Virus genome (UHGV): UHGV-0122598
Length of the DNA: 13,585 bases
Reading direction: 5' to 3' (one strand)
Origin: a virus
Shown here: piece after piece, positions 1 to 13,585 of the stretch
Position numbering within the stretch: position 1 is the stretch's first letter
How the letters are laid out: every line of letters starts with the position of its first letter
Notes under the pieces: generated by a model
The model's input: the letters and a program-made list of their open reading frames with translations, nothing else
Databases searched by the model: none
Told to the model about the DNA's origin: nothing
Position numbers and translations under genes: made by a program

Positions 1-49
1 TTAGCAAGGTTGTGTACATTTGTACACAATTGCAGACAGAGGAAATGAC

Positions 50-586
50 ATGCGTCGCGCTAACGATCCGCAACGGCGAGAAAAAATTATCCAGGCCACG
101 CTGGAGGCGGTGAAACTTTACGGAATACATGCTGTTACGCACCGCAAAATTGCTACCCTTGCCGGGGTACCGTTGGGATCGATGACCTACTATTTTTCAG
201 GAATTGATGAGTTGTTGCTGGAGGCGTTCAGCAGTTTTACTGAGATTATGTCCCGGCAATATCAGGCATTTTTTAGCGATGTTAGTGATGCTCAAGGCGC
301 ATGCCAGGCTATCACCGATATGATCTACAGCTCACAGGTTGCAACGCCGGATAACATGGAGCTGATGTACCAGCTCTACGCGCTGGCTAGCCGAAAACCG
401 CTATTAAAAACGGTAATGCAAAACTGGATGCAGCGCAGTCAGCAAACGCTCGAACAATGGTTTGAACCCGGAACCGCCCGCGCGCTTGATGCGTTTATTG
501 AGGGGATGACGCTGCATTTTGTCACCGACCGTAAGCCGCTATCGCGCGAGGAGATTTTGAGGATGGTTGAGAGGGTTGCAGGGTAG
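50..586 (+). CDS. rcdA: TetR-family transcriptional regulator, RcdA/YbjK-like (178 aa); the ORF-track start at 20 is an upstream extension
   Basis: ORF 20..586; in-frame ATG at 50 preceded by GAGGAA (37-42); TetR-type HTH segment [19 protein letters not shown]; sequence recognised from memory as E. coli RcdA (YbjK), not database-verified. Confidence 0.75.
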
Positions 587-610
587 TAGATAAATTTTAG
601 ATAACAAAAA

Positions 611-629
611 ACCCATTTATGTAAATGGG
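611..629. terminator. Perfect inverted repeat ACCCATTTA-TG-TAAATGGGT; rho-independent terminator, mainly for the leftward int/moron transcript, possibly bidirectional
   Basis: 9-bp perfect stem; A6 run on the + strand immediately upstream means a U-run follows the hairpin on the minus-strand transcript; lies between the convergent ends of the rcdA-like gene (586) and ORF 732..1217. Confidence 0.6.
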
Positions 630-731
630 TTAGAAATAACAATGAGTTGCAAGACAATCAATAAGTTAGGTTAGTGATAAGGAGTGGCGATTACGGGACA
701 ATGCCAACCGCTGCCGCCACTTTGTCGCCAC

Positions 732-1217
732 TTATACCGGAGATTTGTCATTTCCCCATAAAGGGAGGCTGGTGCTGAAGATTGCACGTTCGCAATCAGT
801 CTCAAGTTTCTTCTGAGCAACCTTTTGTGGGATAAATCGACACTGATTTGTGCGGCGGTCATACTTGATTTTAGCCTTTCCAATCTCAATAGCCCGCCAG
901 CCAATAGTACGATGTATTACAGCATCTATAGTCCTAAGACATCTCAGTTTACCCTGAATGAGGAACTTTTCTTCGGGATTAATTGTGCAGGTGAGTTCTC
1001 CTGAAAAAGTCCAATCACCTTCTGCTTTCTCTAACTGTATATGTATGAAATGTGGATAAGAAGTAGAGATGTCACCTTCATTGCCCCAATCAACTTTTAC
1101 CAAAGACTCATAGTTTTTTGTTTTAGATGATTGATAAATAGGTTGATATGCAGCAGGGATGATTACAACTGCCCCAACTGCAGCCACAACTGAAAAAAAA
1201 TCCGCAATGCCGGACAT
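732..1217 (-). CDS. Hypothetical membrane-anchored protein (161 aa), AT-rich moron downstream of int
   Basis: ORF 732..1217; N-terminal hydrophobic segment FFSVVAAVGAVVIIPAAY (one predicted TM helix) then a polar domain; about 42% GC by eye versus about 50% in flanking genes; co-directional with int, 40 bp downstream of its stop. Confidence 0.55.
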   Translation of the reverse strand: MSGIADFFSVVAAVGAVVIIPAAYQPIYQSSKTKNYESLVKVDWGNEGDISTSYPHFIHIQLEKAEGDWTFSGELTCTINPEEKFLIQGKLRCLRTIDAVIHRTIGWRAIEIGKAKIKYDRRTNQCRFIPQKVAQKKLETDCERAIFSTSLPLWGNDKSPV

Positions 1218-1257
1218 AGCTTTACTCTATTAAGGGAAGGTGCGCTATTTTAACGTG

Positions 1258-2301
1258 TTAGCTGTTTGCTTCAAGGCTCGTTGCTTTAGTGGAAAGTGTG
1301 GCTAATGGATTGAAACGCAGTGCTGTTTCAAGGTGATCAGGGGCAAGATGTGCATAGCGCATAGTCATTTTTATATCGTGGTGGCCCAGGATTTTTTGCA
1401 AAGCAAGAATGTTCCCGCCGGACATCATAAAATGTGCTGCGAACGTATGGCGTAGAACGTGGGTAAGTTGCCCGCGTGGTAGTACGATCGAGGTTCTATC
1501 CATCACGGCTAAAAACTGGAAGTAGCAGTCAGTAAATAATTTGAAGCCGTCTAGGGCAACAATTTCCTCATACAGCTCTTTGCTGATCGGAATGCTGCGG
1601 TTTTTTTTGCCCTTAGTTCTGACAAATGTGATTCGGTATTTCGTGACCTGAGAACGTGTCAGGTTCACAGCTTCGCGCCAACGTGCTCCGGTGCTCAAGC
1701 AGATTTTGACGACAAGAGCGAGCAGGGGGCTTTGGCGTTGACAGTCGAACAGAAGCTCTGTGATTTGTTCATGTGTCAGCCAGGCCATTTCTTTTTCGGC
1801 AATGGTGAATTTACGCATGTTCTCCAGTGGATTTGGTGCTGTCCATTCACCGAGGCGGGCTAACTCGCTAAAGACCCCACTCAGATAGCTTTGCTCCAGA
1901 TTGATAGTTACCGGGCTGGCTCCTTTCTTCCATTTTTCGCTGAAGTAGATTTCACCCGTCAGGCGCTTATCGCGATAGTGCGCGAACATTTTGGATGTTA
2001 GATCGGTGGCGAGGGGATTTCCGAGAGCATCGACCATCAGTATCAACTTGTCGTAAACATGCTCGCCAGCGGTCAGGGATTTGCCGTGCAGTTTGAACCA
2101 GAGTTCAACGATATCCTGTAGAGTTCGACGGTCTACCGATTCACCAAGCCAAGGCTTAGCTTCTGCCTCCTCCATCGTGTGACGCTCAAAAGCTAATGCT
2201 TCGCCTTTGGTAGCGAACTGTTTACGCACGCGACGCCCGCTGCGTCCGGCGGGGTAACATTCGCAAAGCCATTTCCCTGTGGTTAGTTTTCGTACTGCCA
2301 T
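1258..2301 (-). CDS. int: Phage tyrosine integrase (347 aa from the MAVRKL start)
   Basis: Tyrosine-recombinase catalytic signature HVLRHTFA ... MRYAHL near the C-terminus; ATG at 2301 preceded by GGAGGG 6-7 nt upstream; the ORF-track extension to 2457 lacks an RBS and would add 52 residues not expected for P2/186-type integrases. Confidence 0.9.
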   Translation of the reverse strand: MAVRKLTTGKWLCECYPAGRSGRRVRKQFATKGEALAFERHTMEEAEAKPWLGESVDRRTLQDIVELWFKLHGKSLTAGEHVYDKLILMVDALGNPLATDLTSKMFAHYRDKRLTGEIYFSEKWKKGASPVTINLEQSYLSGVFSELARLGEWTAPNPLENMRKFTIAEKEMAWLTHEQITELLFDCQRQSPLLALVVKICLSTGARWREAVNLTRSQVTKYRITFVRTKGKKNRSIPISKELYEEIVALDGFKLFTDCYFQFLAVMDRTSIVLPRGQLTHVLRHTFAAHFMMSGGNILALQKILGHHDIKMTMRYAHLAPDHLETALRFNPLATLSTKATSLEANS

Positions 2302-2489
2302 AAAAAATGCCCTCCAGTAGAGAGCATTTTCACTGTATGTATAACCAGTGTCAATGTATGAAATCCTACGACCATACATCTCACTGAAGCCATAATTAAG
2401 TTGGCTATTCTTTTTGCTATGTGAGCATGTAATTTTTGCGGTTAACCTGCGGCTCATTTTTATTTTAGGCGCAGATATAAAAGCAAAAG

Positions 2490-2681
2490 TTATCGTGAGT
2501 TTTTAGTACAGATTTTTTTGGATTTACTAATAGTTCCATCATTGCAAACAAATTTGCCATCTGAGGTACAGTGAGAAACACCTCCCTTTTTCCCTGAACA
2601 GGGATAATTTCTAGCATAGGTAGTTAGTGGGTTTAATAACAAAGAACATGACAAAACCACAAAAAATACCTTACCAAGCAT
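2490..2681 (-). CDS. Small secreted Cys-rich protein (63 aa) with a predicted signal peptide; moron inside the cI-int lysogeny operon
   Basis: ATG at 2681 preceded by GGGAGGA 6 nt upstream, 16 nt after the cI stop; N-terminus [23 protein letters not shown] is signal-peptide-like; mature part has 4 Cys (C-x8-C ... C-x11-C); ORF-track start at 2708 has no RBS. Confidence 0.55.
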
Positions 2682-2697
2682 AGTTTTCCTCCCGGTA

Positions 2698-3267
2698 CTA
2701 TTTAACATACTTGACTGTTAAACTTATAATTTTACCAATTATTTCAATGTCTTCTATCTTGCATTCGAAGGCTCTGTTTCCACCCTCGACGAAGATTCTT
2801 CCACCGGGTAAACGAGTAATGTCACGGATCGTTATTTCGCCATCAATACTTATTACCCATTTACCATCACGTATATCATCAAATTCCTTATCACAAATAA
2901 ATTCAGAATTATTATCTGTGATTGCAAAAAGATTCTTGAATGCCGACGGTAGAAATTCCCTATCGAAAATATAAAAACCGTCTTCACACAAGGCCCCATC
3001 AGATAATACATATTTAGCAACTTCCATAGTATTTGTATTTGCTGATGCTTGCTTTGAACCATGCCCTGTTGTTAGCCAATTAAGCGAGGTGCCCGTTTCA
3101 AGGGCGCACTGGATTACCCAATCTGCTGGAAAAATATCACGCATATAGCGCGTTGCCATGGTGCTCTTAGAAACACCTAAATGATCACAGAGAGCCTGAC
3201 GGGTACCGAACCCATATGCTTCAACTAAACGTTCTATGGCTTTCTTACCGCCGCTATTGAAATCCAC
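2698..3267 (-). CDS. cI: CI-type prophage repressor, 186 CI-like (about 189 aa from the GTG at 3267; the ORF track extends to a GTG at 3354)
   Basis: N-terminal HTH ([25 protein letters not shown] ... [17 protein letters not shown]) and C-terminal segment [36 protein letters not shown] resembling the 186 CI family as I recall it; GTG at 3267 has GGAGGA just upstream and gives a 186-CI-like length; start choice is uncertain. Confidence 0.75.
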
Positions 3268-3294
3268 AAGTCCTCCAAAGAAATCCAAAATTCG

Positions 3295-3323
3295 TTGACA
3301 GATTCCAAAAGCGATCTTAAAGT
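3295..3323 (+). promoter_or_regulatory. Candidate rightward lytic promoter (pR-like): TTGACA, 17-bp spacer, TAAAGT
   Basis: Perfect -35 hexamer at 3295-3300 and a 4/6 -10 at 3318-3323 with a 17-bp spacer, about 90 bp upstream of the Apl-like start; sits in the cI/apl switch region. Confidence 0.4.
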
Positions 3324-3412
3324 TGAACCAGAAGTGTCCTTTTGGAGCCTTCACTACTAATCACGACAAACAACGGCTCGCCACAAGCCATATCTAGAAG
3401 GAATGTTGCCTT

Positions 3413-3616
3413 ATGACACCTAACATTTCAATTACTCTGAATACACCACATGTCACAATCGAACGTTATAGCGAACTGACTGGCCTTTCTATTGATACGA
3501 TTAACGACATGTTGGCTGATGGCCGACTACCTCGTCATCGTCTTCGTAAAGACAAAAAACGTGAAAAGGTAATGATTAACCTGGCTGCTCTGACTGTTGA
3601 TGCTTTGTCTGCTTAA
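3413..3616 (+). CDS. Small HTH DNA-binding protein (67 aa), Apl/Cox-like excisionase or lytic regulator by position
   Basis: ORF 3413..3616, divergent from cI; AGGAA 10 nt upstream of the ATG; HTH-like segment [22 protein letters not shown] followed by a basic tail. Confidence 0.65.
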
Positions 3617-3680
3617 TAGACGTCTATTTTCGCAATAAGACGCTGAGTTCGATTTTGCGATAAGTTCGGAGTTGAAAACC

Positions 3681-4190
3681 ATGTTTGATTACCAAGTTTC
3701 CAAACATCCACATTTTGATGAAGCCTGTCGTGCATTCGCACTGCGCCACAATCTGGTGCAACTGGCAGAACGTGCAGGCATGAATGTGCAGATTCTGCGG
3801 AACAAACTGAACCCAGCTCAACCTCATTTATTAACCGCACCAGAAATTTGGTTGCTTACCGATCTGACTGAAGATTCAACGCTGGTAGATGGTTTTCTGG
3901 CACAGATTCACTGCCTGCCATGTGTACCGATTAATGAGGTAGCAAAAGAGAAACTGCCGCATTACGTCATGAGTGCAACTGCAGAGATAGGACGTGTCGC
4001 GGCAGGTGCGGTTTCTGGCGATGTAAAAACCAGTGCAGGCCGTCGTGATGCGATCAGCAGCATTAACTCTGTTACACGACTGATGGCGCTGGCTGCTGTT
4101 TCATTGCAGGCCCGTTTACAGGCTAATCCTGCGATGGCGAGTGCAGTTGATACCATGACTGGTCTTGGTGCTTCATTCGGTTTGCTGTGA
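3681..4190 (+). CDS. cII: Phage regulatory protein CII (169 aa), 186 CII family
   Basis: ORF 3672..4190 (TTG in the track); ATG at 3681 gives [19 protein letters not shown]..., matching the 186 CII N-terminus and 169-aa length as I recall them; position is immediately downstream of the apl-like gene. Confidence 0.8.
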
Positions 4191-4197
4191 GGTGCTT

Positions 4198-4494
4198 ATG
4201 CTTACGAAAGAACCATCATTTGCATCGCTGCTGGTAAAACAAAGTCCGGCAATGCACTACGGTCACGGCTGGATCACGGGTGAGGATGGAAAACGCTGGC
4301 ATCCATGTCATTCACAAGATGAATTGCTGTCTGAATTGACCACGAGGAAACGGAGAAAGTCCAAATGTATGCGGCAGAAAGTGAAGTGGTTTATCAGTTT
4401 CGTTACAGAGGGGAGAGTTATTCAGTACCTGAAGATGATTTGCTCTGTTGCTATCCGTCATTGTCGGGCGATGGCAGTTACTTTTTCACGTTAA
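4198..4494 (+). CDS. Hypothetical early protein (up to 98 aa); C-terminal about 40 residues overlap the next ORF in another frame and look non-protein-like
   Basis: ATG at 4198 with GAGGTG upstream, just after the cII stop; N-terminal 57 residues look coding; the remainder (KVKWFISFVTEGRVIQYLKMICSVAIRHCRAMAVTFSR) is doubtful. Confidence 0.4.
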   Translation: MLTKEPSFASLLVKQSPAMHYGHGWITGEDGKRWHPCHSQDELLSELTTRKRRKSKCMRQKVKWFISFVTEGRVIQYLKMICSVAIRHCRAMAVTFSR

Positions 4495-4589
4495 AGGATG
4501 GGACGTTTTTACGGGGAGAGCAGGTTAAAGAGACGATACGAAAAAATGTATCTCCTCTTGAGCGTTACCGTAAGAACAAAGAACGATAG
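4365..4589 (+). CDS. Hypothetical early protein (74 aa)
   Basis: ATG at 4365 preceded by GGAGAAAG about 9 nt upstream; polar, acidic, protein-like composition. Confidence 0.55.
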   Translation: MYAAESEVVYQFRYRGESYSVPEDDLLCCYPSLSGDGSYFFTLKDGTFLRGEQVKETIRKNVSPLERYRKNKER

Positions 4590-4611
4590 CTGCGTTTGGG
4601 GGATATGAAGT

Positions 4612-4953
4612 ATGGCAATTAATGGCGCTGCAGCAACTGTTCCATTAAGCCCCGGTGAACGCCTGAATGGACTTAATCACATTGCGGAGTTAAGGGCGAA
4701 AGTTTTTGGCCTGAATATTGAGTCAGAGCTTGAGCGGTTTATTAAAGATATGCGTGATCCACGGGATATCAATAATGAACAAAATAAACGGGCACTGGCT
4801 GCCATATTCTTTATGGCAAAAATTCCAGCTGAACGTCATAGCATCAGCATTAATGAGCTGACCACTGACGAAAAGCGGGAGTTGATTAAAGCAATGAATC
4901 ATTTTCGTGCAGTGGTGAGCTTATTTCCCAGACGGCTAACCATGCCGAATTAA
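4612..4953 (+). CDS. Hypothetical phage early protein (113 aa)
   Basis: ORF 4612..4953 in the rightward early operon; no recognisable motif. Confidence 0.6.
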   Translation: MAINGAAATVPLSPGERLNGLNHIAELRAKVFGLNIESELERFIKDMRDPRDINNEQNKRALAAIFFMAKIPAERHSISINELTTDEKRELIKAMNHFRAVVSLFPRRLTMPN

Positions 4954-5020
4954 CCAACTAATGAAATTAATGGCGTAAACCCGCCGGGCATCCCTTTATC
5001 TAAATTCAGGAGAATTGATT

Positions 5021-5254
5021 ATGCGTAATATTGAAACCCTCACGACTAAAACCGGACCGGATGACGCAGGGCTTAATATTTTACTGACAGAGGCTCGTCT
5101 GGAAGAACGCCGGGCAAGGGCAGAAGCAATGGCAGCTCGCCTTGATAGCCTGGCGTGTCATATCACATCCCGCCAGCTAAACCACGTCGAAGCGGCAGAA
5201 CTACTGCGTGTAACTGCTGAAGCAATCCAGAACGAAGCGCAGGAGATCCACTAA
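5021..5254 (+). CDS. Hypothetical phage early protein (77 aa)
   Basis: ATG at 5021 preceded by AGGAGAA 8 nt upstream (track start at 5015 is TTG); stop overlaps the next start (TAATG). Confidence 0.55.
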   Translation: MRNIETLTTKTGPDDAGLNILLTEARLEERRARAEAMAARLDSLACHITSRQLNHVEAAELLRVTAEAIQNEAQEIH

Positions 5255-5481
5255 TGGCTGATGCAATGGATCTCGTACAGCAGCGCGTTGAAGAAGAACG
5301 CCAGCGCCATATTCGTGCTGCCCGTGCCAAAACACCGGGCGTGTCTCGCGTGCTTTGTATTGAATGTGAAGCGCCAATTCCGCCAGCACGACGCCGCGCC
5401 ATTCCGGGAGTGCAGCTTTGCATTACCTGTCAGGAAATCGCAGAGCTGAAAGGCAAACATTACAACGGAGGTGCTGTATGA
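5254..5481 (+). CDS. TraR/DksA-family C4 zinc-finger protein (75 aa)
   Basis: Two CxxC pairs (CIECEAPIPPARRRAIPGVQLCITC) in a small basic protein; this family is common upstream of gene A in P2/186-like early operons. Confidence 0.7.
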   Translation: MADAMDLVQQRVEEERQRHIRAARAKTPGVSRVLCIECEAPIPPARRRAIPGVQLCITCQEIAELKGKHYNGGAV

Positions 5482-6335
5482 GCACCATCCTGAAATGGGC
5501 GGGAAATAAAACCGCCATTATGTCCGAACTGAAAAAACACCTTCCTGCTGGCCCGCGACTGGTTGAACCTTTCGCGGGTTCCTGTGCTGTGATGATGGAG
5601 ACGGATTACCCCAGCTATCTGGTTGCGGATATTAATCCTGATTTAATCAACCTCTATAAAAAGGTTGCCGCTGATTGTGAATCGTTTATATCTCGCGCCA
5701 GAGTTTTATTTGAGATCGCAAACAGGGAGGTGGCTTATTACAACATAAGGCAGGAGTTTAATTACTCCACTGAAATTACTGATTTCATGAAAGCGGTATA
5801 TTTCCTGTATCTCAATCGTCACGGTTACCGTGGTTTATGTCGCTATAACAAGAGCGGGCATTTCAACATTCCCTACGGTAATTATAAAAATCCGTATTTC
5901 CCTGAAAAAGAAATTCGCGCATTTGCAGAAAAAGCCCAGCGAGCAACGTTTATCTGCGCCAGCTTTGATGAAACGCTGGCGATGTTGAAGGCGGGGGATG
6001 TGGTGTATTGCGATCCGCCGTATGACGGTACGTTTTCCGGCTATCACACTGACGGCTTCACTGAAGATGACCAGTATCACCTGGCATCTGTTCTTGAACA
6101 TCGGTCATCAGAAGGACATCCGGTCATTGTTTCTAACAGTGACACATCCCTGATCCGTTCGCTGTATCGCAATTTTACTCACCACTACATCAAGGCAAAA
6201 CGCAGCATCGGTGTGGCAGCTGGCGAGGGTAAATCAGCAACAGAAATCATTGCTGTTTCCGGGCCGCGCTGCTGGGTGGGATTTGATTATTCGCGTGGCG
6301 TGGATAGTTCTGCCGTGTACGGAGTACGTGCATGA
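5478..6335 (+). CDS. dam: DNA adenine methyltransferase, Dam family (285 aa from the MSTILKW start)
   Basis: N-terminal KWAGNK...EPFAGS (SAM-binding) and catalytic DPPY ([10 protein letters not shown]); ATG at 5478 preceded by GGAGG; ATGA overlap with the upstream stop; track start at 5418 is an extension. Confidence 0.85.
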
Positions 6336-8746
6336 GTCATGCCGATATGAACAACTGCTGCGGCTTTAACGAAGCTGCCGCATCGTTCTCATGGAACAGC
6401 CCGAAAAAGGCCATTAACCCTTATCTGGACCCGGTGGAAGTTGCGCCGGTTTCTACGCTTTCAAACCTGATCACTCTGTACGCTGCCGATAACGAGCAGG
6501 AACAGCTGCGCCGTGAGGCGCTGAGTGATCAGGTCTGGGAGCGTTATTTCTTTAATGAATCCCGTGATCCTGTCCAGCGCGAAATGGAACAGGATAAGCT
6601 CATTAGTCGGGCAAAGCTGGCGCATGAGCAGCAGCGTTTTAATCCGGATATGGTCATTCTGGCGGACGTCAACGCCCAGCCTTCCCATATCAGCAAGCCG
6701 CTGATGCAACGTATTGAATACTTCAGCAGCCTGGGCAGGCCAAAGGCTTATTCCCGCTATTTACGTGAGACGATTAAGCCATGTCTGGAACGACTGGAGC
6801 ATGTACGCGACAGTCAGCTATCTGCATCTTTTCGCTTTATGGCAAGCCATGAAGGGCTGGACGGCCTGCTGATCCTGCCTGAAATGAGTCAGGATCAGGT
6901 GAAACGCCTGTCCACCCTGGTAGCTGCGCATATGAGTATGTGCCTTGATGCCGCTTGTGGCGATTTGTATGCCACCGATGACGTTAAGCCAGAAGAAATC
7001 CGCAATACATGGGAAAGGGTGGCAGCGGAAACCCTGCGTCTGGATGTAATCCCGCCTGCGTTTGAGCAACTCCGTCGGAAAAGAAACCGCCGTAAACCCG
7101 TGCCCTATGAACTCATTCCGGGTTCGCTGGCGCGTATGTTGTGCGCCGACTGGTGGTACCGGAAATTATGGAAAATGCGTTGCGAATGGCGGGAAGAGCA
7201 GTTGCGTGCTGTCTGCCTTGTCAGCAAAAAAGCATCTCCCTATGTCAGCTATGAAGCCGTGTTGCATAAACGTGAGCAGCGCCGTAAGTCGCTGGAGTTT
7301 TTCCGTTCTCATGAACTGGTGAACGAAGACGGCGACACGCTGGACATGGAGGATGTGGTAAACGCCAGCAGCAGCAACCCTGCGCATCGCCGCAATGAGA
7401 TGATGGCCTGTGTTAAAGGTCTGGAGCTTATCGCGGAAATGCGCGGTGACTGCGCCGTTTTCTACACCATCACCTGTCCGTCACGTTTCCATTCCACGCT
7501 AAATAACGGCAGGCCCAACCCGACCTGGACAAATGCGACGGTAAGACAAAGCAGCGATTATCTGGTCGGTATGTTTGCTGCATTTCGTAAGGCGATGCAC
7601 AAAGCCGGGTTGCGCTGGTATGGCGTGCGGGTGGCTGAGCCGCATCATGACGGTACAGTTCACTGGCACCTGTTGTGTTTCATGCGCAAAAAAGACCGCC
7701 GCGCCATTACTGCATTGTTGCGTAAGTTTGCTATCCGTGAAGACCGCGAGGAGCTGGGCAATAACACGGGGCCGCGCTTTAAGTCTGAGCTGATTAACCC
7801 GCGCAAAGGAACGCCGACAAGCTACATAGCGAAATACATCAGTAAGAACATTGACGGGCGTGGTCTGGCTGGCGAGATCAGCAAGGAAACGGGTAAATCT
7901 CTGCGTGATAACGCTGAATACGTGAACGCCTGGGCGTCTTTGCATCGTGTTCAGCAATTCCGCTTCTTTGGCATTCCGGGGCGTCAGGCTTACCGTGAAC
8001 TGCGATTGCTGGCTGGTCAGGCGGCAAGGCAACAGGGGGACAAAAAAGCAGGTGCGCCGGTACTGGATAACCCGCGCCTTGATGCCATCTTGGCTGCTGC
8101 TGATGCTGGTTGTTTTGCCACCTACATCATGAAGCAGGGCGGCGTACTGGTTCCCCGTAAATATCACCTCATCAGAACCGCTTATGAAATCAACGAAGAG
8201 CCGACCGCCTATGGCGATCACGGCATTCGTATTTATGGCATCTGGTCACCCATTGCAGAGGGCAAGATCTGCACTCATGCAGTGAAGTGGAAAATGGTTC
8301 GTAAAGCCGTTGACGTTCAGGAGGCGGCAGCCGACCAGGGCGCTTGCGCCCCTTGGACTCGTGGCAATAACTGTCCCCTTGCTGAAAATTTGAACCAACA
8401 AGGGAAAGACAAATCAGCTGATGGGGATACCAGAACGGACATTACCCACATGGATGACAAGGAGTTGCACGATTACCTGCACAGTATGAACAAAAAAGAG
8501 CGCCGGGAACTGGCTGCAAGGTTACGCCTGGTGAAACCGAAACGGCGTAGAGACTACAAACAGCGAATTACAGACCATCAACGACAGCAGCTCGTCTATG
8601 AACTGAAGTCCAGAGGATTTGATGGCAGCGAGAAAGAGGTCGATTTACTCCTTCGCGGCGGCAGTATTCCGTCAGGAGCAGGCCTGCGTGTCTTCTATCG
8701 GAACCAGCGTTTGCAGGAAGATGATAAGTGGCGGAACCTGTATTAA
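6332..8746 (+). CDS. A: Phage replication initiation protein, P2/186 gene A family (rolling-circle endonuclease, 804 aa)
   Basis: Large ORF starting with an ATGA overlap on the dam stop; GGAG 7 nt upstream; HUH-like motif VHWHLL and YIAKYISK segment typical of gpA-type replication endonucleases (family knowledge). Confidence 0.85.
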
Positions 8747-8838
8747 TTACGCGGGTTAACAATTCGTGCTCTTAATAATACCAGGCATATCAGGCTGATG
8801 AACGTAAAAAAACGTTTTACATCAGTAAGATTATTATA

Positions 8839-8858
8839 TACTGTAAATATAAACAGTG
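8839..8858 (+). promoter_or_regulatory. LexA operator (SOS box) TACTGTAAATATAAACAGTG overlapping a candidate promoter
   Basis: Exact CTGT-N8-ACAG with AT-rich centre at 8841-8856; TTACAT -35-like hexamer about 20 bp upstream; about 45 bp upstream of the 8900 start. Confidence 0.7.
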
Positions 8859-8899
8859 GTTATCTATACAGTATTGTTTGTGGTGTCATAGGAGGAAAG

Positions 8900-9088
8900 A
8901 TGCAGGACTATTTTTTGGAGTCTTTGAAGCTCCAGCGCATTGATTTTTTTCTTAAGCTTGTAGCGGCTAGTGAGTGTAGTGATGAAGAGAAGGGGCTGGC
9001 TCTGCAGTGGGTTTCTGAATTGACTGATGAACTCATGGCAAAAATCAGAAGCCACGAATACAACCGCTCAATGGATGTCATCAGCTGA
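8900..9088 (+). CDS. Small SOS-regulated protein (62 aa); Tum-like antirepressor by position only
   Basis: ATG at 8900 preceded by GGAGG (8891-8895); directly downstream of the LexA box; the track start at 8798 lies upstream of the operator and is implausible. Confidence 0.5.
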   Translation: MQDYFLESLKLQRIDFFLKLVAASECSDEEKGLALQWVSELTDELMAKIRSHEYNRSMDVIS

Positions 9089-9098
9089 GGTGACTTTT

Positions 9099-9332
9099 AT
9101 GCGCATTGAAATAATGATCGATAAAGAGCAGAAGATTAGCCAGTCTACCCTGGACGCTCTGGAGTCCGAGCTTTACCGCAACCTGCAACCCATCTATCCC
9201 AAGACCGCTATCCGCATCCGTAAAGGGTCGGCAAACGGCGTTGAGCTGAGTGGCTTAAAGCTTGATGAAGACAAAAAGCGGGTGATGGAAATTATGAAAC
9301 AGGTTTGGGAAGACGACAGCTGGCTGCACTAA
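9099..9332 (+). CDS. dinI: DinI-family protein (77 aa)
   Basis: MRIEIMIDK ... LDALESEL ... DEDKKRVMEIMKQVWEDDSW aligns by eye with E. coli DinI (MRIEVTIAK ... EDKQRISEILQETWESADDW); ATG at 9099 with GAGG 8 nt upstream; track start at 9027 is an extension. Confidence 0.8.
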   Translation: MRIEIMIDKEQKISQSTLDALESELYRNLQPIYPKTAIRIRKGSANGVELSGLKLDEDKKRVMEIMKQVWEDDSWLH

Positions 9333-9450
9333 GGAACGTTCCTGATGTAAGAACTTGAATCTGACGTCAGCAAGGTTGAACAACGAGAGTAGCGAGGCGT
9401 TAGCCATGGGTAAAAAAGACAGTAATCACCAGATTATTTATCGGGGCTAG

Positions 9451-9666
9451 GTGCTGGAACGTTTAACCCTTGGCGACTGGGTCTTCTTTCAACGCCCAAA
9501 GGAGTGTGGCGGAGGTTTTTGGTTGGGCCGCATCTATGAAGACTGCTTCTGGCTTGAGCTGGAATTTCCCGTTTCGCTATATGACGGCCTGGGGTTTTTG
9601 ATGGAAGTCACTAGGGTAGAGCAGAGAAGTGATGAGGTTGACGCGAATTATCCCCTGTTTGATTAA
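9451..9666 (+). CDS. Doubtful hypothetical ORF (71 aa, GTG start, Trp-rich)
   Basis: ORF 9451..9666; GTG start, weak RBS, no recognisable motif; may be a remnant. Confidence 0.3.
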   Translation: MLERLTLGDWVFFQRPKECGGGFWLGRIYEDCFWLELEFPVSLYDGLGFLMEVTRVEQRSDEVDANYPLFD

Positions 9667-9685
9667 AAATGTATTAGCTTATAAT
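9659..9685 (+). promoter_or_regulatory. Candidate sigma70 promoter for the membrane-protein gene: TTGATT, 15-bp spacer, TATAAT
   Basis: Perfect -10 TATAAT at 9680-9685, about 30 bp upstream of the ATG at 9715; -35-like TTGATT at 9659-9664 with a short spacer. Confidence 0.35.
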
Positions 9686-9714
9686 GGAATACTATTTTTG
9701 CAGGTGGGGGCGCA

Positions 9715-10326
9715 ATGGATTTAGTCTTTAAAGTTCTGGCTTCGTTGGGTGGGGTGTCTTTTGTTGCATCTGGCATATTTGTTTGGATCGGGAAAGTTTA
9801 TTTAGAAAGATATAAGTCGCGGCTAAACAAAGATATTGCTGAATTTCAATCACAACTGAGTGCAACTAATGAAAGAATAAAGGCTAAGTTAGACAATTCT
9901 GTTTATGTAACGAAAGCGTATTTTGATAAGGAGTTATCAGCATATAGTCTCATTTGGAATTCGATGTTTGAAACCAGAGAAAGCGTGCTTAAGCTGAGGC
10001 CTGCGCTGGATCATGTTGACCCCAACGAACCATTTGAAGAGAGAAAATTTAGAAGGTTGAAAGTTTTTTTTGATGCATTTAACACTTTTGTTACAAGTGT
10101 TGAATCTAACAAACCGTTCATCTCACCAGAGGTTTATATAATCTTGGACCGTTTCCGGAAGGAATGCCTTTCAGAGTCAATATCGTTTAAGCATAGCGAT
10201 CCAGAATTTGACGGGCAAAATTATTGGAAAGAGGCGGAGTTGAACCGTACAACCATCACCAAGCTTTTTGATGAGACGTGTGATGCAATTCGAGACAGGA
10301 TGCACACATTAACTGTGGTTACGTAG
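9715..10326 (+). CDS. Hypothetical single-pass membrane protein (203 aa): N-terminal TM helix plus a helical cytoplasmic domain
   Basis: ORF 9715..10326; GGTGGGGG upstream of the ATG; N-terminal LVFKVLASLGGVSFVASGIFVWIG is a predicted TM helix; about 40% GC by eye; own candidate promoter and downstream terminator. Confidence 0.6.
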   Translation: MDLVFKVLASLGGVSFVASGIFVWIGKVYLERYKSRLNKDIAEFQSQLSATNERIKAKLDNSVYVTKAYFDKELSAYSLIWNSMFETRESVLKLRPALDHVDPNEPFEERKFRRLKVFFDAFNTFVTSVESNKPFISPEVYIILDRFRKECLSESISFKHSDPEFDGQNYWKEAELNRTTITKLFDETCDAIRDRMHTLTVVT

Positions 10327-10416
10327 GTTTCCAAAAAGTCTCGATGCCCGCTTTGGAGATTGTGCATGTCTATGCCGCATGAGATCGCATGATCGTTTGA
10401 GGATCGTTTTTGCTAA

Positions 10417-10441
10417 GGCCCGCCAGAACTGGTGGGCTTTT
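10417..10441 (+). terminator. Rho-independent terminator (GCCCGCC stem, 6-nt loop, GGTGGGC, then TTTT)
   Basis: 7-bp GC-rich stem with one G-U pair followed by TTTTG, about 90 bp downstream of the 203-aa gene stop. Confidence 0.6.
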
Positions 10442-10486
10442 GCGTAGATCATGCAGGTGCATGAAAACCACTACATAAAGCGGGCA

Positions 10487-10505
10487 GGCGTGGCGGGGAT
10501 ACGAG
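10487..10505. other. cos-like sequence (GGCGTGGCGGGGATACGAG) resembling the 19-nt cohesive ends of P2/186-family phages
   Basis: First 13 nt, GGCGTGGCGGGGA, match the 186/P2 cohesive-end sequence as I recall it (GGCG[T/A]GGCGGGGAAAGCA[T/C]); the position between the early-region end and the portal-like gene fits prophage synteny. Confidence 0.4.
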
Positions 10506-10592
10506 CGCGCGCTTAGCCATGAATCTGTGGACTTGATGGTGAAGCTAAGGTAATTTGTATCAAAAAAAAGCAGTACAATAGGGATATATAGA

Positions 10593-11672
10593 GTGGCGTT
10601 ATCAGATGCGTTAATTACAGTAAATCAAGCCGAACGGGGCGGTGAAAACGCGTTGAGAGGCTTTTCATATCAAGCCTCTTGGGGGATAAATTATTTACTT
10701 GAGAAACAAAAAGAAAAGGAGAAATATTTATTTCTATTTGAATATCATGACGATATTCTTGTATTGAATTCATCTGTTTCTCCGACTAGTGCTGAGTTTA
10801 TCCAAGTTAAAACAAAAAAAGATGGTAAATGGACACTCGCAGCAATAGTGAACGCAACAAAAGCTAAACCTAAATCATTTGTTGCAAAACTATATGACCA
10901 TTTCTATCAATTCGTTGGTCACGAAATTTATATGGTTCTGTTATCGAATGCTGGATTCGATTTCTTAAATGATAATAACGAAAAAGGTAGTGATCTTAAT
11001 AATGAGCATAAGGAAATTATAATTAGTAAGGTTCAAGAGCAGCTAAATACTAAAAAAGAAGTTCCTCTTGATAAAATAAAATTTAAAACATCTGATCTTA
11101 GTTTGTTAGATCCTAACTCACATTTATACGGGAAAGTTGCAGTTTTTTTGAATTCTTACTTTGGGGATGATCATGGTATTAATTCAACAGCATTCACTAA
11201 ATTATTAATCAATAAGTGTAATGAGAAGGTTAGTGTTGCTTCTAGTGATATCAAAACTTTTGAAGATTTAGTACTAAAGAAAGGTATATCTTCAGAATTT
11301 GTAACTGATTTATTATCTGGACTCATTGCAAGCATAAAAATAACGCCAAAATGGGAACAGGTTTGTATGTTGCTTGGTACTTTCTCAGATCCTTATGAGG
11401 GGATTAAATTACAATCAGTTTTTACACGCATATCAATAAAAGTGCTCAATGTCAATTCAATATACTATCTTTATTTTCTGGAATTTCAATCGGCTCTAAA
11501 GAGTATAGAGCATTATCGTGAGATACCTGTTCGAGACCTCTTCTTTACACTCGAAAAAACAATTGCAGCGGGGGACGGGGATTTCTCTTTATTAAATCAA
11601 GAAGAGAAATTTATGATTGCTATATATGCAATTATAAAGTTGACTTTTGAGGATGTTTCTTATGAAGAATAA
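10593..11672 (+). CDS. Candidate PD-(D/E)xK-type nuclease effector (359 aa), Cap4/LmuA-like N-terminal domain plus an uncharacterised C-terminal domain
   Basis: ORF 10593..11672 (GTG start, AGGGA upstream); N-terminal LFLFEYHDDILVL ... EFIQVKTKK fits a hhD ... (E/Q)xK restriction-endonuclease-like core; about 30% GC by eye; last 11 nt overlap the start of the downstream ATPase gene. Confidence 0.6.
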   Translation: MALSDALITVNQAERGGENALRGFSYQASWGINYLLEKQKEKEKYLFLFEYHDDILVLNSSVSPTSAEFIQVKTKKDGKWTLAAIVNATKAKPKSFVAKLYDHFYQFVGHEIYMVLLSNAGFDFLNDNNEKGSDLNNEHKEIIISKVQEQLNTKKEVPLDKIKFKTSDLSLLDPNSHLYGKVAVFLNSYFGDDHGINSTAFTKLLINKCNEKVSVASSDIKTFEDLVLKKGISSEFVTDLLSGLIASIKITPKWEQVCMLLGTFSDPYEGIKLQSVFTRISIKVLNVNSIYYLYFLEFQSALKSIEHYREIPVRDLFFTLEKTIAAGDGDFSLLNQEEKFMIAIYAIIKLTFEDVSYEE

Positions 11673-13320
11673 CGTTAAATTTAAAAATATAAAAATACTC
11701 TCATTAAGAGACAGAAAAGCTTTTTCTTATGAGTTTTCAGAAGGGGTTAACTTCATATATGGTACAAATGATGTTGGTAAATCAAGCCTGATTAAAAGTC
11801 TTTATTACACATTAGGTGGAGATTTAAGGCTTGATGATGCTTGGAAATCAGATGATATAGTTACACTGGTGGAAATTAATAACGGGGAAAATGATTTTAT
11901 TTTTTTGCGTTATAAAAAGATTATTGGTGTCTTTGATTTGAAGAATGATGATCTAGTCGTGTATAACACGATTTCGTCATTAGCATCTCGTGTTTCAAAT
12001 ATATTTGGTTTTAAACTGGAATTACATAATAAATATACGGGTGCTACGACTCAGGCAAACCCTGCTTGTTTGTTTGCCCCATTCTTTATTGATCAGGATG
12101 AAGGATGGAAAGCGGTGATAAATTCTTTCGAAAACATGAGTATGTACTCAGAATGGCAAAAAAACATTCTTTACTATCACTCTGGAATTAAGCCAAAGGA
12201 ATATTATACAGTTCAAGGGAAAATCAAAGAAATTAAAGTTAAAATTTCAGAGTTAGATGGTTTTGTTAAGGTTCTAAAAAGAAGCAAAAGTAAGATTGAT
12301 GAATCTTTTGGCGTGGTTTTATTTGATGTTGATTTGGATTTTTATAAATCAAAGTTGGAACGTATATTAAATGAATATTCTAATTTAAATTTAGTTCAGA
12401 CAGAATATAGATTAAATCTTTTGAGGTTATATTCTAGGAAGAATTTCCTTGAGAGTGAACTCAAAGAGATAACTGCGATTATTGATAATGAATTTGAGAT
12501 TTCGAATTTTCGAGATGATAATGTTGCTTATTCAGTAAATGAATATAATTATATAAACCATAGAGATGAAATGCTCAAAAACATTGCTGTTCTTGCAGAT
12601 GAGAAAAGCAAGATTGAGGAAAATATTCCTAAATTGAATCAAAAGCTAGAAGAGTCAAGGGCTGCTTCAGAGGCGTTGCAGGCGCTGATTTTAGAAACTC
12701 AATCGGAAATAACGCTTCATGATGTTATTAAATCTGCCGCATACCATGAAATTGAATCTACTTTTATTTCACAGTTAGATGAGTTATTCGTTGAGATTGG
12801 TCGAAAAGAAGGCGAGTTGACAGAATTACAAGAAGAATTAGAAGTATACAATGATAAGAAAAGAACTGTTAAAATAAATGACTGTTTCAAAGAGTATTTC
12901 GCTAAAGCTCTTAAAGAGCTTGGTGTCGAAAATACAAAGGTAGGTGGCCTTAGTAGTTATAATAATATTACTAAGGGTAAGACTGGTAGTCGAGGTCCTC
13001 GAGGTATATTTGCATTTCACTACGCGCTGCTTAGTGTTATGAAAAGCAACTCTTCAGTTGAGAATATGCCTATAGTAATAGACTCTCCAAAGCAACAAGA
13101 TTTGGATCCAGAGCATACGCATAAGCTTATAAAACTATGCTTGGATGGGTTTTCCCTTACAAATCAGATTATTATTGGAACTGTTGGTTATGAGAGTTTC
13201 ATGGATGGTTTTAATAGCATCAAACTTGAAAATAAATATCATCTTTTAAATGATGAACATTATGATAATGTTTATTCTCAATTAATGCCATTGTTTGAAC
13301 GGGTGATACTTTCAAGATGA
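11662..13320 (+). CDS. SMC/ABC-type coiled-coil ATPase (552 aa from the MKNNVKF start), LmuB-like
   Basis: ATG at 11662 with GAGGA 9 nt upstream; Walker A GTNDVGKSS at residues 34-42; long E/K/L-rich coiled-coil middle; Walker-B-like MPIVIDSP, D-loop-like DLD and His near the C-terminus; the track start at 11647 is a 5-codon extension. Confidence 0.75.
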   Translation: MKNNVKFKNIKILSLRDRKAFSYEFSEGVNFIYGTNDVGKSSLIKSLYYTLGGDLRLDDAWKSDDIVTLVEINNGENDFIFLRYKKIIGVFDLKNDDLVVYNTISSLASRVSNIFGFKLELHNKYTGATTQANPACLFAPFFIDQDEGWKAVINSFENMSMYSEWQKNILYYHSGIKPKEYYTVQGKIKEIKVKISELDGFVKVLKRSKSKIDESFGVVLFDVDLDFYKSKLERILNEYSNLNLVQTEYRLNLLRLYSRKNFLESELKEITAIIDNEFEISNFRDDNVAYSVNEYNYINHRDEMLKNIAVLADEKSKIEENIPKLNQKLEESRAASEALQALILETQSEITLHDVIKSAAYHEIESTFISQLDELFVEIGRKEGELTELQEELEVYNDKKRTVKINDCFKEYFAKALKELGVENTKVGGLSSYNNITKGKTGSRGPRGIFAFHYALLSVMKSNSSVENMPIVIDSPKQQDLDPEHTHKLIKLCLDGFSLTNQIIIGTVGYESFMDGFNSIKLENKYHLLNDEHYDNVYSQLMPLFERVILSR

Positions 13321-13326
13321 AAATAT

Positions 13327-13344
13327 GGCCTCAGAAATGAGGCC
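13327..13344. terminator. Hairpin GGCCTCA-GAAA-TGAGGCC between convergent genes; likely bidirectional terminator
   Basis: Perfect 7-bp stem with a GNRA-type loop 7 nt after the ATPase stop; an ATATTTTC run follows it on the minus-strand transcript. Confidence 0.5.
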
Positions 13345-13360
13345 GACTAAATTATCTTAA

Positions 13361-13585
13361 TTAAATTTTTAGTTCGTAGGTTGAAAAATTTATAATTCTA
13401 TCGTTTAACCAATTATTTATTTCTAGAAACATTTTTTGTAGAGGCAGTAGCTCATTTCGTACAAATACTGTGCTTGCCTTTTCGATATCCCCAAACCCCC
13501 CGACATTATTAGGCATTATCCCCATCATTTGTGGCGGCACACGATGCGCCGCCATCATGTCATCCCGGCTCACGTTCTTGATATT
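13361..13585 (-). CDS. 3' end of a phage portal-like gene (P2 gpQ-like C-terminus); partial, the reading frame stays open to the window edge
   Basis: C-terminal sequence AAHRVPPQMMGIMPNNVGGFGDIEKASTVFVRNELLPLQ resembles the P2-family portal C-terminus as I recall it; orientation and position just beyond the cos-like site fit P2/186 prophage synteny; the GTG at 13573 is not the true start. Confidence 0.55.
   Translation of the reverse strand, partial: NIKNVSRDDMMAAHRVPPQMMGIMPNNVGGFGDIEKASTVFVRNELLPLQKMFLEINNWLNDRIINFSTYELKI

Follow-up and report, generated by a model that had tools for sequence, protein, structure and literature searches.

Between the integrase gene and the attachment site of a P2/186-like prophage lies a short reading frame that a sequence-only reading had put forward as a candidate lysogeny moron. 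The locus raises two questions: whether this frame, here called ORF161, is a genuine gene that belongs to the phage, and what its product might do in a lysogen. The window (the whole stretch of DNA analyzed, 13,585 nucleotides of UHGV virus genome UHGV-0122598) is the left part of the prophage, with the following landmarks:

50-586, plus strand: host regulator gene rcdA
732..1217, minus strand: ORF161 coding sequence, 161 aa plus stop, with an ATG start
1258..2301, minus strand: int, a P2/186-type tyrosine integrase of 347 aa as RefSeq relatives annotate it; ORF161 follows it
2490-2708, minus strand: small YdcA-family secreted protein
2698-3354, minus strand: CI repressor
6332-8746: replication endonuclease

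The open frame of int itself reaches 2457 (1258-2457) and encodes the Pfam domains Int_N and Phage_integrase. Further genes of the window comprise an Apl/Cox-sized ORF, CII, Fil, a Dam methylase and a DinI-like protein, followed by AT-rich cargo up to the portal gene that includes the Lamassu genes LmuA/LmuB in the main GpA-GpQ hotspot.

A conserved reading frame after the integrase gene

The int stop codon (TAA) occupies 1258-1260 and the ORF161 start codon (ATG) 1215-1217, leaving a spacer of exactly 40 bp between two co-directional genes, just as the sequence-only reading had placed them. That reading had also described a product with one N-terminal transmembrane (TM) helix and a polar domain, a composition more AT-rich than the prophage core and no recognizable domain, and these points held up on closer analysis. 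The protein has a single hydrophobic segment and is otherwise polar; the GC content of the gene is 0.412, compared with 0.495 for int and 0.532 for repA; and searches placed neither ORF161 nor its family members in any Pfam, PHROGs, PADLOC or NCBIfam family. The GC content of the whole window is only 0.438 because other AT-rich cargo is present.

Pairwise comparison of close homologues gives a dN/dS of ~0.1 with saturated dS, a ratio that points to purifying selection on ORF161. The gene nonetheless changes 3-5 times faster than its neighbor, with dN of 0.23-0.35 as against 0.05-0.07 in the adjacent int. That the frame is spurious, or decaying and without function, is hardly credible. Such a reading would suit the lack of annotation anywhere, the weak Shine-Dalgarno sequence of ORF161 and the state of two homologue clusters, one with an internal deletion (P0002) and the other truncated (P0004). 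It is opposed by the low dN/dS, by a confident AlphaFold2 (AF2) fold obtained from only 15 sequences, by the occurrence of the exact protein in 1192 indexed blocks of an assembly collection, and by the length, architecture and motifs, which homologues from Enterobacterales, Acinetobacter and viral contigs keep at 22-68% identity. Judged by this conservation and by dN/dS, ORF161 is more than a chance reading frame.

ORF161 lies within the attachment-site boundaries

In K-12, the sRNA gene rybB comes next after rcdA, on the opposite strand, and this empty site contains no ORF161. Homology between the window and K-12 stops at 616, within the rybB terminator, where the following features meet:

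590..616: attL core region, an imperfect ~27-bp duplication of the rybB terminator/tail
617..733: phage-derived attP arm, from the att core to the cassette described below, common to ORF-less relatives and to the same phage at another site

No Rfam family matches the window at gathering score, because only the rybB terminator tail remains at this prophage end. The complete genome NZ_CP027366, whose left prophage end is near-identical, contains a prophage that spans int to ogr, and the far end of this prophage rebuilds an intact rybB from the imperfect 27-bp duplication that constitutes the att core. These boundaries therefore place ORF161 inside the att-delimited element, at ~115 bp from the core. 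In one of the six carrier genomes, the same phage end (window 613 onward) sits in a porin pseudogene near hchA and not at rybB. Because the same phage end recurs with ORF161 at a second chromosomal site, the gene moves with the phage. The empty site of K-12, the att boundaries and the second insertion site together rule out a chromosomal location, and a chromosomal origin was rejected. ORF161 is an accessory gene (moron) of a P2/186-like prophage in the rybB terminator, beside rcdA.

The cassette overwrites the 3′ end of int

A relative that also occupies the rybB site and has no ORF161 (L003) allowed both junctions of the insertion to be placed. Positions 1-733 of the window align with this relative at 98% identity and positions 1307-3600 at 84%, and the intervening 573 bp (734-1306) are matched by just 15 bp. 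The two integrases are collinear through ...RFNPLATL, after which the window int switches to a different tail. The inserted segment and the adjoining sequence are:

734..1306: 573-bp cassette comprising ORF161, the 40-bp spacer and replacement last int codons (tail STKATSLEANS, then stop); 15 bp in ORF-less relatives
691..733, minus strand: remnant of the ancestral int 3′ end (SGDKVAAAVGIVP, then stop), untranslated, directly past the ORF161 stop and part of the shared attP arm

The cassette thus sits within the 3′ end of int and overwrites its final codons. Membership of the remnant in the attP arm that these phages have in common probably accounts both for the retention of the old tail and for the landing of insertions at exactly this point. 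The insertion point within the int 3′ end and the retained int-tail remnant are observations new to this analysis, and they render the uptake of cargo between int and att visible at base-pair resolution: insertion past the int codons for ...ATL, provision of a new tail and preservation of the old one.

A cargo slot with varying content

Among 5426 complete E. coli genomes searched, 1125 have a related int and attP arm, and ORF161 occurs in only six of these 1125. We drew an evenly spaced sample of the 1125 ranked matches (35 rows) and measured the distance between the two conserved flanks. Across this sample the distance takes discrete values, each with its own content:

1127 bp: empty slot (L003), about two thirds of the sample
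1480 bp: gene of 89 aa (L018), 8 of 35 rows
1607 bp: gene of 110 aa (L019, E. coli B included), 4 of 35 rows
1839 bp: gene of 240 aa (L020), 1 of 35 rows
1685 bp: ORF161 (window), six genomes in total

ORF161 and the genes of 89, 110 and 240 aa are mutually unrelated, and every one of them brings a short int tail of its own. The 240-aa protein contains an R-x4-H motif and gives weak matches to HEPN_RiboL-PSP and Abi_2; its gene runs in frame into the old int-tail remnant. Related phages differ in what they carry between int and the attP arm, which makes this interval a cargo slot. Core-gene status of ORF161, which would have spoken against a moron, was rejected, as the gene is missing from over 99% of the E. 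coli prophages that share this int type and att site; in these the slot is empty or holds other genes. The candidate moron of the sequence-only reading is therefore supported, ORF161 being neither a core gene nor chromosomal.

The cargo at other positions varies too. Carriers of ORF161 are not alike in the CI-int interval or the main hotspot, and a near-identical relative has kept ORF161 with its main GpA-GpQ hotspot swapped. Among the occurrences of the exact protein in the assembly collection, all ten that were listed have ORF161 between this int and rcdA.

The slot is already known as a kind. The int-att interval of P2-like prophages has been described as a minor defense hotspot that holds 3% of P2 systems (PMC13586616, NAR 2026), the main P2-like hotspots having been first described earlier (PMC9122126). 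With the att core at ~590-616, ORF161 at 732-1217 and int at 1258-2301, the gene lies in the position that defines cargo of this hotspot. It further resembles such cargo in that the slot of relatives is empty or filled with unrelated genes, one of them HEPN-like, and in that the same window also bears Lamassu in the main GpA-GpQ hotspot. It differs in that PADLOC does not recognize it, and the hotspot of the published survey is a statistical one. In the same study, six of eight previously untested unknown loci from the P4 main hotspot gave phage resistance, and of the unknown P2 proteins only 15-32% were rated defense-associated by machine-learning methods (PMC13586616). ORF161 itself is not described in that paper, and its RefSeq accession, WP_000014148, is absent from the searchable literature. 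As a P2-like prophage moron and hotspot cargo, ORF161 is a known kind of thing.

Putative signals for expression in the lysogen

Two sequence elements bear on how ORF161 may be transcribed:

1247..1274, minus strand: promoter-like site, TTGAAG, 16 nt, TAAAAT; -35 hexamer inside the final int codons, -10 hexamer just past the int stop
600..631, minus strand: intrinsic-terminator-like hairpin with a 9-bp stem and a T-run, -9.4 kcal/mol, z -2.65

A hexamer match alone would mean little. We favor a promoter because the hexamers are conserved amid varying surroundings: across the int-tail and spacer region of four aligned cassettes, whose ORFs are only 57-78% identical, TTGAA and TTAAAAT are invariant and the surrounding bases vary. 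Even a change of the overlapping int codons from Leu-Glu to Ile-Glu leaves TTGAA intact. The cassette therefore seems to carry its own σ70-like promoter, with the -35 element embedded in the replacement int tail.

The sequence-only reading had proposed co-transcription with int. A terminator scan found none between int and ORF161, which leaves that proposal standing as one of two routes; the apparent cassette promoter is the refinement. In 186 and P2, repressor and int are transcribed together in lysogens, and read-through from the CI-int transcript into ORF161 is possible. Downstream of int and ORF161, the hairpin at 600-631 is the sole convincing terminator, and it is composite: the stem (AACCCATTTA/TAAATGGGTT) is of phage origin, and the rybB terminator of the host contributes the T-run. 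From these signals we infer that ORF161 is expressed in the lysogen, through its own promoter, through read-through of the CI-int operon or through both.

In Hendrix's sense, a moron is an additional gene that only some relatives have, that deviates in composition and that brings a promoter and a terminator of its own. ORF161 matches this description in its presence/absence polymorphism with precise junctions and in a GC content below that of the flanking core genes; the conserved promoter-like hexamers and the terminator-like hairpin downstream would be its putative promoter and terminator. It departs from the description in two respects: the insertion is not intergenic, since the last int codons are overwritten and the old tail is left in the attP arm, and the terminator is a phage/host hybrid made by integration.

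A small family with a W-x-NEGD-I signature

The relatives of ORF161 are few. A search of 5.8 billion proteins returned four close clusters, and an exhaustive phmmer search over 1.84 billion representatives yielded no more than four proteins at E ≤ 1e-3. Two profile iterations extended the family to ~17 clusters from E. coli, Pantoea, Acinetobacter and metagenomes, whereas tblastn against 50,697 GenBank phage records detected no relative. Family members are all 136-182 aa long with one N-terminal hydrophobic helix. Six residues are invariant in the family (W44, N46, E47, G48, G73 and G106), and five more are nearly so (D49, I50, W107, R108 and W154). A sequence-profile search of the PDB gave noise only (Vpu at E 0.18), and Hol_Tox matches on three family members were rejected as TM-only noise. 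The family, unnamed in databases and marked by its W-x-NEGD-I signature and a predicted tethered barrel, is new here. The segments of the protein are arranged as follows:

1146..1208, minus strand: sole hydrophobic (transmembrane) segment, codons 4-24, IADFFSVVAAVGAVVIIPAAY, mean Kyte-Doolittle 2.25
747..1094, minus strand: predicted eight-stranded up-and-down β-barrel, codons 42-157
1068..1088, minus strand: WGNEGDI, the family signature (W-x-NEGD-I), codons 44-50, where the long loop that joins strands 1 and 2 begins
894..908, minus strand: TIGWR, second conserved motif, codons 104-108, in the turn between strands 5 and 6

A predicted membrane-tethered β-barrel

We modeled ORF161 with AF2 from an alignment of 15 sequences and obtained a mean pLDDT of 84 and a pTM of 0.71, with four of five models at a pLDDT of at least 80; the single-sequence model was poor (pLDDT 45). 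The predicted structure consists of one continuous helix over residues 2-40, eight strands (42-45, 58-64, 70-77, 80-91, 96-105, 108-120, 125-133 and 151-157) and a short helix at 141-146. What had earlier been described as a polar domain can thus be refined to a predicted eight-stranded β-barrel, which probably faces the cytoplasm. This orientation follows from the positive-inside rule. Lys and Arg are concentrated just past the TM helix in all 15 members (two to seven residues), and the segment before the helix mostly contains none or one, with three in P0018. In the window protein the bias is weak, at two residues versus zero. The likely topology is therefore N-out/C-in, with a cytoplasmic barrel and a periplasmic part limited to a few N-terminal residues.

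A meander barrel has its odd-numbered loops at one end and, at the opposite end, both its termini and its even-numbered loops. Loop 1 (residues 46-57), which bears NEGD, and loop 5, the GW(R) turn, are both odd-numbered and would therefore share one end of the barrel. From the strand order of the AF2 model, this end is predicted to be the membrane-distal mouth, so that the two conserved motifs would come together there.

The fold itself appears to be a generic calycin-like barrel. Foldseek against the PDB and BFVD returned nothing at E < 1e-3, and the best matches were lipocalin-like barrels together with three unnamed viral proteins of comparable size. The calycin barrels (avidins, lipocalins and nitrophorins) share no sequence similarity with ORF161 (4-12% identity), and they are secreted or periplasmic, whereas ORF161 is membrane-tethered with a predicted cytoplasmic barrel. 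Taken together, ORF161 is very probably a real, phage-borne and variable hotspot gene with a single-TM and barrel architecture.

Homologues keep to int in two clades of P2-like phages

Wherever enough flank is available, homologues of the window clade lie 40-43 bp past a P2-type int that ends in an alternative tail (L004, L005 and L021). Seven IMG/VR contigs from a deeply diverged P2/186-like clade, whose int is 47% identical to that of the window, contain homologues at 22-28% identity that hhalign joins to the ORF161 family with a probability of 98.5% (E 3e-15). All seven homologues abut the int stop or overlap it, and several lie at the end of the viral contig. A long-standing place directly after int, in two diverged P2-like clades, is a further observation new here. 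Such strict adjacency to int across deep divergence could point away from defense, to a role linked with int or with the end of the prophage.

More distant members occur elsewhere. Some, from Pantoea and a metagenome, lie in an accessory region that adjoins the terminase of a different prophage type; chromosomal-island members adjoin HEPN, HipA, PAAR, VapBC, RES or RelA_SpoT genes; and one distant member sits between uricase-pathway and urease genes. A conserved partner gene was rejected, the neighbors being unrelated to one another and to ORF161; they include a protein of 191/194 aa upstream in Pantoea-type prophages, one of 249 aa downstream in Acinetobacter and a 160-aa TM protein in L022. 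The conflict-type genes beside distant homologues, together with the int-att hotspot location, are observations on the side of defense.

Resemblance to Cap15 and OptE

The predicted architecture of a membrane anchor joined to a barrel recalls the S-2TMβ proteins Cap15 and OptE, in which a cytoplasmic barrel that binds nucleotides is joined to TM elements and an oligomer is thought to be the growth-inhibiting form (PMC12657218). Despite this likeness, Cap15 of CBASS and OptE of Panoptes have two TM helices, as opposed to one in ORF161 and in each of the 15 family members. The S_2TMBeta profile matched none of the 15 members at E ≤ 5, and the window protein had no Pfam match at E ≤ 0.01. No CD-NTase, SMODS or mCpol cyclase was found among the window genes or in the neighborhoods of homologues. 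In the fold comparison, designed barrels, avidins and lipocalins outscored Cap15, which fell outside the Foldseek top 50. Membership in the Cap15/S-2TMβ group was rejected on the single TM helix, the lack of a profile match and the lack of a cyclase partner. By analogy, ORF161 may work like Cap15 or OptE and is not a member of their group.

A candidate anti-phage module and its alternatives

We infer, with a probability of roughly 0.4, that ORF161 is a lysogen-expressed, membrane-acting anti-phage module. The protein would consist of a very short periplasmic N terminus, one TM helix, a helical linker and the cytoplasmic eight-stranded barrel, and its action at the inner membrane would shield the lysogen from other phages. 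How it might do so is a more speculative matter. In the scheme that we favor, the mouth of the barrel could bind a small ligand or a phage protein, and the ligand-bound barrel could then change the association of TM helices so that the membrane is perturbed, in an abortive-infection or exclusion logic akin to that of Cap15 and OptE, with ORF161 outside their family. This sensor-effector mechanism at the barrel mouth is doubtful in its specifics. Rather unlikely, too, is the wider proposition that ORF161 represents a stand-alone class of single-pass TM and β-barrel abortive-infection effectors with no dedicated cyclase, in which the cytoplasmic barrel would either detect a phage product directly or pick up a nucleotide or other small-molecule signal of different cellular origin, and would then trigger membrane disruption, as a one-gene counterpart of Cap15 and OptE long linked to int in P2-like phages. 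The ORF161 family has no sequence match to any defense system, and location in a hotspot is statistical evidence only.

At 573 bp including a putative promoter of its own, the cassette is a cheap and concrete candidate for a new single-gene defense or exclusion function. Should the protein act on the membrane through its barrel, the TM and β-barrel logic of CBASS and Panoptes would extend to a cyclase-free, single-pass form; should ORF161 prove inactive against phages, it would be one more uncharacterized prophage moron.

A first alternative is superinfection exclusion that is not abortive. ORF161 would then keep incoming phage genomes from crossing the inner membrane, for instance through binding to a DNA-translocation membrane protein on its cytoplasmic face, and would neither kill nor depolarize the cell. 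Exclusion is the classical function for small inner-membrane proteins encoded at a prophage end and expressed in the lysogen, as ORF161 is predicted and likely to be; T4 Imm, P22 SieA and HK97 gp15 are examples. A variable slot is likewise what one expects of conflict genes. We still consider this reading unlikely, since the predicted topology puts nearly all of ORF161 in the cytoplasm, away from the incoming tail/tape-measure complex, and since homologues also occur in chromosomal toxin and defense islands without phage. For the known exclusion families of the Sie, Imm and Cor type, moreover, there was no PHROG match, known Sie proteins included, and no tblastn match in the 50,697 GenBank phage records.

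The remaining readings take ORF161 out of phage conflict. As a gene for host benefit or lysogenic conversion, it could use its calycin-like barrel to bind a hydrophobic or small ligand at the membrane (a lipid or isoprenoid carrier, a toxin or a metabolite), or it could provide orphan immunity against membrane-targeting toxins. The resemblance to calycins is generic, however, and there is no conserved partner gene. The PAAR neighbor is missing from the other Acinetobacter loci, and the int-att slot and the other neighborhoods are enriched in phage-conflict, not metabolic, genes, so that we regard a benefit unrelated to phages as rather improbable. A role in the phage life cycle tied to int or to the prophage end, such as integration or excision, maintenance of lysogeny or the timing of induction, would account for the position directly after int in both deeply diverged clades (four loci of the window clade and the seven of IMG/VR, the latter with the abutting or overlapping arrangement). 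It is quite improbable all the same, given that nearly all E. coli prophages with this int type and att site manage without ORF161, that a membrane tether is unexpected in a recombination factor, and that there are distant homologues with no integrase nearby.

Cargo of the int-att slot and the CI-int interval

The variable interval between int and the attP arm, which is occupied by the 161-aa accessory gene ORF161 in the window, holds different genes at other loci:

L020 (NZ_CM129861) 375-1097: gene for a 240-aa AT-rich protein, alternative cargo in the slot equivalent to that of ORF161
L019 (laboratory strain E. coli B, NZ_CP115178) 450-782: 110-aa gene in the int-att slot of a P2-like prophage
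L018 421-690: 89-aa gene in the int-att slot

The 240-aa protein carries an RNSCAH (R-x4-H) motif and matches both HEPN_RiboL-PSP and Abi_2, each weakly. Because its reading frame continues into the remnant of an old int tail, the protein ends in ...SGDKVAAAVGITP, which is the ancestral integrase C-terminus. The 110-aa and 89-aa genes are unrelated further occupants of the slot, and neither protein gave a significant domain match.

The content of the CI-int interval is variable too. In the window, we observe the following in and next to this interval:

2490-2708, minus strand: small secreted YdcA-family protein in the CI-int interval (NCBIfam PRK10040, E 8e-34)
2302-2457, minus strand: the 52 codons by which the open int frame extends beyond its annotated start

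Other ORF161 carriers (L035, L040, L042 1261-2844) have a 527-aa protein without a Pfam match in the interval, whereas the IMG/VR contig L025 has three genes (369, 105 and 155 aa) inserted between CI and int. The full open frame of the window int encodes 399 aa, as opposed to 347 aa from the annotated start, and a 373-aa version is annotated in some relatives.

Integration at rybB and insertion near hchA

The prophage is integrated within the terminator of rybB, an sRNA gene (window 590-631; L017, the K-12 empty site, 2464-2558; L024 36679-36760). The phage restores rybB intact at attR, and at attL a stem from the phage and a T-run from the host form a new terminator facing int-ORF161. Rfam did not detect RybB in the window, since this end of the prophage keeps only the terminator tail. 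In L002 (NZ_CP027440, 2028-3005), the same phage end, including ORF161, is inserted into a porin pseudogene near hchA. Its junction has only about 4 bp (CCAT) in common with that at rybB, which suggests that the phage integrated at a secondary site of low homology or that a rearrangement took place.

Neighbouring and hotspot genes

A distant homologue of ORF161, from protein cluster P0006, adjoins a divergent gene:

L023 2-736, minus strand: 245-aa protein with a RelA_SpoT domain

This domain (E 3e-19) is the only one found in the protein; small alarmone-synthetase toxins and CapRel-type defence proteins have this architecture.

The main cargo hotspot, GpA-GpQ, is AT-rich (GC about 0.30) in the window and holds a Lamassu system. 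We list this system and the ORF that precedes it:

9715-10326, plus strand: 203-aa AT-rich ORF directly upstream of Lamassu, with a hydrophobic N-terminal helix
10593-13320, plus strand: Lamassu system

PADLOC identifies LmuA, which contains a Cap4-nuclease domain, at E 4e-143 and the SMC-like ATPase LmuB at E 8.6e-254. NZ_CP027366, whose left end is 99.8% identical to that of the window, lacks Lamassu; in its place are genes for an ATP-binding protein, a SIR2 protein, a hypothetical protein and a HIRAN-domain protein. The 203-aa ORF has no match in Pfam, PADLOC or NCBIfam, and its match to PHROG 26391 (unknown function) is full-length; it is a further single-TM accessory protein besides ORF161.

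Follow-up and report, generated by a model that had tools for sequence, protein, structure and literature searches.

The segment between positions 8839 and 9332 of the window (the whole stretch of DNA that was analysed, 13,585 nucleotides of the virus genome UHGV-0122598) is very probably the SOS induction operon of a Fels-2/186-like prophage (Peduoviridae) with a split tum gene, in which a LexA-controlled promoter would drive a tumA-like gene coding for a predicted antirepressor, followed by a tumB-like gene coding for a DinI-family protein. This element is a further copy of the described split tum operon of the Fels-2/PSP3 type, the core of which was already known. Two modest details are new: the operator carries a double SOS box of the colicin type, and, as judged from sequence comparisons, the TumA sequence appears to be uncoupled from the CI sequence, one TumA being found with many immunity types. 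Both extend the 186/Fels-2 induction model slightly and can be tested.

From its ORF list and profile matches, the window corresponds to the early arm of a prophage of the P2/186-like type (Peduoviridae). It comprises an integrase gene (1258-2457, minus strand), the cI gene of a 186-type CI repressor (minus strand, 2698-3267 with a GTG start, within a maximal ORF that extends to 3354), a cox/apl-like gene (3413-3616), a cII-like gene (3672-4190), a Dam methylase gene (5418-6335), the gene of the replication endonuclease gpA (6332-8746; PF05840, E 1.6e-127), the SOS module made up of the LexA operator, tumA and tumB (8839-9332), variable cargo (9333 to about 13320) and the start of a portal gene (13361-13573, minus strand). 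The SOS operon begins about 90 nt 3' of gpA, and this order of gpA and SOS module is common to 186, PSP3, Fels-2 and Cartapus. Over positions 8700-9700 the closest phage record is that of Escherichia phage Cartapus (97.3%), and the same region is present at 99% identity or more in 21 RefSeq E. coli records; some match to the module region was obtained in 1126 of the 5426 complete E. coli genomes (about one fifth).

The tumA-like gene (8900-9088, plus strand; phrog_698, E 5.9e-38) codes for 62 aa from ATG 8900 to the stop codon TGA 9086-9088, and is preceded by the ribosome-binding site AGGAGGA (8890-8896, plus strand), which was read from the sequence and of which AGGAGG is kept in relatives. 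The tumB-like gene (9099-9332, plus strand) codes for 77 aa and belongs to the DinI family (PF06183, E 2.6e-23); its ribosome-binding site GAGGTG (9087-9092, plus strand) overlaps the tumA stop codon, and 10 nt separate this stop codon from the tumB ATG. Here the split tum thus forms two cistrons with a stop codon between them, each of which has a separate ribosome-binding site. The initial annotation had described a module at the position of 186 tum, with a 62-aa gene preceded by a consensus ribosome-binding site and a clear DinI homologue on its 3' side; these points were all recovered, the module lying directly after gpA as in 186. A longer reading of tumA (96 aa, from ATG 8798) was rejected, its upstream part being unconserved in frame or sequence: a 1-nt indel between the window and Fels-2/Cartapus shifts the frame of this extension, and SopEPhi has only 17 open codons 5' of the tumA ATG. 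Gene callers often lengthen the tumA ORF to 84-101 aa. A 101-aa reading of tumB from ATG 9027 was also rejected, the DinI domain starting at residue 14 of the 77-aa form. The hairpin flagged by the scan between tumA and tumB (9077-9094) was not retained as a translational-coupling or attenuator element, being no stabler than shuffled sequence (z -1.16).

The 62-aa protein belongs to no Pfam or NCBIfam family according to the profile search, is labelled "unknown function" in PHROG 698 and hypothetical in RefSeq, and has homologues that some sources name "levan regulatory protein". Its family, assembled from 1.84 billion representatives, counts 484 homologues at E <=0.01 (67 representatives at 50% identity), with conserved start and ribosome-binding site. 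No TumA-DinI fusion was found in this family, within the same 1.84 billion representatives and 67 family representatives; its few long matches are chimeras, sequences extended at the N-terminus or sequences of low complexity. AlphaFold2 models TumA with high confidence as a two-helix hairpin (pLDDT 90; helices at residues 2-23 and 28-61) with a conserved Cys26 in the turn. Foldseek comparison of this model with PDB and BFVD returned generic helical hairpins only (E >0.6), and the profile search of PDB sequences with TumA gave no match.

Comparison of TumA with 186 Tum by BLASTP gave no alignment. An ungapped local alignment of 35 residues with Tum 6-41 scored 57, against 21 +/- 4 for shuffled sequences, a score reached by one of 5000 shuffles. 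The TumA-family HMM matched residues 7-48 of 186 Tum with 27.7 bits, and hhalign aligned the family profile collinearly with one made from relatives of the Tum N-terminus, at 94.8% probability (E 4.9e-8, residues 4-43 to 4-43), identity being about 20% over 40 aligned residues. Distant members of the family are visibly Tum-like (...ESLALQRIELVARLVADSECGDADKELAINWIAELT, compared with ...EHVMIERVEMIARLTAEGTCQERDREIALNLIAEIA in Tum). By these profile comparisons, the 62-aa family and the Tum N-terminal domain of 186 are homologous. The protein was held in the initial annotation to be unrecognisable by sequence, which does not stand since profile methods recognise it as the known TumA type; the antirepressor role proposed there is supported by the homology with the Tum N-terminus and by the STM2728/PSP3 precedent, the activity of the window protein being predicted from these. 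This profile homology and the PSP3/Fels-2 precedent are also the grounds for the name TumA-like antirepressor, which can be given to a protein so far annotated as hypothetical (PHROG 698).

In 186, tum follows gene A, a LexA box covers a TACTGT -10 hexamer and the CI target is of the same type, all as in the window. The N-terminal domain of 186 Tum is the homologue of TumA and its DinI-like C-terminal domain that of TumB; both parts are fused there into a Tum of 146 aa, unlike the split genes of the window, and in 186 there is only one LexA box and the leader is shorter. The 186 record states that full-length Tum "inhibits CI DNA binding", and that an internal GTG start in tum yields a 77-aa DinI-like product that "modulates SOS induction". 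For 186 it is established that p95 is derepressed from LexA and that Tum sequesters CI, and both steps have been put to use in an engineered induction module (PMC7708051).

Fels-2 and PSP3 have the same layout as the window, namely gpA, LexA box, a gene of 60-62 aa and a DinI-like gene of 77 aa. In Fels-2 the pair consists of STM2728 (62 aa, to which the window TumA is 96.8% identical) followed by the DinI-family gene STM2726.1 (STM2727); the sequence 5' of this pair, with its two LexA boxes, is nearly the same as in the window, whereas the downstream cargo (a 243-aa ORF) is unlike that of the window and the CI is of a different immunity type. The PSP3 record describes tumA (60 aa) as "similar to 5' end 186 tum; UV induction of prophage" and tumB as "similar to dinI and 3' end of 186 tum"; PSP3 TumA is very divergent (searched as a single sequence, it reaches only E 0.005 with the family HMM), and there is one LexA box in PSP3. 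Searching the literature for TumA/TumB by name returned unrelated papers only. The primary source for the split tum of Fels-2 is reportedly Bunny et al. 2002. Lemire et al. 2011 (PMC3121763) state that tum of Fels-2 and PSP3 is split by a stop codon, and cite second-hand, as a personal communication, that the antirepressor activity of PSP3 lies in the upstream gene. In Salmonella TA100 the Fels-2 operon STM2726-STM2727-STM2728 responds to the mutagen MX, STM2727 being increased 5.5, 11.1 and 14.8-fold, at the top of the LexA-regulon table (PMC2225428). The dinI-gfoA/gftA operons of Gifsy-1/2/3 are likewise LexA-repressed and pair a small antirepressor with a DinI homologue, and the repressor is inactivated there through binding and not cleavage, like in the model proposed here (PMC3121763); they differ from the window in that dinI comes first, the phages are lambdoid and the repressor family is unrelated. 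SOS induction of Fels-2, antirepressor activity of PSP3 tumA and Tum-CI sequestration in 186 are thus taken from the literature on relatives, and would apply to the window by analogy.

The likely start of cI is GTG 3267, with GGAGG 5' of it, which gives a protein of 189 aa. This protein matches PF07022 (E 3e-31) and PF16452 (E 2.2e-26), corresponding to the HTH and C-terminal domains, is 33% identical to 186 CI (E 1e-37), and stays below threshold for Peptidase_S24 (15.9 vs 23.3 bits). On these matches it is a 186-type CI, the class of repressor inactivated by Tum. It is the presumed target of TumA, the two being assumed to form a cognate pair, and we infer that the window CI would be inactivated by the window TumA.

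This pairing is where the alternative that survives best, unlikely as it appears, would apply: the module would be SOS-regulated yet would not be the switch of this prophage, TumA being mismatched to a divergent resident CI, and the operon would either do no more than modulate SOS, through TumB, or exert its effect in trans, on other prophages, a capacity of antirepressors shown in Lemire 2011 (PMC3121763). Near-identical TumA proteins (at least 96.8%; 96.8-98.4% to that of the window) do occur beside CIs that are 39-59% identical mutually and to the window CI (phages compared: 813R9, Kp4872-2, Cartapus/RE2010, Kp4848-2 and ST15-OXA48phi14.1), the window CI being 39-57% identical to those found with the same TumA, and the best match to the window CI in the phage database reaches 57% identity. 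Such a pattern is expected if recombination shuffles the immunity region separately from the right-end module. The mismatch is, however, difficult to reconcile with the occurrence of this TumA with diverse CIs in Cartapus, Fels-2 and RE2010, which were recovered as particles or classed as functional, and with the spread of the module, with intact LexA boxes, through about one fifth of complete E. coli genomes, which indicates purifying selection. Moreover, the N-terminal domain of CI is still 60-83% identical within the group of phages with the same TumA (23-52% for the C-terminal domain).

The preferred reading, in which TumA inactivates the resident CI, may be extended, tentatively and with more doubt than confidence, to a Fels-2-type TumA acting as a generalist antirepressor over at least 6 CI immunity types under a colicin-type double LexA operator. 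Occurring with so many CI types, a generalist TumA would have to bind a small conserved patch of 186-type CI; if it exists, TumA made by one prophage during SOS could release heteroimmune P2-like prophages of the same host cell from repression, and cross-induction between such prophages, as shown for the Gifsy phages, is plausible. TumA broadly tracks the CI N-terminal domain, the identity of which is 71-83% in comparisons with TumA at 85% or more and 40-60% in those with TumA at 49% or less; that of the C-terminal domain is flat at 25-41% throughout. The higher identity of the N-terminal domain among phages with the same TumA (60-83%, against 23-52% for the C-terminal domain) hints that TumA may recognise the N-terminal domain. 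ESSI2_ev040 and ev015 form a counter-example: their TumA proteins are both 49.1% identical to that of the window, with CI N-terminal domains 72% and 48% identical to the window one.

The product of tumB scores 82.6 bits against DinI PF06183 (cut-off 24.2 bits) and 51 bits against the host-dinI equivalog NF007893, below the NCBIfam cut-off of 111 bits. It aligns with the profile phrog_189 (151 positions) over positions 71-148, and its identity is 41% with the C-terminal half of 186 Tum (residues 71-145) and 91% with PSP3 TumB. That TumB itself, for example via RecA, would be the trigger of induction, the 62-aa protein being an accessory or an unrelated regulator, is highly improbable. This idea could draw on the 186 record, which calls all Tum products "RecA filament binding protein DinI" and credits the truncated DinI-like product with a modulation of SOS induction, and on the naming of 62-aa homologues as levan regulatory proteins; but in that same record the CI-inhibiting product is full-length Tum and the DinI-only product merely "modulates". 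In PSP3, the antirepressor activity was attributed to the upstream gene (second-hand, PMC3121763), and deletions of the dinI homologues of Gifsy phages left induction unaffected (Lemire 2011, PMC3121763). Three lineages (ESSI-2, ev040 and YenM_06.16-2) retain a LexA-boxed tumA-like gene without any dinI gene, so that TumA behaves as an autonomous unit, which fits a self-sufficient inducer. The 91% identity of TumB between the window and PSP3, the TumA proteins of which are barely alignable, fits a conserved target in the host (RecA) for TumB and one on the phage side for TumA.

The operator upstream of tumA contains LexA box 1, TACTGTAAATATAAACAGTG (8839-8858), with the core CTGT-N8-ACAG at 8841-8856. 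This exact core occurs once in the window (0.12 expected by chance), and at least once in 21 of 200 shuffles; the 20-mer agrees with the LexA consensus at 17 of 20 positions (3 differences), a match found in none of the 200 shuffles. The left end of the box is the TACTGT -10 hexamer (8839-8844, plus strand) of a p95-like SOS promoter, identical to the annotated -10 of 186 p95, and the -35 hexamer TTTACA (8816-8821, plus strand) lies 17 nt 5' of it; 186 p95 is annotated as TTCACA-N18-TACTGT, with a LexA site beginning at the -10. The exact LexA operator and its overlap with a candidate promoter had both been reported in the initial annotation and were found again, the box being unique in the window and covering the -10 as in 186 p95. 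The generic sigma-70 scan called no promoter for the SOS module, because the TACTGT -10 agrees with TATAAT at only 3 of 6 positions; the promoter is assigned by analogy with 186 p95 and by conservation, and consensus strength is not a basis for it. The sequence TT[TC]ACA is present at the same spacing in Cartapus, Fels-2, SopEPhi, MLG42, Kp phi4.1, ESSI-2 and ev040, and TACTGT-N8-ACAGT(A/G) was found 5' of the tumA-like start in all 11 Peduoviridae lineages compared (the window, 186, PSP3, Cartapus, Fels-2, SopEPhi, Yersinia MLG42, Klebsiella phi4.1, ESSI2_ev040, Cronobacter ESSI-2 and Yersinia YenM_06.16-2), the flanks of the conserved box being often unalignable between lineages. That a LexA-like palindrome just happens to lie next to a spurious small ORF, in favour of which stand the recurrence of the pattern, specified by 8 bases, in 21 of 200 shuffles and the silence of the generic scan, has a negligible probability and is, on the conservation data, already refuted: the 17/20 match arises in no shuffle, the box is conserved in 11 phage lineages, and the ORF has 484 homologues with conserved start and ribosome-binding site.

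A second LexA box, absent from the initial annotation, overlaps box 1. Box 2 is CAGTGGTTATCTATACAGTA (8854-8873), with the core GTGG-N8-ACAG at 8856-8871 (16-mer GTGGTTATCTATACAG), the left half of which is degenerate (GTGG) and the right half perfect; the two cores overlap by 1 bp, G8856 being common to both. The 20-mer has five mismatches to the LexA consensus, a level (<=5 mismatches) reached at 3 positions in the whole window, and it is located exactly 15 nt from box 1. The sequence TATACAGT is conserved about 15 nt 3' of box 1 in Fels-2-like lineages. The composite pattern CTGT-N8-MCAGTGG-N8-ACAG is present in Cartapus, Fels-2, SopEPhi, MLG42, Kp phi4.1 and two Col plasmids, and was not found in 186, PSP3, ESSI-2, ev040 and YenM by the same pattern comparison.

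A query with the 41-nt operator matched small mobilizable plasmids at 87-89% identity. The colicin operators compared are those of pBS512_7 and of the E. coli MP1 plasmid, both located 5' of pore-forming colicin genes (in pBS512_7, immunity and lysis genes adjoin the colicin gene). These operators, AACTGTATATAAAACCAGTGGTTATATATACAGTATTTG, are identical to the window operator at 32-33 of 39 nt, and have the same 1-bp overlap and register of the boxes; the promoter hexamers, the distance between hexamers and boxes, and the controlled genes differ from those of the window. Double SOS boxes of colicin genes bind two LexA dimers, which results in a very tight repression of a cell-killing gene (PMC2994835). 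The same logic may be carried over to tumA, since leaky expression of this gene would set off the prophage and be lethal to the host; by analogy, two LexA dimers would also occupy the double operator of the window.

In the model proposed for an undamaged cell, LexA would be bound to the double operator, covering the -10 at box 1 and the transcript start at box 2, and this occupancy would silence the p95-like promoter. Upon DNA damage and self-cleavage of LexA, the promoter would transcribe tumA and tumB; TumA, as a 62-aa helical hairpin, is predicted to bind the 186-type CI stoichiometrically and to keep it off its operators, and removal of CI would derepress the early lytic promoter and induce the prophage. 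TumB, a DinI paralogue, would most likely act on RecA filaments, tuning how strong the SOS signal is or how long it lasts, and would not itself be the inducer. The module thus predicts, for the prophage of the window, induction by DNA damage through an antirepressor and not through repressor cleavage. The same prediction extends to the related elements in about one fifth of complete E. coli genomes, and antirepressor-based induction bears on phage release under antibiotic stress.

No terminator-like site was detected by the generic terminator scan after tumB (9333-9450), so the SOS transcript may run on into the downstream cargo, by analogy with 186 p95, which reads into orf97. Similarity to Klebsiella and other Fels-2-like phages stops at about 9328-9404, just past the tumB stop codon, and the cargo that follows in the window contains an 86-aa gene that a stop codon interrupts, an ORF of 203 aa and a Lamassu system.

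The 120 top-scoring matches to the N-terminal, TumA-like part of 186 Tum (residues 1-69 of this fused 146-aa antirepressor) are 68-96% identical to it; most are proteins of 63-92 aa with no DinI domain, and several carry the name "Tum protein". Because most of these hits are short and devoid of the DinI domain, the split tum organization seems to be common even in close relatives of 186, with the reservation that its apparent frequency could be inflated by fragmentary contigs, and the fused form found in 186 itself may be the rarer state.

A tumA-like gene preceded by a canonical LexA box was also found in sequence stretches from three related phages, namely ESSI2_ev040 (1453-1713 of its stretch), Cronobacter ESSI-2 (1501-1668, where the gene is wholly unannotated) and Yersinia YenM_06.16-2 (1477-1659), and in these three no DinI-like gene was found downstream of it. 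In ESSI2_ev040 and Cronobacter ESSI-2, the genes that come next after the tumA-like gene encode a transcriptional regulator and the portal protein. In some sources (UniRef for P0021, and Klebsiella phage ST340-VIM1phi10.2), homologues of the TumA product encoded at 8900-9088 in the window are named "levan regulatory protein" or "levan regulatory domain protein"; no support was found for this name, and it looks like a propagated annotation.

Downstream of the tum operon, the region 9406-9666 corresponds to an uninterrupted 86-aa phrog_2100 ORF (of unknown function) in Escherichia phage Cartapus. The window's copy of this gene is broken by an amber codon (TAG at 9448-9450, versus CAG in Cartapus), so that 14 codons are left as a stub in front of the stop and the rest, 71 aa, starts from GTG at 9451. 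The stretch from the tum operon to the portal gene also holds a two-gene Lamassu anti-phage system (10593-13320), composed of LmuA (DUF4297; 10593-11672, matching PDLC00243 with an E-value of 4e-143) and LmuB (an SMC-like ATPase; 11647-13320, matching PDLC00255 with an E-value of 8.6e-254). The G + C content of this block is low, at about 30% versus 45-54% in the phage core.

The true start of the integrase gene int is probably an ATG at 2301 (MAVRKL...) preceded by GGAGGG, and some 30 nt upstream of it lies a third LexA-like site of the window (CACTGTATGTATAACCAGTG, 2331-2350), with 5 mismatches to the consensus. From this candidate site LexA might control int. Between int and the repressor gene cI lies a small gene (2490-2708) whose product RefSeq assigns to the YdcA family; in Cartapus there is no gap between int and cI. 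The cI-ydcA-int arrangement was found in 590 complete E. coli genomes at a coverage of at least 80%.

In the 4LV2017/Kp4872-2 group, the CI open frame is 313 aa long when counted from the first ATG, and within it the CI helix-turn-helix domain appears to occur twice in tandem; tblastn placed the CI region at two places per record in Klebsiella phage Kp4872-2 and its relatives.

Follow-up and report, generated by a model that had tools for sequence, protein, structure and literature searches.

The closest described arrangement is that of phage 186, where, according to its sequence record, orf97 lies between tum/t95a and t95b/cos at the distal end of the p95 SOS operon, and expression of orf97 from a plasmid blocks 186 infection. 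In P2, the interval between gpA and cos, a documented defence hotspot, carries tin and old as AT-rich accessory cargo. Tin and Old are soluble proteins, and Old is an ATPase-TOPRIM nuclease. Two further points of reference are lactococcal Sie2009 and HK97 gp15, which are single small membrane-anchored prophage superinfection-exclusion (Sie) genes, expressed in the lysogen and without an enzymatic domain; proteins of this type are narrow in distribution. The gpA-gpQ interval was treated as a defence hotspot by Rousset et al. (2022), whose raw locus table enters the protein described here as 'hypothetical' only.

The window analysed here (13,585 nucleotides of the virus genome UHGV-0122598) has in this interval a gene encoding a 203-aa protein (9715..10326, + strand; orthologue LF82_789 / CARTA_47 / WP_000366628.1). 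The initial annotation had placed it between the early genes and cos, in a slot of the tin/old type, and had called it AT-richer than the core; both points are borne out (it is 3' of gene A and 5' of cos, and GC is 0.365-0.417 across the gene versus 0.52-0.55 in the replication gene), although Tin and Old themselves are proteins unrelated to the 203-aa protein. The likeness to 186 is closer: Orf97 is encoded in the same slot, preceded by LexA-controlled tum/dinI-like gene(s) and followed by cos, and both proteins are non-essential accessory products with hydrophobic membrane segment(s) at the N-terminus. Orf97 differs, however, in its length (243 aa), in having two N-terminal hydrophobic segments and in its soluble part. 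We rejected Orf97 as a homologue (hhalign of the family profile versus Orf97 gave a probability of 1%), and likewise orf1 of HP1, a P2-like phage in which this gene lies between int and cI: it was brought up by a BFVD match, has two TM helices and reached an hhalign probability of 0.2%.

Upstream of the gene, a p95-like SOS promoter (8816..8858, + strand; TTTACA, a 17-bp spacer and TACTGT) overlaps a perfect LexA box, TACTGTAAATATAAACAGTG (8839-8858, + strand), which is the sole zero-mismatch CTGT-N8-ACAG in the window. This architecture is that of the annotated p95/LexA site of 186, and the 20-mer of the LexA box is identical in Cartapus/LF82. The promoter is followed by two SOS operon genes (8900..9332, + strand): a 62-aa ORF (8900-9088, + strand; phrog_698), which shows no similarity to Tum, and a DinI-like ORF (9099-9332, + strand), which shares 41% identity with the C-terminal half of 186 Tum. 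The 203-aa gene is downstream of this LexA-controlled operon and co-oriented with it, and cos, at 10487, is directly 3' of the gene; the initial annotation had missed the operon and the immediate proximity of cos.

A variable insert of 957 bp (9405..10361, boundaries from blastn), whose cargo is the 203-aa gene, fills the slot that follows the LexA-controlled tum/dinI-like operon and precedes cos. Phage 500465-1 is without the insert, and its flanks are there only 6 bp apart. Among the ~1,284 E. coli genomes carrying the cos block, 52 have the 203-aa gene; this carriage, together with close relatives such as 500465-1 that are without it, indicates that the gene is dispensable. As in other morons, then, we see a dispensable insertion of atypical GC (0.37-0.42 versus 0.52-0.55) that is absent from close relatives. 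The interval first proposed for the module (9451-10441) does include the 203-aa gene, but the mobile unit really spans 9405-10361, and that interval also covers a remnant of another ORF, discussed below.

The 203-aa ORF is intact from its ATG, and it is not a chance ORF, as its family has 913 representatives (E ≤ 1e-3) and its dN/dS of 0.11-0.14 (about 0.12) indicates purifying selection. A Shine-Dalgarno-like GGTGGGGG (9703..9710, + strand) is 4 nt 5' of the ATG. The candidate promoter of the gene (9659..9685, + strand) consists of a perfect TATAAT at 9680-9685 and, as its best -35 hexamer, TTGATT at 9659-9664; a sigma-70 consensus scan makes no call here because the spacer is 15 bp. Nevertheless, the E. 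coli and Enterobacter copies, with an overall identity of 83%, do not differ in either hexamer or in the spacing. The gene, the candidate promoter with a perfect TATAAT and the ribosome-binding site therefore stand as they had been read initially. We conclude that the ORF is a real gene and a functional moron of a 186-type (P2-family) prophage.

Expression was read from published LF82 RNA-seq data for the orthologue LF82_789, which is 98.5% identical and comes from another strain than this one. In those data LF82_789 is one of two Cartapus morons, at 7-fold over the prophage background. Its log2 values are 5.5 (LB), 8.6 (B6) and 10.5 (macrophage, 6 h), and those of the ORF immediately upstream are 3.2, 2.7 and 7.6, respectively, so that LF82_789 exceeds its neighbour by between about 5-fold (in LB) and about 60-fold (in B6). 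Since expression of LF82_789 in the lysogen is well above that of the upstream ORF, the gene's own promoter gains support: the data support transcription of the 203-aa gene in the lysogen from its own promoter, with a further rise as the SOS operon fires. In macrophages LF82_789 is up about 30-fold together with the SOS operon (itself up about 70-90-fold, with gpA flat), and in B6 it is up about 8-fold without induction of the SOS operon. The orthologue thus has the transcription of a moron, above background in the uninduced lysogen and independent of its neighbours.

These patterns bear on two explanations other than phage exclusion. One is that the protein helps the phage life cycle after SOS induction, as a modulator of lysis timing or of a holin, or as a membrane tether for replication or packaging. 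A gene that lies downstream of the LexA operon in the same orientation, that rises with the SOS genes and that cos immediately adjoins could serve such a purpose; but in the uninduced lysogen LF82_789 is expressed while gpA is silent, the gene is missing from 500465-1 and from all but 52 of the ~1,284 E. coli genomes with the cos block, and lysis genes are not nearby here, in Riah or in Maintenon. We regard such a helper as quite improbable. The other explanation is a moron that benefits the host (lysogenic conversion), with a membrane-tethered bundle easing envelope, nutritional or DNA-damage stress, for example in macrophages. The DMEM/macrophage induction pattern suits a stress-related moron equally well, given the rise of LF82_789 in B6 (about 8-fold) without SOS induction and in macrophages (about 32-fold); the slot, however, is a documented defence hotspot, and its occupant in 186, orf97, is recorded as blocking 186 infection. 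With the structural and neighbourhood evidence given below also taken into account, we consider a host-benefit role unlikely, though less so than a helper role.

The second ORF of the insert comprises 86 codons (9406..9666, + strand; phrog_2100) and is a remnant in this genome: a TAG nonsense codon at 9448-9450 interrupts it, and its truncated product would be of 71 aa, starting at a GTG at 9451. Cartapus and NCTC9038 have the ORF intact, whereas FDN-11 shares the TAG. The Enterobacter copy of the ORF is without its start and carries a frameshift and a stop, and the 203-aa gene is intact there. The phrog_2100 family is moreover found without the 203-aa family in SSU5 and in P22-like, Klebsiella and Serratia phages. 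Joint carriage of the two ORFs by the 957-bp insert might suggest a toxin-antitoxin or addiction pair, but a pair of this kind is contradicted by the lesions (the nonsense codon here and in FDN-11, and three lesions in Enterobacter, with the 203-aa gene always intact), by the many phages that have the 86-codon ORF family without the 203-aa family, and by the distant relatives of the 203-aa gene, beside which there is no such neighbour; we consider it very improbable. The 86-codon ORF is not an obligate partner, and the 203-aa gene is a standalone gene, as it had been described: it has no partner, and the 86-codon ORF is broken here and in Enterobacter and occurs alone elsewhere.

On its 3' side the insert meets a conserved backbone of the cos region (10362..10512). 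This block is found in 1,289 E. coli records irrespective of their cargo, and the right end of phage 186 aligns with it. It contains a hairpin (10415-10440) and the cohesive-end sequence from 10487, where 10487-10499 (GGCGTGGCGGGGA) matches the annotated cos of 186. The hairpin is followed by TTTTG and is strong (dG of -23.2 kcal/mol; z = -4.96 versus shuffles). The initial annotation had assigned the gene a terminator of its own: the hairpin is real, but as it lies within a cos block that is conserved independently of the cargo, it belongs to the backbone and not to the module. Phage 186 has a terminator of its own, t95b, ahead of the cos block; t95b is absent here.

A PADLOC run over the region returned nothing for the 203-aa protein and found LmuA and LmuB beyond cos. 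They form a two-gene Lamassu system in the cos-Q slot (10593..13320, + strand; GC of about 0.30), separate from the 203-aa gene: LmuA, with a Cap4 nuclease (10593-11672, + strand; PADLOC LmuA 4e-143 and Pfam Cap4_nuclease), and LmuB, an SMC-like ATPase (11647-13320, + strand; PADLOC LmuB 8.6e-254). This system, too, had gone without mention in the initial annotation. The 203-aa gene and LmuA are on one strand, with the gene about 270 bp upstream, and the gene product is similar in size to LmuC proteins, so one could take it for a third (LmuC-like or accessory) component of Lamassu. Between the gene and Lamassu, however, stand the cos block, the hairpin and the cohesive end, and because the cos block separates them, the two are at opposite ends of the packaged genome. 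Their GC is also unlike (0.38 versus 0.30), and none of the PADLOC LmuC models matches the 203-aa protein. Co-occurrence data refute the idea: among 5,426 complete E. coli genomes, 52 have the 203-aa gene, 11 have this Lamassu and none has both, and the 203-aa gene is seen with at least 11 other cos-Q cargos. A third Lamassu component is thus hardly credible, and the 203-aa gene is independent of the Lamassu across cos.

The protein itself has one TM helix (residues 7-25; 9733..9789, + strand; Kyte-Doolittle peak 2.01) and an all-helical soluble domain in AlphaFold2 models (pLDDT of 83.5 overall and >90 for residues 70-200; all five models score 78-83.5), in agreement with the N-terminal TM helix and the helical soluble domain noted at first reading. 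A TM helix with a Kyte-Doolittle value of at least 1.6 is found in 133 of 144 full-length relatives, and its small residues G12, G13, G20 and G26 are conserved, the glycines being invariant. The flank C-terminal to the helix has a mean of 3.36 lysines and arginines versus 0.46 for the N-terminal flank (the C-terminal flank is the higher in 167 of 172 members), and a search of the family members for a second hydrophobic segment found none. By the positive-inside rule, we predict from these residues a single-pass inner-membrane protein, N-out/C-in, with its bundle in the cytoplasm. The predicted layout is of ~7 residues outside, the TM helix (7-25), a helical stalk of ~40 residues and a cytoplasmic four-helix bundle (residues about 66-198; 9910..10308, + strand). 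Conserved residues of the bundle are E73, R95, P96, R114, P134, F135, E154, Y170, R193 and R195; judging from where the E/R residues sit on the helices, structural salt bridges alone could account for their conservation.

The predicted fold is a generic four-helix bundle without an effector signature. Its class is that of sensor domains, which would suit a host-benefit role, but the 203-aa protein has no output domain or partner to pass a signal on. Known four-helix-bundle sensors from chemoreceptors and histidine kinases (Tar/Tsr, TorS, Adeh_2942 and PcaY) share 3-9% identity with the protein. Their bundles are located in the periplasm, are flanked by a TM helix on either side and signal to an output domain, whereas the bundle of the 203-aa protein is predicted to be cytoplasmic, with no second TM helix and no output domain. 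A periplasmic sensor domain of the 4HB_MCP type was accordingly rejected (the bundle is cytoplasmic by the positive-inside rule in 167 of 172 members, and the likeness of fold is generic), and this generic helical-bundle similarity is no evidence of homology.

The family is large: at E ≤ 1e-10 it comprises at least 384 clusters (50% identity) from bacteria, phages, satellites and one archaeal MAG. The 203-aa protein matches phrog_26391 over its full length (E of 1.7e-142), a family annotated as of unknown function. The initial annotation had recognised no domain in it, and the searches agree: the protein has no match in Pfam, NCBIfam or PADLOC (no PADLOC family even at E ≤ 1), and its family profile has none among PDB sequences. 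The version used was PADLOC-DB v2, which includes Abi, PD-, PDC- and hotspot systems and covers systems described up to 2023. Comparison of 60 relatives with Pfam and PADLOC likewise assigned no family: one relative reached a holin threshold, and PADLOC gave scattered single matches only (E of 1e-4 to 1e-2), attributable to the coiled-coil. We looked for domain fusions in longer relatives and found none, only longer coiled coils or likely mis-called N-termini. Searches of the literature by accession and peptide string (including the supplements of DefensePredictor and of the LF82 CRISPRi preprint) gave no match.

The holin match concerns P0213, the only member scanned that matches PF09682 (LLH-type holins), at exactly the threshold of 24.9 bits and over residues 4-78. 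Like the 203-aa protein, LLH-type holins combine a TM helix at the N-terminus with a charged helix behind it, and for a helper in lysis the TM helix and stalk of this distant relative are a point in favour; the match, however, is confined to residues 4-78 of that one member. We rejected an LLH-type holin, as the query and the 59 other relatives have no PF09682 match and the C-terminal bundle has no counterpart in holins. Lysis genes were never next to the family gene in the loci examined.

With a narrow family alignment, 5 genome loci and 27 viral loci were located. Most of the sampled family contexts are prophages, satellites, integrase-adjacent islands and defence loci. For example, one distant relative is encoded between hsdS and hsdR of a type I restriction-modification (R-M) operon, another adjoins HigBA, HNH-WYL and an integrase, a third is in an element with HicB, Gp49/HTH and AbiE, and others are directly next to an integrase. 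Six satellite-like elements share the arrangement int-alpA-X-AAA_25 (X is the family member). Pseudomonas phage Riah carries its family member in the immunity region, and Maintenon has one between its terminase genes. Some relatives have housekeeping neighbourhoods (cysD-X-cysN, inositol-1-phosphate synthase and a chromosomal context in Methylobacter), as a host-benefit role would predict, although the preponderance of prophage, satellite, integrase-adjacent or defence contexts speaks against that role. About 11 E. coli genomes have shortened copies of roughly 90% identity; the one inspected is truncated and inside a decayed element.

The explanation that best fits these observations is a moron of a 186-type prophage whose most likely job is phage exclusion, an anti-phage assignment that we put forward tentatively and with rather less than even confidence. 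An anti-phage role is plausible because of the slot, the contexts in mobile genetic elements and defence islands, and the one copy inside a type I R-M operon. The best new support for an abortive-infection (Abi) or Sie role is position, with a gene for a non-homologous membrane protein, orf97 of 186, in the same slot. Against an anti-phage role speak the negative PADLOC searches, the generic fold, conserved E/R residues that salt bridges could explain, the housekeeping neighbourhoods of some relatives, the shortened E. coli copies and an expression pattern that suits a stress-related moron equally well. A plausible mechanism can be inferred as well. Exclusion would take place at the cytoplasmic face of the inner membrane, where the bundle may bind or sense either a component of the phage or a host component that the phage has altered. 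The glycine-rich TM helix could then self-associate and disturb the membrane (abortive infection); alternatively, its self-association might block genome entry or establishment (superinfection exclusion). As the family is so broad (bacteria, phages, satellites and an archaeal MAG), we favour a generic membrane mechanism of the Abi type over a Sie mechanism that depends on one receptor. It is possible, if rather doubtful, that the family as a whole is a new, widespread single-gene anti-phage system, with the membrane-tethered cytoplasmic bundle as its sensor of infection and oligomerisation of the glycine-rich TM helix as the step that aborts it. P2/186 prophages, PICI-like satellites and also type I R-M loci would then carry the system as interchangeable cargo.

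At present the 203-aa gene has well-defined limits but is otherwise an ordinary case of an unknown gene within a known hotspot. If its product is an exclusion or abortive-infection factor, it would be a new compact single-gene system without a known domain, a large unannotated cross-phyla family would receive a name, and the pre-cos and cos-Q slots of P2/186 prophages would be two independently assorting defence slots. LF82 is a Crohn's-associated strain whose prophage Cartapus has only two morons, the orthologue among them; as the orthologue is up about 30-fold inside macrophages, a host-benefit role would also matter for this pathobiont. Compared with Sie2009 and HK97 gp15, the family has no sequence relationship that we could find, extends over many phyla and has the bulk of its protein predicted to be cytoplasmic; what the 203-aa gene shares with them is that it is single and small, and that it encodes a membrane-anchored protein, expressed in the lysogen and without an enzymatic domain.

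The window covers the early-gene end of a 186-type P2-family phage integrated as a prophage: it encodes an integrase, a CI-type repressor and a replication endonuclease (gene A, 804 aa, 6332-8746), and the C-terminus of the portal gene lies on the minus strand at its right edge. The closest phage record is Cartapus, a P2-like prophage of E. coli LF82, with a 97.5% match over 4612-10454. The variable unit that holds the 203-aa gene was delimited by comparison with phage 500465-1: the blocks matching 8551-9404 and 10362-10512 (the backbone) are separated by 6 bp in that phage, so the insert is 9405-10361. This pre-cos slot varies: it is empty in phage 500465-1 (L025, 2145-2150 of the retrieved locus), holds orf97 in phage 186, and in Klebsiella phage ST15-OXA48phi14.1 (L026, 2360-3420) carries two unrelated genes for hypothetical proteins of 72 and 280 aa. 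TIR-domain genes are found beyond cos in both phage 500465-1 and ST15-OXA48phi14.1.

The right-hand backbone block, 10362-10512, was found in 1,289 E. coli records and contains GCATG-type repeats. It can be aligned to the right end of phage 186, where the sequence from 10487 (GGCGTGGCGGGGA) onward corresponds to the annotated 186 cohesive end. The initial annotation credited the 203-aa gene with its own terminator, but the strong hairpin concerned (10415-10440, followed by TTTTG; dG -23.2 kcal/mol, z = -4.96) is an inverted repeat inside this conserved cos block and is not the module's own. It may also terminate transcription here: 186 has a separate terminator, t95b, 5' of the cos block, and since t95b is absent in the window this role may have passed to the cos-region hairpin and its TTTTG.

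The 203-aa gene itself (9715-10326, plus strand, ATG start) was found as annotated, with a perfect TATAAT at 9680-9685, a Shine-Dalgarno-like run (GGTGGGGG) 5' of the ATG, and a base composition AT-richer than the core (GC 0.37-0.42 vs 0.52-0.55 in gene A). The sole reasonable -35 element is TTGATT (9659-9664), and because the spacing is 15 bp a consensus promoter scan made no call for this pair. The gene is real and maintained by selection; when the E. coli and Enterobacter prophage copies are compared, dN/dS is 0.11-0.14 (dS 0.72-0.86, dN ∼0.10). In an exhaustive profile search the family comprised 913 cluster representatives (50% identity) at E<=1e-3, 384 of them at E<=1e-10, and with few exceptions these are 190-220 aa long. 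The gene occurs in 52 out of 5,426 complete E. coli genomes, every time on the chromosome. At least 14 RefSeq genomes label the protein 'valyl-tRNA synthetase', an annotation error caused by a weak, sub-threshold coiled-coil match to Val_tRNA-synt_C (16.7 bits, cut-off 25.9). Copies ∼90% identical and ∼20 bp shorter are found in 11 E. coli genomes, including several STEC; in five of these genomes nothing is annotated under the match, and in the others the copy is called 'hypothetical protein'. In strain RM10410 (L067, 1501-2092), for example, just a 114-aa ORF is annotated at the shortened copy, which adjoins an integrase pseudogene and has a PRTase-DprA pair downstream, so the gene decays in degraded elements.

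The proposed N-terminal TM helix is borne out by the hydropathy profile (Kyte-Doolittle mean 2.01, residues 7-25), and a hydrophobic N-terminal helix is shared by 133 of 144 full-length relatives. Lysine and arginine are richer on the C-terminal flank of this helix in 167 out of 172 family members (mean 3.36 in the 15 residues C-terminal of the helix vs 0.46 N-terminal of it), and no second hydrophobic segment was seen in any member examined; on these grounds the predicted topology is N-out/C-in, with most of the protein cytoplasmic. AlphaFold2, run on a 60-sequence alignment, gave five concordant models (best pLDDT 83.5, >90 for residues 70-200), and the helical soluble domain expected from the sequence is modelled as an up-down four-helix bundle: a single long helix (residues 3-92) includes the TM segment and a ∼40-residue stalk and continues as the first helix of the bundle, and helices 107-131, 138-160 and 168-198 complete the bundle. 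Conservation falls on G12, G13, G20 and G26 of the TM helix, and on E73, Y77, W81, L94-R95-P96, R114, P134-F135, E154, Y170, R193 and R195 in the bundle, where the glutamates and arginines could form inter-helix salt bridges, judging from their positions along the helices. The modelled product is thus a putative inner-membrane-anchored cytoplasmic helical bundle.

Upstream, the insert also holds an ORF of 86 codons (ORF-86, 9406-9666; phrog_2100, of unknown function). It is intact in Cartapus and NCTC9038, is interrupted by a nonsense codon (CAG-to-TAG, 9448) in the window and in strain FDN-11, and has lost its start codon and acquired a frameshift and a stop in Enterobacter. A role as partner of the 203-aa gene, for instance in a TA pair, is ruled out, because ORF-86 is disrupted across lineages and its family is present in many phages lacking the 203-aa family. 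These inactivations arose independently in different lineages. E. coli and Enterobacter share 85% identity over the ORF-86 DNA, vs only 66% at third codon positions of the neighboring gene, which suggests either that the ORF decayed recently or that the DNA or RNA as such is under constraint.

Expression can be read from the LF82 orthologue, LF82_789 (CARTA_47, WP_000366628.1; 98.5% nucleotide identity), one of two Cartapus morons and expressed in LB 7-fold over the prophage background (Misson et al. 2023, PMC9928086). The S1 table of that study gives paired log2(fpkm+5) values for LB stationary phase (BLB), presumably DMEM at 1 and 6 h (B1, B6), presumably macrophages at 1 h (MB1), and THP1 macrophages at 6 h (MB6). 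In this order LF82_789 reads 5.4/5.6, 7.1/7.3, 8.6/8.5, 9.0/9.0 and 10.5/10.5, and LF82_790, the ORF-86 orthologue, 3.3/3.1, 3.3/3.6, 2.8/2.6, 4.9/5.2 and 7.5/7.7. The difference between the two genes indicates that a promoter dedicated to the 203-aa gene lies between ORF-86 and the ATG; these data, from another strain, fit the TATAAT element, which does not differ between the copies in E. coli and Enterobacter.

Further upstream lies a p95-like SOS operon (8816-9332), in which a LexA box (TACTGTAAATATAAACAGTG, 8839-8858; the only zero-mismatch box in the window) overlaps the promoter -10, with a 62-aa ORF (phrog_698) and a DinI-like ORF downstream. The latter matches the C-terminal half of 186 Tum at 41% identity, and no similarity was found between the 62-aa ORF and the N-terminal half, so that the antirepressor part of Tum appears to have been replaced or split. 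From LB to MB6 the LF82 62-aa ORF rises from 4.2/4.6 to 11.0/10.9 and DinI from 2.9/3.1 to 9.2/9.3 (∼70-90-fold up in macrophages), while gpA stays flat and silent (∼2.5-2.9) (PMC9928086). Macrophages therefore switch on the LexA operon without prophage replication, and the LF82 orthologue of the 203-aa gene rises alongside. That the gene serves the phage's own cycle after induction is improbable, as it is dispensable and is expressed while gpA is silent. We conclude that the 203-aa gene is an autonomous, selectively maintained moron that, going by its LF82 orthologue, is lysogen-expressed and SOS-boosted.

On the far side of cos, the cos-to-portal slot carries a two-gene Lamassu system: LmuA (Cap4 nuclease, 10593-11672; PADLOC 4e-143) and LmuB (SMC-like ATPase, 11647-13320; PADLOC 8.6e-254), which overlap by 26 nt and have a GC content of ∼0.30; the window's system has no LmuC. 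This Lamassu is found at >=98.8% identity in 11 of the 5,426 complete E. coli genomes, none of which is among the 52 with the 203-aa gene, and we rejected the 203-aa protein as a Lamassu component; the window's pairing is a combination absent from that collection. Elsewhere, many other cargos fill the cos-Q slot beside the same gene, among them AIPR, DUF4145, a KAP NTPase, an AAA_22 ATPase, a RelA/SpoT protein, a PRTase-DprA pair, a HIRAN-containing pair, a retron RT with STM3845, an OLD-like ATPase and an AAA_21-RloB pair. Given these many alternatives and the zero co-occurrence, the two slots flanking cos assort independently.

Genes for distant relatives are always solitary, with no recurring neighbor across the loci examined. 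Six IMG/VR contigs (L061-L066) and a Kosakonia genome (L004) carry a relative with 39-56% identity to the 203-aa protein (6001-6612 in most of these loci). The order in such satellite- or PICI-like elements is fixed (P4-type integrase, AlpA, the relative, then an AAA_25 primase/helicase-like gene), and their integrases share only 52-100% identity among themselves, so the gene is stably maintained in these elements. Other relatives occupy integrase-adjacent positions, an element with HicB, Gp49/HTH, ParA and AbiE, a locus with HigBA, HNH-WYL and an integrase, a locus with SNF2, DUF6094 and E1/E2-like genes, and a type I R-M operon (L031/L032, 6001-6603; 3 bp 3' of hsdS and followed by a DUF3800 gene and hsdR). 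In Pseudomonas phage Riah the relative is in the immunity region, and in Clostridium phage Maintenon it has terminase genes on both sides. Mobile or defense contexts are the majority in a plain tally, without controls, of the loci examined. In several metagenome contigs (L019-L021; 6001-6639 in L019) a relative lies between cysD and cysN, 8 bp before cysN, a sulfate-assimilation operon that looks neither mobile nor defensive; two further contexts, beside inositol-1-phosphate synthase and in a Methylobacter chromosomal neighborhood, are also housekeeping-like, and one more is ambiguous. The housekeeping-like contexts, together with the induction in DMEM and macrophages (LF82), support the main rival explanation, a stress moron that benefits the host, which we consider unlikely on balance.

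Unknown cargo in the P2 cos-proximal hotspot is a well-known kind of thing, and the 203-aa protein is already in the raw tables of Rousset et al. (2022) as 'hypothetical'. As the initial annotation supposed, the family is uncharacterized: neither a name nor a tested function was found in a literature search (Brenes and Laub 2025 not covered). The gene is well delimited and, with expression data already at hand, makes a clean candidate for experiments, though it offers no mechanistic surprise yet. By analogy with genes in the same slot of P2 and 186, the protein may exclude phages, a reading we hold tentatively. Within it, an Abi-like membrane mechanism seems somewhat more probable than receptor-specific blocking of DNA entry, because the family is very broad, the conserved small-residue face of the TM helix suggests self-association and hardly any of the protein lies on the outer side of the membrane. 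P2 holds its exclusion genes tin and old in the corresponding slot, and the placement initially assigned to the 203-aa gene agrees with this and with 186. The 186 record runs p95 with its LexA site, tum, the partial terminator t95a, orf97, t95b and cos, a layout shared with the window that places the 203-aa gene in the orf97 slot. Orf97, of which the record states 'expression from plasmid blocks 186 infection', is not homologous to the 203-aa protein (hhalign probability 1%), but it is likewise a membrane protein, judged by its sequence.

Follow-up and report, generated by a model that had tools for sequence, protein, structure and literature searches.

The whole stretch of DNA that was analysed, referred to here as the window, was 13,585 nt long. 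Its gene order was gpA, a small phrog_698 gene, a DinI/Tum-like gene, a 71-aa ORF, a 203-aa ORF, a putative cos site, two AT-rich genes on the + strand, a predicted terminator and gpQ (Table 1). The window was part of a P2-like prophage (Peduoviridae) of the Felsduovirus/Elveevirus type, and its nearest relatives were Klebsiella and E. coli phages of that type. The DinI/Tum-like gene was the equivalent of 186 tum, and comparison with Cartapus suggested that its true start was likely near 9099. The putative cos site had gpA (+) on one side and the 3' end of gpQ (-) on the other, the arrangement seen in every relative; gpQ was transcribed towards it, and this is where the P2 family carries its cos. 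The window ended within gpQ; in 813R9, 4LV2017, SEN8 and Cartapus the gpP gene came directly after gpQ. In what follows, the interval from gpA/DinI to cos is called the A-side and the interval from cos to gpQ the Q-side.

Table 1. Features of the gpA-gpQ interval, in window coordinates.
Feature	Position	Strand	Basis and remarks
Replication endonuclease gpA	6332..8746	+	Homologue annotation; backbone; right-arm boundary of the hotspot
DinI/Tum-like gene	9027..9332	+	Pfam DinI E=4.9e-23; backbone, homology continues to 9404
A-side cargo slot	9405..10361	+	957-bp cassette, GC about 0.37-0.42; empty in Kp4845-2 and 813R9
71-aa ORF	9451..9666	+	Profile match to phrog_2100
203-aa ORF	9715..10326	+	phrog_26391; hydrophobic N-terminal segment; last gene before cos
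Conserved putative recognition block, right-end side of cos	10362..10486	.	About 0.9 identity at same-allele loci; BLAST limits
GCATG/TGCAT boxes	~10363, 10377, 10387, 10450, 10458	.	Followed by TGCATGAAAACC and AAAGCGGGCA beside the predicted nick
Hairpin GCCCGCCAG-aa-CTGGTGGGC-TTTT	10418..10441 (repeat 10418-10437)	+	GC-rich with T-run; read from the sequence
19-nt putative cohesive-end sequence, cosN equivalent	10487..10505	+	Similarity to 186 and P2, identity to SEN8 and Cartapus
Left-end flank cGCGCGC	10506..10512	.	Last conserved bases before the Q-side cargo; present in P2, 186, P4, SEN8 and Cartapus
Q-side cargo slot	10513..~13390	+	GC about 0.30; starts 7 bp beyond the overhang and reaches into the final portal codons; homology depth 0-1
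LmuA, Lamassu effector, Cap4-type dsDNA nuclease domain, 359 aa	10593..11672	+	PADLOC, Pfam
LmuB, SMC/Rad50-like ATPase, 557 aa	11647..13320	+	PADLOC LmuB E=8.6e-254, full length
Predicted hairpin terminator on which lmuB and the portal gene converge	13327..13344	.	GGCCTCATTTCTGAGGCC with T-run; terminator scan
Portal gene gpQ, 3' end	13361..13585	-	Pfam Phage_portal; runs off the window

The 19 nt at 10487-10505 read GGCGTGGCGGGGATACGAG on the + strand. It had been claimed in a sequence-only reading of this DNA that they resembled the start of the 186 and P2 cohesive ends, and its coordinates coincided exactly with the 19-mer. The reference records bore the claim out: 15 of the 19 nt matched the annotated 186 cohesive end (GGCGTGGCGGGGAAAGCAT) and 14 matched that of P2 (GGCGAGGCGGGGAAAGCAC). 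The first 13 nt were identical to 186, from which the window departed in the last 6. The 19-mer also began with GGCG(T/A)GGCGGGGA, as P2-family cohesive ends do. However, the last 6 nt of the overhang were TACGAG in the window, AAGCAT in 186 and AAGCAC in P2, so the window departed at its end from both of these experimentally sequenced overhangs. On alignment, the window allele was of the SEN8/Cartapus type in these last 6 nt and not of the 186/P2 type. Namely, the record of Salmonella phage SEN8 (Felsduovirus, NC_047753) annotates the exact 19-mer as cos at its position 1-19, and the 19-mer was also found inside the 59-bp "putative cos site" of Cartapus (Elveevirus, NC_070909), a prophage of E. 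coli LF82. Both of these sites had been annotated by analogy, the Cartapus record describing its own as homologous to the cos of P2. SEN8 was a plaque-forming, CsCl-purified phage whose cos was assigned during annotation (PMC5427200), and encapsidated Cartapus genomes were detected at low level by qPCR and virome sequencing (PMC9928086). A similar ...ACGAG overhang has been remarked on in the Stenotrophomonas phage Smp131 (PMC3931495).

The 13-mer GGCGTGGCGGGGA had a single exact occurrence across the window, and with up to two mismatches allowed the chance expectation was 0.14 matches per dinucleotide-preserving shuffle of the window. It could be argued that a motif this short was a chance match in GC-rich sequence with no role in packaging. 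This was extremely improbable, since even the relaxed expectation was far from one match, the site was always between gpA and gpQ among the matches listed, and about 125 bp of flanking sequence was conserved across P2, 186, P4, SEN8 and Cartapus, which refuted the idea.

The 19-mer was embedded in a conserved block of 151 bp (10362-10512). Within it, GCATG boxes, a hairpin, TGCATGAAAACC, AAGCGGGC, the 19-mer and GCGCGC followed each other in the order known from P2, 186 and P4. When the window was aligned with SEN8, Cartapus, 186, P2 and P4, all six shared a plan that started with three distal GCAT boxes and a GC-rich inverted repeat and continued with (ATGCA)...TGCAT(T/G)AAAACC, AAAG(C/T)GGGC, the 19-mer and GCGCGC. 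The P2-family core, consisting of the TGCAT(T/G)AAAACC...AAGCGGGC right arm, the GCGCGC left arm and the distal GCAT boxes, was therefore present in the window; a P2-family "55-bp core" is credited to Ziermann and Calendar (1990) as cited in PMC3931495 and PMC5694545. On the 5' side, TGCATGAAAACC...AAAGCGGGCA of the window aligned with TGCATTAAAACC...AAGCGGGC(G/A) of P2, 186 and P4, and on the 3' side cGCGCGC aligned with tGCGCGC of P2 and 186. The cos sequence was preceded by ...gcattaaaaccgccccgtgaagcgggcg and followed by tgcgcgc in P2; the corresponding flanks were ...gcattaaaaccgacccataaagtgggca and tgcgcgc in 186 and ...gcatgaaaaccactacataaagcgggca and cgcgcgc in the window. Thus, the alignment to the 186 and P2 cos regions that the sequence-only reading had put forward as a check gave similarity in the 19-mer and in both flanks alike. 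The upstream block was 90-98% identical in SEN8 and Cartapus, and the 19-mer together with GCGCGC was identical in both. Over the whole 151 bp, the identity to the window was 100% in Kp4845-2 and 98-99% in 813R9 and 500465-1.

Five GCATG/CATGC boxes occurred in 125 bp of the cos block, compared with 0.15 per 125 bp elsewhere, and this was the sole cluster of such density in the window. These GCAT boxes can be considered candidate terminase-binding sites. An inverted repeat equivalent to the hairpin at 10418-10441 was found in SEN8, Cartapus, 186 and P4, and a terminator, t95b, is annotated upstream of cos in 186. The hairpin was not flagged by the automatic terminator scan; from its sequence, it was probably the terminator of the rightward transcripts of gpA, DinI and the cargo. 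The same scan proposed a minus-strand hairpin beside the nick (10483-10468), which we rejected because it needed a G-T pair and was not conserved as a hairpin. An Rfam scan of the whole window returned no family at threshold.

P4-like satellites have no other region in common with P2 (PMC9122126). The retention of the cos plan in P4, which otherwise shares nothing with P2, suggested selection for recognition by the helper terminase. Since P4-like satellites have the same cos type, the site in the window might in principle have come from an integrated satellite of this kind and not from a P2-like phage. The gene context refuted this: the neighbours of the site were gpA, DinI and gpQ, and not psu, delta, sid or alpha. 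Moreover, the ATACGAG allele of the window was seen in no P4-like locus among the matches listed, and we regarded a satellite origin as almost inconceivable. The P4-like satellites recovered, recognised by psu, delta, sid and alpha homologues, were loci L008, L027, L037, L048, L063, L078, L092, L095, L098, L110 and L113. Among the matches listed, their cos alleles were AAAGCAC, AGAGCAT or AAAGCAT, and AGAGCAT was present in satellites only. This distribution may reflect helper specificity or sampling.

The limits of the block were examined in a panel of at least 120 loci retrieved by a pattern scan of IMG/VR with GGCGNGGCGGGNANNNNNNNGCGCGC. These loci were selected by the pattern and were related to one another, so they were not phylogenetically independent, and conservation at the 17 positions that the pattern fixes was circular. 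At least 35 of the matches listed had the exact window allele (ATACGAG), at least 29 had AAAGCAC, at least 22 ATAGCAT and at least 11 AAAGCAT. When the loci were registered on the 19-mer, the identity to the window among the matches listed was about 0.9 over positions -125 to -1 for loci with the same allele, and outside 10362-10512 it dropped on either side to background (about 0.25-0.3). Wherever gpA or gpQ was detectable in the matches listed, cos was downstream of gpA (+) and upstream of gpQ (-). The limits were confirmed by BLAST searches that made no use of the pattern: 91 phage records were found, most relatives aligning over 10362-10512/10517 only, with homology stopping at 10512-10517. 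Among 5426 complete E. coli genomes, 1287 also had matches, which as a rule covered 10362-10513 and the portal end.

Homology to relatives fell sharply on either side of the cos block. In the panel, among the matches listed, the backbone was covered to about 9404, coverage was almost nil over 9405-10361, returned for the cos block at 10362-10512, was nil from 10513 to about 13390, and resumed with the backbone inside the portal ORF, at about 13390-13440. The A-side slot was bordered on its left by a conserved motif at 9372-9404 (GGTTGAACAACGAGCC..GCGAGGCGTTAGC), and homology to most relatives was lost straight after it. The same motif was located downstream of orf97 in 186 (186 record, L004, about 3385-3417), and it had no Rfam family.

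Comparison of individual relatives gave direct evidence that the contents of the two sides were combined in different ways. The window had a 957-bp A-side cassette (the 71-aa and 203-aa genes) and a Lamassu system on the Q-side. Kp4845-2 had the same Lamassu with an empty A-side, where window position 9404 was joined to 10362 via 6 bp (TCTGTA). The A-side of 813R9 was likewise empty, with the same 6-bp junction, and its Q-side carried a Hypoth_Ymh gene. Cartapus possessed the same 957-bp A-side cassette (97% identity) together with a DUF4145 gene on the Q-side. Different DNA was found on the A-side of 4LV2017, accompanied on the Q-side by a hypothetical gene and a reverse transcriptase that formed a retron-like pair, and SEN8 combined a leftward DNA-binding gene on the A-side with a hypothetical gene and an HNH gene on the Q-side. 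E. coli H2 had the Q-side Lamassu without the A-side cassette, its match beginning at 10362. The A-side cassette and Lamassu occurred together in none of the 5426 complete E. coli genomes. Since the same cargo on one side was accompanied by different or no cargo on the other, the two slots assorted independently. It had been claimed before these comparisons that two separate cargo sites flank cos, and Kp4845-2 (Lamassu with an empty A-side) and Cartapus (the A-side cassette with other Q-side cargo) upheld this.

The lengths of the two sides were also variable. Among the matches listed, the distance from the gpA stop to cos was 457-5666 bp (n=76; 1740 bp in the window) and that from cos to the gpQ stop, the comparison proposed along with the claim, was 145-4389 bp (n=88; 2855 bp in the window, as opposed to about 170-180 bp in P2 and 186). 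In these 88 loci, the cos-to-Q distance was at most 250 bp in 43, which were empty like P2 and 186, and exceeded 700 bp in 34. Both sides could be measured in 64 of the matches listed: 14 were loaded on both sides, 32 on the A-side only, 12 on the Q-side only and 6 on neither. The lengths of the A-side and the Q-side were negatively correlated among the matches listed (r=-0.43), as a shared capsid-size limit would be expected to produce.

It could therefore be asked whether gpA-gpQ is a single continuous variable region that contains cos by happenstance, with no slots that exchange separately. The interval counts as one hotspot in Rousset 2022 and in the NAR 2026 study, and the negative correlation indicated that the sides were not fully independent. 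On the other hand, that correlation is what a shared packaging-size limit would give, the 151-bp block divided the variable stretches in all relatives, and the same cargo on one side was paired with different or no cargo opposite. We considered a single undivided region very unlikely and retained the reading with two slots.

The Q-side cassette of the window was, by homology, an intact two-gene Lamassu defence system of type I, comprising a LmuA Cap4/DUF4297 nuclease and a LmuB SMC-like ATPase. LmuA was a full-length match to its PADLOC profile (E=4e-143) and also matched Pfam Cap4_nuclease (E=1.4e-33); the Cap4 nuclease domain covered residues 15-212 of 359, with about 150 aa beyond it. LmuB had weak SMC_N and Rad50 matches besides its PADLOC hit. 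As in type I Lamassu, both proteins were full-length PADLOC matches and the genes overlapped as an operon, by 26 nt; the system had two genes only, without a separate LmuC. The AT-rich two-gene cassette that the sequence-only reading had placed between cos and the portal gene was thus real, and Lamassu is its identity. Gene content between gpA and gpQ differed among otherwise related phages and included this LmuA/LmuB anti-phage system, assigned by homology, which is the behaviour of a defence hotspot. The cassette was 99.6% identical in Kp4845-2 (over 10362-13585) and 99.9% identical in E. coli H2, while the backbone identity between the window and Kp4845-2 was 96%. Better conservation of the cassette than of the phage backbone fits recent horizontal exchange.

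The stretch 9700-10350 of the A-side cassette was common to none of the 120 IMG/VR loci listed. The 71-aa ORF matched phrog_2100 from profile position 17 onward only, and its Cartapus counterpart was annotated 16 codons longer (87 aa); the window ORF may have a different start or be truncated at its 5' end. The 203-aa protein had a hydrophobic N-terminus, as read from its sequence, and probably a coiled-coil stretch. It had no Pfam, NCBIfam, PADLOC or PDB match. In phage records the sole close copy was in Cartapus, in the same slot, and distant matches (26%) were found in one Pseudomonas and one Clostridium phage. Its position is equivalent to that of Orf97 in 186, and the two proteins proved unrelated on comparison. 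We consider the 203-aa protein a candidate single-gene exclusion or defence factor. The earlier suggestion that a membrane-protein gene lies at the right end of the phage genome agreed with this gene: it has a hydrophobic N-terminus and, as the last gene before cos, would occupy the right end of the packaged genome.

The Q-side slot appeared to extend into the portal gene itself. The last 75 nt of gpQ (13361-13435, - strand) had a GC content of 0.19, compared with 0.49 in the next 150 nt, and the last ~25 gpQ codons fell within the variable region. Among the matches listed, the GC content of this portal tail was 0.505 in loci with an empty cos-to-Q slot (n=41) and 0.351 in loci with cargo (n=34), the latter being near the GC content of the cargo (0.365); the difference was significant in a Mann-Whitney test uncorrected for relatedness (p=2e-11, among the matches listed, loci L007-L126). 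The portal C-terminus of the window was aligned with those of P2, 186, SEN8 and Cartapus, and the protein pattern PLQ...N.W....F..Y.L was retained. It seems that every cassette brings along a portal C-terminal tail of its own.

One further contig with the ATACGAG allele deserves a description of its own. L099 (IMGVR_UViG_2700989567_000009, a 13.5-kb contig) lacked gpA, and upstream of its cos it had a lambdoid/Rac-like module with a RecE-like exonuclease VIII, RecT, YdaT, a DnaC/IstB-like ATPase, a ParB-HTH protein and an integrase. A DndB-like gene was present on the opposite side of cos. The contig has the appearance of a mosaic whose junction is at, or close to, the cos block.

Taken with their position between gpA and gpQ, the sequence of the 19-mer and the architecture of its flanks supported the earlier claim that this was the cos of a P2-like phage. 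Very probably, the block at 10362-10512 is the cos region of a P2-like (Peduoviridae; Felsduovirus/Elveevirus-type) prophage, and terminase cleavage and two-slot cargo exchange would proceed as follows. After excision and replication, the terminase, made of gpM/gpP homologues that would be encoded beyond gpQ and outside the window, would recognise the GCATG boxes and TGCATGAAAACC...AAGCGGGC on the right-arm side. By analogy with 186, whose record notes "top strand cut at 5' end and bottom strand cut at 3' end", the two strands would be nicked with a 19-nt stagger, the top strand at 10486/10487 and the bottom strand at 10505/10506. The product would be a linear genome with 5'-protruding 19-nt cohesive ends (GGCGTGGCGGGGATACGAG), carrying the Lamassu cassette at its extreme left and the 203-aa gene with the 125-bp recognition block at its extreme right. 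Since constraint around the 19-mer was limited to about 125 bp on one flank and 7 bp on the other, the DNA just outside the block would be free to vary and forms the two slots. SEN8, a viable phage, had no counterpart of P2 positions 27-160; the left arm past GCGCGC thus appears dispensable, so that cargo can begin there. Related phages would exchange the slots (gpA/DinI to cos and cos to gpQ) through recombination events located in the conserved block and in the backbone on either side.

The site might also be a genuine cos by ancestry that survives as a relic, the prophage around it being defective and unable to package DNA. The window covers only part of the prophage, and its close relative Cartapus yields very few virions and has no propagation host found (PMC9928086). 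Against decay, the block was still 100% identical to that of Kp4845-2 and 98-99% identical to those of 813R9 and 500465-1, its 19-mer and GCGCGC were those of the plaque-forming SEN8, and gpA, DinI, LmuA, LmuB and the part of the portal gene inside the window were all intact ORFs. A relic site was accordingly judged very unlikely, and a cos that still serves packaging remained our preferred reading.

A broader model followed from these comparisons, for and against which we see about equal grounds. In it, the gpA-gpQ "hotspot" would be two independently assorting cargo bays, split by the 151-bp cos block that serves both as a shared recombination anchor. The Q-side bay would reach into the portal ORF, each cassette bringing its own AT-rich version of the last ~25 portal codons, and capsid capacity would set an upper bound on the combined load, accounting for the negative correlation of the lengths.

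Much of this picture was already known, including the cos type, the hotspot and the presence of accessory genes to either side of cos. What has been published as a P2 defence hotspot, "adjacent to the cos site", is this gpA-gpQ interval; it was described as one locus with 18,150 occurrences in E. coli (Rousset 2022, PMC9122126), and the same single-hotspot view is taken in NAR 2026 (PMC13586616) and in the iLund4u preprint. The window agreed with the P2 hotspot in its interval, in its AT-rich variable cargo and in having a recognised defence system. In contrast to the single locus of the hotspot papers, it had two slots split by the cos block; the P2 genes old and tin belong to the A-side slot only. 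According to PMC5694545, the position of cargo between cosL and Q was already proposed as a hotspot for foreign genes in the 1990s (Dodd and Egan 1996; Nakayama 1999). Foreign genes flanked by the left cohesive end and the portal gene, as in the window, occur in phiCTX and in the Ralstonia phages phiRSY1 and phiRSA1 (PMC5694545). Their cargo, however, consists of ctx and vgr-like genes in other hosts, whereas that of the window is Lamassu. Cargo on both sides of cos, like that of the window, was present in SEN8 and Cartapus.

To this the present analysis adds the exact limits of the block, direct evidence that the slots assort independently, and the observation on the portal tail. It is useful for annotation in that it would define where the packaged genome ends and exactly how far the slots reach in the prophage, and it assigns the AT-rich cassette beside cos to Lamassu. 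The proposed two-bay structure and a portal tail that seems to move with the cargo are small refinements, and they leave the picture of P2-like phages unchanged.

Follow-up and report, generated by a model that had tools for sequence, protein, structure and literature searches.

Lamassu systems work by abortive infection, and members of the family have earlier been noted in prophage hotspots (bioRxiv 10.1101/2022.05.11.491447). The type I system BcLmuAB is an LmuB2:LmuA1 complex which is activated by dsDNA ends and regulated by ATP, the released LmuA then forming a tetramer (bioRxiv 10.1101/2025.06.23.660979). V. cholerae LmuACB follows the same activation scheme; in short Lamassu, the Walker B motif of LmuB reads hhhhD[Q/S/T/E], and the protein bears 0, 1 or 2 hooks (PMC12663957). 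The gpA-gpQ hotspot of P2-like prophages has been described (PMC9122126, PMC13586616), and the accessible part of the table of P2 hotspot arrangements by Rousset et al. contains 'DUF4297 + hypothetical' arrangements, one of them from strain L73.

The window, by which we mean the whole stretch of 13,585 nucleotides analysed here (UHGV virus genome UHGV-0122598), holds a two-gene cassette at 10513-13360. It very probably makes up a complete Lamassu of type I ('short', LmuC-less) with a Cap4-nuclease effector, carried as accessory cargo in the gpA-gpQ hotspot. Lamassu of this kind are already catalogued, and the cassette is not a new sort of system. No experimental report on it was found in the searched literature; judging by its homologues, it likely confers phage resistance by abortive infection.

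Genes and proteins of the cassette

The cassette is 2.85 kb long and consists of two co-oriented genes (Table 1) that overlap by 11 nt (11662-11672). For the second gene, the mechanical list of open reading frames gives a TTG start at 11647 (557 aa); the ATG is preferred because of a GAGGA 8 nt upstream, the RefSeq annotation, and the homologues. An AGGGA ribosome-binding site lies 8 nt before the GTG start of lmuA. A promoter scan gave sites no more numerous than in shuffled sequence and no convincing sigma-70 promoter, indeed no site at all, in the 80-nt leader, and neither the leader nor the 40-nt tail of the cassette contains a plus-strand ORF of at least 50 aa. The lmuA product is identical in length to RefSeq WP_021565864.1. 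RefSeq labels it 'dsDNA nuclease domain-containing protein', while lmuB is labelled 'hypothetical protein' or 'AAA family ATPase'.

Table 1. Positions of the cassette genes and of the features that flank them in the window
Feature	Position	Strand	Remark
GC-rich hairpin plus TTTT	stem about 10417-10440, tail to 10444	+	context, outside the cassette
cos-like core GGCGTGGCGGGGATACGAG	10487-10505	+	left edge of the variable slot
AT-rich leader, 80 nt	10513-10592	+	precedes the lmuA GTG
lmuA	10593-11672	+	GTG start, 359 aa
lmuB	11662-13320	+	ATG start 11662, stop 13320, 552 aa
GGCCTCA-loop-TGAGGCC hairpin	13327-13344		between the convergent lmuB and portal genes (terminator scan)
Portal gene (gpQ, P2-type), 3' end	13361-13585	-	right edge of the variable slot

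LmuA matches the PADLOC LmuA model PDLC00243 with 475 bits (4e-143; residues 1-356 on profile positions 1-360 of 361) and the Pfam family Cap4_nuclease (PF14130/DUF4297) with 117.3 bits, the cut-off being 26.2 bits (residues 15-212 on positions 1-199 of 200). The protein comprises an N-terminal Cap4/DUF4297 PD-(D/E)xK dsDNA nuclease domain at about 15-212 and a helical C-terminal domain at about 223-354, the latter appearing as a helical bundle in the AF2 model (pLDDT 86). Within the core motif FEYHDD...FIQVK, residues H52, D53, D54, Q71, V72, and K73 are invariant in 14 homologues, the most distant at 21% identity, and E50 shows at least 90% conservation. We infer, without a residue-by-residue alignment, that K73 corresponds to the K57 mutated in Bc and Vc LmuA. 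The best PDB fold match of the model turned out to be 9ux7_C, the LmuA of the type I LmuAB-DNA complex solved by cryo-EM (352 columns, TMt 0.59), followed in order by HamA 8zue_A, V. cholerae LmuA 9nxx, Cap4 structures, and Salmonella LmuACB 9hqx_A. The Lamassu LmuA structures were reached by fold comparison and not by sequence: LmuA as a single sequence gave no match at E ≤ 0.01 among PDB sequences, and a 14-sequence profile gave Hachiman HamA 8zue_A (8e-4) as its sole match. By analogy with homologues, the helical C-terminal domain is predicted to serve LmuB binding and tetramerisation.

LmuB, a short SMC/Rad50-like ABC ATPase with a split head and an antiparallel coiled coil, matches the PADLOC LmuB model PDLC00255 with 841 bits (8.3e-254; residues 3-550 on profile positions 2-549 of 550). 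As a single sequence it finds Rad50 P-loops alone in the PDB; it took a 25-sequence profile to arrive at 9ux7_A, 'Lamassu protein LmuB', which is then matched over the full length (1.1e-44). In the helix map of the AF2 model (pLDDT 83), a coiled-coil arm extends over about 179-419 with breaks at 217-224, 280-287 (the apex), and 346-351. The fold matches of this model are headed by 9ux7_A (1.5e-24), followed by type II LmuB structures and then by Smc and Rad50. In the structural alignments, no more than 15-20% of residues are identical to those of the solved type I proteins, and the TM-scores are about 0.5-0.6, held down by flexible domains and arms. In NCBIfam, no model scored above its cut-off for LmuA or LmuB.

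The Walker A motif of LmuB is GTNDVGKSS (G34-x4-GKS41), in which G39, K40, and S41 are invariant in the homologues. The deviant Walker B is PIVIDSP, with D474, S475, and P476 invariant in 25 homologues, and a signature-like GSRGPR is seen at 442-447. No conserved H-loop histidine is found in the LmuB alignment, the invariant residue at that position being Q502. A CxxC zinc hook is absent from LmuB, the cysteines of which lie at 136, 408, and 493 only. CPxCG occurs in LmuB homologues of at most 30% identity, and the window LmuB and its relatives of at least 36% identity have no hook; the CxxC zinc hook varies across short LmuB and is not strictly defining for type I Lamassu.

An earlier note on this DNA had read the pair as a Cap4/LmuA-type nuclease and an SMC/ABC-type LmuB of a type I Lamassu, and the two full-length PADLOC matches bear this reading out. 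Its caution about a divergent or unclassified relative is overruled; the pair is a squarely classified member. The hhD...QxK core that the note saw in LmuA is supported by the invariant D53, D54, Q71, and K73, and the Walker A, coiled coil, and Walker B of LmuB by the invariant GKS and D474 and by the modelled arm. The profile check against Cap4-nuclease (DUF4297) and the structure prediction of each protein, both proposed there, came out in its favour, the LmuAB-DNA complex 9ux7 being the best PDB match for both proteins. The suggested H-loop-like element needs correcting, its histidine not being conserved. A Ser is indeed present in place of Glu in Walker B, but it is no oddity, as Asp-Ser fits the published short-Lamassu motif (PMC12663957).

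The system is assigned to type I because no lmuC is present, and the 11-nt overlap, the 80-nt leader, and the 40-nt tail leave no space for one in the cassette. It is placed in the 'short' clade because LmuB has 552 aa. A Cap4-then-LmuB pair without lmuC is also found at two other loci (L003 and L005), around homologous LmuB genes with 43% (V. cholerae) and 28% (mine-drainage MAG) identity to the window LmuB.

The cos-proximal slot and its cargo

The cassette occupies the cos-proximal gpA-gpQ slot, with replication gene A on one side and portal gene Q on the other, and adjoins cos. The gpA-like gene at 6332-8746 matches phrog_91 (6.6e-290), and the partial portal product matches Pfam Phage_portal (E = 2.1e-5), an annotation it shares with homologous prophages in RefSeq. 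The window also contains DinI, integrase, CI, and CII genes, which indicates a P2-like prophage context, and the prophage is integrated next to rcdA of E. coli.

To the left of the cassette, the 12-nt cos-like core GGCGTGGCGGGG at 10487-10498 is the single match to GGCGWGGCGGGG, with 0 expected by chance, and we take it to resemble the P2/186 cohesive end. The 186-type 19-nt cohesive end gave no match with up to 3 mismatches allowed; the 12-nt core alone matches. Salmonella phage SEN8 has a linear record whose end falls exactly at window position 10486, and homology with other P2-like prophages breaks off at 10511-10513. Judged by its sequence, the cos-like core is a probable packaging and cohesive-end site of the P2-like prophage.

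The earlier description of the locus, two plus-strand ORFs of 359 and 552 aa with an 11-nt overlap in AT-rich DNA flanked by a cos-like site and the portal gene, agrees with the gene calls, with the composition (32.1% GC over the cassette as compared to 47.9% in the prophage backbone and 54% in the cos flank), and with the cos core and portal annotation. Its bracketing by terminator hairpins stands in part: both hairpins exist, but the upstream one lies outside the cassette and the downstream one is likeliest to be the terminator of the portal operon. The upstream hairpin (-21.5 kcal/mol, z = -3.97, with no shuffle folding as well) is situated left of cos in a backbone common to more than 1000 E. 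coli prophage records, and it is likely the terminator of prophage early or accessory genes. The downstream hairpin folds with z = -4.7 on the plus strand and -3.8 on the minus strand; its T-run belongs to the minus strand, and it reads best as a portal-operon terminator, possibly a bidirectional one.

A near-identical cassette is present in 11 complete E. coli genomes (98.8-100%), strain L73 (NZ_CP033378) being a carrier, and in 12 Klebsiella prophage records (99.6%). The cos flank itself is common to 1281 E. coli records, 11 of which have the cassette. In strain 89-3156, a prophage with the same backbone and the same integration site has different genes in the slot: SIR2 and an ATPase left of cos, a hypothetical and a HIRAN protein right of cos. 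One cassette carrier is a decayed prophage with no intact portal gene. The cassette is thus exchangeable accessory cargo of the P2-like prophage, as follows from its GC content (32% vs. 48% in the backbone), from the 11/1281 carriage, and from the other genes in the 89-3156 slot.

Proposed mechanism and alternative explanations

The mechanism proposed here is taken from experimentally studied homologues, not from this cassette. A pair of LmuB would dimerise via the kinked coiled coils, and one LmuA monomer would be held near the coiled-coil apex by its helical C-terminal domain, which would keep the nuclease inactive. During replication of a competing phage (or plasmid), the LmuB head would bind dsDNA ends or replication intermediates, and slow ATP hydrolysis at the deviant Asp-Ser Walker B would lead to the release of LmuA. 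Free LmuA would tetramerise via the C-terminal domain, joining two Cap4 domains into an active sequence-independent dsDNA nuclease that degrades the DNA of the infected cell. The infection would be aborted, and the lysogen population and its prophage protected. The LmuB dimer interface must differ from that of the sole solved type I complex, because the window LmuB does not have the Zn hook used by BcLmuB.

A DNA-end sensor carried by a phage with cohesive ends presents a self-targeting puzzle. It is a doubtful proposition that a hook-less type I Lamassu beside the cos of a linear-entry cohesive-end phage is tuned to spare its carrier. The sparing may come from the way P2 replicates, circle to circle, and packages its DNA from monomeric circles, so that few free dsDNA ends are exposed, or it may come from an end or structure specificity unlike that of the Bacillus and Vibrio systems, seeing that dimerisation would do without a Zn hook here. 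If the carrier is spared, the cassette would lend itself naturally to testing how DNA-end-sensing immunity tells 'my phage' from 'other phage'.

The same Lamassu machine might have plasmids, P4-like satellites, or other P2-like competitors as its main target, and not lytic phages. Type II Lamassu DdmABC targets both phages and plasmids and eliminates plasmids in V. cholerae (PMC12663957), and the cassette adjoins cos, the sole region that P2 has in common with P4 satellites (PMC9122126). However, the sequence does not discriminate between targets and type I Lamassu is defined by its anti-phage activity; we regard this version as unlikely.

Could the cassette be an incomplete type II Lamassu, with LmuC supplied from elsewhere? 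LmuC is present in most short Lamassu, where its deletion abolishes defence, and an uncharacterised 203-aa gene located just across cos would be the nearest source. This gene occurs in 52 genomes, but the other cassette carriers that were checked all lack it, and gene and cassette were not found together in any complete genome. Moreover, the lmuA/lmuB overlap leaves no gene between the two, the LmuB homologues at 43% and 28% identity retain the two-gene layout, and in structure the proteins come closest to the LmuAB complex, which has no LmuC. Published work already describes one clade (clade S, type I) that has lost LmuC, and an LmuC supplied from elsewhere seems very improbable.

A decaying, non-functional remnant, to which the negative promoter scan of the leader and the degraded state of one carrier prophage might point, is even harder to defend. 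Stop codons come up often in AT-rich DNA, yet both ORFs are intact; every catalytic and nucleotide-binding residue is conserved, and identity is 98.8-100% across 11 E. coli genomes and 99.6% in Klebsiella prophages.

It is exceedingly improbable that another ATPase-plus-nuclease system (Gabija, PARIS, Septu, OLD-like) or a Hachiman or CBASS fragment merely resembles Lamassu. PADLOC does give weak matches to GajA (4e-5; residues 8-64, the best stretch, and 302-369), HamA (4.7e-11; residues 11-97 only), and PbeC, and HamA and Cap4 structures are among the LmuA fold matches. The LmuA and LmuB models nevertheless score 475 and 841 bits at full length vs. 20-40 bits on short segments for the other systems, a difference by which these are in practice refuted, and no TOPRIM, helicase, or SAVED domain or cyclase gene occurs in or near the cassette. 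Gabija, PARIS, and OLD were rejected on the lack of a TOPRIM domain and the short, weak GajA matches; Hachiman, on a HamA likeness confined to LmuA residues 11-97 and no helicase gene in the window; and a CBASS Cap4 effector, on the helical bundle that forms the C-terminal domain, with no SAVED domain and no cyclase gene.

A phage housekeeping module, that is, SbcCD/Rad50-like recombination or DNA-end processing for cos packaging, has a negligible chance of being the answer: although the cassette adjoins cos and LmuB descends from SbcC/Rad50-type proteins (PMC12663957), about 99% of E. coli prophages with this cos flank do without it (present in 11/1281 records), unrelated genes take its place in an otherwise near-identical prophage, its GC is foreign to the backbone, and it persists in a decayed prophage without an intact portal gene.

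Read as a Lamassu system, the two genes can take the labels LmuA and LmuB, of a short, Cap4-type Lamassu of type I. The locus adds one more documented P2-like prophage with a complete abortive-infection system in the cos-proximal hotspot, and near-identical Lamassu cassettes are common to E. coli and Klebsiella prophages. Of mild interest are the dimerisation of a Zn-hook-less type I LmuB and the presence of a DNA-end sensor alongside the lytic cycle of the carrier phage.

Comparison with described systems

The Bacillus cellulasensis NIO-1130 system reportedly comes from Doron et al. 2018. Like this type I LmuAB (9ux7/9ux8; bioRxiv 10.1101/2025.06.23.660979), the window cassette has lmuA followed by lmuB and no lmuC, an LmuA made of a Cap4 nuclease domain and a helical C-terminal domain, and a short SMC-like LmuB that has a deviant Walker B and measures about 550-560 aa. 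Bacillus LmuAB is the best structural match for both window proteins, and for LmuB it is matched by the profile over the full length. The two systems differ in that BcLmuB has a CxxC (CQYC) Zn hook for dimerisation, in Walker B (FCMDS in Bacillus, VIDSP in the window), and in the Gram-negative host and P2-like prophage carrier of the window system.

V. cholerae DdmABC and Salmonella enterica LmuACB (9nxx, 9nyg, 9uxh, 9hqu, 9hqx; PMC12663957) likewise possess a Cap4-type LmuA and a hook-less short LmuB, the Walker A lysine being K40 in both the type II and the window protein. In type II Lamassu, monomeric LmuA is sequestered, DNA ends are sensed, and LmuA tetramerisation brings about activation, a scheme that is proposed here too. 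Type II systems, however, need LmuC, which also touches DNA, whereas the window cassette has no lmuC. Their LmuB is longer (about 630-650 aa), and the C-terminal domain of LmuA belongs to a different class in the ABC-3C nomenclature (CTD7 vs. CTD12).

The DUF4297/Cap4 PD-(D/E)xK fold and activation by oligomerisation are shared with CBASS Cap4 (6vm5, 6wan) and Hachiman HamA (8zue). For CBASS Cap4 the switch is a SAVED domain to which a cyclic oligonucleotide binds, and for HamA control lies with the HamB helicase; the window cassette has neither SAVED nor HamB.

With regard to the carrier, a close parallel is found in P2 old/tin and other cos-proximal cargo of P2-like prophages (PMC9122126, PMC13586616). 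The proteins are unrelated, and the window cassette is on the portal side of cos whereas old/tin is on the gpA side, but both occupy the same gpA-gpQ slot with AT-rich defence genes that are exchangeable between similar prophages.

Prophage layout and the cos-proximal cassette

The window covers the left arm of a prophage, P2-like (Peduovirus-type) and integrated beside E. coli rcdA. The cassette region corresponds to the cos-proximal gpA-gpQ region, a hotspot for anti-phage cargo in P2-like phages (Rousset et al., PMC9122126; PMC13586616).

Features of the window in gene order
Feature	Coordinates	Strand	Remark
TetR-family gene	window end before the integrase		rcdA in homologous genomes
161-aa ORF	732-1217	-	41% GC; between chromosomal rcdA and the integrase
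Integrase	1258-2457	-	
CI repressor gene			after the integrase
CII-like regulator, then Dam-type methylase			between CI and the gpA-type gene
gpA-type replication endonuclease	6332-8746		phrog_91, 6.6e-290
DinI homologue			after the gpA-type gene, followed by the two small unknown genes
71-aa gene	9451-9666	+	phrog_2100
203-aa gene	9715-10326	+	phrog_26391 at full length (1.7e-142), family of unknown function
cos-like core	10487-10498		GGCGTGGCGGGG; a GC-rich conserved stretch precedes lmuA
Gene 1 (lmuA)	10593-11672	+	GTG start, 359 aa
Gene 2 (lmuB)	11662-13320	+	ATG start, 552 aa
Portal gene, 3' end		opposite to lmuAB	after lmuB

The open reading frames of the two cassette genes and their 11-nt overlap were confirmed as described in the earlier note. 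The same frames are annotated in the RefSeq record of E. coli strain H2 as CDSs of 1080 and 1659 nt. In alignments the first residues of the homologues coincide with both starts, and a purine-rich ribosome-binding site is located 8 nt before each of them. The cassette is indeed AT-rich, having 32.1% GC vs. 47.9% in the prophage backbone. It was delimited as 10513-13360, since similarity to sister prophages breaks off at 10511-10513. Salmonella phage SEN8 has a linear genome record whose terminus falls exactly on window position 10486, and the cassette begins a few bases past this presumed cohesive end. Both flanking hairpins are present and stable (z = -4.0 upstream; -4.7 and -3.8 downstream). 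However, the upstream one lies left of cos within the conserved backbone, and the downstream one has its T-run on the portal strand; therefore, the description of the genes as bracketed by terminators holds for the layout and not as a property of the cassette itself.

The 71-aa and 203-aa genes (GC 41%) occupy the interval between DinI and cos, which is the old/tin position in P2. The 203-aa protein starts with a hydrophobic helix that leads into coiled-coil-like sequence; searches of Pfam, PADLOC, and NCBIfam gave no match for it. The pair is present in 52 of the 5426 complete E. coli genomes searched, none of which was found to combine it with the Lamassu cassette; the pair therefore counts as a cargo module in its own right, and as a candidate for a single-gene defence or exclusion function. 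The 203-aa protein was also considered as a hidden partner of the cassette and rejected, as the other cassette carriers checked lack it and it occurs alone in those 52 genomes. Beside the integrase, the 161-aa ORF gave no match in PHROGs and NCBIfam searches. It is a hypothetical protein in strain 89-3156 and is missing from the otherwise similar 23CRST028 prophage. PMC13586616 mentions a minor integrase-att hotspot, of which this ORF may be cargo.

The nuclease and the ATPase

Residues 1-356 of the gene 1 product match the PADLOC LmuA model PDLC00243 (E = 4e-143), and eight more LmuA models are matched as well. The score on Pfam Cap4_nuclease (formerly DUF4297) is 117 bits (cut-off 26). Across 14 aligned homologues with identity down to 21%, no substitutions occur at H52, D53, D54, or Q71-V72-K73 and hardly any at E50; these residues constitute the PD-(D/E)xK-type core. 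Both profile libraries and the invariant core agree with the PD-(D/E)xK nuclease of the Cap4/LmuA type proposed in the earlier note. The AlphaFold2 model (pLDDT 86) pairs an alpha/beta domain at the N-terminus with a helical bundle at about 223-354. In the PDB its closest fold is that of 9ux7 chain C, LmuA in the type I LmuAB-DNA cryo-EM complex, followed by Hachiman HamA, V. cholerae LmuA, CBASS Cap4 effectors, and Salmonella LmuA.

The gene 2 product matches PADLOC LmuB PDLC00255 over residues 3-550 (E = 8.3e-254), along with many other LmuB models. A profile of 25 sequences searched against the PDB retrieved 9ux7_A, 'Lamassu protein LmuB', at full length (1.1e-44), with Rad50 heads ranking only after it. 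In the predicted model (pLDDT 83) the ABC head is split, and the helical arm (179-419) breaks at the apex (280-287) and at a symmetric pair of positions (217-224 and 346-351). The fold search likewise placed 9ux7_A first (1.5e-24), then type II LmuB structures, and then Smc, Rad50, SbcC, and JetC. The third-best structural match was B. subtilis YydD in an integrative model of the YydD-YydB complex (9a6c_A); since it outranks most type II LmuB chains, YydD may be an LmuB-like protein.

No variation at D474-S475-P476 is seen across the 25 aligned homologues. The serine after the Walker B aspartate, which had been flagged as odd, turned out to fit the published short-Lamassu motif hhhhD[Q/S/T/E] (PMC12663957). 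The Bacillus and V. cholerae proteins, BcLmuB and VcLmuB, also have a 'naturally deviant' Walker B and show moderate ATP hydrolysis (bioRxiv 10.1101/2025.06.23.660979). The signature-like G442-S443...P446-R447 is invariant too. The H-loop-like element suggested previously was not borne out: the region has no conserved histidine in the LmuB alignment, its invariant residue being Q502.

Distribution and exchange of the cargo

Of the 5426 complete E. coli genomes, 11 carry the cassette (98.8-100% identity), as do 12 Klebsiella prophage records (99.6% identity). Genomic context, inspected in three genomes (partly in one), places it between the cos flank and the portal gene. The flank of about 180 bp alone is common to 1281 E. 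coli records. The prophage of strain 89-3156 has the same backbone and chromosomal site and carries other cargo (locus L002, 9976-15122): a SIR2-family protein and an ATP-binding protein (ATPase) on the gpA side, left of cos, and a 304-aa hypothetical protein and a HIRAN-domain protein on the portal side. Cargo thus differs on both sides, which shows that the portal-side slot is a site of exchange in its own right.

Millman et al. (bioRxiv 10.1101/2022.05.11.491447) already remarked on Lamassu-family members in P2 prophage hotspots. The supplementary table of Rousset et al. on P2 hotspot arrangements contains 'DUF4297 + hypothetical' entries, including strain L73 (NZ_CP033378), one of the 11 cassette genomes. 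In strain H2 (locus L001, 15000-15823) a 100%-identical cassette resides within a decayed prophage, where the portal and tape-measure genes are both truncated and fused next to each other; here the defence cargo has outlived the phage structural genes. The other end of this prophage harbors a reverse-transcriptase-domain gene next to ssrA.

Proposed action and relation to known Lamassu systems

By analogy with characterized systems, an LmuB dimer would hold a single, monomeric LmuA by the C-terminal domain, close to the apex of the coiled coil, and so keep Cap4 inactive. An LmuB head would bind an invader's dsDNA ends or its replication intermediates, and ATP hydrolysis would release LmuA. Free LmuA could then tetramerise via the C-terminal domain, giving an active Cap4 dimer and non-specific DNA degradation, and the infected cell would die or arrest. 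All sequence and structural elements needed by this model are present and conserved in the cassette. It raises the questions of how a DNA-end sensor coexists with a cos-ended carrier phage and how a type I LmuB dimerises without a hook.

The only notable functional alternative, an unlikely one, is that plasmids or satellites, not lytic phages, are the main target, and the system would still be Lamassu. The remaining proposals, i.e., another ATPase-nuclease system (Gabija, PARIS, OLD) or a Hachiman/CBASS fragment, an incomplete type II Lamassu, a phage housekeeping SbcCD-like module, and a dead remnant, are weakly supported or contradicted.

The type I Lamassu interpretation is supported, with PADLOC models recognising both proteins end to end; systems of this kind are already known, and standard defence-annotation models recognise the cassette. 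It has no room for an lmuC gene, and clade S, the former type I, is defined by LmuC loss (Haudiquet et al.). At 552 aa, LmuB is a 'short' Lamassu member. The same pairing of genes, with LmuB directly after a Cap4_nuclease protein of about 360-370 aa, recurs with a V. cholerae LmuB homologue (43% identity) and one from a mine-drainage genome (28%).

The symmetric breaks in the modelled LmuB arm recall the mid-arm kink of BcLmuB and VcLmuB (bioRxiv 10.1101/2025.06.23.660979). In contrast, dimerisation of the solved type I BcLmuB uses the coiled coil together with a Zn hook, whose CQYC is visible in the profile alignment, whereas the window protein has no CxxC anywhere. In the alignment of LmuB homologues, CPxCG at the apex occurs only in relatives with ≤30% identity, whose apex is about 12 residues longer (alignment columns ~300-330; window residues ~280-290). 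The motif is absent from the window LmuB and all relatives with ≥36% identity, which points to a single loss of the zinc hook within this type I lineage. Since short LmuB proteins with zero, one, or two hooks have been documented (PMC12663957), the hookless form falls within the range of the family and does not make a new kind of system.
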